Below, one piece after another: positions 1 to 64,000 of a stretch of 64,000 bases of DNA (its first letter is position 1; each line of letters begins with the position of its first letter). Where the stretch lies: NCBI GenBank assembly GCA_034932965.1, contig JAYFOG010000005.1:3296-67295 (forward strand), in the 5' to 3' direction. Position numbers and translations under genes: made by a program. This DNA is from Methanocorpusculum sp. (GTDB lineage Archaea > Halobacteriota > Methanomicrobia > Methanomicrobiales > Methanocorpusculaceae). Below the pieces are notes generated by a model. The model was given only the letters and a program-made list of their open reading frames with translations. It ran no database searches and was not told where the DNA came from.

Positions 1-189
1 GTATCTCTGAGAAACTGGCTGAAAAAAGTATTGTCTTAACAGTGTTCTGACAATGCATTATTATTTATTTTTAAGTTTTTCTATACTTTTACCTCTATTA
101 TCATGATTATTCATGAGGAAATAAACCCTCCTTGCGACTTCCTGAATACTTAACTATAATTACTGCACATCCATATGTGTATATGAATA

Positions 190-1893
190 GTGGTGATAGG
201 ATTGGTCCGACATGCATTTTCATTAATAACACTCCTCTTTCTCGCAGTGCTCTGTATATTTGCTGCCGGCTGTATATATCCTGCATCCGCTGACCTCAAG
301 CCTGTATCTGAGGAACAGATCGAAGATATGAACGATGCCCTTCATCCGGTCATCCGAATCGTTGAGGATGATCTGGCATATGTTACCTCTTCATTGTGGG
401 AAACGGCCCGTCTCCTCGACGGCGTCCCGGCTGATGATCCGGCGGTCGAACTCGCCCTGTATGAACTCAGGAGCGAGCTTCCGCTCTCGATCGAGATAGG
501 AAGATTCGACAGAAACAATACGCTGATCTCTACGACCAGGTATCTCGATCCCTGGTGGGTCCCGGGTGTAACCAAGTCCAGGCTCAATTATCCGGTGGAT
601 GTACTTGAAGCCGCCGGTCCTTCCTGTGTGGTCTCTGATTTCTACCAGTACCAGGATGGAGACCAGGGGATCATGATCATTACACCCGTTTATGATGAAA
701 ACGGTGAGTATGACGGTGTTTTGAGGCTTTCCTATGATATAGACAGTTTGTTCTCCGGGCTGACGGAGTACCTCAAGAACGAATACGGCTATACGTTATG
801 GGTCATGCATACCACTGGTCTGAAGTTCTATGATGAAAACACCGTGGAGATCGGCAAATACCTGACGAGCGATCCTGCTTATCAGACGACCGAACTTCGA
901 ACTATGGTGAGCAGCGTTCTGACGAATCCGTCGGGAAACATCTCGTATCACTTCTATGATACATCCAGAGGGGAACAAACCCAGGTGAATGCTGTTTGGG
1001 ATTCGGCAGTTCTCGGATCCAGAAATGAATGGCGTATCGTTCTTACCGACAATGTTCCTGAGAAAACGGGAGCCGTCGGATCCGAAGTCACTGTCGGGGA
1101 GCTGAAGGCATTTGTCGAAAATGCCTATGTGTATGCACATAAAGTTGGAAAGACCGAGGCTCTTGCTGCATTCAATGATCCTAAGGGAAAGTTCATAGAC
1201 GGCGAACTGTATATTTTCGCCTATGATATGAATGGAACGGTGCTGGCTCTGCCTCACCAGCCGGATCTGATCGGAAAAAGCCGCTGGTATCTGCAGGATA
1301 CTACCGGGATCAAGTATATTCAGCGAGCGATTGCCCGTGCAAATCTCGGAGGAGGATTTGTGATGTCTCTGTACGAAAACCCGGCCAATAACTTCGTGAG
1401 CGAGCTGAAGCTTTCCTACGTGATGGCTGTTGACGATACGTGGTTCTTGGCGTCGGGCATTTATCTGCACGATGAGCCGTTTTCGAACGGATCGTATGTC
1501 GACTGGAAAGAACGTGAGGAGCTTGTCCGTCAGGTGAGGGGTATGGATTATCTCGCGATCGTTGAGGGTGTACCTGCCGTAACGGCTATGATAAACGATC
1601 CTGCCGGCGCTCTGCATACCCAGAAGGGATTATATCCGTTCGCGATCATGGAAGACGGCATGGTGCTGGCATATTCGATGGATCCATCGCTCGTTGGTAC
1701 GAATCAGCTGAGTATGAGCAATTCGTATGGAATGTCGGTCACGCGTGATGTGATTTCATTATCACAGAACGGAGGCGGACTTATGTATTCCATGGTCCGT
1801 GACCCGGTGACGGATCAGGAAGTTTATGTCCTGATATATGTGGAGCCTGCGGACGATACGACATATTTCGGAAGCATGCTGGTTCTGGGCTGA
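190..1893 (+). CDS. Cache-domain extracellular (lipo)protein
   Basis: Hydrophobic N-terminus with lipobox-like AAGC. dCache-like region followed by sCache_2-type repeats (AFNDPKGKFIDGELYIFAYDMNGTVLALP). No cytoplasmic output domain. Confidence 0.75.
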   Translation: MVIGLVRHAFSLITLLFLAVLCIFAAGCIYPASADLKPVSEEQIEDMNDALHPVIRIVEDDLAYVTSSLWETARLLDGVPADDPAVELALYELRSELPLSIEIGRFDRNNTLISTTRYLDPWWVPGVTKSRLNYPVDVLEAAGPSCVVSDFYQYQDGDQGIMIITPVYDENGEYDGVLRLSYDIDSLFSGLTEYLKNEYGYTLWVMHTTGLKFYDENTVEIGKYLTSDPAYQTTELRTMVSSVLTNPSGNISYHFYDTSRGEQTQVNAVWDSAVLGSRNEWRIVLTDNVPEKTGAVGSEVTVGELKAFVENAYVYAHKVGKTEALAAFNDPKGKFIDGELYIFAYDMNGTVLALPHQPDLIGKSRWYLQDTTGIKYIQRAIARANLGGGFVMSLYENPANNFVSELKLSYVMAVDDTWFLASGIYLHDEPFSNGSYVDWKEREELVRQVRGMDYLAIVEGVPAVTAMINDPAGALHTQKGLYPFAIMEDGMVLAYSMDPSLVGTNQLSMSNSYGMSVTRDVISLSQNGGGLMYSMVRDPVTDQEVYVLIYVEPADDTTYFGSMLVLG

Positions 1894-1998
1894 TCATTCA
1901 GCCTGCTGCCGGCTATTTTTAGTTATTTTTCAACTTACCAAAGTTACAGACCCTGCGGTCACGATCCCGGGAATATAATAAACAGAACACAGCCTCTT

Positions 1999-2160
1999 CT
2001 ACTTCATAAGCAGATGGTTTGCCAGTTTGATAAACAGACATTCACCTGTGCTCAGCTCGTAGAATGTATCGGCTTTTTTATCGATTTTTGCATCGGCGCG
2101 CCAGAACTTACACTGCTTTCCCATGCATCGCTCCTGTGTCAACGGACAAATAAAACCCAT
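1999..2160 (-). CDS. Small Cys-rich protein, 53 aa (not in ORF track)
   Basis: Manual translation MGFICPLTQERCMGKQCKFWRADAKIDKKADTFYELSTGECLFIKLANHLLMK*. Four Cys; AT-rich TATA-like stretch about 25-30 bp upstream. Confidence 0.6.
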   Translation of the reverse strand: MGFICPLTQERCMGKQCKFWRADAKIDKKADTFYELSTGECLFIKLANHLLMK

Positions 2161-2258
2161 TACTGAGAACTAGGACCGCAGGTAATAAATATGCATCGGA
2201 ATTCAATTTCGTGTAAGGCATTAGTGTGGGCTTATTTGCGGTTAAATAATTTCTTGTG

Positions 2259-2328
2259 TCCACACCCATCAACCTCCTTCCCAAATTGGATCCGCATCAA
2301 CACCGCGTAAGTCCTATTCTAAAAAAAA
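2259..2328. repeat. Dispersed CACCGCGTAAGTCCTA-family repeat, long copy
   Basis: About 65 bp similar to the reverse complement of 26091-26157. Core also at 32138, 47792 and 59306. Confidence 0.75.
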
Positions 2329-2344
2329 GATTGGGTATTTTCGG

Positions 2345-3232
2345 TTATAACGAGATCATCGAGGCTGTTATCATCGTTCCAACGCCGTCGTTCGTGAAAA
2401 GTTCCAGAAGCAGATTATGCTCGGAATTTCCATTCAGGATGTGTGCTCCTTCAACTCCGTGGCGAACCGCGTTCACGCTTGCCTCAAGCTTTGGGATCAT
2501 CCCGCCTGAAATCGTTCCGTCCGACATAAGGGCGTCCACATTTTTCAAGGTGAGTCTGTGGAAGATCTCAGTCCGGTCTTTATTCATTACACCGTCTACA
2601 TCCGTCAGCGAGATCAGCTTGAACGCCTTTAATGCGACCGCGATCTCTCCTGCCATCGTATCGGCATTGATGTTTAAGTCGTTTCCTTTCCGGTCGAGGG
2701 CGAGCGGGGAAATGACCGGGATATACCCTGCATCCAGAAGGGTCTCAAGAAGTTTCGAGTTGATCTCCTTCACGTCTCCGACAAATCCAAGATCCACATC
2801 CACCTCCTCATCGCCGACCATCATTTTTCGAAGGGGCATCTTCTCTGCAATGACGAGACCCCCGTCGTTTCCTGAGATGCCGACACCCTTTGCGCCGTTC
2901 TTTGCGATCATCGAAACGATCATATTGCTGATCTTTCCGGCAAGGACCATCTGGGCGATCTCGAGTGTTTCTTCATCCGTCACACGAAGACCGCCGACAA
3001 ATTTCGCCTCTTTTCCCAGGGCCTTCATCTTCAGCGTGATCTCCGGTCCGCCGCCGTGGACGAGGACCACACGCATCCCCACGTAGTGGAGAAGAACCGC
3101 GTCCTGAACGACCGAGTTCATGATGGCCGGATCGACCATGGCGTGACCGCCGAGTTTGACGACGATCGTTTTTTTGTGGAACTTCCGGATGTAAGGAAGT
3201 GCCTCCATTAACACACTTTGTCTATTGTTCAT
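2345..3232 (-). CDS. argB: Acetylglutamate kinase
   Basis: [29 protein letters not shown] motifs. ATG at 3232 overlaps the argJ stop (ATGA). Confidence 0.96.
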
Positions 3233-4392
3233 GTTGTATACTTCCCGTTGATCTCTACGTATTTTTCCGTGAGGTCGCAGCCCCACGCGGTGGCTTGTTT
3301 GTTTCCCGACTCAAGCATAAGGGTGAACACCACATGGTCGCCTGCCATCGCAGCTTTCGCCCGTGCAAGGTCGGCCGTGATGGCCCCGTTTTTCACTAAC
3401 TGGGTCTCACTTTCTCCTTCGCCAATCGAAAGAGACAGCTCCTCGACCGTGAAGTCTACGCCGGAATATCCTGCGGCACAGACAACTCTGCCCCAGTTTG
3501 GATCCTCGCCGTAGATCGCGCTTTTCACCAGAGGCGAGGTGATGACCGATTTTGCGATTTTTTCTGCATCGCGTTCGCGTTTGCAGCCGAACACCTTGAC
3601 TTCCAGCATCTTTGTCGCACCCTCTCCGTCGGCTGCGATCTGCTTTGCAAGGCTGATGCAGACTGTTTCCAGTGCTTTGGAAAACTCGGTCATCGGGACC
3701 TTGCCCGCTTCCCCGGTTGCGGTACAGAAGAGCGAGTCGTTAGTGCTTTCATCTCCGTCTACGACAACTCTGTTCAGACTCCGTTTCACTGCGGATTTCA
3801 GACTTGCCTGAAGCTGTTTTGCTGAGATCTCCGCGTCGGTGTAGACGAAAGAAAGCATTGTCCCCATGTTCGGTGCGATCATTCCAGATCCTTTGCAGAT
3901 ACCGGCGACGGTATATCCTTCGCGGCGCACAATGGCGTGCTTCTCTTTCGTATCGGTCGTCATGATCGCTTTTGCCGCCGCGGTCTCCGCTTCGGGGGAG
4001 TGTGCGAGTTTCCCGGCGACCTGCCCGGCCTGCCGTCTGATCAGGTCGAGATCAAGATATCGTCCGATAACTCCGGTGCTTGCAACTCCGCATTCGAGTT
4101 CGCTGATCCCGAGTGCCTCTGCCCCGATCGCAGCCATTTTTTCCGCATCGGAAAATCCCTGCTTCCCGGTATATGCATTGGCACAGCCGGAGTTTACGAT
4201 GACCCCTGCGAGTTTTCCGCGTTTGGTCCGCTCCGCCATCAGGTTGACGACCGGTGCACGGACCTTGTTTTTCGTGAAGACCGCTGCTCCGGTTCCGGAT
4301 GCCTGGATGAGGGCAAGTCCGTACTTTCCCTCTTTCATACCCCAGGCGTTCACCCCTTCCACGGCGCAGATGCTTCTGAAATCCTGAGTCAT
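3229..4392 (-). CDS. argJ: Ornithine acetyltransferase / N-acetylglutamate synthase
   Basis: [48 protein letters not shown] motifs. Confidence 0.97.
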
Positions 4393-5381
4393 GGGAACAT
4401 CCCCGGCATTCTGAGACCTTCGGCTTCATCGAATCCGCACATGATGTTCATGTTTTGGACCGCCTGGCCTGCTGCTCCTTTTACAAGGTTGTCTATTGCC
4501 GATACGGCGACGAGCCGTGTTCCGTCATTTTCCAGCTCGAAGTTGATGTCGCAGAAGTTGGATCCTCTGACCCCGCCGAGTTTTGCAGGCTGCAGCCGGA
4601 CAAACTGTTCATTTTTGTAGAAGTTCTGATAGAGTTTCTGTATCATTTCCAGCTCCATTGGTTCGTTGAAGAGAATATGTGCGGTCGTTATGATCCCCCG
4701 TATCGCGGGCAGAAGGTGGGGGGTGAAGTAGACGTTTGCTTTCGATCCGAGGAATGTCGCCTCCTGGCGCATCTCCGGCAGATGTCTGTGTGCAGTTATT
4801 TTATAGGGAAGGATGTTTTCAGCAACGTTTGGGAAGTGCGTGGTTTCCGAGATCGAGTCGCCCGCTCCGGAAACCCCGGTCTTCGAATCATAAATTATCG
4901 TGTGGGCAAGTTTTGCCACCGGGGCGGCAGCAAGGGTCGCTCCGGTCGGAAAACAGCCGGGGTTTGCCACAAAGTCTGCATTTTTCACATCTTTGCGGTG
5001 AATTTCGGGCATGCCGTATGGTGCTTCGAAGTAATCAGAGTGTTTCACCCCGTAGGTTTTTTCATAGATCTCTCTTGGCAGACGGTAGTCCGCGGAGAAG
5101 TCGACCGTTTTTATGCCGCACTCTTTCAGTTTCCCGGCATACTGCATAGCAGCGGTATGGGGAACCGCGAGGAATGCAAAATCCGCATCGAGGTTTTCGA
5201 TATCAGGATTTGTGTAATCGAGGTCGATGAGATTTTTCAGGTGGATGTGATCTTTGGTTACCGGGGTGCCTGCCAGCTTCCGTGACGTGGCACAGACTAT
5301 GTCTGCTTCCTTGTGAGTAAGCAGAAGTCTGATGAGGTCGCCCCCGGCATAACCGGATGCTCCGATAATCGCTATATCCAT
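4389..5381 (-). CDS. argC: N-acetyl-gamma-glutamyl-phosphate reductase
   Basis: [42 protein letters not shown] motifs. Confidence 0.97.
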
Positions 5382-5416
5382 ACGTAAATTATTGGTTTAC
5401 AACTAGTTTAAAGATG

Positions 5417-6346
5417 TTATTCCCCTGACTCTTCGTCCGGGATTTCGCTCTTCCGGTTCATGAGTTTTTCTGCAAGATCTGCAAAGATCCCTGCCCGTTC
5501 GAGTGCGGGGATCATCTCCTCAGGAAGGGCCGATAACCCGAATCTGGCCCCGGTAAACGCTCCGCACAAAAGTGAGACTGTGTCGGCGTTCGCTCCGCAA
5601 GTCGAGGACATCCCAAGCAGCTCACGCGGAATAAAATAGCGTCTGCAGAAGAAAACCGCAAGCGGAAGCGTCTGGTAAATGGAGGAGGAGTTCCCAATAA
5701 TACTCGCGGCATCGGCCGTAGGCATCCCCGTTTTTTCAATTCTTACGGCATTGGCGATCTTACCTGCGAGCATGGGATCCATATTTTCCGCTGCGGTGAA
5801 AAGCGCTGAAAATGCCGCTTCAACATCGCTCGTTTCAAGAAGAGTGTTCAAAAAAAGGGCGTATCCGATCACGCCCGCGTGTACTCCCGGGTGCGTGTGG
5901 GTCACCGAACAGGCAGTCAAAAGCTCCTTTGCCATCTCTTTTCGGTCTTTGTATGCGAGGGCAAAAGGAATCGCAAGGCCTAGACACCCGGTACTGTCTG
6001 AATATATTCCTGAACCGGTGAGATCGCCTGTTTTCTCCATTTTTTTGCATGCGGCAAACGTCGTTCCGTCCGGGTATCTGAATTTCTGTAAGGTATAGGT
6101 TTTGAGAAGCTCTTTTGCATATTCGGTATTGTCCCAGTCGCCTTCTGCGAGGATGCGCGACGCGATGAGGATCAGCTGTCCGTCGTCTGTGTATTGGCCA
6201 GGGAGGAGATCATGATTCGGATGACCTTTGTATGCCCGGGCAAAGGAGGGGGCTGTTGATAAACGTGCGGTGGTCGTCTCGTTCGGCATCCCGAGGGCGT
6301 CACCAAGGATAGCTCCGACGAGACATCCTTTGTATCTATTCAGCAT
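5417..6346 (-). CDS. ADP-ribosylglycohydrolase family protein
   Basis: GAILGDALGMP, GQYTDDGQL, VTH and NADT motifs. Confidence 0.9.
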   Translation of the reverse strand: MLNRYKGCLVGAILGDALGMPNETTTARLSTAPSFARAYKGHPNHDLLPGQYTDDGQLILIASRILAEGDWDNTEYAKELLKTYTLQKFRYPDGTTFAACKKMEKTGDLTGSGIYSDSTGCLGLAIPFALAYKDRKEMAKELLTACSVTHTHPGVHAGVIGYALFLNTLLETSDVEAAFSALFTAAENMDPMLAGKIANAVRIEKTGMPTADAASIIGNSSSIYQTLPLAVFFCRRYFIPRELLGMSSTCGANADTVSLLCGAFTGARFGLSALPEEMIPALERAGIFADLAEKLMNRKSEIPDEESGE

Positions 6347-6399
6347 GATGTATTATTGAGAGGGGTTTATGTTAATTGTTATGGTTGGTTTTTCGGCGG

Positions 6400-6520
6400 G
6401 AGCTTTAGCTCTCTTAGCCGAGGCGGACCGTCACGGAGGGGCGGTCTTAGCTGAGCAAGGCTTTGCCTTGCGACCAAGTTTTTGAAGGAAACTTGCGATC
6501 ACGGCGCTCCTCACGCTATC
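6400..6520. repeat. Cluster of small palindromic repeats
   Basis: The reverse complement contains TCGCAAGGCAAAGCCTTGCT (as at 11300) and CCGCCTCGGCTAAG (as at 59382), plus the hairpin GAGCTTTAGCTC. Confidence 0.7.
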
Positions 6521-6550
6521 TATATCCCCGCAAACCTCCCATATTAGATT

Positions 6551-7384
6551 ATGCACTGGTATGGGGAGGCCAAAGATCTGTCGACAGATCCGGAGGAATG
6601 CGAAGAACGGGTACTGAATACAACTACAATACCGTCCGTTCTTTGCAACTGGGAGGATCTTAGAGAGGCTGGTCTGGTTTTAACCAGAGAAGAATATATC
6701 CGGGGGGTCAGAGAGATCTCTATTTCCCTCGCGATGAAAGGCATTGCCCTGGATCTTGATAAAAAAGATGCAGCCCTTCTCCAGATGGTCCGGACCCTCG
6801 ACGAGATGGATGATGTGATCAACCTTCTCACAGAAAGGGTGACCGACTGGCATGCAGCGGTAACGCCCGGGACGTCCCACAAATATACGCGGGCAAACGG
6901 CCCCCGCCTCGTCCAGAAGATCGCAAAGTCCGGGAGTCCGTCCTTAAAGCGTGTAGCAAGAGAGATCCTCTCCCTTTCCGGGGTCAGGACCGATCTGATG
7001 AAGGAGGTCTCCCGGGAAGCGGTCGTCGTTATCCCGAATATGAGCGCTCTTGTGGGCGGGCTTGTTGCTGCCCGGCTGATTTCTCGTGCCGGAGGGCTTG
7101 AAGCGACAGCAAAAATGCCGGGTTCGTCCATCCAGGTGATCGGCGCCGAATCAGCTCTCTTCTCCCACATCAGGACCGGGTCGTCTTCGCCGAAACATGG
7201 GATCATCTTCCAGCACCGGCGTGTCCACAATGCCCAAAAGGAGGTCCGGGGAAAAGTTGCCCGTCAGCTTGCGGCGAAACTGGCGATCGCCGCCCGTCTG
7301 GATCTGTACCGGGGCGAACTGGATGCTGAATTTGTCGAGCAGGCGAATGCCAAGATCGACAGCATTTTTGGAGGAGAGTCATGA
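6551..7384 (+). CDS. nop5: Nop5/Nop56 box C/D sRNP protein
   Basis: Nop domain (IQVIGAESALF, SPKHGIIF, RGKVARQLAAKLAIAARLD). Overlaps the fibrillarin start. Confidence 0.93.
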   Translation: MHWYGEAKDLSTDPEECEERVLNTTTIPSVLCNWEDLREAGLVLTREEYIRGVREISISLAMKGIALDLDKKDAALLQMVRTLDEMDDVINLLTERVTDWHAAVTPGTSHKYTRANGPRLVQKIAKSGSPSLKRVAREILSLSGVRTDLMKEVSREAVVVIPNMSALVGGLVAARLISRAGGLEATAKMPGSSIQVIGAESALFSHIRTGSSSPKHGIIFQHRRVHNAQKEVRGKVARQLAAKLAIAARLDLYRGELDAEFVEQANAKIDSIFGGES

Positions 7385-7983
7385 TCGACATAAAAGGCAC
7401 ACTTGTCTCGGAAGGACCGGGAGGGGTTTATAATGAGCGGATGCTTGGAAACCTCCGCGTCTGGGATCCGTACCGCAGCAAACTGGCCGCCCTCTGGTAT
7501 CTGGACAAGACCGCCACCCTCGAAAAGGATGAGGTCGTTCTTTATCTCGGAGCGGCAAACGGGACGACCGTTTCCCATGTGGCGGACTATGTGGAATCAG
7601 TATACGCAGTAGAGTTTGCTCCCCGCCCGATGGAGGATCTCCTGGCAGTCGCAAAAAAACGTAAGAACATCGTTCCGATCTACTCGGATGCGACCCGCCC
7701 GGTTCTGTACTCCGCCCTCCTTGAACCGGTCGATCTGCTTTATCAGGATGTTGCCCAGCCAAATCAGGCAGGTATCGCGGTGAAGCATCTGCCGTTTTTA
7801 AAGTCAGGCGGCCGTCTGATTTTGATGCTGAAGACCCGGAGCGTGGATATCAGAAAGTCCGCAGACGAGGTGTTTGCCGATACGTGTGCGGAGCTGACGG
7901 CCGGCGGGTATCTGGTGGAAAAAAGCGTGTGGCTGGATCCTTATCATAAGGATCATGCGGCGATCGTCTGCAGAAAGGTCTGA
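7381..7983 (+). CDS. flpA: Fibrillarin-like rRNA/tRNA 2'-O-methyltransferase
   Basis: WDPYRSKLAA, VLYLGAANGTTVSHVAD, YQDVAQPNQ motifs. Confidence 0.96.
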   Translation: MIDIKGTLVSEGPGGVYNERMLGNLRVWDPYRSKLAALWYLDKTATLEKDEVVLYLGAANGTTVSHVADYVESVYAVEFAPRPMEDLLAVAKKRKNIVPIYSDATRPVLYSALLEPVDLLYQDVAQPNQAGIAVKHLPFLKSGGRLILMLKTRSVDIRKSADEVFADTCAELTAGGYLVEKSVWLDPYHKDHAAIVCRKV

Positions 7984-8123
7984 GCTGCTGATTTCAGCCC
8001 TCGCTTGAATCCCGCCCTTTTGGCTCCCAGAATCGGATCTGCTTATCCTCACTTGAACTCGGCGTGGAGCATCCCGCGGTGGAGAGATCTTATTTTTGAA
8101 ATCCTGAGAGGGTTTTCTCTCGG

Positions 8124-8322
8124 TTATTTCCCGACAAACTTTTCCCGCAGCATCATCTGGACCTCCGGCGATTCCAGGGCCTGCAGGATCCGAAACGTCA
8201 TATCGTCGACGCCCATATCCCGGCGGGGCATCATCTCCTTCGCACAGCTCCTTGATCTTTTGGTAATACTTAGGACTGATCCGAAATCCTATCTGCTCTT
8301 TTTTGCTTTCGACGGTGACCAT
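8124..8322 (-). pseudogene. Frameshifted small ribbon-helix-helix-like regulator
   Basis: The N-part MVTVESKKEQIGFRISPKYYQKIKELCEGDDAP continues in another frame as RDMGVDDMTFRILQALESPEVQMMLREKFVGK*. The expected second RHH helix is missing. Confidence 0.45.
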
Positions 8323-8663
8323 TATTATGAACATTAGTATGTCAATTTGATAACACAAAGATATCCCGCATTCAAACTCAAGCAGAATCCACGACTCGAT
8401 CCTGAATCAAAATCCCGTCCTTTACTCACCACCTCGCTCACTGACCACCCCGTTTCCGCAAAAAGCGGAGGCATTATCGACTTGCAAATCAGAGATTTGC
8501 TCAGCGCGCGCGGTCAGGGGTTTATATCGGCATATGCTGATCTAGTATATCTGTTAGAAAAAGACAATGAATCAGAAGTTGATTTCACCTTTTTCGAGAA
8601 AGATGTTCTCTACTTTTCAGGAATAACCTACAATAACCTTTAACATAAAAGTACGACCAACAA

Positions 8664-10256
8664 ATGTTCATTATGGCAGAGGGGGATGAACCGGTCTATA
8701 ACGTCAGGGACAGGGTGCCTTTGGGAACGATGCTTCTTACGATCCTGCAGCATTTCTTCGTTCTTGCCGTGTATATGACATATCCGGTCATCATCAGCAA
8801 TTCGATCGGGGGTTCAACGGATCTGACGATGTTTCTGATCAGTGCAACCCTGATCGGTTCGGGGATCGCGACGATCCTTCAGTCTTTTTCGAAGACGGGG
8901 GCGGGGTATCTTCTGCCGATGGTGCCGAATTCATCGTATCTGCCCGCATCTCTTCTTGCAGCGACGGCCGGAGGACTTCCTCTTCTGTATGGAATGCTGA
9001 TCCTTTCGGGATTGTTCGAGATGGTGATCAGCCGGTTCACGAGGTTTTTCCGGATCGTGTTCCCAAACGAAGTTACGGGCGTCGTTTTGTTTCTTCTGGG
9101 TGTCGCTATCGTTCCGTTTGCGTTCCCGCTGTTTTTCGGGAGCGCAGACTCAGGACCGCTGGATCCGGCATCGACGGCAGTCGGCGTTATCACGCTATCT
9201 TCGACGATCCTCCTAAGCGTGATCCCGAGACGGTTTTTCAAGTTCTATGCGATTCTGATCGGTATCGTGATCGGAATGCTGGCATCTGTTCTTCTTGGGG
9301 TGTTCCGCCTCGAGACCCTGCTGGAGATCGGGAGCCTGTCGGTGTTCTGGATCCCGGATCCGATTGGGATCGTGTCGTATTCGTTTGATTTTGCTCTGCT
9401 GATCCCGTTTCTGATCGCAATGATCTGCGTGATGCTGAAGTCGGTCGGAAACATTTCGCTTCTGAATGCCTACACGAAGGAGGGAGAGAAGAATACGCTG
9501 AAAAACGCGCTGATGTCGGAGGGTGCGGGGGTCGCGATCGCCGGAGCTTTGGGCGGTATCGGGATCGGGTCGTCTTCGGGAGCGACGGGACTCGTTGTGG
9601 GGACGGGGATCGCAGCAAAAAGGGTGGGACTTGGCCTGGGGGTATTTCTGATCCTGTGCGGATTTTTGCCGGCGATCGGCTGGGTGTTCCATATTCTGCC
9701 TAAGCCGATTCTTGGAGCGACGCTTTTGTATGCGGTGACGTTTGTGATGATCACCGGTATCCAGAGTATTTCGTCACGGATGCTGGATCCCCGGCGGAAG
9801 TTTGTGGTGATCCTGCCGATTTTGATCGGGGTGTCGTCGGCGGTCTGTCCGTATCTGTATGCTGAACTGCCGAAGACTTTGGCATTGTTTTTCGCGTCGC
9901 CGCTGACGTCGGGGTCGATGGCGGTCCTGGCGCTCGGACTTGTGCTCAGAATCGGTATCAAAAAGCGCCGGTCGTTTGATTTTTCGAAAGGCGGGAGTCT
10001 GCAGAAGTTCCTGATGGAGTGCGGAAGGGAGTGGACGCTTGATAAGATGCAGGCGGCGGCGATCGCGGATCATCTGCAGGATCTGGCGGATGCCGGGGAG
10101 CCGGAGAGGCTTGATCTGCGGTTCGATCCGATCGGGATGCTGAAAGCGGAGATGGTTTTCAAAGAGCCGGCCGGGGATGTGCCGAAGGTCAGCGGAGGAC
10201 GGGGGAATATCGAGACGGAGGGGCGGATCGTTCGGGCGAGCTATCCGCTGATGTGA
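8664..10256 (+). CDS. NCS2 xanthine/uracil permease family transporter
   Basis: Multi-TM protein with TILQH, FPNEVTGVV, LPKPILG motifs and a soluble C-terminal extension. Confidence 0.88.
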   Translation: MFIMAEGDEPVYNVRDRVPLGTMLLTILQHFFVLAVYMTYPVIISNSIGGSTDLTMFLISATLIGSGIATILQSFSKTGAGYLLPMVPNSSYLPASLLAATAGGLPLLYGMLILSGLFEMVISRFTRFFRIVFPNEVTGVVLFLLGVAIVPFAFPLFFGSADSGPLDPASTAVGVITLSSTILLSVIPRRFFKFYAILIGIVIGMLASVLLGVFRLETLLEIGSLSVFWIPDPIGIVSYSFDFALLIPFLIAMICVMLKSVGNISLLNAYTKEGEKNTLKNALMSEGAGVAIAGALGGIGIGSSSGATGLVVGTGIAAKRVGLGLGVFLILCGFLPAIGWVFHILPKPILGATLLYAVTFVMITGIQSISSRMLDPRRKFVVILPILIGVSSAVCPYLYAELPKTLALFFASPLTSGSMAVLALGLVLRIGIKKRRSFDFSKGGSLQKFLMECGREWTLDKMQAAAIADHLQDLADAGEPERLDLRFDPIGMLKAEMVFKEPAGDVPKVSGGRGNIETEGRIVRASYPLM

Positions 10257-10277
10257 GGGGGATGCTCTACCTTTTTC

Positions 10278-11171
10278 TTAATTTCTTCTGTAACTCTCCT
10301 CGATCAGTGTCTTTGCCCTCTCCAGGCCCACCTTATTAAAGACAACGACCTCTAAATCCCCTGTGCCCCAATGTCCTATATTCCGTACATCTCTGGTAAC
10401 ACCCTCCTCTAAATCGAAATCATCCGGGTTAAGTTTGAGATACAGAACAATATTTTTGTTTCTCAGTTCAATGCAGACAAAATTTTTGATCTTCTTGAAC
10501 GCAAGATACAATTTTTTCTCATGTTCGGTGATATCATCCCCAAGAGTTCGTGTGTAGTCAGCAAGTTCCTCATAAAGTTCCCGAAGTTCGGGTCTGAGGG
10601 TGTTTTTCATATCTGTAAAGGTTTTGTCGGAGCCGTGTCCACGTGTTTTTATCCCATTAATCTTCACCGGTGTCGATGTTTTCGAATAGACCTGTTCAAA
10701 GAGAATAAGATCGTCGGCAAATACTCTATATCGTATAAGGTCGATATTTCGGTCTATCTGGTTAACTGCATGAACATCATATTTAGTAAAGTCGGCAGCC
10801 ACACAAATGAGTCTCGGCGATGATTCATCAATCTGAGAAACCTGTTTTTCCCCGAGTTTCTTCCTGACAAGCTCCCGGATATCCGCTTTGTGATCAACGA
10901 GCCAGTCCAAATAAAAGAGACCCTGATTAATGACGTTTTCATTGATCGAACGTTTGTATTCAAAAATCACCGGGAGATTATTCTCATCAAGCCCAAGGGA
11001 GTCTATTCTCCCTCCATTTGAAGTTGTATACTCCGAATAAAGAAATCTTACCCCAAAAAAGGTATCCATATTTTCTTCAATCAGTGTTTGAAGTTTTCTC
11101 TCCAATTCGACCTGTTTTGAGGACAGTTCTTTAACAATTGGAGTTATTCGATAGAGTTCCAGCTTGCTCAT
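10278..11171 (-). CDS. NucS-like PD-(D/E)XK nuclease with C-terminal DUF5655
   Basis: GRIDSLGLD..PVIFEYK..VINQGLFY nuclease motif and C-terminal RDVRNIGHWGTGDLEV. More AT-rich than the flanks. Confidence 0.8.
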   Translation of the reverse strand: MSKLELYRITPIVKELSSKQVELERKLQTLIEENMDTFFGVRFLYSEYTTSNGGRIDSLGLDENNLPVIFEYKRSINENVINQGLFYLDWLVDHKADIRELVRKKLGEKQVSQIDESSPRLICVAADFTKYDVHAVNQIDRNIDLIRYRVFADDLILFEQVYSKTSTPVKINGIKTRGHGSDKTFTDMKNTLRPELRELYEELADYTRTLGDDITEHEKKLYLAFKKIKNFVCIELRNKNIVLYLKLNPDDFDLEEGVTRDVRNIGHWGTGDLEVVVFNKVGLERAKTLIEESYRRN

Positions 11172-11277
11172 GATGAATAATGGTTAATTGACAGGGAAAA
11201 ACGATATAGATGTCGATGAAAAAAACTCCCAAAAATCCCATACTCATAAACCCCTTCGGATCATGCAAAAACCTCCC

Positions 11278-11348
11278 AGTCGCAAATCTAACGATTTGAT
11301 CGCAAGGCAAAGCCTTGCTTGGCTGAGGTCGTCCGCTTTCAGCGTCCA
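11278..11348. repeat. Nested palindromic repeat plus GGCTGAGGTCGTCCGCTTTCAGCGTCCA motif
   Basis: AGTCGCAAATCT..GATTTG matches 26393. The 28-bp motif is 27/28 identical to 59389-59416. Confidence 0.75.
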
Positions 11349-11357
11349 ACCCGCCTT

Positions 11358-11909
11358 TTCCACTCGAAAACCGCAATTTCGATTCCATTTTGATTCATCT
11401 CAAACCAATTTTCACCCGCATTTTTCGATCAAAACCAGTGCTCAAAATAAAAATACGCCGTTTCCTGCCGATTTGACAAAAAATCACACTCATCATATAT
11501 AAATCATGCACACGTGCGATAAAAAAACGATAACCGGTAAAAAATATCCTCCTTACGGACGGAAAATATTATATACTACTTTTTTTTGCAAAGCAATTCT
11601 CTCTCTCTCTCTCTCTTCTGTACTGTACATAGTAATAATAATAAGAGACCACACGTGTGAAAAAAAAGTGATTGATGAGAGATTTTTTTTGCGTCCGTAA
11701 ATACTTACGGACGGACCGAATTTTACCCCCCCATACAGATTTTTTATCGCACGTCTGCTGCATTTATATATGATGATCTATCCAAAAGCCCAAATCGCCG
11801 GCATTCGGCGTATTTTCTAAAAGACAGGGGTTTTGTGCTGCTCAGAACTGCTCAAAACATCCTTGAAAAAGCTCAGTTTCCAATCGAAACCCTGGTTTTC
11901 TACTGGAAC
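11358..11909. other. Candidate replication origin: inverted arms, AT-rich core, ORB-like boxes
   Basis: Imperfect 77-bp inverted repeat 11450-11526 / 11740-11816; three TTACGGACG copies; (CT)9; ORB-like boxes at 11358, 11878 and 11895-11909 (minus strand). Confidence 0.5.
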
Positions 11910-11978
11910 CTGATCATTTTTTGAAACCCGACCCTCACCTGCATTCGAACCGAAATTAAAAAAAGAGAAGAGAATTGA

Positions 11979-13220
11979 TCAGTCGGTCGACATCGCTTCG
12001 ACCGGGTTGAGATTGGCTGCTTTCCATGCCGGATAGAGACCGGAGATCAGGCAGACGATCAGCCCGATAAGAATACCGATCGGCACATACACAAGAACTG
12101 CCGGTGTCAGCATCGCATCAAGCGATCCGATCATCCCAAGCAGCATCACCGGCGCTGCGATCAGCGCGAGCAGCGTGCCGGCAATGGCTCCGATCAGACC
12201 GATCAGCCCCGCTTCATAGAGGAACATCTGCAGGATCTGACTCCGGTAGGTCCCGATACTCCGGAGAATACCGACCTCTCTCGTCCGCTCCTTCACGCTC
12301 ATCAGCATCACATTCGTAATGGCCACTGCTGCGACCAGCAGAGAGATACCGCTGATGATCGTTGTAAAGATGCTGGACATGGACATGATCTCATCGAAGA
12401 CCTCCATGATCTCATAGGAGTTCAGGATATAGACCGTATCATCCGAATCCTTGTCCTTCTTACCGTTCATCTTCTTCTCGATCGCGTCATCTATCGGGGT
12501 CAGTTCTGTAGGATCATAGGCCTTGACGATGACCTTGTCATACAGCCCGTGATTATCACCGACAAGTCCGGTGTACCACTCGATCGATCCGACGACCGCA
12601 CTGCTTGTGGAGAATCCCAAGGTCATCATCCCGGTATCCTCTAAGATCCCGACGACCCTGGACGTGACCTCCTGACCGGCCGAGTTCAGCATGATCATCC
12701 TGCTCCCTATACGGAGATTATTATCCTCGGCAAACTGCTCGCCCACGACAACATTGGTCGAACCGCGCGGAAGTGTTCCCTGGATCAGGGTAGTGATCTT
12801 CTCAAGATCCTGTGAATCCATACCGGATATCGAGGCCATCGCCATTTCTTTGCCGATATACACGTACTTCGTCGACGAGTACATCGGGATGAACTCATAC
12901 TCTTTGGTCACGGACTTGACCGCTGATTCGATATCTCTCAGATCCTTTGCGGAGAAACCCGACGTCGTCGTTCCGTCGATCACCTTTTCACCGACCGGCG
13001 AGATCGTCAGGGTATCTGCCGTGTCGGAGATCATCGAGTTCATCTCCTCGGTAAATCCGGCGCTGATCATTCCCATCCCGCAGATGGCAAACACCCCGAT
13101 CACGATACCGATCATCGAAAGGATGGTCCGAAACTTATTCAGTTTCAGATTCCTGACCGCCAGTGAAAGGATCATCGGCGAGTAGATCTTCTGCCAGAGC
13201 GATTTTTTCTCTTCACTCAT
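11979..13220 (-). CDS. ABC transporter permease (MacB/FtsX type)
   Basis: RTILSMIGIVIGV, ITNVMLMSVKERTREVGILRSIG, YPAWKAANLNPVEA motifs. Confidence 0.92.
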   Translation of the reverse strand: MSEEKKSLWQKIYSPMILSLAVRNLKLNKFRTILSMIGIVIGVFAICGMGMISAGFTEEMNSMISDTADTLTISPVGEKVIDGTTTSGFSAKDLRDIESAVKSVTKEYEFIPMYSSTKYVYIGKEMAMASISGMDSQDLEKITTLIQGTLPRGSTNVVVGEQFAEDNNLRIGSRMIMLNSAGQEVTSRVVGILEDTGMMTLGFSTSSAVVGSIEWYTGLVGDNHGLYDKVIVKAYDPTELTPIDDAIEKKMNGKKDKDSDDTVYILNSYEIMEVFDEIMSMSSIFTTIISGISLLVAAVAITNVMLMSVKERTREVGILRSIGTYRSQILQMFLYEAGLIGLIGAIAGTLLALIAAPVMLLGMIGSLDAMLTPAVLVYVPIGILIGLIVCLISGLYPAWKAANLNPVEAMSTD

Positions 13221-13893
13221 TGACGATCTCACCATCCCTGATGATCACTATGCGTTCGGCGTATTCAGCCGTTTTCGGGTCATGGGTCACCATGACGACC
13301 GTTCTCCCTTGAGAATGCAATTCAGTGAGTATATCCATGATCTGATTACTCATTTTTGAATCGAGATTTCCGGTCGGTTCATCGCACAAAAGAAACGTCG
13401 GATCGTTTGCAAGAGCCCGTGCTATGGAAACTCTCTGCTGCTGGCCGCCGGAAAGTTCGTACGGCGTGTGCTGCATCTGGCCGTCGGTCAGTCCGACCAT
13501 TCTTAGAAGATCTCTGGTCCGTGTCGTCGTGTCCTTGTGCCCGTGTTTTAAGATCAGCGGATACTCGACGTTTTCATATGCCGTTAACAGACTGATCAGG
13601 TTGAACTTCTGAAAGATGAAGCCGATCGTCTCTCTTCGGTGCAGGGTCAGTTCATCGTCCGTCATCTCAGACGTCGACTTTCCGTTGATCTTTATCTCCC
13701 CGGATGTAGGCACATCCAGGCAGCCGATCATGTTCATCAGTGTGGATTTGCCTGAACCTGACGGTCCCATGATGGCCACAAATTCTCCTTTCTGAATGGA
13801 GAAGTCTACGTGGTTTAATGCATGGACGTCGCCTGCCGGCATCGGGTATATTTTGGAGACGTCATGCAGTTCGACCACCGGGATCGGATTCAT
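13213..13893 (-). CDS. ABC transporter ATP-binding protein (LolD/MacB type)
   Basis: [26 protein letters not shown] motifs. Confidence 0.95.
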
Positions 13894-13896
13894 GGC

Positions 13897-15072
13897 TTAC
13901 TTCCGCGCAAATATTTTCCCTTTCTTCCAGGCGGCAAATCCGCCGGCAAGAATGATAAGTATCACAACAACGATCAGAACGGCAGCGACCGGGTTCGATT
14001 CGCCGGTGTTTTGTGATTCAGTGACCGCAGAGGAGATCGCTACGTCCTGCTTTTGCGTATAGGTGTTTCCGTTGACATCTTTATAGGTAAAGACCAGGGT
14101 CACTTTCCCGTCGGCAGGGCTGCTGAAGGTTACTTCAAACTCGGAGAGTCCGTCTTCATCCAGGGATCCGACAACATAGGAGGGGTAAAGACCGGTTTTC
14201 GTCGCGCCTTCGGTGGTGACAACGAGCGCCTTTGCAGTCGTAAGTCCCGCGTTGTTCACATCGCCGATGACCGTATAGTAGCTTCCGGTGTTTTTCACTT
14301 CGATGTTGTTGACGATGAGTTCGGCTCCGGTTTTTGAGACGCCGGACTCAAGAGGGATAGTGATGCTCCCGGTATGCCAGGCAGCACCGTTTCTATATCT
14401 GACATCGAAGGTGACCTCTTTCGTTTCTGCAGTGGTCGAGACGCTTAAGGTCCCGTTTGCTGCTTTGTTCGCATCGATCGTTCCAAGGAAGAGGGAGGTC
14501 TGTTTGGAGGTGACGCCTGCTCCGGATGCGGTGATTTCGACCGCCTCGATCGCGTTGGTCCGAAGGTTGCCGATCGTGAGAGCGACGGTCTGTGTGGTGT
14601 CCGGCTCAAAGACGTCGGGGCGTCCCGTCACCGAGATCGCGATGCTCTTATCATCAACGATGACTGCGAAGGGGTATTTCAGATAATTGCCGCTGTTTCC
14701 GTCGAAATCGACATACAGGACCGGATAGAAGGTCCCGGTTTTTCCCGTCGAAGTGACCGGCAGCGATAACGTGAACGTATCGCCCGCGCCGACTCCCCCG
14801 ATCGGGTTCTGATAGGGGGTCACGGTCGATTTGATCCCGTCAGAGTCTTTGATAAAGATCTGATTGACCGGAACGAATGTGCTGCCGGTGTTTCGAAGCG
14901 TTACGGTAATGATTCCGGAATCACCCGGCATCAGGGACTGCGGATACATGGAGAAATCGGTGATGACAAAGGTGGACTGGTTTGCAGCCGATACCGCCCC
15001 TGTGCCGGAGAGGATCAGAGCGCAGATGATACATGCTGCGATGAGTATACGTCGAAGATTATTTCTGTTCAT
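13897..15072 (-). CDS. COG1361 S-layer-like Ig-fold membrane-anchored protein
   Basis: Signal peptide, beta-rich CARDB-like repeats and a C-terminal TM with basic tail. Typical partner of MacB-type ABC genes in methanogens. Confidence 0.75.
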   Translation of the reverse strand: MNRNNLRRILIAACIICALILSGTGAVSAANQSTFVITDFSMYPQSLMPGDSGIITVTLRNTGSTFVPVNQIFIKDSDGIKSTVTPYQNPIGGVGAGDTFTLSLPVTSTGKTGTFYPVLYVDFDGNSGNYLKYPFAVIVDDKSIAISVTGRPDVFEPDTTQTVALTIGNLRTNAIEAVEITASGAGVTSKQTSLFLGTIDANKAANGTLSVSTTAETKEVTFDVRYRNGAAWHTGSITIPLESGVSKTGAELIVNNIEVKNTGSYYTVIGDVNNAGLTTAKALVVTTEGATKTGLYPSYVVGSLDEDGLSEFEVTFSSPADGKVTLVFTYKDVNGNTYTQKQDVAISSAVTESQNTGESNPVAAVLIVVVILIILAGGFAAWKKGKIFARK

Positions 15073-15326
15073 GAAAGACCTTGAGCTATTTTTGTTCTTA
15101 ATAAATTGTGGGCGGGGGGATAAATAGTTTCCATGTCTTTTTCTCATCTGTCAGTGTATATAGGTTTTTCAGAAAAATCTGCGGATATTTCCGGAAAAAT
15201 CCTCATCAGCGCTTTGACCGGTATTGAAATGCCGTCTGGCGTGCATGCCGGAAAGCTAATATATCCATGTGAGACTAATGAACATCATGTCAGAATGACT
15301 GGCGTGAAATTTGTGTGGTGATATTC

Positions 15327-16031
15327 ATGAGTGAAATGGTACAAAAAACGATTCGGTACAGAGTTGGAATAATCGGCGGAACCGGCAATATCGGTGAGGG
15401 GCTTGCCCGCCGCATATGTATCGGCGGGAAGTATGATGTCTCACTTGGATCACGCGATCCGATCAAAGCGGCGACCGCTGCCGACGGCGTGACCTGCTGT
15501 CTGGCCGAGCGCAAATGCGAGATCGGCGGGATATGCAGCGGCGGAACGAATGCAAGCGTGTGTGATGCCGACATCATCATCTTATCAGTGCCATTCGACA
15601 AGGTCGAGTCGACGATCGAGACGATCGGAAAGTCCGCGTTCGAAAACAAGATCGTGGTCTCGCTGATCAATCCGATGCTCCGCTTCCCCAAAGAAAAGTA
15701 CTTCCTGCCTGACCGTCCGGCGGAAGGTTCGGCAGCTCTCGCGATCCAAAAGATGCTGCCGGCATCTGCAAAACTCACCACCGCCTTCAACAATGTTGCT
15801 TCCGGCAAATGGATGGAGCTTGATGAGGAGCTTGACTACTCGGTCTGTGTGTGTGGAGATGACGAGGAGGCAAAACGGATCGTGATGGAGCTTGTCGCGA
15901 GCGTGTCAAAACTCGTTCCTCTGGATGCGGGTCCGCTTGCGTGTGCAGCGACGATCGAGAGCATCACGCCTCTTGTCATTACTCTTGCCATGAGAAACGG
16001 GCTCAAAGACGTCGGCGTGTACTTTAAGTAA
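15327..16031 (+). CDS. fno: F420-dependent NADP oxidoreductase
   Basis: IIGGTGNIGEGLA, GSRD, AFNNV, DAGPL motifs (NpdG family). Confidence 0.88.
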   Translation: MSEMVQKTIRYRVGIIGGTGNIGEGLARRICIGGKYDVSLGSRDPIKAATAADGVTCCLAERKCEIGGICSGGTNASVCDADIIILSVPFDKVESTIETIGKSAFENKIVVSLINPMLRFPKEKYFLPDRPAEGSAALAIQKMLPASAKLTTAFNNVASGKWMELDEELDYSVCVCGDDEEAKRIVMELVASVSKLVPLDAGPLACAATIESITPLVITLAMRNGLKDVGVYFK

Positions 16032-16109
16032 CGATTTATTCCCATCTGAAAAACCCCCTCCGGATGACCGGCCGATAACCCCCGGCCATCCGGGAGAGAT
16101 GATCCGATC

Positions 16110-16733
16110 ATGTCGAAAAATCTGCAAAACGATATCCTCACCCCTGACTCAGGACCCAGAGACCGGAGATTTATGAAAACGGAACGGGCCATCCGCTGCG
16201 CTTTTATCGATCTTGTCGCTGAAAAAGGATTTGATGAACTGTCAGTGAAGGATATCGTCGATGCCGCCGATATCGGCCGGGGGACCTTTTATCTGCATTA
16301 CAAAGACAAGTATGATCTTCTGGAGTCGTTTGAAAACCAGATCGGCAGCGATCTGCGGGAGATCATCAGAGGAGAGGTGTTTCCGCTGACGGAAGGCCGG
16401 ACGCTGACGAAAACAGTCGTGGCGCTGTTTGCGTACTTTGAAGAAAATATTCAGGTGCTTCGGGCGCTTTTCGGCGAGAAGGGATCATGTTCGTTTCAGA
16501 CACGTCTCAAAGAGCGGCTCTGGCATGATGTTTTTGCGGAAAAACTGGTTACCGTGGCTTTGCAGGATAGTTTTTCCGTCCCGCTCGATTATCTGCTTGC
16601 CTACATCAACGCATCGCATTTCAATGTGTTTCTGACCTGGATCCAGAAAGAGGATCAGGAACGCGAGTCTCCTGAAGAGATCGCCAGGATCATTTTAAAA
16701 ATAAGTCTGCTTTCGCCTTACCGGATGAGATGA
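16110..16733 (+). CDS. TetR/AcrR family transcriptional regulator
   Basis: KGFDELSVKDIVDAADIGRGTFYLHYKDKYDLL helix-turn-helix. Confidence 0.92.
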   Translation: MSKNLQNDILTPDSGPRDRRFMKTERAIRCAFIDLVAEKGFDELSVKDIVDAADIGRGTFYLHYKDKYDLLESFENQIGSDLREIIRGEVFPLTEGRTLTKTVVALFAYFEENIQVLRALFGEKGSCSFQTRLKERLWHDVFAEKLVTVALQDSFSVPLDYLLAYINASHFNVFLTWIQKEDQERESPEEIARIILKISLLSPYRMR

Positions 16734-17152
16734 TATCTGGGCGCAAGCCCGGTTTTTTCAAAAGCGCGGGCGACCTCCGTCTCCGGCGGTTCAGTTCTGC
16801 AGAACAGGTGCGAGTCGCAAAAACAGTCGGAACACCCGAAGTTTGCTACGCTGTCTCCTCCGATATTTTTGGCAAGAATGCACTCGAGCCGTTCTTTTGT
16901 TTCAGCACAGAAGACGCCGGTGAGCGTGATGTCACCGGCTGCCATCAGGTAATCGATGTGCCATTTCGGTTTTCGGTACTGTTCATGATAGAACCTGATG
17001 TGCCGTTTGACCCGCGAAAGCCCGCCGGAGCCAAGCGCCGAACCTGCATACAGATACCAGCCTTTTTTGAATTCCCTGGGTCCAAGTGCGCCGATCGTGA
17101 CGGTGCACGGCTTAACGCATTCAAGGATCAGACAGTAGATTCCTTTATCCAT
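16718..17152 (-). CDS. DUF123 / GIY-YIG nuclease family protein
   Basis: KGIYCL, YLYAGSA, WHIDYL, FGCSDCFCDSHLF motifs. Confidence 0.85.
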   Translation of the reverse strand: MDKGIYCLILECVKPCTVTIGALGPREFKKGWYLYAGSALGSGGLSRVKRHIRFYHEQYRKPKWHIDYLMAAGDITLTGVFCAETKERLECILAKNIGGDSVANFGCSDCFCDSHLFCRTEPPETEVARAFEKTGLAPRYHLIR

Positions 17153-17747
17153 ACTGTTGTACAAAATGCTTCGACAAAAGGACATGGCGTTTTGCATCCG
17201 TCACGACCGGCATATCATGTCCGGGCCAAAGCGAGTTCACCGGAAGTTCTGCGAGCCGGGAGATCGAGCTGATCAGTTCCTCTCTGTTTCCGGTCGGCAG
17301 ATCGAAGCGGCCGAAGGACCCTTCCGGAAAGATCGTGTCCCCTGAGATCAGCGCCCCGTCCGATTCCCGAAAAAGGCTGATGCTTCCGTGCGTATGTCCC
17401 GGGGTGTGGTATACCCTGAACCCGCCGACGGTGTCGCCGTCTTTTAAGATCTTTGCCGGATACGCTGTCGGGCGTTCTCCGAACTGGTTCGAGAGGCTGA
17501 TCCGCGGATCCGATAAGAACGGCAGATCATACTCGCCGATCATGACCTCTGCACTGCAGAGCTTTGCAAGCTCCAAAAGATTTGCCGTGTGATCGAAGTG
17601 TCCGTGGGTCAGAACGATCGTATCGATCTGCTCTCTGTAAGGATATACAGCGTCCGCTGATACGGCTGCATCAACTAAAATACTGCCGGCAACATAGGAG
17701 TTCGCCCGCCACCCGGTGCCCGAAAGCCAGATTATTGATTCGCTCAT
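17145..17747 (-). CDS. MBL-fold metallo-hydrolase
   Basis: THGHFDH, HTPGHT, SGD, PGH motifs. Confidence 0.92.
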   Translation of the reverse strand: MSESIIWLSGTGWRANSYVAGSILVDAAVSADAVYPYREQIDTIVLTHGHFDHTANLLELAKLCSAEVMIGEYDLPFLSDPRISLSNQFGERPTAYPAKILKDGDTVGGFRVYHTPGHTHGSISLFRESDGALISGDTIFPEGSFGRFDLPTGNREELISSISRLAELPVNSLWPGHDMPVVTDAKRHVLLSKHFVQQYG

Positions 17748-17828
17748 ACTTCTGATATCTTCTCCCGCCTGATTTAACTTTCTTTGTATAACCTATAATG
17801 CAAACGGAAACCAAATAGGTACATACCT

Positions 17829-19094
17829 ATGCACTCCATCATCCAGAACTGTCTGCACGGAGATATATCCGGCGTAGTCGAGGCTGCACGATCCGAGGGA
17901 ATGACGCCGGAGGCCCTTTCCAGAAATATCATCGCAGGCCGGACCATTCTTCTGAAAAATGAGGCACGTGAATACAGACCCTGTGCGATCGGCGAAGGCA
18001 CCTCCGTCAAGATAAATGTGAATATCGGAACATCCGGCGTGACCTGCGATCCGGCAAAGGAGATGATGAAAGCCCGGGCCGCGATCGACAACGGCGCCGA
18101 TGCGATCATGGATCTCTCGACCGGCGGGGATCTTCCATCAATGAGGAAAGAGATCCTGAAACTCGGGATTCCGGTCGGGACCGTTCCGATCTACGAAGCG
18201 GTCCGGCGGGCAGGAAACGTTGTCAACCTGACATCCGATATTCTGTTTTCCGTGATCCTTGATCAGGCAAAACAGGGCGTTGATTTCATGACGCTTCACT
18301 GCGGGGTGAATCTGGAGGTTCTGGATGCCCTGACCCTTGACCCGCGGGTGATGGGAGTTGTTTCCCGGGGCGGATCGTTCCATACGGCGATGATGCTTTC
18401 AAGCGGCGAGGAAAATCCGCTCTATAAAGAGTATGATTATCTTCTCGAGATCCTTGACGAATACGATATCACGCTTTCTCTTGGAGATGGTATGCGGCCC
18501 GGAGCCTACGTCGATTCAATGAAACTTGCCAAATCCCAGGAGTATCTGACGCTTGGCAAACTTGCCAGACGCGCCAAAGACAAAGGGGTCCAGCGGATGA
18601 TCGAAGGGCCGGGGCACATGGACTACAACGAGATCCCCTACAATGTGAAAATGATCAAGGAGATCACGGATTTCGCCCCCCTGTATCTTTTAGGTCCGCT
18701 GGTGACGGATATCGCTCCGGGATATGATCACATCACGGCTGCGATCGGCGGAGCAGCGGCCGCGTGTGCCGGGGCTGATTTCCTGTGCATGGTTTCCCCG
18801 TCGGAGCATCTGGCTTTGCCAAATGTCGACGACATCATCGAGGGGACCCGGGTCTGCAAAGTTGCCGCCCATGTCGGCGATCTCTCGCGCCGCAGGGAGA
18901 CCGAGCTTCCCCGTCAGGAGAAGATGGCGCGGGCCCGCAAAAATCTCGACTGGCAGGCGCAGTATGATCTTTCGCTGTTTGGCGAACATGCAGAAAAGAT
19001 CCATGAACGGGACGGGGCATGTGAGACCTGTTCGATGTGCGGAGACCTTTGCGCGATAAAGATCGTGGAAAAAGCTCTTGAAAAAAAGATCTAA
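17829..19094 (+). CDS. thiC: Phosphomethylpyrimidine synthase (ThiC family)
   Basis: KINVNIGTS, MDLSTGG, GTVPIYE, SRGGS, EGPGH, CSMCGDLC motifs. The BzaA/B paralog family is not excluded. Confidence 0.88.
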   Translation: MHSIIQNCLHGDISGVVEAARSEGMTPEALSRNIIAGRTILLKNEAREYRPCAIGEGTSVKINVNIGTSGVTCDPAKEMMKARAAIDNGADAIMDLSTGGDLPSMRKEILKLGIPVGTVPIYEAVRRAGNVVNLTSDILFSVILDQAKQGVDFMTLHCGVNLEVLDALTLDPRVMGVVSRGGSFHTAMMLSSGEENPLYKEYDYLLEILDEYDITLSLGDGMRPGAYVDSMKLAKSQEYLTLGKLARRAKDKGVQRMIEGPGHMDYNEIPYNVKMIKEITDFAPLYLLGPLVTDIAPGYDHITAAIGGAAAACAGADFLCMVSPSEHLALPNVDDIIEGTRVCKVAAHVGDLSRRRETELPRQEKMARARKNLDWQAQYDLSLFGEHAEKIHERDGACETCSMCGDLCAIKIVEKALEKKI

Positions 19095-21241
19095 ATAAGT
19101 TCCCCGGAGGAGACAACACCCGAGATGCTCCCGCATTCTTCATAGAGCGGGGTATTTCTCCACCGGAGCGTCTTCTCGGCCCCGTCTTTACATAAGACCG
19201 TACCCTCATACACATAATCATCGTCCCGGACCTTTCCGGAAATGATCTTCCGGAACCCGTCCAGCCTCTGTTTTCTGGCCCTTTCGGGGACCGCGGTCAT
19301 AAACCAGTTTCTTCCCATCAGCTCCGCTTCAGTATAACCGAGGATCTTTGTCCCGTATCTGTTCAGCATCTCGACATTCCCGTCCCGGTTCACCATGACA
19401 AGCACAACGCCGGCAACATCAAGATAACTTCTCGTCCGATCCCGTTCCCGCTGAAGTTTTTCCTGCACCAGACACCGCGAAGCGACCGTGCTTATCTGGA
19501 ACGCTGTCGACAGCAGAAGCGTTCTGCGGACCGTATCCGGGGAAAGCGGTGTTTTCGAACCCAGGATCACACAGGCAACCGCCCGTCCTTCGAATATCAC
19601 CGGCATCAGAACCAGCGATTTCGCCTGATACATCGGGGCTGCAGTCGATTCCGGCAGAAGTTTCATCCGGTGTTTATCGAAGATCACCGGCTCGCCTTTT
19701 CTGATGATCCGGTGAATGATCGAGTCCGTATGGATCGCCGGTGAGAAACTCCCGTCTTTTGCCCGGAACAGGGTGTAATCATCAAAAATACTGCGCTGAT
19801 AGATGGCCACCGACTCATATCCGGATATCTTGGGAAGCATCTCAAGAAGAGGGTCCCACATCTCCTGGGTCGCTGACACGCCTTCCAGAATGAATGCGAG
19901 TTCCCGGCTCATCATCTGCCTCTGCCGGTCAGCATCCTCTTCTGTTATGTCGTTGACGATCGTCAGCAGATACTGGCGTTCGACCGAGAGTTTCATCGGG
20001 ATGACCCGCGCGGAGATGTATCTGGTTTCTCCGTTGACAACGATCCGGTCCTCGGATACACGGGCTTCTTTTCCGGTCGAAGCAACCGTGTCATGAGCTT
20101 CGGTCAGCCGGACGGATCCGATTTTCGCCAGGATCTCCTTGGAGGTCATATGGGAGAGCTCTGCGCGTGATTTCTGCAGGAACAGCTCCGCGGATTTGTT
20201 TACGTAATAGTATTTCCGTGACTCCATGCCGATAACGGTGATGATGGCAGGAATGTTGTTCATCACGGAATCCAGAAAACGTTTCCACCGTTTGGCCCCG
20301 AGTTCCGCATCCCTCCGGTCGGTAACGTCCCTCAGCGCTCCGTTATAGCCAAGAAAAATGGATTCCTCCTGTTCAAGAAGGACCGGGGACCCGGAAAATT
20401 CGCAGTAGATCTTTCTGCTGTCTTTGCAGATGAAAGGGAACTCAGGGAGGGTGAATCCGTTTTCACGGGAGACCGCAGATGCAAGTTCCCAGTCGAAACG
20501 TGCTGCCGCCCCGGCCGGCATGAACTCAGAGAGTTTGCGTCCGTTCATTTCCTCGGGCAGATAGCCGGTCACGCTGGTTATCTGGGGGCTGATGTACTGG
20601 AGACAAAATGTATCGTCCAGCGACCAGATGACATCGTGGATCGTTTCAACAAGGCGGCGAAACATCGCTTCGCTTTGTTCGAGCGCGGCTTCGGAGTTTA
20701 CTTTTTCGGTGATGTCGTCCCAGACGACGGTAACGCCGGGGCGTCCGTCGGAGAGGACCATAGGGTAGATCCGCTGATCCAGATAACAGTCAGACCCGTT
20801 TTTAATGAGACGAAGTTCGCTTCTGACCATCTCACCCTGAAGGGCCGAGCGGATCTGGTCGGTCAGGACATCGCTGCAGAATGTTTTACAGGCACTTTCA
20901 TAGACGTATTTTCCGATGATCTGATCGGATTCAGCGCCAATAAACGAGAGTAACGATTCGTTTGCCTGGATGACCCGGAGATCCGCATCGATCAGCAGGA
21001 CCATCTCGGAAGAGAGGTTGAGCATCGCGGATACGGGGACCCGTTTTGATAAGAAAAAAACCTTGGCTTTGCCAAAGGTGCGCATTTCGACCCGGCCGGA
21101 CACCAGCAGATTATCCATGTATCGCGCTATGGTGTTCCGGTTCAGATGCGTGGCGTCGGCGATTTCCGTGACTGACATCCCGCGGGGATTCTCGCGTAAA
21201 AGTGTGAGTATTTCAGAGAATTCGCCTGTCTGCTCTGCCAT
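19091..21241 (-). CDS. wHTH plus multi-PAS/GAF one-component sensor
   Basis: N-terminal HTH (GMSVTEIADATHLNRNTIARY), several PAS/PAC repeats and a GAF-like region. No kinase domain. Confidence 0.82.
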   Translation of the reverse strand: MAEQTGEFSEILTLLRENPRGMSVTEIADATHLNRNTIARYMDNLLVSGRVEMRTFGKAKVFFLSKRVPVSAMLNLSSEMVLLIDADLRVIQANESLLSFIGAESDQIIGKYVYESACKTFCSDVLTDQIRSALQGEMVRSELRLIKNGSDCYLDQRIYPMVLSDGRPGVTVVWDDITEKVNSEAALEQSEAMFRRLVETIHDVIWSLDDTFCLQYISPQITSVTGYLPEEMNGRKLSEFMPAGAAARFDWELASAVSRENGFTLPEFPFICKDSRKIYCEFSGSPVLLEQEESIFLGYNGALRDVTDRRDAELGAKRWKRFLDSVMNNIPAIITVIGMESRKYYYVNKSAELFLQKSRAELSHMTSKEILAKIGSVRLTEAHDTVASTGKEARVSEDRIVVNGETRYISARVIPMKLSVERQYLLTIVNDITEEDADRQRQMMSRELAFILEGVSATQEMWDPLLEMLPKISGYESVAIYQRSIFDDYTLFRAKDGSFSPAIHTDSIIHRIIRKGEPVIFDKHRMKLLPESTAAPMYQAKSLVLMPVIFEGRAVACVILGSKTPLSPDTVRRTLLLSTAFQISTVASRCLVQEKLQRERDRTRSYLDVAGVVLVMVNRDGNVEMLNRYGTKILGYTEAELMGRNWFMTAVPERARKQRLDGFRKIISGKVRDDDYVYEGTVLCKDGAEKTLRWRNTPLYEECGSISGVVSSGELI

Positions 21242-21721
21242 TATACTTTATTTGGTTCGGGAAATAATAATGCTTTGCACTATGCAGTGCATCTATGCCC
21301 ATCATCAATGCCGTGCAATGAGAGATATATTTAAATATAAGAGTAACAAATAGTATTGTAGCAGCTTGTGAGAAGAGCACAAGCGGCAAACAGACCCGTG
21401 AACAAAATCAGTTCTGTAAAATGGGAAACAAGGACACACCACACACACCGGCCTTTTCCACAGAATATACACCTCACAAAAACACCACACCACTACAGTT
21501 TTCGGGTCTGTTCCATAAAATACTCAGGTTAATGACACGTACCACTCTCTCTTAAAACCTCTCCAATTTTTTTAGGTTTTCTCCCTTCTTTGCCGGAAGG
21601 GGAAAATTCTATTGAAGATCACTGATCTGTTCTCTGTACTGATTTTCCGTAGAGCAGGCAGTTTTTTATTCGTCAAAACAGCAGAAGCGGATCAAAAAAA
21701 AAGCAGGATGGTCAGACAGAC

Positions 21722-23125
21722 TCACGGACAGGAGTATGAATCCACCATACAGATCCCGCGGTCATCCTCTTCTTCCCCGGGGATCGCCACCGGATACCGT
21801 CCGGTGAGACATCCCAGACAAAGATCATCGCGGGGGATGCCTATCGCCTGAATGAGTCCGTCCAGCGAGATGTGGGCCAGACTTGTTGCATCGATCTCCT
21901 TCTCCACTTCCGGAACGGATTTCTTCGAAGCGATCAGTTCATTTCTTGTGGGAAAATCGGTTCCAAGATAACAGGGGGCAATGATCGGCGGCGAGGCGAT
22001 CCTGAGATGGAGTTCCTTTGCGCCGAACTCGCGCACAAGCGACAGGATCTTTTTCGACGTCGTTCCCCGGACGATACTGTCATCAACAAGGACCACCGAC
22101 TTATCTTTGATATGGCCGCGGACCGGATTCAGCTTCATCCGAACGGCGATCTCGCGTTTTTCCTGGGTCGGCATAATAAAAGTCCGGCCTGTATACCGGT
22201 TTTTGATCAATGCTTCCCTGAACGGAATATTGGATTCGAGGGAAAATCCGGTCGCTGCCGCCGTTCCTGAATCCGGGATCGGCGAGATCAGATCCGCTTT
22301 TGCCGGAGCTTCCTGTGCAAGAAGCGCGCCGGTCTTTCTGCGGACATCATACACCGAAACGCCGTCGATGATCGAATCTGCCCGCGCGAAGTAGACATAC
22401 TCAAACATGCAGTGGGCACAGGACTTCGCTTTCATCATACTTCGGGAAAAGACCTCTCCCCCCTGCAGTCTGACACTTTCCCCCGGGACGATGTCACGGA
22501 CGAACTCTGCTCCGAGCGTATCCAGCGCCACGCTTTCTGAAGCGAGGATGTGACCGCCGGTCTCCGTTTTTCCAAGACACAGCGGTTTGATCCCCAGCGG
22601 ATCCCGGAACGCATACAGCGTCCCGTCCAGCATAAAGATCACCGCATACGACCCGCTGATCTTGCGCATACAGTAACTCACTGCCTCATCGGGCGTGTGA
22701 TCATGGATGATCTCATTTGCCAGGATCGCGGCAATGACCTCGGTATCCGAGGTCGTGGAAAAGATGTGCCCGTGTCCTTCGTACTCATACCTGAGTTCAT
22801 CCGTATTGATCAGATTCCCGTTATGGACGAGCGAGAGAGAATGCCCCCGGAACATAAAATGGAAGGGCTGGATGTTCTCCGGCTTCGACCCTCCGGTGGT
22901 CGGATATCGCACATGCCCGATACCGGTCGTTCCGGTCAGACGTTCGAGCACAGGTCCGTTAAATACCTCGGCTACCAGTCCGTAGCCTTTGTATTTATGT
23001 ACGGTCTCACCATCATACGTGAAGATGCCTGCACTCTCCTGACCCCGGTGCTGGAGTGCATATAATGCCAAGTATAATGATCCCGATACCTCAGCTGTAT
23101 CGGTGATGCCCGCGATGCCGCACAT
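21722..23125 (-). CDS. purF: Amidophosphoribosyltransferase
   Basis: N-terminal MCGI, LQHRGQESAG, GHVRYPT, VDDSIVRGTT motifs. Confidence 0.97.
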   Translation of the reverse strand: MCGIAGITDTAEVSGSLYLALYALQHRGQESAGIFTYDGETVHKYKGYGLVAEVFNGPVLERLTGTTGIGHVRYPTTGGSKPENIQPFHFMFRGHSLSLVHNGNLINTDELRYEYEGHGHIFSTTSDTEVIAAILANEIIHDHTPDEAVSYCMRKISGSYAVIFMLDGTLYAFRDPLGIKPLCLGKTETGGHILASESVALDTLGAEFVRDIVPGESVRLQGGEVFSRSMMKAKSCAHCMFEYVYFARADSIIDGVSVYDVRRKTGALLAQEAPAKADLISPIPDSGTAAATGFSLESNIPFREALIKNRYTGRTFIMPTQEKREIAVRMKLNPVRGHIKDKSVVLVDDSIVRGTTSKKILSLVREFGAKELHLRIASPPIIAPCYLGTDFPTRNELIASKKSVPEVEKEIDATSLAHISLDGLIQAIGIPRDDLCLGCLTGRYPVAIPGEEEDDRGICMVDSYSCP

Positions 23126-23159
23126 GTTGTGTAAATATTGGCTGTATTCAGATATAGGT

Positions 23160-23660
23160 TTAACAGACGAAGACCGCGGTCGCGATCACCGTCGTCCAGT
23201 TGCCGTTTTTATCCGTCTCGGCTGCAATACTGATGTTGCTGGTTTTCACAATATTTCCGCCCTCTTTTTCCATGATCGTTGCCAGCATCGTTCTTGCCAG
23301 CTCTTCGGCATATGCCCCGCACGCCTCTTCCGAGATCCCGAAACAGTGATGTTCGGAAAGATACCCGTGCTGCTTATCATGGATCTGGGGGACGGCAAGC
23401 CCGATAGAAGCCGCTATTGTCTGATCCGGCTCGTTCGATGCGTTTTTCGCCATAACGCAGTACACGATCTCCCCGGGTCTCAGATCGGCGAGCCCTTCCT
23501 CGCGCGAGACGATATCAGCGTCCGGAGGCATGATCGAAGAAACATACACCAGATTGAAAGGGGCGATCCCTGCGTTTCTGAGGGCCATCTCGAACGATAC
23601 GAGCTGATCTTTGTGAACACCCCGACCTTTGGTAAAGAATACTTTTGCAGGAACTGCCAT
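23160..23660 (-). CDS. pdaD: Pyruvoyl-dependent arginine decarboxylase
   Basis: SFEMALRNAGIAPFNLVYVSSIMP with the SS autocleavage site; GYLSEH. Confidence 0.92.
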   Translation of the reverse strand: MAVPAKVFFTKGRGVHKDQLVSFEMALRNAGIAPFNLVYVSSIMPPDADIVSREEGLADLRPGEIVYCVMAKNASNEPDQTIAASIGLAVPQIHDKQHGYLSEHHCFGISEEACGAYAEELARTMLATIMEKEGGNIVKTSNISIAAETDKNGNWTTVIATAVFVC

Positions 23661-23851
23661 CGTAGTTAATTGGTCTCATTAACTAGCTCTTAAGGGTTTG
23701 GTTCAGGGACCCGGCAGAAACCCGGAGTTCAATGAAGTGAATTAAATATGGGTATGTCCAATTAATTCTTACGTACAAAAAATCAGTTGGGGTACGCAGT
23801 ATCCCGATTTGGTTTTTTGAACAAAACACCAGTAAATCGAGGAAGTAATTG

Positions 23852-26062
23852 ATGGCGGATTCAGTAGTTGACAGTATTTTAGCGGCGAGATATTACCGTA
23901 CCGGTGAGGCATCGTTCGAAGATGTCTGCAGGCGGGTTGCAGATGCATTAGGTGAGACACCGGAAGAGACGAAGGAATACTTTGACGCGATGATGACATT
24001 GTCGTTTCTTCCCAACTCTCCTACACTGATGAACGCGGGGACCCCGCTCGGTCAGCTCTCGGCCTGCTTCACCCTTCCGGTGAACGACTCGCTCCCGGAG
24101 ATCTTTGATGCGATCCGCTGGGGAGCGATCATTCATCAGTCGGGAGGAGGGACAGGCTACAACTTCTCCCACCTTCGTCCCGAGGGCTCTCCGGTCCGTT
24201 CAACAGACGGCGTGGCCTCCGGTCCGGTCTCATTTATGCGGGTCTTCAACGCCGCCACCGATGTCATCAAACAGGGCGGCAGACGGCGCGGGGCAAATAT
24301 GGGCATTCTGAATGTCTGGCATCCGGACATCATGAAGTTCATCAAAAGCAAAGCCAAAGAAGGCGACTTCAGCAACTTCAATATCTCCATTATGGTCTCT
24401 GACGCGTTCATGGATCTGGTTGCCAGCGGTGAAATGGATAAAGTCTGGGTGACCGGCGCCGACGATGCAGAAATAACCGTCGGAGAGATATGGCATGGCA
24501 TCATCGAAGGGGTCTGGAAAAACGGCGAACCGGGTATCCTCTTCTACGATAGTATCAATAAGAAAAACCCCACTCCAAACCTTGGCGACATCGACACCAC
24601 CAACCCCTGCGGAGAACAGCCGCTCCTGCCTTTCGAATCCTGCGTTCTCGGCAGTATCAATCTGGCAAAGTTCGTCAGAGCCGACGGGATCAACTACGAA
24701 GCTCTGGATAAAATGACCAGAATGGGCATCCGGTTCCTTGACGCCGTCATTACCAAAAACGTCTTCCCGATCCCGGAGATCCGTTCGGCGACCAACCGCA
24801 CGCGAAAGGTCGGTCTCGGCCTGATGGGTGTCCACGATGCGATGCTCATGCTGCGGATCCCTTATGATTCAGAAGCCGGCAGAAACTTCTGCATCGAAGT
24901 GATGGAGCGGATCAACAATGTCTCCGTCGAAGAGTCGATTCGGCTCGGGAAAGAAAAGGGAACCTTCCCCGCATATGAAGGAAGTGTCTGGGATCAGCAG
25001 GGCATTATTATGCGAAACGCCGCCCTGACCACCATCGCCCCGACCGGAACCATCTCGCTTCTCGCCGGCTGCTCGTCGGGGATCGAACCGGTCTTTTCGT
25101 TTGCCTACACCCGGAGAAACACGGTCGGCAAAACATTCGTGATAGTCCACCCCTACTTTGAATCGGAACTCAGGCGTGTCATCACCTCGCTTGGGTTTTC
25201 CGGCGCCGAAGCGGAAGCAAAACGTGATGAGGTCATCGATCATGTCCATGAGACCGGATCGGTCCAGGATGTCGAGTGGCTGCCGGATTCATTCAGAGAC
25301 GTCTTCAAAACCGCTCTGGACATCGGCTGGAAGGATCATGTCCTGATGCAGGCGGCATTCCAGAAACATGTTCACGCCTCGATCTCGAAGACGATCAACA
25401 TGCCGGTTTCCGCAACCAGAGAGGATGTCGAACAGGCGGCCCTTCTTGCATGGAGAGAAGGGATCAAAGGCATGACCCTCTACAGGACCGGATCCCGGGA
25501 AGATGTTGTTCTTGCTCTGGAAAAACAGGAGACTGCAAAACCTGCCGAGGTCCCGGCGATGCCGGTTCCGGGTGTTGTCCCCCAGCTGCCCTTCACCCGT
25601 CCGCGGGAACTGGTCGGAAGGACGTTCCTTGCGCAGTCAGGCTGCTGCCGTCTGTATATCACGGTCAACACGATGGACGGCAAACCGATGGAAGTGTTCA
25701 TCCGGACCGTCGGAGCCGGATGTGAGGCAAGCAGCAATGCTCTTGGCCGGAGTATCAGCACCGGTCTGCAGAATGGAGTGCCGTATGAAAAGTTCGTGAA
25801 GCAGTTTGCGAAAGTGAACTGTGTTTCCGCGATCAAAAACAAAAACTCGGAAGGTATGTCCTGTGCCGATGTGGTTGGGAAATGCATCGAACTTGCGGCA
25901 ACCAACAAGGCGATCGCCACGCTGGACAACTGGTCGCTGACCCCGGTGACGCCCGGAGAAAAGAAGAATCCGCCCTGCCCCGAGTGCGGAGAGCCTCTTG
26001 ATTTCGGCGAGGGATGCAATCAGGGGATCTGCAAGCACTGCGGATGGAGCGGCTGCAGCTGA
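23852..26062 (+). CDS. nrdJ: Adenosylcobalamin-dependent ribonucleotide reductase (class II)
   Basis: PNSPTLMNAG, LSACF, GGRRRGANM, TNPCGEQPL, TIAPTGTIS motifs; C-terminal TSCPD domain and Zn ribbon. Confidence 0.95.
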   Translation: MADSVVDSILAARYYRTGEASFEDVCRRVADALGETPEETKEYFDAMMTLSFLPNSPTLMNAGTPLGQLSACFTLPVNDSLPEIFDAIRWGAIIHQSGGGTGYNFSHLRPEGSPVRSTDGVASGPVSFMRVFNAATDVIKQGGRRRGANMGILNVWHPDIMKFIKSKAKEGDFSNFNISIMVSDAFMDLVASGEMDKVWVTGADDAEITVGEIWHGIIEGVWKNGEPGILFYDSINKKNPTPNLGDIDTTNPCGEQPLLPFESCVLGSINLAKFVRADGINYEALDKMTRMGIRFLDAVITKNVFPIPEIRSATNRTRKVGLGLMGVHDAMLMLRIPYDSEAGRNFCIEVMERINNVSVEESIRLGKEKGTFPAYEGSVWDQQGIIMRNAALTTIAPTGTISLLAGCSSGIEPVFSFAYTRRNTVGKTFVIVHPYFESELRRVITSLGFSGAEAEAKRDEVIDHVHETGSVQDVEWLPDSFRDVFKTALDIGWKDHVLMQAAFQKHVHASISKTINMPVSATREDVEQAALLAWREGIKGMTLYRTGSREDVVLALEKQETAKPAEVPAMPVPGVVPQLPFTRPRELVGRTFLAQSGCCRLYITVNTMDGKPMEVFIRTVGAGCEASSNALGRSISTGLQNGVPYEKFVKQFAKVNCVSAIKNKNSEGMSCADVVGKCIELAATNKAIATLDNWSLTPVTPGEKKNPPCPECGEPLDFGEGCNQGICKHCGWSGCS

Positions 26063-26090
26063 GATTTTAAAAATGTCTGTTCATCCCTCT

Positions 26091-26157
26091 TTTTTTTAGT
26101 AGAAGTTACGCGGTGTTGGTGTTGATCCAATTCAGGAAGGGTCTGAATGGGTGTGGA
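26091..26157. repeat. Dispersed CACCGCGTAA-family repeat (inverted relative to 2259-2328)
   Basis: T-run then AGTAGAAGTTACGCGGTGTTG..GATCCAATT..GAAGG..ATGGGTGTGGA. Confidence 0.75.
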
Positions 26158-26190
26158 AATTTGAGGCGGCACCCGACAATAAATGCAAAA

Positions 26191-26472
26191 CAAAAAAAAA
26201 TATTCAGGTTTCACACAGGCATATCGCCCATGCGAAACTGCTTCATGACCCTTGGGACGTGAAAAATTAATCGAGGTAATCTTTCGGAGTCGGGATCTGT
26301 TCTTTCAGACCTTTTCTCTTTCTGATACCCATAACGATCTCGGAAAGCATTCCCTGGGGAACCGGGGAGAAACCTGCGAACTCAGGTGACCAAGTCGCAA
26401 ATCTTCGATTTGCTCCGCTCCCCCCTAAAAGGGGTCGCCATCGCACGGTCTTCAGCTGCTGAACGGATATCT
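26191..26472 (-). pseudogene. Tandem duplicate of the fusA 3' end and 3' UTR
   Basis: Aligns to 26545-26779. Carries synonymous changes and a 46-bp insertion at 26393-26438. Confidence 0.9.
26393..26438. mobile_element. 46-bp double-hairpin micro-insertion
   Basis: Present in the duplicate and absent from intact fusA at the same site (GACCA|CAT). No target duplication. Confidence 0.7.
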
Positions 26473-26619
26473 TTAGCGGGATTTTTCCTTGTTGGAAACA
26501 TGAAACAATATAGTTCATCAAAAAATATTCCCTGACAGAGAATTCAAAAAAAATATTCAGGTTTCACACAGGCATATCGCCCATGCGAAACTGCTTCATG
26601 ACCCTTGGGACGTGAAAAA

Positions 26620-28818
26620 TTAATCGAGGTAATCCTTCGGAGTCGGGATCTGTTCTTTGAGACCCTTTCTCTTTCTGATACCCATAACGATCTCGGAAAG
26701 CATTCCCTGGGGAACTGGGGAGAAACCTGCGAACTCGGTAGACCACATTGCGCGGCCTTCGGTTGCTGAACGGATATCTCCGGCGAAACCAAAGAGCTCG
26801 GCAACTGGTGCTTCACCATTGACCACGATCTGGTCACCCTCGGACTCGGTCGTAGACAGAGTGCCGCGGCGTCCCTGGATCTGGGAAATTGCTGCACCCA
26901 TCTGATCCTGCGGAACAGTGATCTGGATCCTCTGGATCGGTTCAAGAAGTGTGTCGCCGGCCATCAGAAGACCTGCCTTCATACCGCCGCGAACTGCCGG
27001 AATGACCTGTCCCGGACCACGGTGGATAGCATCCTCGTGAAGCTTCACATCGTGGAGTTTGATCAGAACATTCTGGACCTGCTCATCGGCAAGCGGTCCG
27101 CCGTCAAGTGCCTCGTGAACACCGTCAAGGATCAGTTCCATCGTTTCATTCAGGTACTGGATACCTTTCGTGCAGTCGATGAACATATTCGAGCCGTAGA
27201 TATCCTTAACGGACTTGGCCTCATCCTTGTCCATACCGAGTGCGAAAAGTGCATCACGGCGGGGGATGTTTTCCATGTTCATCGAGATCTCGCCGGACTG
27301 GATGGCTTTCAGGATCGCTTCCGGCATCGGCTCAACAGACATAAAGAATCTGTTGTGTCTGTTCGGAGACTTACCCTCAACCGTACCATCAAGAGGCTTT
27401 GCGACCGTCTCACGGTACACAACGATCGGCGGGGAGGTAACGATCTCTACACCCTTGTCTCTCTTGATACGGCCGGTAACGACCTCAAGGTGGAGTTCGC
27501 CCATACCGGCGATCAGGTGTTCGCCCGTCTCTTCATTGATGTTGATACGGACAGTCGGGTCTTCCTTTCCGACCTGGTGAAGAACCTCGATAAGCTTTGG
27601 AAGATCCTTCATGTTCTTCGCTTCGACAGCGACGGTCATAACGGGCTCGGAGTAGTGCTTCAGAGACTCAAACGGCGTCATGTCTTTAAGGGACGTAACG
27701 GTCGAACCAACGATCGCATCACTCAGACCGGTGACTGCCGCAATATTTCCGGCAACGACCTTTTCCACTTCAACACGGGTCGGACCCATGAAGATACCGA
27801 CACCCTGAAGTCTGTTCGGCTTGCCGGCTGTCCCGGAGATAAAGACCTCCTGACCGCGGGTAAGGGTTCCGGAGAAAAGTCTGCCGGTGGCGACCTCGCC
27901 TGCGTGCTTGTCAAAGGAGATATCGGTGATCATCATGGCGATCGGGCCGTTTGCATCACAGCCGTACATCGCTTTTCCGACCGGGGACTCAACGTCTCCG
28001 TGCCAGATGATGTGGCATCTCTTACCCTGTGCCTGAAGCGGGTTCGGGAGGAAAGTCACGACCATATCGAGAAGGACTGCGTGAAGCGGAGAAGCCTTTG
28101 CAAGGTACTTCATATCGCCTTCGTTACACTTGTCGATAACGGTCTGCAGTGAAACACCGGTCGTCTTGATGTAAGGGATCGAAACGGCCCAGTTGTAAAG
28201 AGCTGAACCAAAAGCGACGTTTCCTTTCATCGGATCGAGTTTCCATCCGCCTTTGGTGTAGAGCTCCTCGTTCATGCCTTTGATAAGCTTGTTGACCTTG
28301 TCAATGACTTTTCCAAGACGGATCATCATTTCCTGGGGGTTGACTTTCAGCTCGTTGATAAGTCTGTCGACCTTGTTGATGAACAGGACCGGGTGAACAC
28401 CCTCTTTGAGTGCCTGACGAAGAACGGTCTCCGTCTGGGGCATCGGACCTTCGACTGCATCGACAACGACGACTGCGCCGTCGACTGCACGCATTGCACG
28501 GGTAACATCCCCGCCGAAGTCGACGTGGCCGGGAGTATCGATCATGTTGATGAGATACTCATGGCCGCCGACCATGTGGACCATGGACACGTTCGATGCA
28601 TCGATGGTGATTCCGCGTGCCTGCTCTTCCTCATCCGAGTCCATCCAGCAGGCTTTGCCGGAAAGCTCCTCGCTGATCATCCCTGCTCCTGAGAGAAGGT
28701 TGTCTGAAAGGGTGGTCTTTCCGTGATCGATGTGCGCTACGATACCGATATTACGGATGTGCTCGGGATCATTCATGAGCTCCGTAATTCGTTCTACCAT
28801 TTTTTTTCCGCGTGACAT
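26620..28818 (-). CDS. fusA: Translation elongation factor 2 (aEF-2)
   Basis: [26 protein letters not shown] and the diphthamide loop HEDAIHRG. Confidence 0.98.
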
Positions 28819-28854
28819 AAAACACCTTTTTAAAAAAAAGAATATATGGGGGGA

Positions 28855-29439
28855 TCACCGTGCGGATTTTGCAATCCGTTCGACTTCTTCCTTCTTTCCA
28901 ACAGAGAAGCATTTTGCATCTCCTTTTGCCGCCATGATGAGTTCATCGGCGAGCACAAGGTATGCCGGCTTCTTTGTTTTGTGCGAGCCTCTCCAGGTTG
29001 CAAGAGCAATGTATCTGAGGGCAGTGTTGACACGGCGGATCGGGGCCGAGTCAACGGACTTTGGAACATTGATACCACCGTATTTCAGGCGGACGGTCTC
29101 CTCACGGGGGCCGGCATTTGCTACGGCATCAACAAGGACCTGAAGCGGGTTCTGCTTGGTCTTTTTGTTGATGACATCGAATGCGTCCATGACCATTTTA
29201 GTGCACATCATCTTCTTGCCGGTGTTGTACTCCTGCTGCATGAGACGGTTGATCAGTCTTTCGACGATCGCCATTTCACTTTTGGTGAACTGCTGCTGGG
29301 TAAGTCTGCCGCAGCTGCTTGGAACTTCGGTAGAGGTGACGGTAACATAACGGACCATTCCTGGGTCCTTTACGACAACTTCGCTCATATCCCACTTGTT
29401 AAAGAGAAGGATCTTGCTGGTGGCTGCTTCTTCTGTCAT
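28855..29439 (-). CDS. rps7: 30S ribosomal protein S7
   Basis: IVERLINRLM, NPLQVLVDAVANAGPREE, KKEEVERIAKSAR motifs. Confidence 0.97.
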   Translation of the reverse strand: MTEEAATSKILLFNKWDMSEVVVKDPGMVRYVTVTSTEVPSSCGRLTQQQFTKSEMAIVERLINRLMQQEYNTGKKMMCTKMVMDAFDVINKKTKQNPLQVLVDAVANAGPREETVRLKYGGINVPKSVDSAPIRRVNTALRYIALATWRGSHKTKKPAYLVLADELIMAAKGDAKCFSVGKKEEVERIAKSAR

Positions 29440-29444
29440 GCTAT

Positions 29445-29873
29445 TTACCTCCGTGCTTTCTCGGCACGTCCGATAACAAGTTCATTGAGAGAAACGCCGT
29501 TGACGCCGCTTACAACGAAACGGACACCGGGAATATCTCCCATTGAACGGCCTGCACGACCGCCGATACCACAAATGGTGACTTCGTCGTGTTCATCAAT
29601 GAAGTTGATAGCACCGTCGCCAACCGCGAAGGCGGTGACCTGGCGGCCGTTTTTGATCAGCTGAACACGGACACATTTTCTGATTGCCGAGTTCGGCTGT
29701 TTTGCTTCCACACCGACCTTTTCAAGGACGATTGCGCGTCCGAGTGGTGCTCCCTCGAGGGGATCTGCTTTCAGTTTCAGTTTAAGCGCTCTGCGCGAGT
29801 AAACTGAGTCGCTCCACCGGAATTTCTTTGCGGTGCGAACGAGATTTCTAGCTGCGAATTTTCCCTGTCCCAT
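29445..29873 (-). CDS. rps12: 30S ribosomal protein S12
   Basis: [21 protein letters not shown] and GDIPGVRF motifs. Confidence 0.98.
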
Positions 29874-29911
29874 GAAGTTTCCTCATTGGTTTGGATTATA
29901 TTGTGAATGAA

Positions 29912-29965
29912 CCCGCCCGAATAACGGGAGGGAGGGTTCGGGATCCTGCATAGAGGACCCCGAAC
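29912..29965 (-). promoter_or_regulatory. Structured leader upstream of rps12 (two hairpins)
   Basis: Minus-strand GTTCGGGGTCCT-N6-AGGATCCCGAAC, a 12-bp stem with one G-U pair. Second stem at 29912-29932. Confidence 0.4.
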
Positions 29966-30289
29966 ACCTGCTGACCAACCATACCTAAGATAGATACGGT
30001 CTTCTCAGCGTGTTCCTATACTTATGAGCGGGGTGTGATAATAATACTAATGGACGGCCGCCCAAAGATGAAAAAATGACGGTTTTGGAGATAATTCCAG
30101 GAAAGTCCGAGGTTCAATCAGTATCTTTAAATATGACTTTTCAGGAACCGGTTTTTCGGATACGGAAAATATCATCCGCCCAAAGGATACGGGGGCGGGT
30201 GAAGACGGGGGCAGAAACATCATCCTCGCGGGAGTGCAGATGAGCCCCGAAGAAGAGTATTATGGTCTTGAAAGCAAAACAGTACACAA

Positions 30290-30697
30290 ATGGTTACCCG
30301 GATCTATAAAGAAACCCACTTCGATGCATCACACCGTCTGATGCATTACGAGGGGAAATGTTCCAGACTACATGGTCACCGCTGGAGTGTTGAGGTCTGG
30401 ATGGACGGAACGCCGGACGAGAAATCACGGATCCTGCTGGATTACAATATCATCAAAAACATCATCAATGTCTACGACCACCAGGTCGTGTTGAATAAAG
30501 ATGATCCGATGGCAGAGGCCCTTTCCCGGTTTCAGACACCAGTTCTGACGAACGGCGACCCGACAAGCGAACTTCTGGCGGAAGATATCCGCGAACGTCT
30601 CAATACGTTCTGCAGAGAACAGGGCCTGAGTGCGAGGGTCGCAAAACTGCGGGTATGGGAGTCGGAAGGTTGCTACGCCGAGGTTCTCGCAGAATGA
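30290..30697 (+). CDS. queD: 6-carboxytetrahydropterin synthase
   Basis: FDASHRL, CSRLHGH, PTSE, VWES motifs. Confidence 0.93.
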   Translation: MVTRIYKETHFDASHRLMHYEGKCSRLHGHRWSVEVWMDGTPDEKSRILLDYNIIKNIINVYDHQVVLNKDDPMAEALSRFQTPVLTNGDPTSELLAEDIRERLNTFCREQGLSARVAKLRVWESEGCYAEVLAE

Positions 30698-31302
30698 GAG
30701 TCACGGAGACATTTGTCAGTCTGCAGGGCGAAGGGGAACGGCAGGGGATGCCCTGTTTTTTCCTCAGGCTTTCGGGATGTAATCTCAGATGCGCCTGGTG
30801 CGACACGGAATATTCGTTCGAGAAAGGGACCGACCGAACCATTGATGAACTCGTGAAAGAGATCGCGGATTCCGGTCTCACGTATGTGTGCGTGACGGGA
30901 GGCGAACCTCTTCTCCAGAAGGAGGAGCTGATCCCTCTTCTGGAGATCCTCGCGGGAGCGAACATCTATGTGGATATCGAAACAAACGGCACGATTCCGT
31001 TCGACGATGTTTCGGCGTATGCGTCCATTTGTATGGATGTGAAGTGTCCGTCGTCAGGGGAGATGAGCGATCTTTCCCTGCTGAAAGGACTCACGCAAAA
31101 AGACTGCGTGAAGTTTGTTATCGGCGACGAGGCGGATTATCTGTATATGGTGGAGGTTCTCGCCGCCCGTAAACCGGCCGCCCCGGTCTGTATCACCCCG
31201 GTTTTCGGGACGGAGACGGGATGGCTCGTTGAGACGATCATTGCTGAACGTCTGCCGGTCAGATTCCAGCTTCAGCTGCATAAAGTGGTGAATGTACAAT
31301 GA
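30694..31302 (+). CDS. queE: 7-carboxy-7-deazaguanine synthase (radical SAM)
   Basis: [31 protein letters not shown] motifs. ATG at 30694. Confidence 0.94.
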
Positions 31303-31967
31303 AAAAAGCAGTATGCCTCCTTTCAGGAGGAATGGACTCCACGACCCTTGCCTTTGTCGCAAAGAAGATGGGGTATGAAATTCTGGCCCTCCACGTGAAT
31401 TACGGTCAGAGAACGGAAAAGAAAGAGCTGGAGTGCGCAAAAAAGATCGCAGAACGCCTGCGTGCAGTTGATTTTGTTGAGATCACGCTCGATTACTTCA
31501 CGAAGTTTGGAGCAAGCAGTCTGACGGATCCAAACATCCCGGTGGAGTCGGGAGTGTTGGGAAAAGCGGATAATCCGAATACATATGTGCCGTTCAGAAA
31601 TGGAAATCTGATTTCGATCGCAACATCGTACTGTGAATCGCGTGACGGCGAAGCGATTTTTATCGGCGTCCAGTCAGGGGATCACACCGGGTATCCGGAC
31701 TGTACGCCGAAGTTCATCGAGGCGATGCAGAGAGTGATCTACATCGGAACGCAGACACCGACACCTATTCAGCTCCTGACCCCGTTCGTAACGATGAATA
31801 AGACCAGCATTCTCCGAGAAGGCATTCGTCTGTGTGTTCCCTATGAAGACACATGGTCCTGCTATGCCGAAAACGATGAGGCATGCGGGGTCTGTTCGTC
31901 CTGTCTTGCAAGGCTGAAGGCGTTTCGTGATCTGGGGCTTACCGATCCGATACCCTATAAAAAATAA
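31299..31967 (+). CDS. queC: 7-cyano-7-deazaguanine synthase
   Basis: LSGGMDS, YGQR, TYVPFRN, YPDC, TWSCY..CGVCSSC motifs. Confidence 0.95.
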
Positions 31968-32036
31968 TTTTTACCATCCGATTTCCGCGGTGTACTCTCA
32001 ACCGAAAAAAACTGACGCACTTATGAGATGTACTTC

Positions 32037-32165
32037 GATTTCGTGTACGGCATTAGTGCAGACGTGAGAGAAAAACCAACCGCGATTCGCGTTAATTTGC
32101 GGAGATTCGCGGTTCTTTTCCCCATCCAACCACACTAACACCGCGTAACTCCTATTCTAAGAAAA
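32037..32165. repeat. Composite intergenic repeat
   Basis: ATTTCGTGTACGGCATTAGTG (copy at about 2207), 10-bp periodic ATTCGCG units and CACCGCGTAACTCCTA. Confidence 0.6.
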
Positions 32166-32196
32166 ATTCGTTCGAAAAAATAAAAGAAAAATAGGA

Positions 32197-32571
32197 TTAC
32201 TCTGCGGTTTCCTTTTTCGGCCGCTCGGGTTTCACATACGTGATCTCGTAGGTCTCAACGCTCCGCTCGGCCGGGGTCGCTGACTCTGAATACTCCCGTG
32301 CCATCGAAAGGGCGTCAAACTTACACACATCAACACAGTTCCCGCACATAACACACCGGAACCGGTCAAGTGTCCAGAGCTTTTCCGCCCGCTGAACCAC
32401 GATCGCCTGCGAAGGACACCTTTTCATACACATCATACATGACGTGCACTTCGACGGATCGAAGACCAGGTGACCCCTTGTCCCCTCGAAATTCTCCAGA
32501 GGTTCATACGGGAACATCGTCGTCGCGGGCTTGTGGAAGAACTGTTTCAGGATCGTTGAAAGCATCTTCAT
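32197..32571 (-). CDS. echF: Ech hydrogenase subunit F (2x[4Fe-4S])
   Basis: CTSCMMCMKRCP and CVMCGNCVDVC motifs; operon position. Confidence 0.93.
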   Translation of the reverse strand: MKMLSTILKQFFHKPATTMFPYEPLENFEGTRGHLVFDPSKCTSCMMCMKRCPSQAIVVQRAEKLWTLDRFRCVMCGNCVDVCKFDALSMAREYSESATPAERSVETYEITYVKPERPKKETAE

Positions 32572-32577
32572 CTGCTC

Positions 32578-33660
32578 TCACCTCTCCATACAGCCGATAC
32601 ACGGATCGATCGTCAAAACGATCTGCGGGACATCGGCAAGTTCACAGCCCGCAAGGATCGCTACAAGAGGCGGGATGTTGGTCAGGGTCGGGGTCCTCAC
32701 ACGGAACTGTGCGAGATTTTTGGTTCCGTTCCCTTTCAGATAATGGATGACCTCGCCCCTCGGCTGCTCGGAGCGGCTGAAGTATTCGCCGTCCGGATTA
32801 CCCTTCACGGATGTGGAAACTTCGCCGTCCGGCATATCGGTGATCACCCGGCGGATGATCTCCACCGACTGGAACAACTCCTTACATCTGACCGCACAGC
32901 GGGCATACCCGTCGCCGCCTTTTTCAACGACCGGTTTGAACCCGATATCGCCGTAGGCGAGATATCCGGTAGACCGGGCATCCAGATCAAGACCGCTCCC
33001 GCGGACAGTCGGTCCGCACGCTCCGAGATAATAGGCATCCTCCTTCGAGAGAACGCCTTTGCCGATCAGACGTTTGGTCAATGTGTAATCATTCAGGAAC
33101 ACGTTCGTGAGATCCTTCATATCATCCTCGATCTCATCAAGCCGGTCATCCATTTCCGAAAGGAAAGAGTTTGCGACATCACGCCGGACACCGCCGACTT
33201 TGCAGACCCCCTGAATCACCCGGCCGCCGGTCGTTGCCTCCATCTCATCAAGGATAGATTCACGGATCTTCCATGTCTGATAGAACAAACTCTCAAAACC
33301 GAGTGAGTCGGCAAACAAGCCGAGCCACAGAAGGTGACTGTGGATACGCGAGTACTCGCCCCACATCGTCCGAAGATAGGTAGCACGCTGCGGGACCTCG
33401 ATGCCCATCATTCCTTCTATGCCCTGGCAAAAGGTCGAGGAGTGGGTGAAACTGCAGATACCGCAGATACGCTCTGCAAGAAACACAAAGTCCTGATACT
33501 CACGGCGGTCTACCAGACTTTCAAGACCCCGGTGAACATAGCCGATCGACGGGATCGCCGAGACGACACGCTCATCTTCCACGACCAGATCCAGATGGAT
33601 CGGCTCGGGAAGCACAGGGTGCTGGGGTCCAAACGGGATCACTGTCTGTCTGTCGGTCAT
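32578..33660 (-). CDS. echE: Ech hydrogenase large subunit E
   Basis: GPQHP, ERICGIC, DPCIGCMER (group 4 NiFe, no C-terminal extension). Confidence 0.96.
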   Translation of the reverse strand: MTDRQTVIPFGPQHPVLPEPIHLDLVVEDERVVSAIPSIGYVHRGLESLVDRREYQDFVFLAERICGICSFTHSSTFCQGIEGMMGIEVPQRATYLRTMWGEYSRIHSHLLWLGLFADSLGFESLFYQTWKIRESILDEMEATTGGRVIQGVCKVGGVRRDVANSFLSEMDDRLDEIEDDMKDLTNVFLNDYTLTKRLIGKGVLSKEDAYYLGACGPTVRGSGLDLDARSTGYLAYGDIGFKPVVEKGGDGYARCAVRCKELFQSVEIIRRVITDMPDGEVSTSVKGNPDGEYFSRSEQPRGEVIHYLKGNGTKNLAQFRVRTPTLTNIPPLVAILAGCELADVPQIVLTIDPCIGCMER

Positions 33661-34043
33661 ATCTTCCCCTCCTTAACTATGGTAACTGTAGGAGCGGGTT
33701 GCTCCTTCTTTTTGAACGGATAAGGAACGGATGTTTTGATGAACGTTCCGCCGAAATCAAGAGACATTCCTTCAAACGAAAATCCATAGAGATCATGGAT
33801 CTCATTCTCATACACAAATGCCCCGCCGTAGGATGAACCGATCGACGGGATCTTCGTCCCTTCAGAAACGGTGATGCGGTAATGCCGAAGATCCGTTTCC
33901 TTTTCGTACGAGTAAGTGATATAGTAGCCTTCATCAGCAGGCGTGCAGGTCATAGCGACCAGACGGAACCCGCTGTTTTTCATTGTGCCGGCAGTATTCT
34001 GTACATCAGCAACTTCAATGGGATCGATTTTCATATTATTCAT
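33657..34043 (-). CDS. echD: Ech hydrogenase subunit D
   Basis: NuoC-like PSI..YENEIHDLYG motif. Confidence 0.9.
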   Translation of the reverse strand: MNNMKIDPIEVADVQNTAGTMKNSGFRLVAMTCTPADEGYYITYSYEKETDLRHYRITVSEGTKIPSIGSSYGGAFVYENEIHDLYGFSFEGMSLDFGGTFIKTSVPYPFKKKEQPAPTVTIVKEGKI

Positions 34044-34474
34044 TTTTTTGCCTCCAGAGCTGCACGTTTTTCTTCCAGAACGCCAAGTGCCTTTACGATT
34101 CCCTCGATGAGCGCCTCGGGACGGACGGCACATCCGGGGACATACACGTCTACCGGGATGATCGTGTCGACGCCGCCGGAAATATTATAGCAGTCGCGGA
34201 AAACCCCGCCGCTTGATGCGCAGATTCCGACCGCGACAACGACCTTCGGTTCAGGGATCTGGTCGTAGATATTTTTCAGGACCACTTTGTTCTGTTCGTT
34301 CACCCCGCCCGTTACCACAAAGATATCGGCGTGTTCGGGGTTTCCCGTATTGATGATCCCAAACCGTTCAACATCGTAGACCGGCGTTAAAGCGGCGAGG
34401 ATCTCAATATCGCATCCATTACAGCTGGACGCGTTGTAATGGAGGAGCCAGGGGGATTTTGATGCTGAACTCAT
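34040..34474 (-). CDS. echC: Ech hydrogenase small subunit C
   Basis: SCNGCDIE, GICASSGG, YVPGCA motifs. Confidence 0.95.
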   Translation of the reverse strand: MSSASKSPWLLHYNASSCNGCDIEILAALTPVYDVERFGIINTGNPEHADIFVVTGGVNEQNKVVLKNIYDQIPEPKVVVAVGICASSGGVFRDCYNISGGVDTIIPVDVYVPGCAVRPEALIEGIVKALGVLEEKRAALEAKK

Positions 34475-35340
34475 TATACTATACCTCCAAGGATGCCAAG
34501 AATGACAATGTTTCCTACTCCGAAGACGAGGGTGACAAGCCAGAGACTTTTGACCGTCATCTTCCAGGTCACACGCGGGAAGATATTATCGATCACGATT
34601 TCCAGAAGGAACACGAGAATGATCGCAATCGCGGAAAGTACTGGATACCCGGCAAAGAAGAAGAGTATAATGGAGAGGAAGATCATCATCTCATACCAGT
34701 GGGCGATCTCGACTTTGGCAAGACTTCTGCCAGAAAGGGAGGAAGTCACACCTTTCACCAGTTCCTGATGGGCGTGGTGAGAGGTCGAGATATCAAATGG
34801 CGATTTTCTGAGTTTAAGGGTCAAAACGGCGATGAATGCGATGAACACACCCGGCAGGAAGATGATCCCCGGAATATCCAGAATGAGCATATGATAACTA
34901 TCGAAACTGCCGGTGACCAGGAAGCATCCTGCGGCGAGCAGGATCAGGATCGGTTCAAGGATCATGAGACTGAGAAGCTCACGTTCCGCACCTATGTTAG
35001 AGTAGGGAGCGTTTGCCGCATAGGCTGCAAGGATAAGGAAGGTGTGGGCAAGTGCGAGCGAGAAGATCACAAATAGAAGATTACCTCCTGTAGCGAGCAT
35101 CGCTCCTGAAAATGCGATCAGGACCAGGTATGCCGTGGTGAAGATGATCTCCACCGGATTTGAGAATGCCTTTTCCTTATGCCAGAGTTTTGCCACATCA
35201 TAAAACGGCTGAAGAAGCGGCGGCCCGACTCTTGACTGGAAACGGGCAGTTAACACGCGGTCGCATCCGGTAAGGAGTCCGCCGAGGATCGGTGCAAGGG
35301 TCAAAAATAATACCGCACCCACAAGAAACATTATATCCAT
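34474..35340 (-). CDS. echB: Ech hydrogenase membrane subunit B
   Basis: NuoH-like RVLTARFQSRVGPPLLQPFYD and KSPFDISTSHHAHQE motifs. Confidence 0.94.
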   Translation of the reverse strand: MDIMFLVGAVLFLTLAPILGGLLTGCDRVLTARFQSRVGPPLLQPFYDVAKLWHKEKAFSNPVEIIFTTAYLVLIAFSGAMLATGGNLLFVIFSLALAHTFLILAAYAANAPYSNIGAERELLSLMILEPILILLAAGCFLVTGSFDSYHMLILDIPGIIFLPGVFIAFIAVLTLKLRKSPFDISTSHHAHQELVKGVTSSLSGRSLAKVEIAHWYEMMIFLSIILFFFAGYPVLSAIAIILVFLLEIVIDNIFPRVTWKMTVKSLWLVTLVFGVGNIVILGILGGIV

Positions 35341-37277
35341 ATCATCACCCCCATGAATCCAAGAACAAGCATCACGATGATAAGAACTCCTGAGATCACC
35401 CACGAGGGTTTGAGAAGGACTTTCTCACCGCAGTACTCTTCGAGATAGTAGTTTGAAGTTTTTGCCTCTTTATAGACGCCGAGAGAACCAAGGAACCTGC
35501 CTTCTGCATCAACGGCGCGTCCGCCAAGATACGGCGGGATCAGTCTTCCTTCTTTGGTACCAACGAAGGCCCCGGCGACAAGCAGCAGAAGAATGGCCGC
35601 CATGAGACCGAGCATGACCAGCGTGTCGAAGAAATATAATCCATTATTTGGCTGATAGAAGTACGGATGTATCGTTTCAAGATAAGGAATGATCACTCCG
35701 GAGATGATCGCCGGGAACCCAAGGCAGCATACGATCACCAGAACACCCATGACGATCACCGAGATCTTCTCGGAGATGTGCAGAGCGATTTTTTCCGCAG
35801 GAGGTCTGGTCATTCTCATGAACAGTTTGCCGAGCCATTTTGTCCAGAAGAAGATGGTAAACGCACTGCCGAATGCAAGAAGCGTGATGAACACGCATCC
35901 AAGCGGAGCGGTAAGGAAGGCTTCCAGAGCTACCCACTTGGAAATGAGCATACCAAAAGGTGCCAGATACATTCCGCAGATACCAATGACCATCATTGTT
36001 GCAAGGAGCGGGAGACGGACCAGAAGTCCGTCCATGTCCTCAATGTCCCGGCTCCCGATCTTGTGTTCTACAGCCCCGACACAGAGGAAGAGAAGCGCCT
36101 TGGCGACCGCGTGGAAGATGATCAGAAGGATCGCCGCTTCGATTGCCTGGGCCGTACCTATACCTGCACAGGCGGTGATCAGACCAAGGTTCGCGATCGT
36201 TGAGTAGGCGAGAACTTTCTTTGCATTGCTCTGCGAGATCGCGAGAGCAGAGGTGACCAGGAAGGTGAACGCCCCGATCAGTGCAAGGAAAATACCTACC
36301 CATGTCTGCGAGAACAGCGGGGCAAAGAGTACCAGAAGATACACGCCGGCCTTGACCATGGTACTTGAGTGGAGCAGGGCGGAGACCGGAGTAGGAGCAA
36401 CCATTGCTCCGGTGAGCCAGGTTGAAAACGGCATCTGGGCAGCCTTCGTCAATCCTGCTACTGCAATGAAGGCAAGCGGTATCGTCAGAGCGGAGACGTT
36501 CGGGAAATGAAGAAGATTGGTTACTGAGAGCAGACTCACCGGCGAATTAATGCGAAGCAGGAAGGTTATTGCAAGGGTGAAACAGATCCCGCCGATCAGA
36601 TTCATCCACACTGCACGAAACGCATTATTTACTGCTTCAGGGGTCCGTGAGTATCCTATCAGAAGGAAGGAACAAAGAGTTGTGACTTCCCAGGCGCACA
36701 GGATCCACATAAGATTGTTGAAAAGAACCAGCCCGAACATCGCCGAGAGGAAAAGGAACATCAGAGCGAAGAAGTAACGCTTCCGCACAGGAACGGCGAT
36801 CTGGTGTTCATGATAATCCTTCATGTAGCCAAGAGCATAGACACAGATCAGTGTGCCGATTATGCCGATGATCAGGACCATGACAGCCGAGAGATTGGTG
36901 ATCGTGAATGTCGTTATCACATCATGGCCGGCAGTGCCGAAATATTCGAGCCTTACGATAAGGATCAGCTGAATAACCGAGAGAATGAGAGGAAGGATCT
37001 TCCGGTATTTTATGGAAAGGCCCAGAATAACGAGAGCTACGCCAAGTTCAACGACGAATAACAGCATACCGATCCATTCAGTATTTTCAAGGGTCAAAGA
37101 TACGGGAGCAAGCAATGCTTTCCATGCCAGAAAGGCGGATGCCCCGATAATTATGACCGAAGTTATGCCTGCGAGGATATTGCGGACAAGGTCGGGTTTG
37201 AAGATCGCTAAAAGAACAGCGGCACAAACGGGAACAAGCAGCAATACCAGTATGGCAATGAGTTCCGGCGGGTACAT
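35331..37277 (-). CDS. echA: Ech hydrogenase antiporter-like subunit A
   Basis: NuoL-like WEVTTLCSFLLIGY, AMVAPTPVSALLHSSTMVKAG, HAVAKALLF motifs. Confidence 0.94.
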   Translation of the reverse strand: MYPPELIAILVLLLVPVCAAVLLAIFKPDLVRNILAGITSVIIIGASAFLAWKALLAPVSLTLENTEWIGMLLFVVELGVALVILGLSIKYRKILPLILSVIQLILIVRLEYFGTAGHDVITTFTITNLSAVMVLIIGIIGTLICVYALGYMKDYHEHQIAVPVRKRYFFALMFLFLSAMFGLVLFNNLMWILCAWEVTTLCSFLLIGYSRTPEAVNNAFRAVWMNLIGGICFTLAITFLLRINSPVSLLSVTNLLHFPNVSALTIPLAFIAVAGLTKAAQMPFSTWLTGAMVAPTPVSALLHSSTMVKAGVYLLVLFAPLFSQTWVGIFLALIGAFTFLVTSALAISQSNAKKVLAYSTIANLGLITACAGIGTAQAIEAAILLIIFHAVAKALLFLCVGAVEHKIGSRDIEDMDGLLVRLPLLATMMVIGICGMYLAPFGMLISKWVALEAFLTAPLGCVFITLLAFGSAFTIFFWTKWLGKLFMRMTRPPAEKIALHISEKISVIVMGVLVIVCCLGFPAIISGVIIPYLETIHPYFYQPNNGLYFFDTLVMLGLMAAILLLLVAGAFVGTKEGRLIPPYLGGRAVDAEGRFLGSLGVYKEAKTSNYYLEEYCGEKVLLKPSWVISGVLIIVMLVLGFMGVMIWI

Positions 37278-37603
37278 AGATATCACTTGTTGAAAGTATT
37301 GACATTCATCATTATTAATCATTCTAATGAACCCCGGGAAAATGCGTGTATTTCCGGTCAGGATGAAAGATACGATCAAAATGATCCCAGTACTTATCAG
37401 CGGCCAAAGCAGGCTTCCAAGAAAATTCGTTTCGTCTCTGAATGATAAGAACAAAAAAATCCCGGAAGATTTCCCGGATTACTGAAGATTATTGCCGGAT
37501 ATATCATATGAATGAGGAGCTGATCTCAGAAATCCGGCAGGAGCGGGCGGTCATTTGACAGATACAGCGCGCCCGCTGTAAAAAGCTGAAGAAAAGAAAA
37601 AAA

Positions 37604-37996
37604 TTAGAGGTCCGGAACGAATTTCGTTCCGTAATGGATGATCCCGTCCGAACCTTCACGGTCCAGGACCCGGAAGACGGATTTTACCGGCATGCCGATC
37701 TTGACCTCTTCGGGTTCACAGATGAGATGCGAGGTGACCCGCGTTCCTTCTTCGAGTTCTATGATCGCGAGAACATAGGGTTTCAGTGCGGAGAACTGAT
37801 CGCTTGCTGCGGAAAGGACCGAGTAGGTCATGACCTTTCCTTTCCCTGAGAACTGACAGGGGACGATTTTTCCATCCCGGCGGCAGTGCGGACAGATCGC
37901 TCTTGGCGGGAAGAATACATCCCCGCAGGTATCGCATTTCGTTCCAACCAGATTATATCTCTGGGGGATCTCCCTCCAGAATCGTGCTACGGTCAT
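37604..37996 (-). CDS. DUF35 Zn-ribbon/OB-fold scaffold protein
   Basis: CDTCG..FPPRAICPHC and YGTKF motifs; follows the thiolase. Confidence 0.92.
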   Translation of the reverse strand: MTVARFWREIPQRYNLVGTKCDTCGDVFFPPRAICPHCRRDGKIVPCQFSGKGKVMTYSVLSAASDQFSALKPYVLAIIELEEGTRVTSHLICEPEEVKIGMPVKSVFRVLDREGSDGIIHYGTKFVPDL

Positions 37997-37997
37997 C

Positions 37998-39161
37998 TCA
38001 GGCCCTCCCGAAGATGTGTGATACAACGCTTGCGCCGGTTCCTCCGACATTCTGTGTCATACCTATTTCCGCTCCTTCGACCTGACGTTTGCCGCCTTCG
38101 CCGCGAAGTTGCTGGACGACTTCCCAGATCTGTTTGATACCTGTGGCGCCGACCGGGTGGCCGCATGATTTGAGACCTCCCGAGGTGTTTACAGGAAGTT
38201 TGCCGCCAAGCTGGGTCTCGCCCTGCTCAGTGAATTTGCCGGCGGTTCCCTTCGGAACAAAGCCGAGATCCTCGATTGCACACAGTTCTGCGATCGTGAA
38301 ACAGTCATGGACCTCAACGAAGTCGATATCCTTTCGTTCGAGTTTTGCCTGCCGGAACGCCGAGTTTCCTGCGGCAACCGTGGCACCCAGGGTGGAAAAG
38401 TCCGGACGGTCGTGTAAAGCGATCGTGTCGCCGGCCTGTGCGGAGGCAAGGACCTTGATCGGCGTGTCGGTGAACTCCCGTGCTTTTTCAAGCGGACAGA
38501 CGACCACGACCGCAGCACCGTCGGAAACGGGCGAGCAGTCGAAGAGTCGAAGCGGGGAGGCAACAAGGGTCGAGTTCATCACCGTTGAAAGGGTGATCTC
38601 GTTCTGGAACTGGGCGAACGGGTTTCTTGCTCCGTGGTAATGGTTCTTCACCGAAACCTGGGCAAGCTGCTCGCGGGTCAGTCCATACTTATGCATGTAG
38701 TCGCATGCGATCATAGCATAGAGACCGGGGAATGTCGCTCCGGCAAAGCTTTCCCATTCTCTGTCGGCTGCTCCGGCGAGAACATCCGTCGAATCGCCGA
38801 CATCGGTCATCTTCTCAACACCTGCCGCAATGACGACATCGGACATTCCGGAAGATACTGCTGCTACTGCCTGACGGAAGGCAAGACCGCCTGATGCACA
38901 GGCAGCTTCAACACGGGTGGCCGGGACGTGAAGATCCCCGCCGAGTCCCACGTAATCGGCAACGAGTGCCCCGACGTGTTCCTGACCGACGAATCTGCCG
39001 GCAGACATCGAGCCGACGAACAATGCATCGATCTGTTCTCCCGCCACATTTGCATCCTCAAGTGCGGCGATTCCTGCTTCTGTACACAGATCACGGAAAG
39101 ATGTGTCCCACCTTTCTCCGAATTTAGTGATTCCTGCACCAATTACTGCTACTTCTCTCAT
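37998..39161 (-). CDS. Acetoacetyl-CoA thiolase
   Basis: [30 protein letters not shown] motifs. Confidence 0.95.
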
Positions 39162-39169
39162 GATCCACC

Positions 39170-40213
39170 TCACATCCGGATCTTGCCCTTGTGCCGGGCA
39201 TACACTGCATAATCAAGATACTTCTTTGTGGAAAGCATCTGCTCAACGGTCGGACCCTGGGAACGGTCGATCTTATTCAAAATCGCATCGGTCACGGTAA
39301 TATCAAAGGCATCGGATCCTGCTCCGCTGCCGTAACTTGTAACAAAGATCCGGTCGCCGGGTTTTGCCACATCTAAAACGGCCGCTAAACCGAGAGGAAC
39401 AGCGCCGCTGTAGGTGTTTCCAAGCTTGGGGGCCAGAAGACCCGCCTTGATCTGGTCTTTCGTGAATCCCAGCATCTGTGCTGCTTTCTGCGGGAATTTG
39501 GCATTCGGCTGGTGGAAGACTGCATGCGTATAATCGGAAGGCTTCGTTCCGCGAAGTTCCATCATCAGCTTTGCAGCCCCGAGGGTGTGTTTGAAGTATC
39601 CGGGGTCGCCGGAGAATCTTCCTCCGTGTCTTGGATAATCCTCTCCTTCGCGGCGCCAGAAGTCAGGCGTGTCGGAGGTAAAGGAGCAGGTCTCATTGAT
39701 GACCGCTATCGGATCGTCATTCCCGATAACGTATGCCGCTCCTCCGGCAGCTGCCGTATATTCCAGTGCATCGCCGGGAGCTCCCTGTGCAGTGTCCGCT
39801 CCGATCGCGACGGCATATTTCATCATTCCTGATGACACCAGGCCCATCGCGGTCTGGATAGCGGCAGTTCCTGCTTTACAGGCGAACTCATAATCGGCAG
39901 CCGTCATAACGGGTGTTGCGCCGATCGCCTCTCCGACCGTGACTGCAGTCGGTTTAACAGCATACGGGTGCGACTCGGAGCCCACATAGACCGCCTTGAT
40001 ATCGGCAGGGTCTACTGGACGCCGGCGAAGTGCCGAGCGGGCAGCCTCAACGGAAAATGTGGCTGTGTTCTCATCGTAATCGGGTACGGCTTTTTCTATA
40101 ACGCCAAGTCCGCCGGTGATCTCCGCGGCGTTCGCTCCCCATACACGGGCAATCTCTTCGATTTTGATTCTGAAACGGGGAATGTATGCCCCGTAGGTGA
40201 TTATGCCTACCAT
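39170..40213 (-). CDS. Hydroxymethylglutaryl-CoA synthase (archaeal)
   Basis: [37 protein letters not shown] motifs. Confidence 0.95.
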
Positions 40214-40917
40214 TGTGTTTTCCTTAAACGTGTAACGAGATCCTGAACTCCCAGGGGCGTACAGAGAACGGTAATGTGATCTTTTTCTGCAAGCTTTTTG
40301 ACGAGCGGGTTGACATGTTCCTCATCTATCCCCTGAAGGATTACATACGGGGGTTTGAAGGGTGTCACGCGGATTGCGATCATGGGGGATTTTCCGGTCG
40401 AAATATCCGTGAAGATCAGAGCGCGTTCCGTGCTCCAGCCGTAAATACGGTTGAATTCGTTGGGAGAAAGATTCAGAATGGCATTTGTACTGTTGATAAC
40501 AGTATAGCCGAAAATCTGGGAATCCAGCTCCCCGCAGATGAGGGTACATTCAATCAGTTCCGATAATTCCCTGATCGGAATAGAGGAAGCGAAGTCATGA
40601 ATATCATAAATGACCTCGTCATCATAATCCGAGAACAGGAGTTTGCCATACTTTTTGATGTATGTCCCGCCATTTTCTTCGTCAACATTCAGAAGCGAGT
40701 CTACGATTTTTCCAACGACACCGGTTCCCGGACTTTTTCTCCTGCCGCTCTCATAATCACTGATAACGGACGGAGATACTCCAAGATGGTCTGCGAGTAC
40801 ACCCGGGGCTATCTGAAAACTTGTACGCCATTTTTTCAGGGCTTTTCCGGGTGAATCGGAGAGGGTGATCTCGCCTGCCATTTTCTCGGCAAGCTGCTGG
40901 CGAAGTACCGGCTTCAT
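40207..40917 (-). CDS. Conserved archaeal HTH (XRE) transcriptional regulator
   Basis: [37 protein letters not shown] motifs. Confidence 0.88.
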
Positions 40918-41024
40918 ACATACCTATATTTCGTTACTTACATAAGAAGCTGGTTGTCGAATTCGTCAATACGCGAATAGCGCTCATCCTAACCCATAAA
41001 TAGTAAGCGATCCAACGATGCGTT

Positions 41025-41693
41025 ATGCATGCAATAGATGCCGAGGATGCTGCCTGTCTGAGGAAGATCGCTCTGCTTGGCGGGCGTAAAGGCCCGGTCC
41101 GTCTCTCCACCCAGACTCTGGGAGATCAGCTTGGGATCAGCCAGCAGACTGCATCACGCAGACTTCAGTCGCTCGAAAAGGCACAGATGATCTCGCGGAC
41201 CACCGAGTCGACCGGTCAGTATGTTCTCGTGACCCGGTCCGGCGAGGAGCATCTCCGGCGGGAGTTCTCCGAATACTCCAAAATATTCGATGTAAAAGAT
41301 GAACAGTACATCCTCACGGGAACGGTGATATCAGGCGTAGGGGAAGGGAGATATTACATGTCCATCCCTCATTATCAGGAGCAGTTTCAAAAACTCTGCG
41401 GTTTCACTCCGTATCCGGGAACACTCAATATAAAACTCAATCCCCAGAGTGTTCAGATCAGAAAACGCATGGACTCCCTGGAATGGACGGTCGTTCCGGG
41501 CTTCAAAGATGAACACCGTATGTTCGGCGAGGCACGCTGCATCAAATGTACGATATCCGGCATCCCGTGTGCGATCGTTGTCCCCGGCCGGACCCATCAC
41601 CCGGAAGATGTGATCGAGATAATCTCCGGGACCCAGCTCAGGGATGCTCTGGGTCTTGCAGAAAACAGTGATGTTGTCGTGGTCATCGGATAA
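41025..41693 (+). CDS. ribK: CTP-dependent riboflavin kinase with N-terminal wHTH
   Basis: SQQTASRRL, GTVISGVGEGRYY, PYPGTLN, PGRTHH motifs. Confidence 0.94.
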   Translation: MHAIDAEDAACLRKIALLGGRKGPVRLSTQTLGDQLGISQQTASRRLQSLEKAQMISRTTESTGQYVLVTRSGEEHLRREFSEYSKIFDVKDEQYILTGTVISGVGEGRYYMSIPHYQEQFQKLCGFTPYPGTLNIKLNPQSVQIRKRMDSLEWTVVPGFKDEHRMFGEARCIKCTISGIPCAIVVPGRTHHPEDVIEIISGTQLRDALGLAENSDVVVVIG

Positions 41694-41768
41694 ACCATCC
41701 CTTTTTTATTACATTTCCGCAAAGCCGCCTGCGGGAAAAGAGGATCGGCACCTGACCCTGATCAGGTA

Positions 41769-41960
41769 TCAGTCAAACTGGAAAATCTCTTCGACTGTTG
41801 TATGAAAATATCGGGCGATACTAAACGCCAGATCAAGGGAAGGATCATACTTGCCCTTTTCTATTGCAAGGATCGTCTGGCGGGTCACACCCAGCTCCTT
41901 TGCCAGAGCATCCTGCGTCAGATCATGCATGGCCCGGTAGACCTTGATCTTATTCTTCAT
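41769..41960 (-). CDS. Small XRE-family HTH regulator
   Basis: LTQDALAKELGVTRQTILAIEKGKYDPSL. Confidence 0.92.
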   Translation of the reverse strand: MKNKIKVYRAMHDLTQDALAKELGVTRQTILAIEKGKYDPSLDLAFSIARYFHTTVEEIFQFD

Positions 41961-42462
41961 CTTCGCCCCAGACCCCGAACTTACGGGCGTAATAGAACCG
42001 GAATCCGACATAAATGAAGAGTGCCGCAACGATCATAATCAGCTGCAGTACCGCAAATAATCCCAGCTGCGAGATGGGGATCGTCTCAGGCGGGACGGGA
42101 AAATACGGGATGGATTCAAATCCGCCGGCAGGGATCAGTGAATCTTTTGGACGGCTGTAAGTGAATGAATGAAAACCCAACGGGCCGCTGAAAACATACA
42201 CGATCGCAGCAAGATTCACCGTCAGAAAAAGAACGACCGATGCCTTGATCGTTGCAGACGCGGTTTTCATGTCGATCAGAATACTCCGCTCATCCTCATC
42301 AAGATCGGTAACCCGTTTTTTCAAAATGAAGAAGAGGACCGCACAAACAACTACGGATACTGCGATGATCACCGGACTCGAAAGTCCTATCGACAGCCAG
42401 AACAAAAGAAGCAGCGACACGGCAAGCAAACCGCATATAATATAGAAGGTATTTTTTTTCAT
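41950..42462 (-). CDS. DUF2178 family membrane protein
   Basis: TM helices with a DERS motif; usual partner of the small XRE regulator. Confidence 0.75.
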   Translation of the reverse strand: MKKNTFYIICGLLAVSLLLLFWLSIGLSSPVIIAVSVVVCAVLFFILKKRVTDLDEDERSILIDMKTASATIKASVVLFLTVNLAAIVYVFSGPLGFHSFTYSRPKDSLIPAGGFESIPYFPVPPETIPISQLGLFAVLQLIMIVAALFIYVGFRFYYARKFGVWGEDEE

Positions 42463-42943
42463 CAGGTAATCCTACGTTATGTTAATTGAACACCATAAGG
42501 ATTTGCAAAATATGAACACCCGCCCGTTGTGTGTGGGAATAGGGCGGGCATCCTGGTATGGTGGTATGAGAAAAAATCTGATTCTGCTTTTCCTGTTGTG
42601 TGTACTGAAGAACAGGAGAACGAAACCGTTCGGCCCGCACTTCAGCGTATAATCTATTTTACATAATGTAATATATAGTTTCCGTTTGCCGGATAAATAG
42701 GACAAAGCCGGATAAAATGAAAAAAAACTCCCCGGATCTTTTTGATGGTGTGGATCGGATCCGGGGTCTGCTGGTGTGTGTATGGTTCTATATGGGAAAA
42801 TCTGTGTTTTCTGTGTCCTGAAGAATCAGTATCACCGATGCTTCATTAATTGGTATATCATTCATTTTCCTATATATACATTCTGAACGTAGACATATCG
42901 CGTGAACCTTAATCTCCGTAAAGCGCCCATCATACGGATAAGC

Positions 42944-44782
42944 ATGCCTTCAATCACCACCGGACACACCGGCGACCAGCCTCACTATATTCCAATAACA
43001 GCAGAGGAGTTCAAAAATACCGGGAAAAAAACCCCGGATATCATTCTTGTATCAGCCGACGCTTATGTTGATCATCCGTCGTTTGCCTGCGCACTTCTCG
43101 GACGGACACTGATCAATGCAGGATTCTCCGTCGCCATAATCAGTCAGCCTGACTGGAAAGACCGGGAAGGGGCCGACTTCATGCAGTACGGAAAACCAAA
43201 CCTCTTCTTTGCCGTACTTCCCGGAGCCGTCGATCCCATGGTCAGCGCCTACACCCCGGCACTCCGACGCCGACATGACGATGCATACTCACCCGGGGGA
43301 AACCCCACCCGCCCGGAAAAAACAACGCTTGTTTACACAAATATCCTTCATCGCCTGTTCAAAGACACCCCGATAATCATCGGAGGAATAGAAGCAAGTC
43401 TCAGACGTTTTGCCCATTATGACTACTGGAGCGACACCGTCAAGCAGGGAATTCTTGCCGATGCTCCGGCATCTCTTCTCGTCTACGGCATGGGTGAACT
43501 CCAGATGATCGAGATCGCCTCCCGCCTGAAAAACGGTGAAAGCGCGAAAGACCTGACAGACGTCAAAGGCACCTGCTATACGATGAGTATAGCAGCGTTC
43601 CGGGAAGATCCGCCGGCCGGAACCGTACTTCCGGGATATCCGGACGTCGTTAAAAAGGAGATCTATGCTGAAGCGTTTAAGATCCAGTATCTCTCCAAAG
43701 ACACCCTGATCCAGCCCCACCCGAAGACCGTCATCGTCCAGAACCCGCCGGCGAGGCCGCTTACCACGGAAGAACTCGATATCATTTACGAACTCCCTTA
43801 CGCCAGAAAACAGCACCCTGCATACAAAGAGCCCATCCCGGCCCTCACCCCGATCCAGTTCTCCGTCACTACCCATCGCGGCTGCTTCGGCGCCTGCTCA
43901 TTCTGCGCCATAACCCATCATCAGGGAAAGGAGATCGTTTCACGAAGCGAAGCTTCGATCCTGAGAGAAGTTGAGAGGATCGCAAAAATGCCGGAGTTCA
44001 AAGGGACGATCACGGACCTTGGCGGACCTTCGGCGAATATGTACGCCAGTCATTGCGCAAAATGGGAGAAGAACGGTCCGTGCCTCGAAAAAAACTGTAC
44101 GACCTGTCCCTCACTGAAAATGGATACAGAAGAACAGCTTTCTCTCCTGAGACACGTATCGGCGGTTCGAAAAGTCAAACATGTGTTCATCAGCTCAGGG
44201 ATAAGATACGACCTTGTTCCAAATACCGAAGAAGGGGACAGATATCTCAAAGAGCTGACTGACCGCCACATCTCCGGCCACCTCAAAGTCGCCCCCGAAC
44301 ATATCAGCGACCGGGTGACCCAGCTGATGAACAAACCGGGAAAAGCGGCCTTCGATGCATTCTGCAAACGTTTCGACGCTCTTCAAAAAGACAAACCGAA
44401 ACGTCAGTATCTCGTTCCCTATCTTATGTCGTCTCATCCGGGATGCCGGATAGACGATATGGTGACCCTTGCCCTCTATCTCAGGGAGAAGGGCATGTAC
44501 ACCGAACAGGTCCAGGACTTCACCCCGGTCCCGATGACCCTCTCTACGGCGATGTACTACACCGGTCTGAACCCCCTCACCGGGAAAAAAGTCCATGTGC
44601 CTCTCGGCGATGAGAAACGGATCCAGAGGGCCCTTCTTCAATGGAAGGATCCAAAACAGTATGATTATGTCATCTCCGGCCTGCTGAAGGCAGGCAGAAG
44701 TGACCTGATCGGCGATCTTGTGCCGAATAAAGGCCTCCCGCCGGTAAAAAAATCAGGCGACCGGAAAAAAAGAAGAAATTAA
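42944..44782 (+). CDS. YgiQ / UPF0313 family radical SAM protein
   Basis: DAYVDHPSF, GGIEASLRRFAHYDYW, RGCFGACSFC, LKVAPEH, EQVQDFTP motifs. Confidence 0.93.
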   Translation: MPSITTGHTGDQPHYIPITAEEFKNTGKKTPDIILVSADAYVDHPSFACALLGRTLINAGFSVAIISQPDWKDREGADFMQYGKPNLFFAVLPGAVDPMVSAYTPALRRRHDDAYSPGGNPTRPEKTTLVYTNILHRLFKDTPIIIGGIEASLRRFAHYDYWSDTVKQGILADAPASLLVYGMGELQMIEIASRLKNGESAKDLTDVKGTCYTMSIAAFREDPPAGTVLPGYPDVVKKEIYAEAFKIQYLSKDTLIQPHPKTVIVQNPPARPLTTEELDIIYELPYARKQHPAYKEPIPALTPIQFSVTTHRGCFGACSFCAITHHQGKEIVSRSEASILREVERIAKMPEFKGTITDLGGPSANMYASHCAKWEKNGPCLEKNCTTCPSLKMDTEEQLSLLRHVSAVRKVKHVFISSGIRYDLVPNTEEGDRYLKELTDRHISGHLKVAPEHISDRVTQLMNKPGKAAFDAFCKRFDALQKDKPKRQYLVPYLMSSHPGCRIDDMVTLALYLREKGMYTEQVQDFTPVPMTLSTAMYYTGLNPLTGKKVHVPLGDEKRIQRALLQWKDPKQYDYVISGLLKAGRSDLIGDLVPNKGLPPVKKSGDRKKRRN

Positions 44783-46044
44783 CCCTCCGGTTCCTGCTCA
44801 CATACAAGAGACTTGGGTTTCTCGCCTCTAAAGAAGAAACCCTTGTAGACCAGAGGAACGATCACCGTCGTCACTAACGATATCACCACGATCGCGATAA
44901 ACAGCTCGTTTCCTAACTGAATCAGATGTTCGGCCTCGAGAGGATCCGCGGCTTTTGCTGCCATCTCCTGGAAATGGTTGAGAGCAATAAGTCCGACTAT
45001 CATTGCAACTTCTCCCCGGGGCGTCATCCCAATCCCGATCACTGCTGAATCCTTCCAGCCCATACCTGCAAGTTTCGCCGGAAGACCGCAGCCGACAACT
45101 TTCGTGATAACGGCGACGATCGTCAGGATCACGATAAACAGGATCATATCCGGAGTCAGATACCGCAGATCGGCGATGATACCAAGGGACACGAAGAAGA
45201 TCGCCGCGAATATGATATACAGATACTCGGCGCCCAGTTTGATATCCATACTATGTTTCAGACTCACCCTGTTCACGCAGATACCGGCAAGGAATGCGCC
45301 GACGATCGCAGAAATTCCAACTGCCTCGGCCATCATTGCGTAGAAGAAAGCGATCATCATCGCAAAGATGAAAACGAACTCCGGGAACTGCCGTGCGATC
45401 TTGGTTCCATCCATTTTGGTAATGAGTGTGGGGATGAACTTGACGCCGAGAACAGCAGCTATGATAACGAAGGCAAACGCTTTGATGACCGTGATGCCGA
45501 CCGAGAGGGGGATCAGTTCTCCGGTCGCCGCAAGATCGGTACAGATCGACAGCACGATCAAACTTAAGATATCATCAATGACCGCAGCACCGATGATCGC
45601 CTTGGCAAACGGCTGATGGAGTTTTCCCATTTCGCGCAGAACATTTGCCGTGATCGCGATACTGGTCGCAGTCAAAGCCGTCCCTATGAAAATGGCACTG
45701 TAAAAATCCATGCCGAAAAAGACCGCGGTGAAGTATCCCCCGATCCACGGGACAATGACACCGCACAGAGCAATGACAATATATCGCCAATTGGTGATAT
45801 CGCGCAGTTCAAACTCGAATCCGATCACAAACAAAAGAATTATTGCGCCAAGGCCGGCAAGACTCTGGACAAAGTCCGTATAGGTGATAAGTCCCAGAAC
45901 ACTTGGACCGACGATCAAACCAACCAGGATCTCGCCGATGACTGCGGACTGGTGGATCCGTGTCGCGAGAAGATAACCTCCCAGCGCAACGAACAACAGC
46001 AGACTCATCTGAAATTCGATGGTGGATACGAGTTCTTCCAACAT
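44779..46044 (-). CDS. Cation:proton antiporter (CPA2/NapA type)
   Basis: TATSIAIT, GAAVIDD, PRGEV motifs. Confidence 0.92.
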   Translation of the reverse strand: MLEELVSTIEFQMSLLLFVALGGYLLATRIHQSAVIGEILVGLIVGPSVLGLITYTDFVQSLAGLGAIILLFVIGFEFELRDITNWRYIVIALCGVIVPWIGGYFTAVFFGMDFYSAIFIGTALTATSIAITANVLREMGKLHQPFAKAIIGAAVIDDILSLIVLSICTDLAATGELIPLSVGITVIKAFAFVIIAAVLGVKFIPTLITKMDGTKIARQFPEFVFIFAMMIAFFYAMMAEAVGISAIVGAFLAGICVNRVSLKHSMDIKLGAEYLYIIFAAIFFVSLGIIADLRYLTPDMILFIVILTIVAVITKVVGCGLPAKLAGMGWKDSAVIGIGMTPRGEVAMIVGLIALNHFQEMAAKAADPLEAEHLIQLGNELFIAIVVISLVTTVIVPLVYKGFFFRGEKPKSLVCEQEPEG

Positions 46045-46101
46045 AAGTATCTTGATTTAGGTTGTATTACTAAAAAGAATTTCTCTTGAGCGGCCCGGAT
46101 C

Positions 46102-46701
46102 TCAGTAATCCGGGTCCTGTTTTGCCGGACAGAAATTACATAACGCCTGAGGAAGATCCTTTTCCCGGTCGCGGATCGGGCAGTAAACAATGTCTCCCGC
46201 CTGACGGATCTTGAGTCCGCCGGGGAAAGGCATCCCGACGGGATGACCGCAGCCCCCTTTTACAAACATCACGTAGGCAAACACCAGACGATAGAAGAAT
46301 TTTGACAAGGGATGGTTCTGGGCCGGCCGGGGATCCTTGGAAGGGGCAGTGTCCTGATAACAGTATTCGGGGACATCCGTCCAGTATTTTTTCCAGAGAT
46401 CGATATCCGGAAGCGGACCATGACAGACGATCCCGGGTCTGTACTCCTGCATGAAGGAATGGTACTGGTCAAAGAGGTCCATACAGTATGGTTTGTACAA
46501 CCGGCGGTACGGATCGGGGAGGCGGTCGGCCTCACGTTTCAGATATCCGCCGATGTACTGCAGATCAAAAACCGTGTAGGCCGACAGAGCTCTGCCGATG
46601 ATCCCGGCAGCGGTCTGATTCGTCTCTGCAAGGAGAAGAGCGGCGACCGTATCTTCAATAAATATTTTGGCGGAGGAGGGGGAACGTGAGAAGATGTCCA
46701 T
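46102..46701 (-). CDS. DUF2115 (UPF0305) protein
   Basis: HPVGMPFPGG and YCPIR..CNFCPAKQ motifs. Confidence 0.85.
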   Translation of the reverse strand: MDIFSRSPSSAKIFIEDTVAALLLAETNQTAAGIIGRALSAYTVFDLQYIGGYLKREADRLPDPYRRLYKPYCMDLFDQYHSFMQEYRPGIVCHGPLPDIDLWKKYWTDVPEYCYQDTAPSKDPRPAQNHPLSKFFYRLVFAYVMFVKGGCGHPVGMPFPGGLKIRQAGDIVYCPIRDREKDLPQALCNFCPAKQDPDY

Positions 46702-46800
46702 GGAGAGAGTACCATACATTGGCCGCGGCACCCCATAAAATCTGTGTGCCGGCAACAACACATGTTTATATTCCGCTACGTCGAATACAGTGTACTTTTC

Positions 46801-47772
46801 ATGGATATTCTCTACGCCGTAGTGGTCATCATCGGCCTTGTTGCCTTCGAAACCGTTGCAAGCATAGATAATGCCATCATCAACGCGGATATTTTATCGA
46901 CGATGAAGGCCTGGGCGCGGCGCTGGTTCCTTACCTGGGGTCTTATCATCGCGGTGTTCGGTGTCAGAGGGCTTCTTCCCTGGGCCATTATCTGGGCATC
47001 GGCCCCATCGCTTGGTCCGATTGGAGCTCTTACCGCGACTTTTTCCGGGGATGAGACGGCGGCTCTCGCGATCGAACATAGCGCTCCGTTCCTCCTTCTC
47101 GCGGGCGGAGTGTTTATGATTTTTCTGTTTCTGCACTGGTTTATGGTGGAGCAGAAGAACTGTATTGTGCCGGGAGAACTCGCTTTTTCCAGAACAGGAC
47201 CCTGGTTTTATGCGGCAGCCGCGATTATTCTTCTGGCACTTGTTTACTTTACCGTTCAGATAAATCCGTTCCTCGCCGTCGCAGCAGTGGCTGGATCTGC
47301 GATCTTTTTTATCATGCAGGGATTTCGACTGTTTGCAGACGCAAAGTCGCTGGAGCTTGAGAAAGGAACGGTTGATCCAAATGAAACGGGACACAAGTCC
47401 GAAATCAGCAAACTGATGCTTCTCGAAGTTATCGACGCGACGTTTTCCATCGACGGCGTTGTCGGGGCATTCGCATTCACGATGTCGGTACCCCTTATCC
47501 TGATTGGAAACGGTATCGGGGCATTGGTTGTTCGTGAACTGACGATTCGAAATGTCGACAGCATCCGGAAATATGCGTATCTCAAGAACGGAGCGATGTA
47601 CTCGATATTCTGTCTGGGTATCGTCATGTGCTCGGAAGGATTCGGTCTGGAACTGCCGATCTGGCTCGCACCCCTGCTTACCGTGAGCATCGTCTCGGTC
47701 TTCTTCTGGCTCTCTCTTAGGAGAATAAAGAGACATGATTACGGAGCCTGCCCGGCACCGAGAAAAGAGTAA
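46801..47772 (+). CDS. DUF475 (TerC-like) membrane protein
   Basis: SIDNAIINA, LEVIDATFSIDGVVGAFA, YLKNGAMYSI motifs. Confidence 0.88.
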   Translation: MDILYAVVVIIGLVAFETVASIDNAIINADILSTMKAWARRWFLTWGLIIAVFGVRGLLPWAIIWASAPSLGPIGALTATFSGDETAALAIEHSAPFLLLAGGVFMIFLFLHWFMVEQKNCIVPGELAFSRTGPWFYAAAAIILLALVYFTVQINPFLAVAAVAGSAIFFIMQGFRLFADAKSLELEKGTVDPNETGHKSEISKLMLLEVIDATFSIDGVVGAFAFTMSVPLILIGNGIGALVVRELTIRNVDSIRKYAYLKNGAMYSIFCLGIVMCSEGFGLELPIWLAPLLTVSIVSVFFWLSLRRIKRHDYGACPAPRKE

Positions 47773-48152
47773 CTATTTTTTTGGTTAAGATCACACCGCG
47801 TAAGTCCAGGCATAAAAAAGAAAATGCAGATGTGATCCGTTTTCTGTCCGGAGGTACAGACCTTGCCCGTCGGCAGCGACCGCGGAAAATCCGCGGGCAA
47901 TTATGCGGGCAAGGCAGGTCTCTCACTCTATATTGAGTGCTTTGCGCCGCTCTTCAATAATATCCCTCTGTTTTTGCGTGATACAGATTTCGAGAGCCTG
48001 TGTCTCGTCTTTTGGCTGATCAGGATGGAGCTCAGATGTTCCAAATCCTTTTGGAAAAACTGTTTCTGCTCCCTTGATATGAGATACTTGTTTCTCATTG
48101 AAAACGTAAGAATAGGATTATCACTGTTTCAGACATACAAAGTAGAAATCCC

Positions 48153-49253
48153 ATGTATGAGAAAGATGAGTTCATCACCCGGATAAAAAACCAGATCCGG
48201 GTGGAAGAGGAGTATGCAAAGCTGCTCGAGGACGGCAGACACCGGCTTGCCCGTTCCAAGTATCTGATCCTCATCCCGCTTGTTTTGTTTATCATTGCGG
48301 CGGCGGCTTTTGTGATATCCTCCAATAACCCCGGACAGGTCCTTATCCTCTGGATCGAAGGAAGCTTCTATCTCTACATGTTCTACTTCTTTTTGATGAT
48401 GATCCCTTCCATCGGCTCGGATGCAAAGATCAGCATCTTCGATAAAAAATTCCGGGTGTATGTGCTGGAGTTCCTTCGGCTCGCAAATATCCTCCGGACC
48501 GTCCGGAGAAATCCGCTGACCCTGGTGGAATTTTTCTGGAACGCTTTTCTCATCAACACCAAACCGCTCGTAAAAGGGTTTACGATCCTGTATCTGATCG
48601 ATCTTCTCTGTGCGGTCGTGATGAAACTTTTCGATATCATCGACTGGCTGATGTTTTTCCTGCTTGTTGTCCAGATCGGCGTGATCCTGATCTTTTATTC
48701 AAGGGTCACTGCGGCAAAACCGGGAACGCCGGGATTTTTTGTCGGGAAACCTCTTCCGGGTGCGGATATCTTCGATGTCAGAAATCTGAAAGCCTGGCTG
48801 TATGTCGGGATATTCTGCATTTTCACCTGTCTTATTATCGTAGGGGCGATGTTTTTCCCGGGTATGACGCTTGGTCAGTTTCTGCGTGATATCTCCCTTG
48901 TTTCCGGGCAGTATCCTCTTCTTCTCGCCCTTATCCTGATCACCCAGGGTCTGATCCTGCGGTATTTCCAGGGTGTCGAGAGCCGGAAACTGATGAATAC
49001 GCTCAATGAGCATCATCTTTCGGTTTTAAAGGACGATCTTCTGCCCCGGGTGGACCGGGCAGAGACTGCGGATCTGCCGGAACTGAAGCGCGAGTTCCTG
49101 CTGTTTATCATGAACAAACTGATGGTCCAGGAGTTCTTCTACCGGTTCCCTGCATACACGCTGATGCCCAATCTGCTTCTGGCTCTCGATCCGGTGGCTC
49201 AGGAGATCCTGACGGAGACGGGCGAGGATAAACATCTGAAAGATATGCTGTAA
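48153..49253 (+). CDS. Hypothetical multi-pass membrane protein
   Basis: 366-aa ORF with about 6 TM helices; no recognised motif. Confidence 0.7.
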   Translation: MYEKDEFITRIKNQIRVEEEYAKLLEDGRHRLARSKYLILIPLVLFIIAAAAFVISSNNPGQVLILWIEGSFYLYMFYFFLMMIPSIGSDAKISIFDKKFRVYVLEFLRLANILRTVRRNPLTLVEFFWNAFLINTKPLVKGFTILYLIDLLCAVVMKLFDIIDWLMFFLLVVQIGVILIFYSRVTAAKPGTPGFFVGKPLPGADIFDVRNLKAWLYVGIFCIFTCLIIVGAMFFPGMTLGQFLRDISLVSGQYPLLLALILITQGLILRYFQGVESRKLMNTLNEHHLSVLKDDLLPRVDRAETADLPELKREFLLFIMNKLMVQEFFYRFPAYTLMPNLLLALDPVAQEILTETGEDKHLKDML

Positions 49254-49267
49254 AAAAAAGATTGGGA

Positions 49268-49864
49268 TCAGATCCGGCTCATCTTGAATTCAGCTGCCGA
49301 TCCTGAATCGGTGTAGACTGCAGCGCTGTCAGTCAGAGAAGCCGTCAAAATATACGACACGACGCTCATAACGATCATCAGGATCATGGGGACAAGAATG
49401 CAGGTGAACACCTTGTTTGGCGCGAGTTCGGTGATCGATGCGATCCCAAAGATCCAGACAGGGATACACCAGAACATCAGGGCTCCCTGAACTGCAAGGC
49501 TCATCAGGGTATCCACGGTCCCGATCAGACCGACAGCTCCGGTCAGCAGCGCTCCGATCGCCAGGATCGCCGAGGCATAGCCGGTCACGGCGAGCATCTC
49601 CTTATACGTGCATTTCGCATAGCCGATGATTTTTACGCCGGCAAGGAACAGTCCGGCGACGACTGCCCAGGAGACAAAGACGCCGATCACCCCTCCGATC
49701 ACCGTGAGGATCGCGATCAACGGATCGGCCGGGAGGATGAAAACGATCGAGAGCAGAGTATAGAGGAGAGTGATCAGTACAGGTATCAGGAGACCTTTGG
49801 GGCACTCCGCAAAGAACTGTTTCTGATCAAAAAGCAGGTAAATGATTGCATTTTTGATATTCAT
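49268..49864 (-). CDS. Yip1 family membrane protein
   Basis: About 5 TM helices; Yip1-like N-terminal F..P pattern and TGYA motif. Confidence 0.65.
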   Translation of the reverse strand: MNIKNAIIYLLFDQKQFFAECPKGLLIPVLITLLYTLLSIVFILPADPLIAILTVIGGVIGVFVSWAVVAGLFLAGVKIIGYAKCTYKEMLAVTGYASAILAIGALLTGAVGLIGTVDTLMSLAVQGALMFWCIPVWIFGIASITELAPNKVFTCILVPMILMIVMSVVSYILTASLTDSAAVYTDSGSAAEFKMSRI

Positions 49865-49886
49865 GGATGACTTATTATATTTCTAT

Positions 49887-50906
49887 TCAGTCAGTATTAA
49901 CCTTCGCCAGCACCCGTGTCAGAAGCGCGATCGTCTTTGCGTCCACGATCTCTCCGCGGGCGATCATGCCAAAAACTTCATTCTTTTTGACCTGGACCAC
50001 ATCGATGATCTCATCCTCATCTCGGGCACAGTCCTCACACGGGTTGAGCCCCCGTGCCTCAAACAGCCAGAGTTTTTCGGTGCAGAATCCCGGCGTCGAG
50101 TAGATATGGCCTCTCGGCACAAACTCTTTTGCCGAAAACCTCGCCTCCTCAGCCAGTTCGCGTTTTGCACACTGCAGAGGCGTTTCACCGGCATGATCCA
50201 TGCCGCCTGCGGGAACTTCCAGGATATACTCATTGATCACTGCACGGTACTGTCTGATCAGATACACATGCTCCTCATCGGTTGGGAGAATGCAGACCGC
50301 CGGGACCGGCTGGACGAAGAGATAGTTTCTGTCCTTTCCGTTCGGGAGATGCACGTGCCGTGTCTCGATGGTGAGCCTTGGCGTGTCGTAGATCTTCGTG
50401 CTGCCTTCGGCCGGGAGGATCGGAGCGACAGTTTTTGTCTTCGGCGAATCCAGATAGGCAAACAGGGGTAGGAGCTCCTCTTTTCTCACCTCATCCACCT
50501 CTTCGATCTTCTCCTTTTTCATCATCAGTTTGTAGACCAGCCCGAGTTTGTTGTAATCGAGCGCTCCCCTGAGATGGAAGACACGGATCTTTTTCATCAT
50601 CTCGGGAGTGAAGTTTTTGAGCAGAAGATCCTCCGTCCGCCGTTTTTCCTCAGGATCGGTGACGCCGACGGTGAAAACGATCACCGATTTGTTCTTCAGC
50701 TGCCTGAAATTATTCGCTATCAGGGCAATTCCGGCAATACAGCCGATGTAGATCCCTGCACCGTAAATGACCGTGTCGTAGGGGGCGAGATCTTTTACCT
50801 CCGTCTCATCGGCATTTCTCAGGTCGGCACCAAGCTCTTCAGCGATCCACTCGGCATACCGTTTCGCGGATCCGTACTTCGATTTATATACGACTACTGT
50901 GCTCAC
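49887..50906 (-). CDS. Flavodoxin (HemG-like) / Nudix hydrolase fusion
   Basis: N-terminal YKSKYGSAKRYAEWIAEEL; C-terminal RQYR..EVPAGGMD..ETPLQCAKRELAEEA and STPGF. Confidence 0.85.
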   Translation of the reverse strand: MSTVVVYKSKYGSAKRYAEWIAEELGADLRNADETEVKDLAPYDTVIYGAGIYIGCIAGIALIANNFRQLKNKSVIVFTVGVTDPEEKRRTEDLLLKNFTPEMMKKIRVFHLRGALDYNKLGLVYKLMMKKEKIEEVDEVRKEELLPLFAYLDSPKTKTVAPILPAEGSTKIYDTPRLTIETRHVHLPNGKDRNYLFVQPVPAVCILPTDEEHVYLIRQYRAVINEYILEVPAGGMDHAGETPLQCAKRELAEEARFSAKEFVPRGHIYSTPGFCTEKLWLFEARGLNPCEDCARDEDEIIDVVQVKKNEVFGMIARGEIVDAKTIALLTRVLAKVNTD

Positions 50907-50981
50907 AGAATATCCCTTCTCTATTCTGAATAGGTCGTGATGGGATAAGTGTTTTAGTATTGCACAGAGAAAAAAGGGGTG

Positions 50982-53900
50982 TCAGTTGGTCAGGGCTATG
51001 CTGATCCTGACCTTGAGATCATCGATCTCCCAGTCCATGGAAAGATCGGCCTTTTCGGCAGCTCCGCATTTGCAGGGTTCCCCGTCCGGCAGTCTGATCT
51101 TCAGACAGCTTGCCCTGACCTCGGCCCCGATGACATCATGCTGTGAATCCACAAGCGGCATGATCCGTGCATCATCGATGACGACCTCTGCTTTGATCTT
51201 TGCATCGACGGCGAGACCGGCCTGTTTTCTCATCTCCTGGATCCGGCGGATGACTTCGCGTGAGTATCCTTCGGCTTCGAGTTCCGGGGTGAGGGTCACA
51301 TCAACGTAGACCATACCCTCCTCGATCGGCGAAGAGAAGATGTTTTCCGGCATCTTCTCTTCGAAGGTCATGTGCTCATCGGTCAGTTCGGCGGTGAATC
51401 CGTCCTTTTCCATAATGACTTTTTTGTCAGCGAGGAGCGAGGCTTTGAGTGTCGTGCCGTTTGACTCTTCGATGAATGCCTTGACTTTGGGTCCGTCCCT
51501 GCCGAACTGTCTGCCGATGACTTTCATCACCGGGACCGCGGTCCAGTCGAGTTTGTCCCAGATCCCTTTCACGACCGTAACGGACCTGGCATTTGCCCGG
51601 TCGCAGCACATATCGTTCATTGCGGAGACGGCGGCAGCGATCTTGTCCGAATCGGTCGCGACAACGATCTCGCCGACCGGCCAGCGTCCTTTGCGTTTTC
51701 CGTTCTGGCGGGCATTTGCCACTGCTTCGTCGAACTCCTGCACGATCTCCATCTCCTCTTCGAGGACCGGGTCACGCAGCGAATCGTTTCCGCAGAACCA
51801 GCCGGCCATATGGACCGAAGCCGGGTCGCCAACGCACTTCAGGTTCTGGTACATGCATTCCGTGATGTGGGGAGCGAACGGAGCGAATATGGTGATGAGT
51901 CTGCGCAGAACATAATACATAGTGTCGTATGCCTGCATCTTCGAGACCGACTCCTCTTCGAGCCACATTCTCGGTCTGACCAGCTGGACGTACCAGCGGG
52001 ACAGTTCATCGAGGACGAAGGTGCTGATCGGCCGGGTCGCCCGGTGAAGACTGCAGACCTCCATCTCTTTGGTCACCTGTTCCGCAAGAGAGTTCACGCG
52101 TGAGATCAGCCAGCGGTCTTCTCTGCCGAACTCTTTGATCCGGTCTTCTACTGCTGACGGATCCCAGACGCCGTCTTTTTCCGCCGGCTTGTAGCCGTCG
52201 AGCGCCATGTACGGCAGCGGGAACTTGTAGACGTTCCAGAGAACATTGAACATCCGGTGGTTCGTCTTGACGCCTTCAAGCGAGAAGCGCATATCGTCCC
52301 AGGGGGCATTCGCCGAAAGGATGTACTGGCGCATAACGTCCACACCGAACTGTTTGATCACGTCTTCGGGGGCGATAACGTTCCCGAGACTTTTACTCAT
52401 CTTTTTGCCGTTCGCGTCAAGAGCGAAACCATGCATGAGTACGGATTTGTACGGGGATCTTCCAAATGCGATCGTGGAAAGGGCGAGCTGGGAGTAGAAC
52501 CATCCGCGGGTCTGATCCTGTCCTTCGAGGATGAAATCTGCCGGCCAGTATTTGCCGAAGTCTTCGGTCTTTTCCGGGAACCGGAGGGTCGCCCAGGAAG
52601 CGATGCCCGAATCATACCAGACATCGAAGATGTCCGGGATCCGTTTCATCGTTCCTCCGCATTCGCAGGGGATCGTGATGTCATCGACGTACGGCCGGTG
52701 GGGATCGGTCATCTTCTGACCGGAAAGCTCTTCGAGCTCTGCGTATCTGCCGACGACATGGTATTTATTACAGATCGGACAGACCCAGACCGGGATCGGG
52801 ATACCCCAGTATCTCTGCCGGGAGATACACCAGTCGCGTGCCTCTTCGATCCAGTCATGGAATCTGGCGGAGCCTGCCCATTCAGGGAACCAGGTGACCT
52901 CTTTGGAGATCTCTTCGAGCATCTTCTCCCTGACATCCTTTGCTTTCAGGAACCACTGGGAAGTTGCCCGGTAGATGATCGGGGTCTTGCATCTCCAGCA
53001 GTGTCCGTACCGGTGAGTGATCTTCCGGACTGCAAGCATGGCGTCTCCTAAGACGTCGATGACCTCCTGATTTGTTTCTGGCGCCTTGACGTATTTTCCG
53101 GCAAAGACACCGGCATCATCGGTGAAGTTTCCGTTTCCGTCCACCGGGCAGACGATCGCGAGGTCTTCTTTCAGACCGACGAGGTAATCGTCCCAGCCGT
53201 GACCCGGAGCGATATGGACCATTCCGGTGTTTTCCATCGCTACGTAATCGGCGATGACGATCCGGTGCTCGATCTTTTCCTGAATGGGAACGAAAGAAGC
53301 GAGGGGAGAAGTGTATTTTGTTCCGGCGAGTTCGGCTCCGGTCTTTGTTTCAATGATGGAGTAGTCCTGATATTTTCCGTATTTGAGGATCTGCTCGGCG
53401 AGGTCTTTTGCGATCCAGAGATCTTCGGTCTTTCCGTCTTTTACTGCATGGCATTTTGCGTAGACAAAGTTCTTTCCAACGGCAACTGCCACGTTGGCGG
53501 GAAGGGTCCACGGGGTCGTGGTCCAGATGACGAGGTACTCGTTCTCGGCTCCCTGGATCGGGAATTTGACGAAGATCGAGGGATCGGTCTCGTCCCAGTA
53601 CTCGACTTCGGCGTCGGCGATGGCCGTTCCGCAGCGGGGACACCAGTTGACGACCCTGGATCCGCGTTCGAGCATCTTCTCCTCTTCGCAGCGTTTGAGG
53701 GTGTACCAGGCAGCTTCGATGTATCCTTTATCGACCGTCTGGTAAGGGTCGTCGAAGTCCATCCAGGTCCCGAGGTTTTTGAACTGCTCGCTCATCAGGT
53801 CTTTGTGGGTGAGAGCGAACTCGCGGCACTCTTCGATGAACTTTGCAACACCGTACTTTTCGATATCTGCCTTATTTTTGAATCCGAGCTTCTCCTCGAC

Positions 53901-54200
53901 TTTGACCTCGATCGGGAGTCCGTGCATATCGTAACCGGCACGTTCGATGATATGCTGACCGGTCATTGAGTGGTATCTGAGGATGGCGTCTTTTAAGATC
54001 TTGTTCCAGGCGGTCCCGAGATGGATGTATCCGGTGGTGTAGGGCGGACCGTCGACAAAGAACCACGGCTGGCCCGATTCGTGAAGTTTGCGTGTCTCAC
54101 GATAGGTATTGTTTGTTTTCCAGTACTCCCGGACGTCGTTTTCGACAACGGCGGGTACATAGCTTTCTTGTATTTCTTTCACGAGTTTTCCCTCACTCAA
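50982..54200 (-). CDS. ileS: Isoleucyl-tRNA synthetase
   Basis: DGPPYTTGYIHLGT, WTTTPWTLP, DWCISRQRYWG, KMSKS motifs. Confidence 0.98.
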   Translation of the reverse strand: MSEGKLVKEIQESYVPAVVENDVREYWKTNNTYRETRKLHESGQPWFFVDGPPYTTGYIHLGTAWNKILKDAILRYHSMTGQHIIERAGYDMHGLPIEVKVEEKLGFKNKADIEKYGVAKFIEECREFALTHKDLMSEQFKNLGTWMDFDDPYQTVDKGYIEAAWYTLKRCEEEKMLERGSRVVNWCPRCGTAIADAEVEYWDETDPSIFVKFPIQGAENEYLVIWTTTPWTLPANVAVAVGKNFVYAKCHAVKDGKTEDLWIAKDLAEQILKYGKYQDYSIIETKTGAELAGTKYTSPLASFVPIQEKIEHRIVIADYVAMENTGMVHIAPGHGWDDYLVGLKEDLAIVCPVDGNGNFTDDAGVFAGKYVKAPETNQEVIDVLGDAMLAVRKITHRYGHCWRCKTPIIYRATSQWFLKAKDVREKMLEEISKEVTWFPEWAGSARFHDWIEEARDWCISRQRYWGIPIPVWVCPICNKYHVVGRYAELEELSGQKMTDPHRPYVDDITIPCECGGTMKRIPDIFDVWYDSGIASWATLRFPEKTEDFGKYWPADFILEGQDQTRGWFYSQLALSTIAFGRSPYKSVLMHGFALDANGKKMSKSLGNVIAPEDVIKQFGVDVMRQYILSANAPWDDMRFSLEGVKTNHRMFNVLWNVYKFPLPYMALDGYKPAEKDGVWDPSAVEDRIKEFGREDRWLISRVNSLAEQVTKEMEVCSLHRATRPISTFVLDELSRWYVQLVRPRMWLEEESVSKMQAYDTMYYVLRRLITIFAPFAPHITECMYQNLKCVGDPASVHMAGWFCGNDSLRDPVLEEEMEIVQEFDEAVANARQNGKRKGRWPVGEIVVATDSDKIAAAVSAMNDMCCDRANARSVTVVKGIWDKLDWTAVPVMKVIGRQFGRDGPKVKAFIEESNGTTLKASLLADKKVIMEKDGFTAELTDEHMTFEEKMPENIFSSPIEEGMVYVDVTLTPELEAEGYSREVIRRIQEMRKQAGLAVDAKIKAEVVIDDARIMPLVDSQHDVIGAEVRASCLKIRLPDGEPCKCGAAEKADLSMDWEIDDLKVRISIALTN

Positions 54201-54442
54201 TATGTGGGTAACTATTGGTCGTCGTTATACATAAGGGGTTTTGTGTGCCGGCGGTTTCTTCTCTTGGCAGGTTTCCTTGATGCGTGTATGGGCCGAACAG
54301 AGATATTCTGACTGATCCTGAAGCTTGTCAGAGGACATTTCCCGGGCTCTCAGGCAATAACGGCTCTGATCCATCTGCGAAAATTATCCCCTACTCATAC
54401 CTTTATGCATTATGGCCACGAAGTAACTGTTTGGTAATTATT

Positions 54443-56218
54443 ATGGACGGATACGCAGGAAACATGGTCTATGTCGACCTTTCGGCAGGGACAATATCAA
54501 TCAAACCAACGCCGCCGGAACTGAAGCTGAACTATCTTGGCGGCCGGGGTTTTGGCATACGCATCCTGACCGACATGGTTGATCCGAAGACCGATCCGTT
54601 GAGTGATAAAAACATTCTTGTCTTTGCAGCAGGACCGCTGACCGGGACCGGGATCCCCCTTGGGAGCAGGTATGAGGTCTCGACGATCGCTCCATTGACG
54701 GGACTTGCCATGAGCGCAAACAGCGGAGGCGTATTCGGCTGGAAACTGAAGAAAGCCGGATTCGATGCGGCCGTCATCTCCGGCAGATCGGAAAAACCGG
54801 TATACCTCTTCCTCGACAATGGAAAGGCCGAACTTCGGGATGCTTCGCATCTCTGGGGTAAAACCACTGGTGAAACCACCGACGCGATAGTAGATGAGCT
54901 CAAGGACCCGAGTGTTCGCGTTTCCTGCATCGGCCCGGCAGGCGAAAACCTTGTGCTGATGTCCTGCATCATCAATGAAAAGACCCGGGCAGCCGGCAGA
55001 GGCGGTGTCGGGGCAGTCATGGGGTCGAAGAATCTGAAAGCGATCGCGGCAAGGGGTGATCAGCCCATCAAACCGGCGGATCCCGAAAAGGTCAAAGAGG
55101 TCAAGGAGCGGATCACTGCGATGATCCAGGAGAACGGGATCGCCAAAGGTCTGCATGATTACGGAACGGCAGTTCTCGTCAACATCCTTAATGAAAACTA
55201 TCTTCTTCCGACCCGGAACTTCCAGACCGCCCACTTCCCGGAGGCGGATAAGATCTCCGGCGAGACGATGGCAAAGACGATCCTCAAAAAACCCAAAGGA
55301 TGTTATGCCTGTATCGTTCAGTGCGGAAGGGTCCATGAGTTCGACGGCGAGTCCGGCGAGGGGCCGGAGTACGAACCCGACTGGGCATTTGGTCCCGGCT
55401 GCGGGGTCGACGATCTCAAAATGATCGCCCGGGCAAACAATATCTGCAACGAGTACGGACTTGATGCGATCTCTGCACCGACAACGATCGCCTGTCTGAT
55501 GGAGATGGCCGGGAAAGGATATGTCGACCATCCGATCCGGTTCGGCGATGCAAAAGGCATGCTGAAACTCGTGGAGCAGATCGCCCTGCGCGAAGGGATC
55601 GGCGATGAACTTGCCGAAGGATCCTTCCGGTTTGCGACGAAATACGGCCATCCTGAGTTTTCCATGAGCTCGAAAAAGCAGGAACTGCCGGCATATGATC
55701 CCCGGGGGATCCAGGGATACGGGCTTGCAGCAGCGACCTCGGTTCGCGGAGGAGATCATGTCTATGCGTACCTGATCTCTCCGGAGATCCTCGGGGCGCC
55801 GAAAAAGATCGATCCGTATCTGATCGAGGGAAAACCGCAGTTGGTCAAGACCTTCCAGGATCTGACAGCCGCCATCGATGCAACGGGCATGTGTCTTTTT
55901 ACCTCCTTTGCTCTCGGGGCCGAGGATTACGCGGATCTCATTACTGCAGCAACCGGAATGAAGATCGACGCCGGCGAACTTTTGAAGATCGGCGAACGGA
56001 TCTGGAATCTCCAGAAGCTCTATAATGTCAAACGCGGATTTTCCCGCAAAGACGATACCCTGCCGGAAAGGCTTTTGACCGAGCCCTTAAAAGAGGGAGC
56101 CCCTGCAGGTCAGGTTTCCCGGGTGCCTGAAATGCTCGATGAGTATTATGATCTTAGAGGCTGGGATGCGGAAGGGATCCCGAAAAAGGAAAAGCTCAGG
56201 GAACTGGGGCTTGTATAA
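54443..56218 (+). CDS. aor: Tungsten-containing aldehyde ferredoxin oxidoreductase
   Basis: GRGGVGAVMGSKNLKAI, CYACIVQC, EYE, YGLD, GMCLF motifs. Confidence 0.93.
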   Translation: MDGYAGNMVYVDLSAGTISIKPTPPELKLNYLGGRGFGIRILTDMVDPKTDPLSDKNILVFAAGPLTGTGIPLGSRYEVSTIAPLTGLAMSANSGGVFGWKLKKAGFDAAVISGRSEKPVYLFLDNGKAELRDASHLWGKTTGETTDAIVDELKDPSVRVSCIGPAGENLVLMSCIINEKTRAAGRGGVGAVMGSKNLKAIAARGDQPIKPADPEKVKEVKERITAMIQENGIAKGLHDYGTAVLVNILNENYLLPTRNFQTAHFPEADKISGETMAKTILKKPKGCYACIVQCGRVHEFDGESGEGPEYEPDWAFGPGCGVDDLKMIARANNICNEYGLDAISAPTTIACLMEMAGKGYVDHPIRFGDAKGMLKLVEQIALREGIGDELAEGSFRFATKYGHPEFSMSSKKQELPAYDPRGIQGYGLAAATSVRGGDHVYAYLISPEILGAPKKIDPYLIEGKPQLVKTFQDLTAAIDATGMCLFTSFALGAEDYADLITAATGMKIDAGELLKIGERIWNLQKLYNVKRGFSRKDDTLPERLLTEPLKEGAPAGQVSRVPEMLDEYYDLRGWDAEGIPKKEKLRELGLV

Positions 56219-56247
56219 AGCGGCAGTCCACATTTGAAGGTCCTGAA

Positions 56248-57012
56248 ATGTCGGCAGAATCTTCGTCTTCGGACGTCCGGTACCTGAGGCAGACACCTCT
56301 TTTTGGGAAAGAGGGGCAGAAAAAACTTAAGAACGCCCGTATCCTTCTTGCCGGGGCGGGAGGTCTTGGTTCAGCGATCGCGATGTACCTCGCCTCAGCA
56401 GGCGTCGGATATATCCGGATCGCTGATGAGGACGCCGTCGAGCGTTCCAACCTCAACCGGCAGATCCTGTATCATGAAACCGATATCGGCATATGCAAGG
56501 TCGAAGCAGCCGAAAAAACGATCCATGCCCTCAACAGCGGTATCGAAGTGGAGGCGGTCTGCCGGCATATCGATGAGAAGTCGGTTGGGAGCCTCGTCCG
56601 CGGGATGGATCTGATCATTGACGGGATGGACAACTTTGCCGCCCGCTACGTTTTGAACCGGGCCGGTCTCGATGAAAAAATCCCGTTCATTCACGGAGCC
56701 GTGAACGGATTCTACGGACAGGTGACAACGCTTATCCCGGGGATCACTCCATGTCTGCGCTGCCTTGTTCCGACCGATCCGGCCTGGGAAAAGAAGGTTA
56801 TCATTGGCGTGACCTGCGGGGTCATCGGCTCCATCGAGGCAAACGAGGCGCTCAAATATCTCACCGGTACCGGAAAGCTTCTGCAAAACCGCCTGCTGCT
56901 CTGGGACGGGCTTTTGGGCGAGTCAGAGTCGATTGAGATCGTCAGTTCTCCCGACTGCGCCGACTGCGGTTTTTCAGAGGGGGAGCCGGACGCCCGGAGG
57001 ATCGTATCATGA
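56248..57012 (+). CDS. ThiF/MoeB family E1-like adenylyltransferase
   Basis: RYLRQ, GAGGLG, SNLNRQ, CLRC, CADC motifs. Confidence 0.93.
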   Translation: MSAESSSSDVRYLRQTPLFGKEGQKKLKNARILLAGAGGLGSAIAMYLASAGVGYIRIADEDAVERSNLNRQILYHETDIGICKVEAAEKTIHALNSGIEVEAVCRHIDEKSVGSLVRGMDLIIDGMDNFAARYVLNRAGLDEKIPFIHGAVNGFYGQVTTLIPGITPCLRCLVPTDPAWEKKVIIGVTCGVIGSIEANEALKYLTGTGKLLQNRLLLWDGLLGESESIEIVSSPDCADCGFSEGEPDARRIVS

Positions 57013-57287
57013 AGATCACGGTAAAAGCATTTGCCACGTTTCGCGAGGTCATGGATATGCAGCTCGAACTTGAGTTTCCGAAAGGCACGACCGTCCGCAC
57101 GCTTCTTTCTGATCTGACCGCGCGATACGAAGGATTGTATGATCTGATGTTTTCCGCTCCGGATACTCTCCGGGACTTTGTGAACATCCTCAAAAACGGC
57201 AGAAACATCCATTTTATTACCGGTCTCGACACCTCCCTTGATGAAGGCGACCTGATCGCCCTGTTCCCGCCGGCAGCCGGCGGATAA
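57009..57287 (+). CDS. MoaD/SAMP ubiquitin-like sulfur carrier
   Basis: Beta-grasp pattern ending in FPPAAGG. Confidence 0.93.
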   Translation: MKITVKAFATFREVMDMQLELEFPKGTTVRTLLSDLTARYEGLYDLMFSAPDTLRDFVNILKNGRNIHFITGLDTSLDEGDLIALFPPAAGG

Positions 57288-57536
57288 GGAGGTTCTCCGC
57301 CGAAACGTGATCCGGGTTTATCTCCCATTTACTTCCCGGCTCCGTTTTCCTGCCCGGATCTGAAAACCAGACCGGCTTTTCAATCAAAACGCCCGGCCGC
57401 GTTCTCTTCTACGATACACAAGTATATATCCCTGTGAGGCGTATAAAGAGTCGCAGTTATCTGTGGGAAATATCAGTAAGACTTTTTTGTCTCATTGTTT
57501 TTTTCGTGAGCATTATTGCTCAAAGGAAATCCTATC

Positions 57537-57719
57537 ATGGAAAGAAGAAATAATTTTGGCGCACCACGCCAGTTTAACGACGGCCCACGCGAAATGACCA
57601 AAACAGTCTGCTCAGACTGTGGAAAAGAATGTGAAGTGCCGTTCAAGCCAACAGAAGGCAGACCAGTCTACTGTCAGGAATGCCTTCCAAAACACCGGAC
57701 CCCACGGAACCGGTTCTAA
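57537..57719 (+). CDS. CxxC-x17-CxxC small zinc-finger protein
   Basis: CSDCGKECEVPFKPTEGRPVYCQEC. Confidence 0.9.
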   Translation: MERRNNFGAPRQFNDGPREMTKTVCSDCGKECEVPFKPTEGRPVYCQECLPKHRTPRNRF

Positions 57720-57722
57720 TAC

Positions 57723-57757
57723 TGTTTAGACACTCTGTCTAAACACATCATTTTTTT
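57723..57757 (+). terminator. Hairpin plus T-run terminator
   Basis: TGTTTAGACA-CTC-TGTCTAAACA followed by T7. Confidence 0.7.
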
Positions 57758-57863
57758 AGTCTGCTCTTTCTGCAGCTTTTTGTATCCTTAGTCCGCTTCA
57801 GTCTTTCGACCCGGCCGTTTCTTCAGTCAGATTCATCTGTCAAAAAATCCAACATGATAAATA

Positions 57864-58352
57864 ATGCAGATTCAGATATACGGAAAAGCGGTGTTAGCCA
57901 AACCCGCCGAGCCCGTTGATGCCATAACCCCTGAACTTTTAGCCATTCTTGACGAGATGATCCCGATGCTCAAAGAACACCGCGGAGTCGGACTTGCAGC
58001 TCCGCAGGTCGGGATAGGGAAACGATTTTTTGTGATGGATCCGGGAGACAAAGTCCGCAGAGTTATCAACCCGGAGATCCTGAAAACCGGCAATGCCTTT
58101 GCGGATATGGAGGAAGGCTGTCTTTCCGTTCCCGGTATCCATAAAAAAGTCCGCCGTCCCAGAAGGATCACGGTCAGATATACGAATGAAGCCGGAGAAC
58201 TGGTCGAAGAGGAGCTCAAAGATTATCCTGCCCGGGTCTTCATGCACGAATACGATCATCTTGAGGGGATCTTGTTTGTCGATAAGATCGCACCGATAGC
58301 AAAAAAGATGATCGCAAAGCAGCTTGAGGATCTGAGCCGAAAGGAGGCGTAA
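57864..58352 (+). CDS. def: Peptide deformylase
   Basis: GVGLAAPQVG, EGCLS, HEYDHLEG motifs, all intact. Confidence 0.96.
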   Translation: MQIQIYGKAVLAKPAEPVDAITPELLAILDEMIPMLKEHRGVGLAAPQVGIGKRFFVMDPGDKVRRVINPEILKTGNAFADMEEGCLSVPGIHKKVRRPRRITVRYTNEAGELVEEELKDYPARVFMHEYDHLEGILFVDKIAPIAKKMIAKQLEDLSRKEA

Positions 58353-59282
58353 ATGCGTGTCCTTTTTATGGGGACACCGGAGTATGCCCTCCCTTCTCTT
58401 CGTGCGGTTTTTGGAGAGCATGAGATCGTCGGGATCCTGACCCGGGCAGATAAACCGAACCGGAGAGGAAATAAGATCGAGTTCTCGCCGGTGAAGATGT
58501 TCGCCCTCGAACACGGGATCCCGGTGTTTCAGCCGGAGGATATGAAGGATCCGGCTCTGTTTGAACAGCTGAAGGCTCTTTCCCCGGATATTTCGGTCGT
58601 TGTGGCATTCGGGATGATGATCCCGGATGCGATCATCGATCTCCCGAAACACAATACGATAAATCTGCACGGGTCGCTTCTGCCGAAGTACCGGGGGGCT
58701 GCTCCGATGCAGTATTCCGTTTTGAACGGGGACCCGGAGACCGGGGTCTCGATCATGTATGTGGCTTCGCGTCTGGATGCGGGTGATGTGATCCTGAGAA
58801 AATCGATCCCTCTGGGCGAAAACGAAACTTACGGCGAGGTGCATGACCGTCTGGCAGAGCTCGGGGCGGAAGCGCTTGTCGAGGCGCTTGGTCTGATCGC
58901 ATCGGGAGAGGTGACCAAAACTCCTCAGGATGAGGCGATGGTGACCGTTGCTCCGTCTATTTCGAAAGAGGAGTGTGTGATCGACTGGTCTTTGCCGGCG
59001 GCCGAGGTCCATAACAGGATCCGCGGGCTTTCCCCGATCCCCGGAGCAAACACCCGGCTTCCTGACGGCAAGCTTCTGAAGATCTACCGGTCAGAGAAGG
59101 TGCCGGGGGATTATGCCGGCGTTCCCGGGGAGATCGTCGATCTGATCAAAAAGAAGGGGCCGGTGGTGATGACGGGGAAAGGAGCGGTCTGCATACTTTC
59201 AGCAAAACCCGAAGGAAAACGCGAGATGCCGGGCTTTGAGATCGTGAACGGTCATTATCTGAATGTCGGCGACCGGCTCTGA
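58353..59282 (+). CDS. fmt: Methionyl-tRNA formyltransferase
   Basis: FMGTPE, DKPNRRG loop, INLHGSLLPKYRGAAP, LDAGD; C-terminal tRNA-binding domain present. Confidence 0.94.
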   Translation: MRVLFMGTPEYALPSLRAVFGEHEIVGILTRADKPNRRGNKIEFSPVKMFALEHGIPVFQPEDMKDPALFEQLKALSPDISVVVAFGMMIPDAIIDLPKHNTINLHGSLLPKYRGAAPMQYSVLNGDPETGVSIMYVASRLDAGDVILRKSIPLGENETYGEVHDRLAELGAEALVEALGLIASGEVTKTPQDEAMVTVAPSISKEECVIDWSLPAAEVHNRIRGLSPIPGANTRLPDGKLLKIYRSEKVPGDYAGVPGEIVDLIKKKGPVVMTGKGAVCILSAKPEGKREMPGFEIVNGHYLNVGDRL

Positions 59283-59305
59283 TCCGGTTCTTTTTTTTTG
59301 AGACC

Positions 59306-59530
59306 GCACTGCGTAATGCCTATGAAAAAAGAACCCCGTGTTGGGGGTATCCAGCTCGCAAGCCCGCCCCTACGGGTCGGCCCGCCTCGGCTAAGGTCGT
59401 CCGCTTTCAGCGTCCATCCCGTTCATCACACGAAAACACGAAAAAAATAATATCACTTGGGTGTCACAACTATCCCACCCTCTCCTTCCCCCACACGAAA
59501 TATGCAAAAGTCAACGAAATGCACGAAAAG
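59306..59530. repeat. Composite repeat cluster at the island boundary
   Basis: CACTGCGTAATGCCTA, nested hairpins at 59352-59394, a 28-bp motif shared with 11320, and CACGAAA units. Confidence 0.65.
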
Positions 59531-59534
59531 GGGT

Positions 59535-59592
59535 ACGGGGCAATATCAAGGCGGAGGGGAGGATCGTTTGAGCGAGCTATCCGCTGATGTAG
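59535..59592 (+). pseudogene. Diverged copy of the NCS2 permease 3' end
   Basis: 50/56 identical to 10199-10254, ending ASYPLM-stop. Confidence 0.85.
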
Positions 59593-59609
59593 GGGAGGGA
59601 TAAATGTGG

Positions 59610-60347
59610 CTAATTTTTTGGATCTATATCAACAATGATAGTTGGTACTATAAGATTATTCTCTTCAAATGTACTTTTTATGGTAATAATCTCGCAATTT
59701 AAGTTATCAACAAGTGATTTTGATATATTTATATCATCGACATAAATGATTATGTTAGGTTTATGATAAATCAAATCTTTGATATTCATGTGTGCTTTCC
59801 ATATTTCATTTGACTCATCCCCTAATTCTAATTTGATTATATCATATACGGCACTAGGACATCTTTGACGCGTAATATCACATGCATCCATCAAACGAAA
59901 TATGGCACAAATCATTCTTAGTCGAACGTTATCACATTCGTCTGGAACATCTATAAGAGAATAACTTTTCCTATGAGCTAATATTATATGCTTTAAACAA
60001 AATACGTACTTTTCAGGAAATGGGTCTAATAACTTAGATTTTTGCATGAGTTTAATTGATGCCGATGCATGGTCCTCACGACTAATAATACAACCTATAT
60101 CATGAACCCATGCGGCAAGATATAACAATAAACCTTCATCCTGATTTAATATTATACCCCACGCCCCAAGAAAGAGATTAATATTTTTATTGATAATCCT
60201 TAGAGTGTGATCAACACCATGTGATGAATATTCTGGGAGTTTCCTGGGAATGAATGTCAAAAATTGAGTTGAATAATTATCAAAAGCATCGATTAGATAT
60301 TTTGTATCTGATGAGTATTCAACAAAAATATAATTGGGGATTTCCAT
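59610..60347 (-). CDS. HD-domain phosphohydrolase (HD-CE-like)
   Basis: YSSHGVDHTLRI..AAWVHDIG..EDH..LAH..FRLMDACD metal-binding pattern. Very AT-rich. Confidence 0.8.
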   Translation of the reverse strand: MEIPNYIFVEYSSDTKYLIDAFDNYSTQFLTFIPRKLPEYSSHGVDHTLRIINKNINLFLGAWGIILNQDEGLLLYLAAWVHDIGCIISREDHASASIKLMQKSKLLDPFPEKYVFCLKHIILAHRKSYSLIDVPDECDNVRLRMICAIFRLMDACDITRQRCPSAVYDIIKLELGDESNEIWKAHMNIKDLIYHKPNIIIYVDDINISKSLVDNLNCEIITIKSTFEENNLIVPTIIVDIDPKN

Positions 60348-60372
60348 TTTAGTTCAATATTATATAAATTAT

Positions 60373-60663
60373 TTAATCTTTCCAATAATGTTCATACAGA
60401 TCTTTTATTCTGCTTATGTGCTCATTACTTATTTGGAACAGTCTTCCAGCACGTCCCGTATCAGTGGGACCATATTCCCCTCTGATGATTCCCCAATCGA
60501 AAAGTGTATCTATAGCGTTAGAGATGGTATTTTTACTTACTTTACCATCTAATCGTTCCACCAATCTAGTGAACCAAATGGATTCTCCAAGAGATTCCGC
60601 TTTGTAGATTTCACATGCCACTTTAAACTCATTTGAAAGTGGATTTTTGTGTGCTTCGGTCAA
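60373..60663 (-). CDS. Winged-helix DNA-binding protein
   Basis: FTRLVERLDGKVSKNTISNAIDTLFDWGII plus wing GRAGRLFQIS. TTG start with GAGGAG upstream. Confidence 0.75.
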   Translation of the reverse strand: MTEAHKNPLSNEFKVACEIYKAESLGESIWFTRLVERLDGKVSKNTISNAIDTLFDWGIIRGEYGPTDTGRAGRLFQISNEHISRIKDLYEHYWKD

Positions 60664-60889
60664 TCTGCTTCAACTCCTCTCTGACATTAAATATAATTTA
60701 TGATATGATAAATCTTTTTCTTTGAGACTAACTCTCAAATTTTGACTATTATAGTTATACTTTATACATCATATACTTATTCTATGATTGACTCTCATTT
60801 TATTAAGTGTATAAACCAGGGTATCTCACCAGATCCTTAAATATCAAAACGATAACATAATCATAAATTAATTAAAATGTAATTAATTC

Positions 60890-62026
60890 ATGGCAGAATC
60901 TGATGAAGATATTATTGTTGATATGAAACATTATTTTTCTGAGGCATATGCCTTAGATTTCGAGCCATATTCCAAACACGTTAATAATATACTGGATCAT
61001 TTAATCAAATCAGAGATTCTAAATTATAAAAATTCGGATGTATTAGTAATCGGTAGAAAAGGAGTGAGTCTTTTTCAACCATATATTAAGACGGTTAATA
61101 GAGAGAACAATTTACAGGGAATTTTTACTATTCAATTATTTTCCCACTCAAAACATCCCATTATAAAAATGGTACAACCTCATCGATATAGTGATTTTAA
61201 GCCACTTAAACAAATAGAACGCATAAGGAAAAGATTTTACGGGAAGGTTATATTATTAACCGACGCAATCAATTCAGGAAATGAAATATCAGAGGTCATA
61301 AAAACAATTGATCCCAAAAATATCTCTAAAATATGTGGTTATCTTGCAAATAAAGATCGTCTTTCTGAATTACAAAAAAAATATCCTCGCATACAATTTT
61401 CATTTATTAAAATAGTAAACAAAGAGGAGTATACCTTAGAACAAGATAGATTGCAACTTATATATCAGAGTCGATTGATCCCAATCGATGGGGAACACCC
61501 ATATCAGATATATTCATTAAAATATCAATTAAGCCCAGAAGATCTTGTCAATCACATGGATAATATTTTTAGTAAATTTAAATTAGCAGAGACAAATCTA
61601 AAAAAAGATGAACTACTTGTCCCAAACATCTCTAGTTATACCATTAATTTAGATTACAATATATTATGTCAGGAAAATCCAGAATTAATACAACAAGTAT
61701 ATGATATTGAAAGACTGCAAGTAAGATTTAAAATTGATCCTAAAGAATCTAAATTAAGAATAATGGCACTTGCTCTTGTAAATAATACAGATATTGATAT
61801 CAATAAGCAATGTAACATTGAATATAAAACATGTGGAATAAATATCCTCAAAAAAATGTGTGAAACGATTTCTATCCCACACCCAATGAAAGATAAACCT
61901 CAAGAAAAAATTTGTCCCCTCTGTATCGATTTAAATATTTCAAATTTCATTATTTTCTATGCTGAAAAAGAACTGTTCAAAATATTAGAATCAAATGGGG
62001 TTAAGATTGATAAAATGGAAATTTAA
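60890..62026 (+). CDS. Phosphoribosyltransferase-like protein with unknown C-terminal domain
   Basis: VLVIGRKG and GKVILLTDAINSGNEI (degenerate PRPP-binding loop); Cys-rich C-terminus (CPLC). Confidence 0.6.
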   Translation: MAESDEDIIVDMKHYFSEAYALDFEPYSKHVNNILDHLIKSEILNYKNSDVLVIGRKGVSLFQPYIKTVNRENNLQGIFTIQLFSHSKHPIIKMVQPHRYSDFKPLKQIERIRKRFYGKVILLTDAINSGNEISEVIKTIDPKNISKICGYLANKDRLSELQKKYPRIQFSFIKIVNKEEYTLEQDRLQLIYQSRLIPIDGEHPYQIYSLKYQLSPEDLVNHMDNIFSKFKLAETNLKKDELLVPNISSYTINLDYNILCQENPELIQQVYDIERLQVRFKIDPKESKLRIMALALVNNTDIDINKQCNIEYKTCGINILKKMCETISIPHPMKDKPQEKICPLCIDLNISNFIIFYAEKELFKILESNGVKIDKMEI

Positions 62027-62047
62027 TCGGATGAAAACGGAATCAAG

Positions 62048-62252
62048 TTAGAGTTGGTCACAAAGCCCCATCAGCTCTTCAACCCTTTCGAGGATGCGAC
62101 GTTGTTTGGCGATTCGTGGGAGGGGAGTAGCGTAATTCTTTACCTGTTTTACATCAATAGGTTTTGCAGCAATTTCTTGTTGCTCAACATTAGCGGATTT
62201 TAAAATTTTAGGGGATTTGTTAGGCTGAGCTCATCGACTCCGACGATGATAC
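62048..62252 (-). pseudogene. Type I R-M specificity subunit (hsdS) C-terminal remnant
   Basis: Manual translation ..VKNYATPLPRIAKQRRILERVEELMGLCDQL*, with an upstream out-of-frame RIIVGVDEL. No start codon. Confidence 0.7.
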
Positions 62253-62271
62253 GCCAAAATAGAACTCCGTA

Positions 62272-62293
62272 AAAAGGAGGGAAATCCCTCCCG
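62272..62293 (-). terminator. Hairpin plus T-run terminator
   Basis: Minus strand GGGAGGGATTTCCCTCC followed by TTTTT. Confidence 0.6.
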
Positions 62294-62319
62294 TAAGGAA
62301 ATATTGCTGCACTCATACA

Positions 62320-62424
62320 TTACTTCTGCCCTGTGAGAAAACCTTCGACAAGTTTCCCAAAGAGCATGATGAGAAACCCGAGGAAGAGCATGATCAATTT
62401 CCGGAGCCGGCTGGAGATCTGCAT
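62320..62424 (-). CDS. 34-aa hydrophobic peptide (not in ORF track)
   Basis: MQISSRLRKLIMLFLGFLIMLFGKLVEGFLTGQK*, preceded by GGGAGG 13 bp after the upstream stop and followed by a terminator. Confidence 0.55.
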   Translation of the reverse strand: MQISSRLRKLIMLFLGFLIMLFGKLVEGFLTGQK

Positions 62425-62437
62425 CTCCGCCCTCCCG

Positions 62438-62929
62438 TTAGTTCAGGGCCGGCTTCGTGTCTGCCCAGGCGTCCACTGCGGCGATCGTTGCGTCGTCGGC
62501 ATAGCCGGAAACGGTCATCGAATCGCGGTTGAGACTGATCTGGAAAGTATCGGTCCCGAGCTTTGCGGAAATGCGGACGTTCCAGGTCGCTTCGGTACCG
62601 ATCTCCGTGGTCTCTGCAGTCCCGCCGTTTCCGAATGCTGCTTTAAGATCCGCACTGCCGGTAAGGGCGGTGATCGCTGCGGCATATTCTGCCCGCGTGT
62701 AGGCGGTGACCTGGACCTTGCCGTTCATTGCGGAAGTGTTCGGGTCGAAGTAGCCGACATAGGTCTTGTAGGTCTGCTTCCCGAGCTCGACTTCGGTAAG
62801 GCCGAGGGGATTTGTAACACCGGTAATTTCTGCGATGATCGCATCATACGCGGCGGCGTTCGTAAATTCTGTACTGAAGATCCGCTTTGCGGACTTCGAG
62901 ATTGCTGTCTGAATGAAATCAGCTGTCAT
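62438..62929 (-). CDS. Hypothetical Ala/Thr-rich protein (Methanomicrobiales-type family)
   Basis: 163 aa, MTADFIQT..VDAWADTKPAL. Host-like codon usage; no recognised catalytic motif. Confidence 0.7.
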   Translation of the reverse strand: MTADFIQTAISKSAKRIFSTEFTNAAAYDAIIAEITGVTNPLGLTEVELGKQTYKTYVGYFDPNTSAMNGKVQVTAYTRAEYAAAITALTGSADLKAAFGNGGTAETTEIGTEATWNVRISAKLGTDTFQISLNRDSMTVSGYADDATIAAVDAWADTKPALN

Positions 62930-63239
62930 GGTTTTTTTGTCCCGAGATCAGTTGGGGCCCCGTCCAACCTCTATACAATTATAGGATGTAGAAGAGTAAA
63001 TCTGTAAAGTTATTGCAAATTTTTTGCAAAATAGTTAGATTTATATGGTGACATTTGGATGACGTGCAACGAACTCAGTTGAGTCAATCTCTGATTTGCG
63101 GTTCGCGGTTGGTTTTTTTTCTTTTGTGTTCACACCATGCCAATTCCCTAACGAATTAAATGTCAGGCACTACCTACATTTTACGGTTTTTTTCACAAAG
63201 TCGGACACATGCCGAACTTCTACCATTAAAAAAGAATCC

Positions 63240-63437
63240 CTAGAGCTCCAGCTTTCGCCGGAGTTCGTCTGAGATGATCACTACAGGCCTTCTGACATTA
63301 TGCCTCCTCTCTGCTGTTCTGACTGCCGACTCGGGACACCCGATCAGATTTGCGATGTCCCTGACGTTCATGCCGTTTCTCATCAATGCAAGGAACTGCT
63401 CCCTGTCACAGAGAATAGGATATTCATACCACATCAT
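63240..63437 (-). CDS. Small HTH protein
   Basis: GMNVRDIANLIGCPESAVR; overlaps the upstream stop. Confidence 0.7.
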   Translation of the reverse strand: MMWYEYPILCDREQFLALMRNGMNVRDIANLIGCPESAVRTAERRHNVRRPVVIISDELRRKLEL

Positions 63438-63919
63438 TCTGCTATCCGCACCACCTTCGTCAGGCTCTCATGCGGGACCTTTTTGATATACCTCGCCGCC
63501 TCCCGGTCCGGCAGCGCTTTTTTCAGATCCAGCAGATTCACCCGCTCCACCTCTGCCACCCGGCCGCGGCCTGCCGCCTCCACCGAGAGGTCATACAGAG
63601 TCTTCAGCCCGAGGAACCGCTTCGCATCCGCCGGCTGGATAAACACCAGCTCATCGTAGATATCGGGCAGCTCATCACGCAGCCGGTCCGCATCCACCAC
63701 CCGATCCATCGGGATCTCGACTTCGAACTCTGCCGACTCGAGCCCCTCGGCTCGGATCAGCCCGATCAGCTCCTTATGTCTCTTTTCGAACAGCACCTGG
63801 AGCTCTTTGAGGCAGTAGAGAAACTCCTGATACCGATATGCCGCCGCGAATTCGTCAGCGGGAACCGGCCACCACTCCTGAAGGAATACCTCCAGAACGA
63901 CCGGGGAAAGCGGCTCCAT
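63434..63919 (-). CDS. Hypothetical protein, virus/mobile-element-like
   Basis: ATG at 63919 preceded by GGAGGTG; translationally coupled on both sides. Confidence 0.65.
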   Translation of the reverse strand: MEPLSPVVLEVFLQEWWPVPADEFAAAYRYQEFLYCLKELQVLFEKRHKELIGLIRAEGLESAEFEVEIPMDRVVDADRLRDELPDIYDELVFIQPADAKRFLGLKTLYDLSVEAAGRGRVAEVERVNLLDLKKALPDREAARYIKKVPHESLTKVVRIAE

Positions 63920-64000
63920 CACGGCACCTCCTTGTAGGTCCGGCGGGTCACGATCCGCCAGATCGTGCATCGCGAGACCCCATACTCATCTGCCATTTTC
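63919..64000 (-). CDS. Partial CDS (runs off the window) with C-terminal HTH
   Basis: ..KMADEYGVSRCTIWRIVTRRTYKEVP*, TGATG overlap with the next gene. Confidence 0.6.
   Translation of the reverse strand, partial: KMADEYGVSRCTIWRIVTRRTYKEVP

What the first reader, a model, noticed from the sequence alone, without database searches (positions are those of the whole stretch)
57864..59282. Intact bacterial-type def-fmt operon in an archaeon
Seen: adjacent def and fmt (fmt starts 1 bp after the def stop) with all catalytic motifs, the Fmt tRNA-binding C-domain and host-like base composition. Known: archaea initiate translation with unformylated Met-tRNAi; Fmt uses 10-formyl-THF and recognises an unpaired 1:72 position, whereas methanogens mainly use H4MPT and archaeal tRNAi has A1-U72. 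Inference: an old transfer that is still maintained. Options are real N-formylation in this lineage, a repurposed donor or substrate, or an addiction-like pair in which Fmt is harmful without Def. It abuts the defence-like island.
Basis: partly seen in the sequence, partly recalled or inferred. Interest (0 to 1): 0.75.

Follow-up and report, generated by a model that had tools for sequence, protein, structure and literature searches.

The report
Bacterial formyl-methionine system in a methanogen
A whole genus of methane-producing archaea (Methanocorpusculum) has kept, under strong selection, the bacterial gene pair that adds and removes a formyl group on the first methionine of proteins, although textbooks say archaea never do this.

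Summary
The organism is a Methanocorpusculum.

fmt is in 42 of 44 species genomes of the genus, 0 of 9 in the sister genus, and in no other lineage among 401 genomes of the phylum. Fmt and Def trees both place the archaeal genes beside a Fusobacteriota-like clade, indicating one old transfer. Codon usage is fully host-like. dN/dS is 0.08-0.11, equal to the neighbouring IleRS.

New here:
- A second, diverged def paralogue (motif 2 EGSPC).
- Formate-THF ligase gained and FolD lost on the same branch, with PurN and PurH present, so a 10-formyl-THF supply is plausible.
- The native initiator tRNA is unchanged: A1-U72, but with G2-C71, C3-G70, G4-C69, A73 and G11:C24.
- The only radical lineage-specific change at a conserved Fmt site is Gly to Arg/Lys next to Arg42, in the loop that reads the 1:72 pair.

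Best reading (about 0.6): the native archaeal Met-tRNAi is really formylated and the formyl group is then removed. No direct biochemical evidence exists. No paper in the searched library mentions it.

The parts
57723..57757 (+). Terminator-like hairpin (10 pairs) and T-run after the upstream zf-CxxC gene. It marks the 5' limit of the def-fmt unit.
   Evidence: Functional role is inferred.
57864..58352 (+). def (Def1): canonical peptide deformylase, 162 aa.
   Evidence: PF01327 163.9 bits; TIGR00079 137.5 bits against a cut-off of 103.95. Motifs GVGLAAPQ, EGCLS and HEYDH. Best solved match is 1LME, at 149.7 bits. dN/dS 0.083.
58343..58347 (+). GGAGG Shine-Dalgarno-like element inside the 3' end of def, 5 nt before the fmt ATG. 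Fits translational coupling.
   Evidence: sequence. Function is inferred.
58353..59282 (+). fmt: methionyl-tRNA formyltransferase, 309 aa, with catalytic N-domain, insertion loop and C-terminal tRNA-binding domain.
   Evidence: TIGR00460 274.3 bits against a cut-off of 201.5; PF00551 plus PF02911. Aligns over residues 1-300 with E. coli Fmt 1FMT/2FMT, E = 2e-68. dN/dS about 0.11.
58461..58466 (+). Codons for Fmt R37-R38, equivalent to E. coli Gly41-Arg42 in the loop that reads the acceptor stem. Position 37 is Arg or Lys in 19 of 20 Methanocorpusculum, but Gly in about 90% of bacteria.
59271..59299 (+). Terminator-like hairpin overlapping the fmt stop codon, followed by a T9 run. It marks the 3' limit of the two-gene unit.
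   Evidence: Function is inferred.

Best explanation
def-fmt is a working bacterial formylation/deformylation module, acquired once by the ancestor of Methanocorpusculum from a Fusobacteriota-like bacterium and now part of the archaeal core genome.

Proposed mechanism:
1. Formate-THF ligase (Fhs), gained on the same branch while FolD was lost, makes 10-formyl-THF from formate. That pool also feeds PurN and PurH.
2. Fmt transfers the formyl group to methionine on the native archaeal initiator tRNA. That tRNA has an A1-U72 pair but keeps G2-C71, C3-G70, G4-C69, A73 and a purine11:pyrimidine24 pair.
3. fMet-tRNAi is used by the unchanged archaeal initiation machinery (aIF2, aIF5B). No bacterial IF2 is present.
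4. Def1, possibly helped by the diverged paralogue Def2, removes the formyl group so that methionine aminopeptidase can act.

The Gly-to-Arg/Lys change beside the invariant Arg42-equivalent in the Fmt insertion loop is read as an adaptation to the base-paired 1:72 position.

Shown here: gene integrity, origin, fixation, selection, composition, the tRNA determinants, the presence of folate-dependent enzymes, and cover by RNA-library contigs.
Inferred: every biochemical step.
For: Family membership and motifs.

Distribution: fmt is in 42 of 44 genus genomes, 0 of 9 in the sister genus, and 0 of 16 in five other families. It is the only lineage over the cut-off in 401 genomes of the phylum. Def1 lies next to fmt throughout.

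Origin: Methanocorpusculum Fmt is monophyletic (99). It is sister (100) to a clade with Psychrilyobacter and Leptotrichiaceae that carries priA-def-fmt-rex-folD. The Def tree agrees (98).

Selection: median dN/dS is 0.083 for def1, 0.109 for fmt and 0.080 for def2, with dS saturated across the deeper splits. In the same species pairs IleRS is 0.083, AFOR 0.096 and ThiF 0.122.

Composition is ameliorated.

Substrate: the tRNAi is A1-U72, G2-C71, C3-G70, G4-C69, A73 and G11:C24, and is 100% identical to the tRNAi of fmt-less relatives. Reviews list those elements as Fmt determinants. One states that E. coli FMT efficiently formylates yeast cytosolic Met-tRNAi.

Enzyme change: 69 columns are at least 80% conserved in bacteria. 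Among them, the only radical, lineage-specific change is G to R/K at the E. coli Gly41 position. It is R or K in 19 of 20 Methanocorpusculum, 0 of 8 in the sister clade, 0 of 78 in one bacterial set and 2 of 149 in another.

Donor: Fhs is in 19 of 24 genus genomes and 0 of 21 others. FolD shows the reverse pattern. PurN, PurH and SHMT are present.

Expression: zero-mismatch contigs from four metatranscriptome runs cover both genes and bridge the junction. Terminator-like elements frame the two genes.
Against: - There is no direct evidence of fMet-tRNAi or of formylated N-termini in any archaeon.
- The major Fmt determinant, an unpaired 1:72, is absent. Two reviews take this to preclude formylation in archaea.
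- Acceptance of fMet-tRNAi by aIF2, its stability against archaeal peptidyl-tRNA hydrolase, and docking of a bacterial PDF on an archaeal ribosome are all untested.
- Classical FolC was not found in 5 complete genomes, so the nature of the folate pool is inferred.
- The RNA evidence comes from one study and from contigs only, and DNA carry-over is not excluded.
- The functional meaning of Arg/Lys at position 41 rests on my recollection of Ramesh et al. 1997, which I could not read here.
- The loop change is a single evolutionary event.
Confidence: 0.6

Rival explanations
1. Fmt and Def are active enzymes kept for a different job. For example, Fmt might formylate another aminoacyl-tRNA or a small molecule, or use a non-folate donor such as a methanopterin derivative. 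Def might deformylate a product unrelated to translation initiation.
For: The 1:72 mismatch is missing. Methanogens are rich in H4MPT. Def2 has a rebuilt motif 2 (EGSPC in 11 of 11), which suggests a substrate or mechanism shift in part of the system. FolC was not found.
Against: Fmt scores as an Fmt equivalog, not as any other formyltransferase. It keeps the tRNA-binding C-domain and the invariant Arg42-equivalent. All minor tRNA determinants are on tRNAi, whereas the other two CAU tRNAs have G1-C72. Fhs, PurN and PurH indicate a formyl-THF pool. The tight def-fmt coupling is kept in every species.
Confidence: 0.17
2. Only Def matters. The deformylases salvage or detoxify N-formyl peptides released by neighbouring bacteria, and fmt is retained as a passenger of the operon with little or no activity on archaeal tRNA.
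For: There are two def copies and one fmt. Methanocorpusculum lives in bacteria-rich habitats (names and sources).
Against: fmt has dN/dS of about 0.11, as low as native genes, with every catalytic residue kept in 20 of 20 species. A passenger gene would have decayed over a divergence at which dS is saturated. PDFs act on nascent chains rather than free peptides (established knowledge).
Confidence: 0.08
3. It is a selfish, addiction-like pair: Fmt is harmful without Def, so the pair persists without benefit to the host.
For: Formylation without deformylation blocks N-terminal maturation (established for bacteria). The pair abuts a variable AT-rich island.
Against: Losing fmt first would remove any dependence, yet fmt is under strong purifying selection in 42 of 44 species. 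There are no mobility genes and no foreign composition. The upstream synteny is the same in complete genomes, and the island downstream is specific to this genome.
Confidence: 0.03
4. It is an assembly or binning artefact: bacterial DNA joined to an archaeal contig.
For: The genome is a 102-contig MAG at 85.6% completeness.
Against: The same arrangement, IleRS ... zf-CxxC-def-fmt, occurs in six single-contig genomes of 1.6-1.8 Mb and in named isolates such as M. petauri and M. vombati. Codon usage is host-like.
Confidence: 0.01

Closest known systems
Bacterial def-fmt operon (E. coli def-fmt-rsmB; Fusobacteriota priA-def-fmt-rex-folD)
   Same: Same two enzyme families at equivalog level, the same gene order, abutting genes, the same catalytic residues, the insertion loop with Arg42, and the C-terminal tRNA-binding domain.
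   Different: - The host is an archaeon with aIF2/aIF5B and no bacterial IF2.
- The substrate tRNA has a Watson-Crick A1-U72 pair rather than a C1xA72 mismatch.
- Loop position 41 is Arg or Lys instead of Gly.
- There are no priA, rex, folD or rsmB neighbours.
- The formyl donor is supplied through Fhs, not FolD.
Cytosolic fMet initiation in yeast (E. coli FMT expressed in yeast, or stress-relocalised Fmt1), as reviewed in PMC13234167
   Same: A formyltransferase acts on an A1-U72 eukaryote/archaeon-type initiator tRNA, and fMet-tRNAi is used by an e/aIF2-type machinery.
   Different: In yeast this is conditional or engineered, and no cytosolic PDF exists. Here the pair is a fixed, constitutive-looking operon with one or two deformylases. 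The archaeal case is untested biochemically.
Type 3 PDFs reported in Archaea and protists (PMC12690207)
   Same: They are PDF homologues in archaea, and Def2 shares the feature of an altered motif 2.
   Different: Def1 has fully canonical motifs and is linked to a real fmt. Type 3 PDFs are described as carrying substitutions in motifs I and II and having low or no activity, and they are not reported with an Fmt partner. I did not compare sequences with type 3 PDFs directly.
Accessory (second) PDFs of bacteria (PMC12690207)
   Same: There is a second def copy at another locus, which arose by duplication.
   Different: Def2 is not on a mobile element. It sits beside Ftr in native context. Its metal-ligand Cys is shifted by two residues in 11 of 11 species.

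Membership tests
Methionyl-tRNA formyltransferase (TIGR00460 equivalog) | Whole-protein score above the curated cut-off, and better than the sister formyltransferase families | tested here: met
   274.3 bits against a cut-off of 201.5. ArnA scores 156 (cut-off 777), PRK06988 154 (316) and PurN 63 (150).
Methionyl-tRNA formyltransferase (TIGR00460 equivalog) | Catalytic Asn108, His110 and Asp146 (E. coli numbering) and the SLLP folate motif | tested here: met
   N104, H106 and D142 align with 1FMT. They are invariant in alignment A1.
Methionyl-tRNA formyltransferase (TIGR00460 equivalog) | The 16-residue insertion loop with the conserved Arg42 that contacts the acceptor stem | tested here: met
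   The loop is present. The Arg42 equivalent (R38) is found in 20 of 20 Methanocorpusculum and in all 235 bacterial sequences examined.
Methionyl-tRNA formyltransferase (TIGR00460 equivalog) | C-terminal tRNA-binding domain | tested here: met
   PF02911, 75.8 bits, residues 203-301.
Methionyl-tRNA formyltransferase (TIGR00460 equivalog) | Formylates Met-tRNAi using 10-formyl-THF | not testable with these tools
   Only the substrate determinants and donor-pathway genes could be checked.
Peptide deformylase (TIGR00079 / PF01327): Def1 | Score above cut-off and the three metal/catalytic motifs G(V/I)GLAAxQ, EGCLS and HExxH | tested here: met
   137.5 bits against a cut-off of 103.95. GVGLAAPQ, EGCLS and HEYDH are present. 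EGCLS is found in 18 of 19 Def1 sequences.
Peptide deformylase (TIGR00079 / PF01327): Def2 (G000:C68:1131-1607, outside the window) | Score above the equivalog cut-off and a canonical motif 2 (EGCLS) | tested here: not met
   96.9 bits, below the 103.95 cut-off. Motif 2 is EGSPC in 11 of 11 species. Pfam PF01327 is met at 144.7 bits, and motifs 1 and 3 are kept. Def2 is therefore a PDF-fold paralogue, not a canonical PDF.
Complete bacterial-type formyl-Met initiation system | Initiator tRNA with an unpaired 1:72 | tested here: not met
   The tRNAi has A1-U72 in all 33 copies examined. No C1xA72 tRNA was found in the 85%-complete genome.
Complete bacterial-type formyl-Met initiation system | Minor Fmt determinants G2-C71, C3-G70, G4-C69, A73 and R11:Y24 on the initiator tRNA | tested here: met
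   All are present. The determinants are as listed in the papers read.
Complete bacterial-type formyl-Met initiation system | Bacterial IF2, which selects fMet-tRNA | tested here: not met
   Only aIF5B-like matches were found, at 134.9 bits against a cut-off of 424.4.
Complete bacterial-type formyl-Met initiation system | A source of 10-formyl-THF | tested here: inconclusive
   Fhs (896 bits), PurN, PurH and SHMT are present. FolD is absent and FolC was not found. The cofactor itself cannot be seen in sequence.

The most novel reading that the evidence does not exclude
Methanocorpusculum is the first archaeal lineage that starts protein synthesis with N-formyl-methionine. A bacterial Fmt/PDF cycle would then run on top of an otherwise purely archaeal initiation apparatus (A1-U72 tRNAi, aIF2, aIF5B). 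It would be fed by formate through a separately acquired formate-THF ligase. The Fmt recognition loop would have been re-tuned (Gly41 to Arg/Lys) to accept a base-paired 1:72 end, and a neofunctionalised second deformylase would accompany it.
Probability: 0.5. Interest if true: 0.85.

Novelty: new variant of a known kind. Interest (0 to 1): 0.77.

Why it matters
Absence of initiator formylation is treated as a domain-level character of Archaea. Reviews from 2020 to 2026 say so outright.

A culturable methanogen genus with a fixed, selected Fmt/PDF pair would give a natural experiment on three questions:
- whether formylation can work with e/aIF2-type initiation;
- what formylation is actually for, because here it was added to a system that worked without it;
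- how Fmt specificity adapts to a paired 1:72 end.

It also has a practical side. PDF inhibitors such as actinonin might act selectively on Methanocorpusculum, a common methanogen of animal guts and digesters. And fMet peptides from an archaeon could engage the formyl-peptide receptors of animal hosts.

Tried and rejected
- Chimeric contig: rejected, because synteny is the same in complete genomes.
- Sugar-nucleotide or ArnA-type formyltransferase: rejected by NCBIfam scores and the tree.
- Co-evolved initiator tRNA: rejected. The tRNAi is identical to that of fmt-less relatives.
- Co-acquired bacterial tRNAfMet or IF2: not found.
- Fhs acquired together with def-fmt: rejected. Its nearest relatives are Oscillospiraceae at 72-77%, a different donor.
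- Def2 as a separate acquisition: no outside relative is closer than Def1.
- Other archaea of the phylum with Fmt: none over the cut-off in 401 genomes. Four sub-threshold Fmt-like proteins (167-177 bits) were not followed up. Other archaeal phyla were not scanned.
- Verifying the G41R/G41K suppressor result of Ramesh et al. 1997: the paper and related ones are not held, and text searches found nothing. Only its title is confirmed.
- Empty-site comparison with the sister genus: the ThiF neighbourhood there is not syntenic enough to define an insertion point.
- RNA cover: parts of the stretch lacked contigs (57300-57447, 58854-59001), which proves nothing. No silent control stretch could be laid because only one call was allowed.
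- Sigma-70 promoter scan: at chance level and not relevant to archaea.
- No structure or complex prediction was run. The end-to-end alignment with 1FMT made it unnecessary.

Full report
OBSERVATION

The def stop TAA is followed directly by the fmt ATG, and a GGAGG lies 5 nt upstream inside def.

Def matches PF01327 (163.9 bits) and the NCBIfam equivalog TIGR00079 (137.5 bits, cut-off 103.95). Fmt matches PF00551 plus the C-terminal domain PF02911, and the equivalog TIGR00460 (274.3 bits, cut-off 201.5). It scores far below cut-off for ArnA, the PRK06988 formyltransferase, PurN and PurU.

Fmt aligns over residues 1-300 with E. coli Fmt (1FMT/2FMT, E = 2e-68). Asn108, His110 and Asp146, the SLLP motif and the 16-residue insertion loop are all kept. 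Def1 carries GVGLAAPQ, EGCLS and HEYDH, and its best solved relative is 1LME.

Terminator-like hairpins with T-runs lie just before def (57723-57757) and over the fmt stop (59271-59299), so the two genes are framed as one unit.

HOST AND DISTRIBUTION

Homologue names identify the organism as Methanocorpusculum. The window is contig C5 of a 1.56-Mb MAG at 85.6% completeness.

- Fmt over the cut-off is found in 42 of 44 species genomes of the genus. The two without it are 73% and 77% complete.
- It is found in 0 of 9 genomes of the sister genus of the same family and in 0 of 16 from five other families of Methanomicrobiales.
- In an even draw of 401 genomes of the phylum, only this genus is over the cut-off.
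- Def1 lies next to fmt wherever the locus is assembled.
- The order IleRS / (AFOR-ThiF-ThiS) / zf-CxxC / def / fmt recurs in six single-contig genomes, so the contig is not chimeric.
- The AT-rich HD/winged-helix/PRTase island downstream is specific to this genome and compositionally foreign. def and fmt are not: their codon-usage distance is at the 30th and 53rd percentile of host ORFs, against 99.7-100 for the island.

ORIGIN

The closest named relatives outside the genus are all bacterial, at 38-48% identity. The nearest metagenomic ones reach about 50%.

In the Fmt tree the Methanocorpusculum sequences form one clade (SH-aLRT 99). Its sister, with support 100, is a clade holding Psychrilyobacter, a Leptotrichiaceae MAG and unnamed metagenomic proteins. 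Those carry the bacterial context priA-def-fmt-rex-folD, with def and fmt abutting.

The Def tree agrees. Def1, a second archaeal paralogue Def2, and the same Fusobacteriota-like Defs form one clade (98). Def1 and Def2 are sisters (91), and Def2 sits on a long stem. No protein outside the lineage is closer to Def2 than Def1 is.

This indicates one transfer of def-fmt into the stem of the genus, followed by a duplication of def.

SELECTION

Median pairwise dN/dS (NG86, pairs with 0.05 < dS < 2) is 0.083 for def1, 0.109 for fmt and 0.080 for def2. dS is saturated across the deeper splits of the genus. In the same species pairs the native neighbours give 0.083 (IleRS), 0.096 (AFOR) and 0.122 (ThiF). 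The transferred genes are therefore as constrained as housekeeping genes.

(a) Formyl donor.
- Formate-THF ligase is present in 19 of 24 genus genomes, including all those at least 90% complete. It is in 0 of 16 other Methanomicrobiales and 0 of 5 sister-genus genomes.
- FolD shows the exact reverse: 0 of 24 against 16 of 16 and 5 of 5.
- The nearest outside relatives of Fhs are Oscillospiraceae at 72-77%, so it came from a different donor.
- PurN (251 bits) and PurH, both 10-formyl-THF users, are in this genome, and SHMT is in 5 of 5 complete genomes of the genus.
- A curated study already concluded that Methanomicrobiales with PurN should contain tetrahydrofolates (PMC3261824).
- Classical FolC was not found, so the exact cofactor remains an inference.

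(b) The tRNA.
- The genome has three CAU tRNAs. [quoted passage not shown]
- It is 100% identical to the tRNAi of fmt-less Methanomicrobiales of other families. All 33 copies examined share the acceptor-stem determinants.
- No bacterial-type tRNAfMet and no bacterial IF2 were found.
- Reviews list exactly those minor determinants plus Fmt Arg42. One states that E. coli FMT efficiently formylates yeast cytosolic Met-tRNAi. From my own knowledge, that yeast initiator is an A1-U72 tRNA.
- The only missing element is therefore the 1:72 mismatch, replaced here by the weakest Watson-Crick pair.

AN ENZYME-SIDE CHANGE

I scanned all 69 alignment columns that are at least 80% conserved in 220 bacterial Fmts. 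Only ten differ in Methanocorpusculum. Most are conservative swaps (F/Y, L/V/I, I/M) or indels, and one (Q to K at position 285) is shared with the sister clade.

The one radical, lineage-specific change is at window residue 37, the equivalent of E. coli Gly41. It lies directly before the invariant Arg42 in the loop that docks on the 1:72 end.
- Methanocorpusculum: Arg 14, Lys 5, Gln 1 of 20.
- Sister clade: 0 of 8 basic.
- Bacteria in the combined alignment: Gly 197 of 220.
- The 149 diverse representatives: Gly 138, Lys 2, Arg 0.

From memory, Ramesh et al. 1997 (PNAS 94:13524) isolated G41R in E. coli Fmt as a suppressor that restores formylation of initiator tRNA mutants with a base-paired 1:72. 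They also showed that G41K suppresses, whereas D, Q and L do not. I confirmed only the paper's title and could not read it. If the recollection is right, the archaeal enzymes carry precisely the change expected for an A1-U72 substrate. It is a single evolutionary event, so its weight comes from that prior biochemistry and not from the counts.

EXPRESSION

Four groundwater metatranscriptome runs from one study hold 42-52% of the sampled words. Their contigs match with zero differences over 57962-58556, which bridges the def/fmt junction, and over 58527-58795 and 59066-59500. This fits a shared transcript. However, these are contigs from one study, and DNA carry-over is not excluded.

LITERATURE

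[quoted passage not shown] Archaeal PDFs are known only as 'type 3' forms with degenerate motifs. No paper in the searched library contains both Methanocorpusculum and either deformylase or methionyl-tRNA formyltransferase. The genes are named automatically in public records.

INTERPRETATION

The gene-level facts are secure: real Fmt and PDF genes, one old transfer, fixed, ameliorated and strongly constrained.

The most economical function is the canonical one, acting on the native tRNAi. It fits the tRNA determinants, the donor pathway, the retained def-fmt coupling and the loop change. I put it at about 0.6, because every biochemical step is inferred and several compatibility questions are open (aIF2, Pth2, ribosome docking of PDF, folate identity).

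The rivals:
- A repurposed substrate or donor: 0.17.
- Def-only salvage with a passenger fmt: 0.08. Selection on fmt contradicts it.
- An addiction-like pair: 0.03. There is no mobility, and fmt loss would dissolve any dependence.
- An artefact: 0.01.

Def2, with its metal-ligand Cys shifted by two residues in 11 of 11 species and dN/dS of 0.08, looks neofunctionalised. Its role is unknown.

VERDICT

This is a known kind of system in an unexpected domain, with lineage-specific adaptations. It is directly testable in cultured strains.

Noticed in passing
G000:C68:1131-1607 (-), = L009:1131-1607; outside the window: A second deformylase paralogue (Def2) is present across the genus and sits beside the methanogenesis gene Ftr. 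Motif 2 is EGSPC instead of EGCLS in 11 of 11 species, so the Cys is shifted by two residues. dN/dS is 0.08, and it sits on a long stem branch after duplication from Def1.
   Followed up: partly
G000:C24:3133-4845 (-), = L010; outside the window: Formate-THF ligase was gained from an Oscillospiraceae-like donor (72-77% identity), and FolD was lost, on the same stem branch as the def-fmt gain. The sister genus and all other Methanomicrobiales searched have FolD and no Fhs.
   Followed up: partly
L147:1015-1089 (G022:C1:886514-886588): One complete genome of the genus has a second initiator-like tRNA(CAU) with U1-A72, G4-U69, C33 and the GGG/CCC anticodon stem, next to tRNA-Thr(UGU). It was not found in the other 40 genomes searched.
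   Followed up: no
window 59610-62026: The AT-rich HD / winged-helix / PRTase-like island (GC 0.28-0.38, codon usage at the 99.7th-100th percentile) begins 327 bp after fmt. It is absent from the same position in the other genomes examined. It is separate from def-fmt.
   Followed up: partly
G401:C1:1850044-1850892; G332:C1:359910-360728; G337:C8:108483-109298; G308:C11:105646-106482: Four other genomes of the phylum have Fmt-like proteins below the Fmt cut-off (167-177 bits against 201.5). They are probably other two-domain formyltransferases.
   Followed up: no
window 57516-57719: The small CxxC-x17-CxxC zinc-finger gene upstream of def is very conserved (92-97% aa identity across species where Fmt is 84-92%). 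One RNA contig covering it had depth 269, against about 10 for the def-fmt contigs, though it came from a slightly different strain (11 differences).
   Followed up: no
L099:9572-11504, L100:2714-4559, L101:2240-4197: The AFOR gene next to the locus gives two overlapping tblastn pieces in three complete genomes. This suggests a frameshift or split gene there.
   Followed up: no
G022:C1:516884-518868 and equivalents: SHMT (glyA) is directly followed by a Pterin_bind-domain gene in 5 of 5 complete genomes. This may bear on which pterin or folate the genus uses.
   Followed up: no

Follow-up and report, generated by a model that had tools for sequence, protein, structure and literature searches.

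To our knowledge, immunity by nucleotide depletion is known almost wholly from bacteria, and few native archaeal defence systems, particularly from methanogens, have been tested. The 'conflict effector' domains HD-CE and PRTase-CE were reportedly defined computationally by Nicastro, Burroughs, Iyer and Aravind in 2023 (NAR 51:11479), and a literature text search on the two domain names returned nothing relevant. Type III-A retrons (PMC12746101, PMC7736814) carry a PRTase-fold protein and a small winged helix, fused to each other in some retrons; the effector stays latent until triggered, and its activation is linked to PRPP depletion. The PRTase-like effector of Retron-Eco11, with a winged helix fused or adjacent, depletes PRPP, and mutation of its motif VVILTDTIGSGNQ abolishes defence (PMC12746101). 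In ShosTA/PsyrTA and Ophion (PMC11961720, bioRxiv 2025.09.30.679545), nucleotide metabolism is likewise the target of a PRTase with a toxic or defensive role, and PUA-Calcineurin-CE-HAD (PUA-Cal-HAD) is a two-enzyme nucleotide sink in which two cooperating nucleotide-degrading enzymes and a small sensor are preassembled and activated by a ligand (bioRxiv 2026.01.15.699771).

Here, we describe a compact 2.4-kb island of three genes in the genome of an archaeon from a methanogen order, near the end of the 64,000-nucleotide stretch of DNA that was analysed (the window). It encodes an HD phosphohydrolase (HD), a small winged-helix protein (wHTH) and a PRTase-like protein; its most likely role is that of an antiviral or addiction module, as yet uncharacterised, with the nucleotide supply as its target. 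Its features are as follows.

59360..59605, no strand: left boundary made up of short dispersed repeats; sub-segments match elsewhere in the genome
59610..60347, minus strand: HD phosphohydrolase of the HD-CE family (245 aa), second in the wHTH-HD operon
60373..60663, minus strand: PadR/Pex-like winged-helix protein (wHTH), 96 aa; TTG start, 25 nt upstream of HD
60664..60889, no strand: divergent spacer, 226 nt, with the promoters of both transcription units
60721..60739, no strand: candidate operator, a palindrome (TTTGAGA-N5-TCTCAAA) immediately upstream of the wHTH-HD TATA-like box
60890..62026, plus strand: PRTase-like protein, 378 aa; N-terminal type I PRTase fold and C-terminal alpha/beta domain
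about residues 18-200 of the PRTase-like protein: N-terminal type I PRTase fold, from structural matches
about residues 200-378 of the PRTase-like protein: C-terminal alpha/beta domain with Cys4 insert, from Roco COR-B/KA1-like matches (Z ~10)
61247..61285, plus strand: PRPP-binding loop VILLTDAINSGNE, residues 120-132, from conserved residues
61832..61924, plus strand: four-cysteine cluster C315, C324, C342, C345, from conservation
62048..62230, minus strand: hsdS remnant (type I restriction specificity gene); no intact ORF

The initial annotation of this DNA had described three intact, AT-rich genes, with the wHTH-HD pair divergent from the 378-aa gene, between a repeat-rich boundary and an hsdS remnant near a provirus-like edge, and this layout holds throughout. 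GC content is 0.27-0.34 over 59.6-62.0 kb and 0.52-0.59 on either side, and the lowest-GC 1-kb window of the 1.56-Mb assembly lies within the island (0.28; genome mean 0.511, sd 0.047). On the left, sub-segments of the boundary match about 15 places in the genome, as well as many in genomes of the same genus, and synteny with congeners breaks off at about 59297, just past fmt; an empty-site search in five congeners found no return to synteny within their 1.5-kb flanks. On the right, the hsdS remnant is 60-65% identical to both conserved repeats of the full HsdS in locus L015 (E 7e-9 and 4e-7), and small HTH genes together with a phage-type HNH endonuclease just outside the window make a mobile, provirus-like flank plausible; the contig ends 4.3 kb past the window. 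Contig joints from 59420 to about 62340 in four runs, and one paralogous junction (contig C92), bracket the island, with sides of 27-28 nt that lie inside repeats and for which paralogues or other organisms may be the source. The host genome encodes TFIIB, marking the host as archaeal, and a search of it for sigma-70 found none; MCR alpha had no match in the assembly, which is 85.6% complete, a result that has no bearing on methanogenesis.

The three genes form a conserved unit. The wHTH and HD genes are adjacent in all 17 assessable genome loci and accompanied by the PRTase-like gene in 13 of 15, and the trio occurs in at least 20 independent loci, in Methanoregula, Methanoculleus, Methanosarcina, Methanocella, Archaeoglobus, Thermococci-labelled records and one viral contig, mostly with the divergent layout and once co-directional. 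Identity between PRTase-like proteins of these loci falls to 27-33%. The family is at the same time rare, being present in 7 of 401 genomes of the phylum (<2%) and not found in the 36 other species of the host genus that were searched. Trio GC is 0.31-0.37 in all seven loci measured, most flanks having 0.54-0.58, and a defence and mobile context recurs, with restriction-modification genes, IS elements or viral genes often alongside (BglII R-M, MmeI, type I R-M, Fic, PemK, IS6 and capsid genes). No reverse transcriptase, ATPase or nuclease belongs to the unit, as the initial annotation had it; in particular, no reverse transcriptase was found among the ORFs of the island or the annotated genes of the loci examined. 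From this gene context, we infer a defence role for the cassette.

The HD protein is a genuine member of HD-CE, matching Pfam PF24391 with 69.9 bits against a cut-off of 27 over profile positions 1-238 of 263; the same profile is found in all 18 relatives. Its metal-binding set is intact, with H43, H47, H82-D83, H125 and D154 invariant across 16 relatives. It shares with HD-CE the predicted logic of nucleotide-targeting immune effectors, and gave the sole match to PHROGs, a family of unknown function. The idea that HD removes the product of the PRTase-like protein, acting as its antidote, is not favoured, because natural variants lack one enzyme or the other: HD is missing beside the PRTase-like and wHTH genes on the viral contig and also in L001, and elsewhere the PRTase-like gene is missing beside wHTH and HD. 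In one kind of variant, HD is deleted and the PRTase-like and wHTH genes are 100% identical.

The predicted PRTase fold of the 378-aa protein was borne out by structural comparison of its AF2 model (pLDDT 77), which matches UPRTases with a Foldseek E of 5e-6 and a probability of 1.00, and with a VIA Z of 11.9 for residues 18-195 (rmsd 3.8 over 157 residues). By this model, it has the five-stranded parallel sheet core, PRPP loop and PPi loop that define the type I PRTase fold, and catalysis is putative. The protein has both the RKG and the ILLTDAINSGNE motif as well as the Cys-rich tail, and all are conserved across 49 family members: the PPi loop (R56-K57-G58) and PRPP loop are conserved, D125, G130, C324 and C342 never vary, and R56, E132, C315 and C345 hardly do (C315 and C345 conserved at 90% or more). 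The cysteine cluster is probably a zinc site. The first acidic position of the PRPP loop is occupied by Thr, a change that could alter or abolish catalysis. No Pfam family matches the protein above its cut-off, but a distant member of the family passes Pfam Pribosyltran (27.7 bits against 26.3). A family-profile sequence search of the PDB, a tblastn search of GenBank phage records and PLSDB plasmids and a features search of the ESM Atlas (at 0.9 or above) returned no match, and NCBIfam gave no usable one.

Membership of PRTase-CE was considered for this protein and rejected. The PF24390 HMM finds no match to the gene, at E up to 10 in the genome, and matches only 2 of the 49 family members, weakly (best E 0.0023). 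When the family was compared by hhalign with six PRTase-CE proteins from archaea, the probability was 1.7%. Those six share the invariant residues D152-D153 (LLDDF) and P268-N269-N270, whereas the trio protein has T124-D125 and no PNN. Furthermore, true PRTase-CE genes are found in 7 of the 401 genomes of the phylum, none of which has the trio. The proposal of an undescribed system is right only in part: HD belongs to a family already defined, and the PRTase-like protein lies outside PRTase-CE.

Retrons of type III-A are a close comparison. Their PRPP loop has almost the same pattern as that of the trio (xILTDxIxSGNx), they too are set in mobile defence DNA, and a likeness to their latent, PRPP-depleting effector is proposed here. 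However, the trio has no reverse transcriptase, no ncRNA and no Gx14PNNxP, adds a C-terminal Cys4 domain and an HD-CE partner, and is found in archaeal hosts. The PADLOC model PRTase_III-A (PDLC02933) was also rejected for the 378-aa protein, which it matches over 37 residues only (E 0.021, 12.4 bits). Ophion likewise pairs its PRTase with a phosphoesterase (PHP), but its partners are that PHP protein and a radical SAM protein, the partner in ShosTA is the DprA-like ShosA, and both systems are bacterial and belong to another PRTase clade. PADLOC gave no significant match for any trio protein, only matches at E 0.002-0.02 to unrelated models, and ShosTA membership was set aside on the same result. 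In PUA-Calcineurin-CE-HAD, the folds are unrelated to those of the trio, and a PUA domain serves as sensor by binding a modified nucleotide.

The third component, wHTH, has an AF2 model of pLDDT 86 with the topology H-S-H-H-hairpin-H, for which the best Foldseek matches are Pex and PadR (E 9e-5 to 1e-3; TM 0.6-0.7). By its modelled fold, which is the sole basis of membership, it is a PadR-like winged helix with a C-terminal dimerisation helix. It shares with PadR/Pex regulators the fold, the size and a single C-terminal helix, but has no match to PadR in Pfam, is slightly acidic (pI 5.9; family median 7.8) and carries in its recognition helix invariant hydrophobic or acidic residues (L54, D56 and W57) that are modelled in a protein interface. 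Judged by identity across loci (61-85%, against 30-59% and 37-50% for the two enzymes), wHTH is the most conserved component of the trio and evolves far more slowly than either enzyme.

Co-folding suggests what that interface is. The wHTH and PRTase-like proteins gave an ipSAE of 0.81 (best control 0.00), and the value fell to 0.00 when the PRTase-like chain was swapped out; in the calibration, 58 of the 80 solved complexes and 2 of the 110 mismatched pairs attain that mark, but its set-up differs from ours, which used our own alignments and three chains. The co-fold runs share at least 68% of contacts, with a partner pLDDT of at least 83. Accordingly modelled, wHTH is predicted to bind the PRTase-like protein 1:1, between the PRTase domain and the Cys4 C-terminal domain, covering the PRPP loop with its own recognition helix and wing buried; the predicted interface takes in residues 128-131 (PRPP loop) and 336-347 (Cys cluster) of the PRTase-like protein. 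Within wHTH, conservation is higher at the predicted interface than elsewhere (mean entropy 0.83 versus 1.34, p 0.007); the interface residues of the PRTase-like protein showed no higher conservation than its remainder (p 0.21). The value of 0.00 for wHTH and HD with the PRTase-like chain replaced counts neither for nor against contact between these two. The role first assigned to wHTH, that of a mere autoregulator, falls short for a protein that is under the strongest constraint of the three and whose 'recognition' helix and wing are predicted to contact the PRTase-like protein. Taken as a whole, the initial interpretation holds in part: the conserved unit, the folds and the context stand, and the roles given to wHTH and HD and the full novelty need revision.

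PRTase folds can be pure ligand sensors, as in PurR and PyrR, and the trio might instead be a split PurR-like regulator, in which the PRTase-like protein has no catalytic role but senses PRPP, (p)ppGpp or a nucleotide and so controls DNA binding by wHTH, with HD-CE as the sole effector. We consider this unlikely. B. subtilis PurR (Z 7.2) and a ppGpp-binding PRTase-fold protein (Z 8.6) are among the further structural matches, the first acidic residue is missing from the PRPP loop, wHTH-HD pairs occur without the PRTase-like gene, and a palindrome lies at the wHTH-HD promoter. A palindromic or near-palindromic element is found at the same position in most loci, and in L007 its letters are fully changed and the palindrome is still perfect; a function as operator is putative. 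However, in the predicted complex the recognition helix and wing lie buried and are not free for DNA, PRTase-like and wHTH genes occur without HD on the viral contig and in L001, and Retron-Eco11 requires its near-identical PRPP motif for defence, a motif that is linked to PRPP depletion.

The explanation that we prefer, and hold to have about an even chance of being right, is that the three genes are a conflict cassette that moves horizontally and belongs to archaea and their viruses; wHTH would inhibit it at rest, and its two enzymes would collapse the nucleotide supply. By analogy, its logic is best read as similar to that of the PRTase and winged-helix effectors of type III retrons, minus the reverse transcriptase. 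At rest, wHTH would keep the PRTase-like enzyme inactive, and free wHTH dimers may in addition act at the palindrome to repress the promoter of wHTH-HD. A trigger tied to infection or to loss of the element would release wHTH; the freed PRTase-like enzyme could then consume PRPP or cleave nucleotide glycosidic bonds, and the HD-CE enzyme could hydrolyse nucleotide phosphates. Together, they would collapse the nucleotide supply and stop replication of virus and host alike, as in abortive infection, with PRTase-like and HD-CE proteins acting as parallel or sequential effectors and not as toxin and antidote. A more specific proposal, for which we see only a small chance, is an RT-free counterpart of type III retrons in which monomeric wHTH is a removable lid that comes off when a viral molecule contacts its nucleic-acid-binding face; a single 96-aa protein would then act as sensor, as inhibitor and as repressor, serving two independent enzymes that destroy nucleotides, and archaeal viruses would counter it with stand-alone copies of wHTH. 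Stand-alone wHTH homologues do adjoin head-morphogenesis genes on the viral contigs L028-L030.

Slightly less probable than the PurR-like reading is an addiction (toxin-antitoxin, TA) module that stabilises carrier elements or proviruses and has no antiviral role, with a labile wHTH as the antitoxin that counters one enzyme or both. The gene order resembles that of an antitoxin, with the gene of a small DNA-binding protein upstream of that of an enzyme (25 nt here; in L015 the wHTH and HD ORFs overlap by 4 nt), there is a candidate operator, wHTH is predicted to bind an enzyme tightly, and the cassette resides on viral or mobile DNA, where IS elements and further TA genes are its neighbours. 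However, a very conserved antitoxin with fast-evolving toxins reverses the usual TA pattern, and many TA systems double as defence, so that this explanation overlaps the preferred one. A housekeeping or niche nucleotide-salvage operon with its own regulator is very improbable, as the UPRTase best structural match and the work of HD enzymes in nucleotide metabolism are set against the failure to find the family in 36 congeners and its presence in <2% of phylum genomes, foreign base composition in seven of seven loci measured, defence and mobile neighbours, occurrence on a viral contig and ordinary PRTases encoded elsewhere in the host genome.

The cassette is self-contained, and widespread yet rare across methanogens, Archaeoglobus, Thermococci-labelled records and one virus-like contig. 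Its architecture yields a precise hypothesis, that the winged helix is a protein lid on a PRTase-fold enzyme of a clade outside all Pfam families. If the preferred reading is true, the PRTase and winged-helix effector pair of retrons can work without reverse transcription, and HD-CE would gain a function in its simplest context.

A retron-like or other ncRNA in the spacer was considered and rejected: the long inverted repeats are not kept in other loci, and only the promoter-proximal palindrome aligns. Across nine loci, conservation of the spacer is limited to its wHTH-proximal third, and a search of the whole window and the island against Rfam, at E up to 1, gave no match. Folding of the spacer gave z -3.7 for the plus strand and z -0.3 for the minus strand. 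In RNA-library (metatranscriptome) data, which consist of contigs, none spans most of the PRTase-like gene in run X9 and a fragment only is found in X12, coverage that says nothing on expression of that gene; the HD and wHTH genes have exact matches among these contigs.

The AT-rich HD, winged-helix (wHTH) and phosphoribosyltransferase-like (PRTase-like) genes make up a conserved and mobile cassette of predicted nucleotide enzymes that has no known name, which partly supports the initial annotation. That annotation had proposed a candidate defence or toxin–antitoxin system here. The three open reading frames (ORFs) are intact where it placed them, and windowed GC content confirms the AT-richness it described, at 0.27–0.34 over 59.6–62.0 kb versus 0.52–0.59 on both flanks. 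The minimum of the whole genome (0.28; 1-kb windows over the 1.56-Mb assembly, mean 0.511, s.d. 0.047) falls inside the island.

Features of the island and its borders (window coordinates)
59360–59605: left edge of the island, short dispersed repeats, about 15 copies in the genome
59610–60347, minus strand: HD protein gene, intact ORF, 245 aa
60373–60663, minus strand: 96-aa winged-helix gene, intact ORF, TTG start, 25 nt upstream of the HD gene
60721–60739: palindrome TTTGAGA-N5-TCTCAAA, abutting the TATA-like box of the wHTH–HD operon
60890–62026, plus strand: 378-aa PRTase-like gene, intact ORF, divergent, 226-nt spacer
62048–62230, minus strand: hsdS remnant, E 7e-9 to full HsdS
62320–62442, minus strand: small hydrophobic ORF following the 163-aa gene
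62438–62929, minus strand: gene for a 163-aa protein, no Pfam or PHROG match

The gap of only 25 nt between the winged-helix and HD genes points to one operon. The host assembly is archaeal, with TFIIB present and no sigma-70 found in it. A bacterial-type def–fmt pair lies upstream of the island in this archaeal genome (57864–59282); 38 of the 40 host-genus genomes conserve the searched part of fmt.

The three genes form a conserved unit. An HD gene, a small gene and a divergent gene of 360–400 aa recur in the same layout in every assembly where homologues were looked up, including unrelated contigs with PRTase-like identities down to 27–33%, and the small ORF is present where gene callers had skipped it. 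Across 185,579 species genomes, a pattern scan picked out 18 loci under the titles Methanoregula, Methanoculleus, Methanosarcina, Methanocella, Archaeoglobus or Archaeoglobales, Thermococci, Thaumarchaeota and, for one 2-kb contig that is probably misbinned, 'Clostridiaceae'. The full trio is found in 12 of the 18, and a contig end interrupts one more; all 17 assessable loci have wHTH next to HD, and the PRTase-like gene is there in 13 of 15. Within the phylum, 7 of 401 species-representative genomes carry the wHTH family, among them two standard trios, one co-directional trio, one wHTH with HD only, one distant wHTH and PRTase-like pair and one locus interrupted by a contig end. Of 24 other genomes from the host order, one has the family; 36 other species from the host genus gave no match. 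Cassette GC is 0.31–0.37 in all seven loci measured, against 0.54–0.58 for most flanks.

By sequence, the HD protein is a member of the Pfam family HD-CE (69.9 bits, cut-off 27), where CE stands for conflict effector. H43, H47, H82-D83, H125 and D154 do not vary among 16 relatives, so the enzyme looks active. Exact matches to the HD and wHTH genes turned up in contigs from groundwater RNA libraries, which hints weakly at transcription of the operon.

The PRTase fold suggested for the 378-aa protein was recovered in its structural model (pLDDT 77), which has two parts, even though no Pfam family scores above its cut-off. Residues ~18–200 adopt a type I PRTase fold that best matches UPRTase (Foldseek E 5e-6; VIA Z 11.9, rmsd 3.8 over 157 residues), and one distant family member passes the Pfam Pribosyltran cut-off. 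The PPi loop R56-K57-G58 is conserved, as is the PRPP loop (VILLTDAINSGNE), with D125 and G130 invariant. Residues ~200–378 make up an alpha/beta domain similar to Roco COR-B and KA1 modules (Z about 10), into which four cysteines are inserted; of these, C324 and C342 never vary across 49 members, and C315 and C345 reach at least 90% conservation.

The 96-aa protein has only weak sequence matches; its model, from a 41-sequence alignment, is a winged helix with a single C-terminal helix (pLDDT 86), closest in structure to Pex and PadR regulators. With identities between loci of 61–85%, compared with 37–50% for HD and 30–59% for the PRTase-like protein, it is on this measure by far the most constrained protein of the trio. 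Its family has 305 matches in 90% clusters, versus 13 and 18 for the two enzyme families; an exhaustive search gave 66 representatives of the PRTase-like family.

Gene content varies around this protein. Contigs L001 and L002 are the same from the wHTH gene rightwards, with wHTH and PRTase-like proteins 100% identical, but the L001 HD gene is lost after ~17 codons (breakpoint at 5438); the deletion adjoins an IS6-family transposase, and a PAPS-reductase gene occupies the former place of HD. A PRTase-like and wHTH pair without HD also occurs on a viral contig, L026, and loci of Methanoculleus and Methanosarcina barkeri carry wHTH and HD without the PRTase-like gene. Neither enzyme thus seems to be required for tolerance of the other; judged by gene content, the winged helix forms the constant hub of the cassette. 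These variants speak against the earlier idea of HD as an antidote that removes the PRTase-like product. In a Thermococci-labelled locus (L052:1706–2541), two tandem winged-helix genes lie between the PRTase-like and HD genes.

Three-chain co-folding suggests that the winged helix probably binds the PRTase-like enzyme directly. It reached an ipSAE of 0.81 (runs 0.80, 0.81 and 0.83), two decoy partners scored 0.00, and the score fell to 0.00 on replacing the PRTase-like chain; in the tool's calibration, which differs from this run in not using own alignments or three chains, 58 of 80 solved complexes attained this score, as did 2 of 110 mismatched pairs. Runs shared at least 68% of contacts, with partner pLDDT of at least 83. 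On the enzyme, the predicted contacts comprise the N-terminus (8–16), residues 84–86, the PRPP loop (128–131), 182–202 (with D200, which is invariant), C-terminal-domain strands and the cysteine cluster (336–347); on the wHTH, they comprise the conserved N-terminal NPLS segment, the 'recognition' helix (45–58), the wing (61–74) and the C-terminal helix. Residues in the wHTH interface vary less than those elsewhere in the small protein (entropy 0.83 versus 1.34, p 0.007); the PRTase-like interface shows no higher conservation than the rest of its protein (p 0.21). This predicted placement argues against the mere autoregulator first envisaged. A DNA-bound state nevertheless appears plausible as well, because the palindrome recurs at the wHTH–HD promoter in most loci, one of which has an altered yet perfect version.

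HD-CE and PRTase-CE were reportedly defined by Nicastro et al. 2023. As a PRTase-CE protein, the 378-aa product was ruled out: the PRTase-CE HMM has no match in it and matches only 2 of 49 relatives, weakly; an hhalign comparison with six archaeal PRTase-CE proteins yields a probability of 1.7%; and the invariant DD pair and PNN motif (the retron signature) of those six are both absent. Genuine PRTase-CE genes are present in 7 of the phylum's 401 genomes, and the trio is absent from all seven. As the island ORFs include no RT and no ncRNA was detectable by Rfam or inverted-repeat comparison, the cassette belongs neither to the retrons nor to the PRTase-CE systems, yet by analogy its action would resemble that of a retron type III effector pair. 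In the Retron-Eco11 effector, a PRTase-like domain is fused to a winged helix and carries a PRPP pattern, VVILTDTIGSGNQ, almost identical to VILLTDAINSGNE of the trio protein; defence is lost when this motif is mutated, and PRPP drops by half upon activation (PMC12746101). Other defences built on a PRTase include ShosT, PsyrT and Ophion (PMC11961720, bioRxiv 2025.09.30.679545), and PUA-Cal-HAD employs two phosphoesterases as a coupled nucleotide sink (bioRxiv 2026.01.15.699771).

We propose that the winged helix would keep the PRTase-like enzyme shut and, as a free dimer, may also repress its own operon. A trigger would release the enzyme to consume PRPP or cleave nucleotides while HD-CE removes phosphates, and the nucleotide supply would collapse.

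Within a few kb, trio homologues neighbour a BglII-type restriction–modification (R-M) pair, Fic and a PD-(D/E)XK-HTH gene; an MmeI-type enzyme and an IS6-family transposase; a complete type I R-M system; PemK; or HNH and Cdc6-like genes of a mobile element. On the IMG/VR contig L026 (1368–5617; recovered again as L027), the HD-less pair stands in tandem beside a complete trio, directly upstream of phage cement and major-capsid genes. Lone wHTH homologues (44–48% identity) without either enzyme occur on other IMG/VR viral contigs (L028:4995–5294, L029 and L030:4989–5273), one of them immediately following a Mu-F-like head-morphogenesis gene; such copies may serve the viruses as decoys against the cassette.

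At the island itself, the repeat-rich boundary and the hsdS remnant reported initially were both recovered, and synteny with congeners ends at about 59297. A phage-type HNH endonuclease with a C-terminal HTH (L032:1915–2436, minus strand, equal to 67214–67735 of host contig C5; PHROG 59, E 1e-19) lies just beyond the window, which speaks for a mobile-element or provirus border on the right of the island. In contigs from four public runs, sequence at about 59420 runs straight into that at about 62340, bracketing a 2.9-kb insert of the trio and hsdS remnant, and a like junction occurs at a paralogous site of the host genome (C92:36162–36269, 89% identity). As the junction sides span only 27–28 nt, within repeats, they may reflect paralogues instead of an empty allele. 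The repeat units, about 60 to 155 nt long, have a dozen or more copies in many genomes of the genus and look like a genus-wide MITE- or REP-like family; they are also abundant in RNA-library contigs (depth about 250). The 3' end of the 163-aa gene and the sequence downstream of it (62267–62600) appear in such contigs in several variants, at very high depths of hundreds to about 5800, and paralogous copies are present on contigs C49, C92 and C7. The product may be an abundant surface or structural protein.
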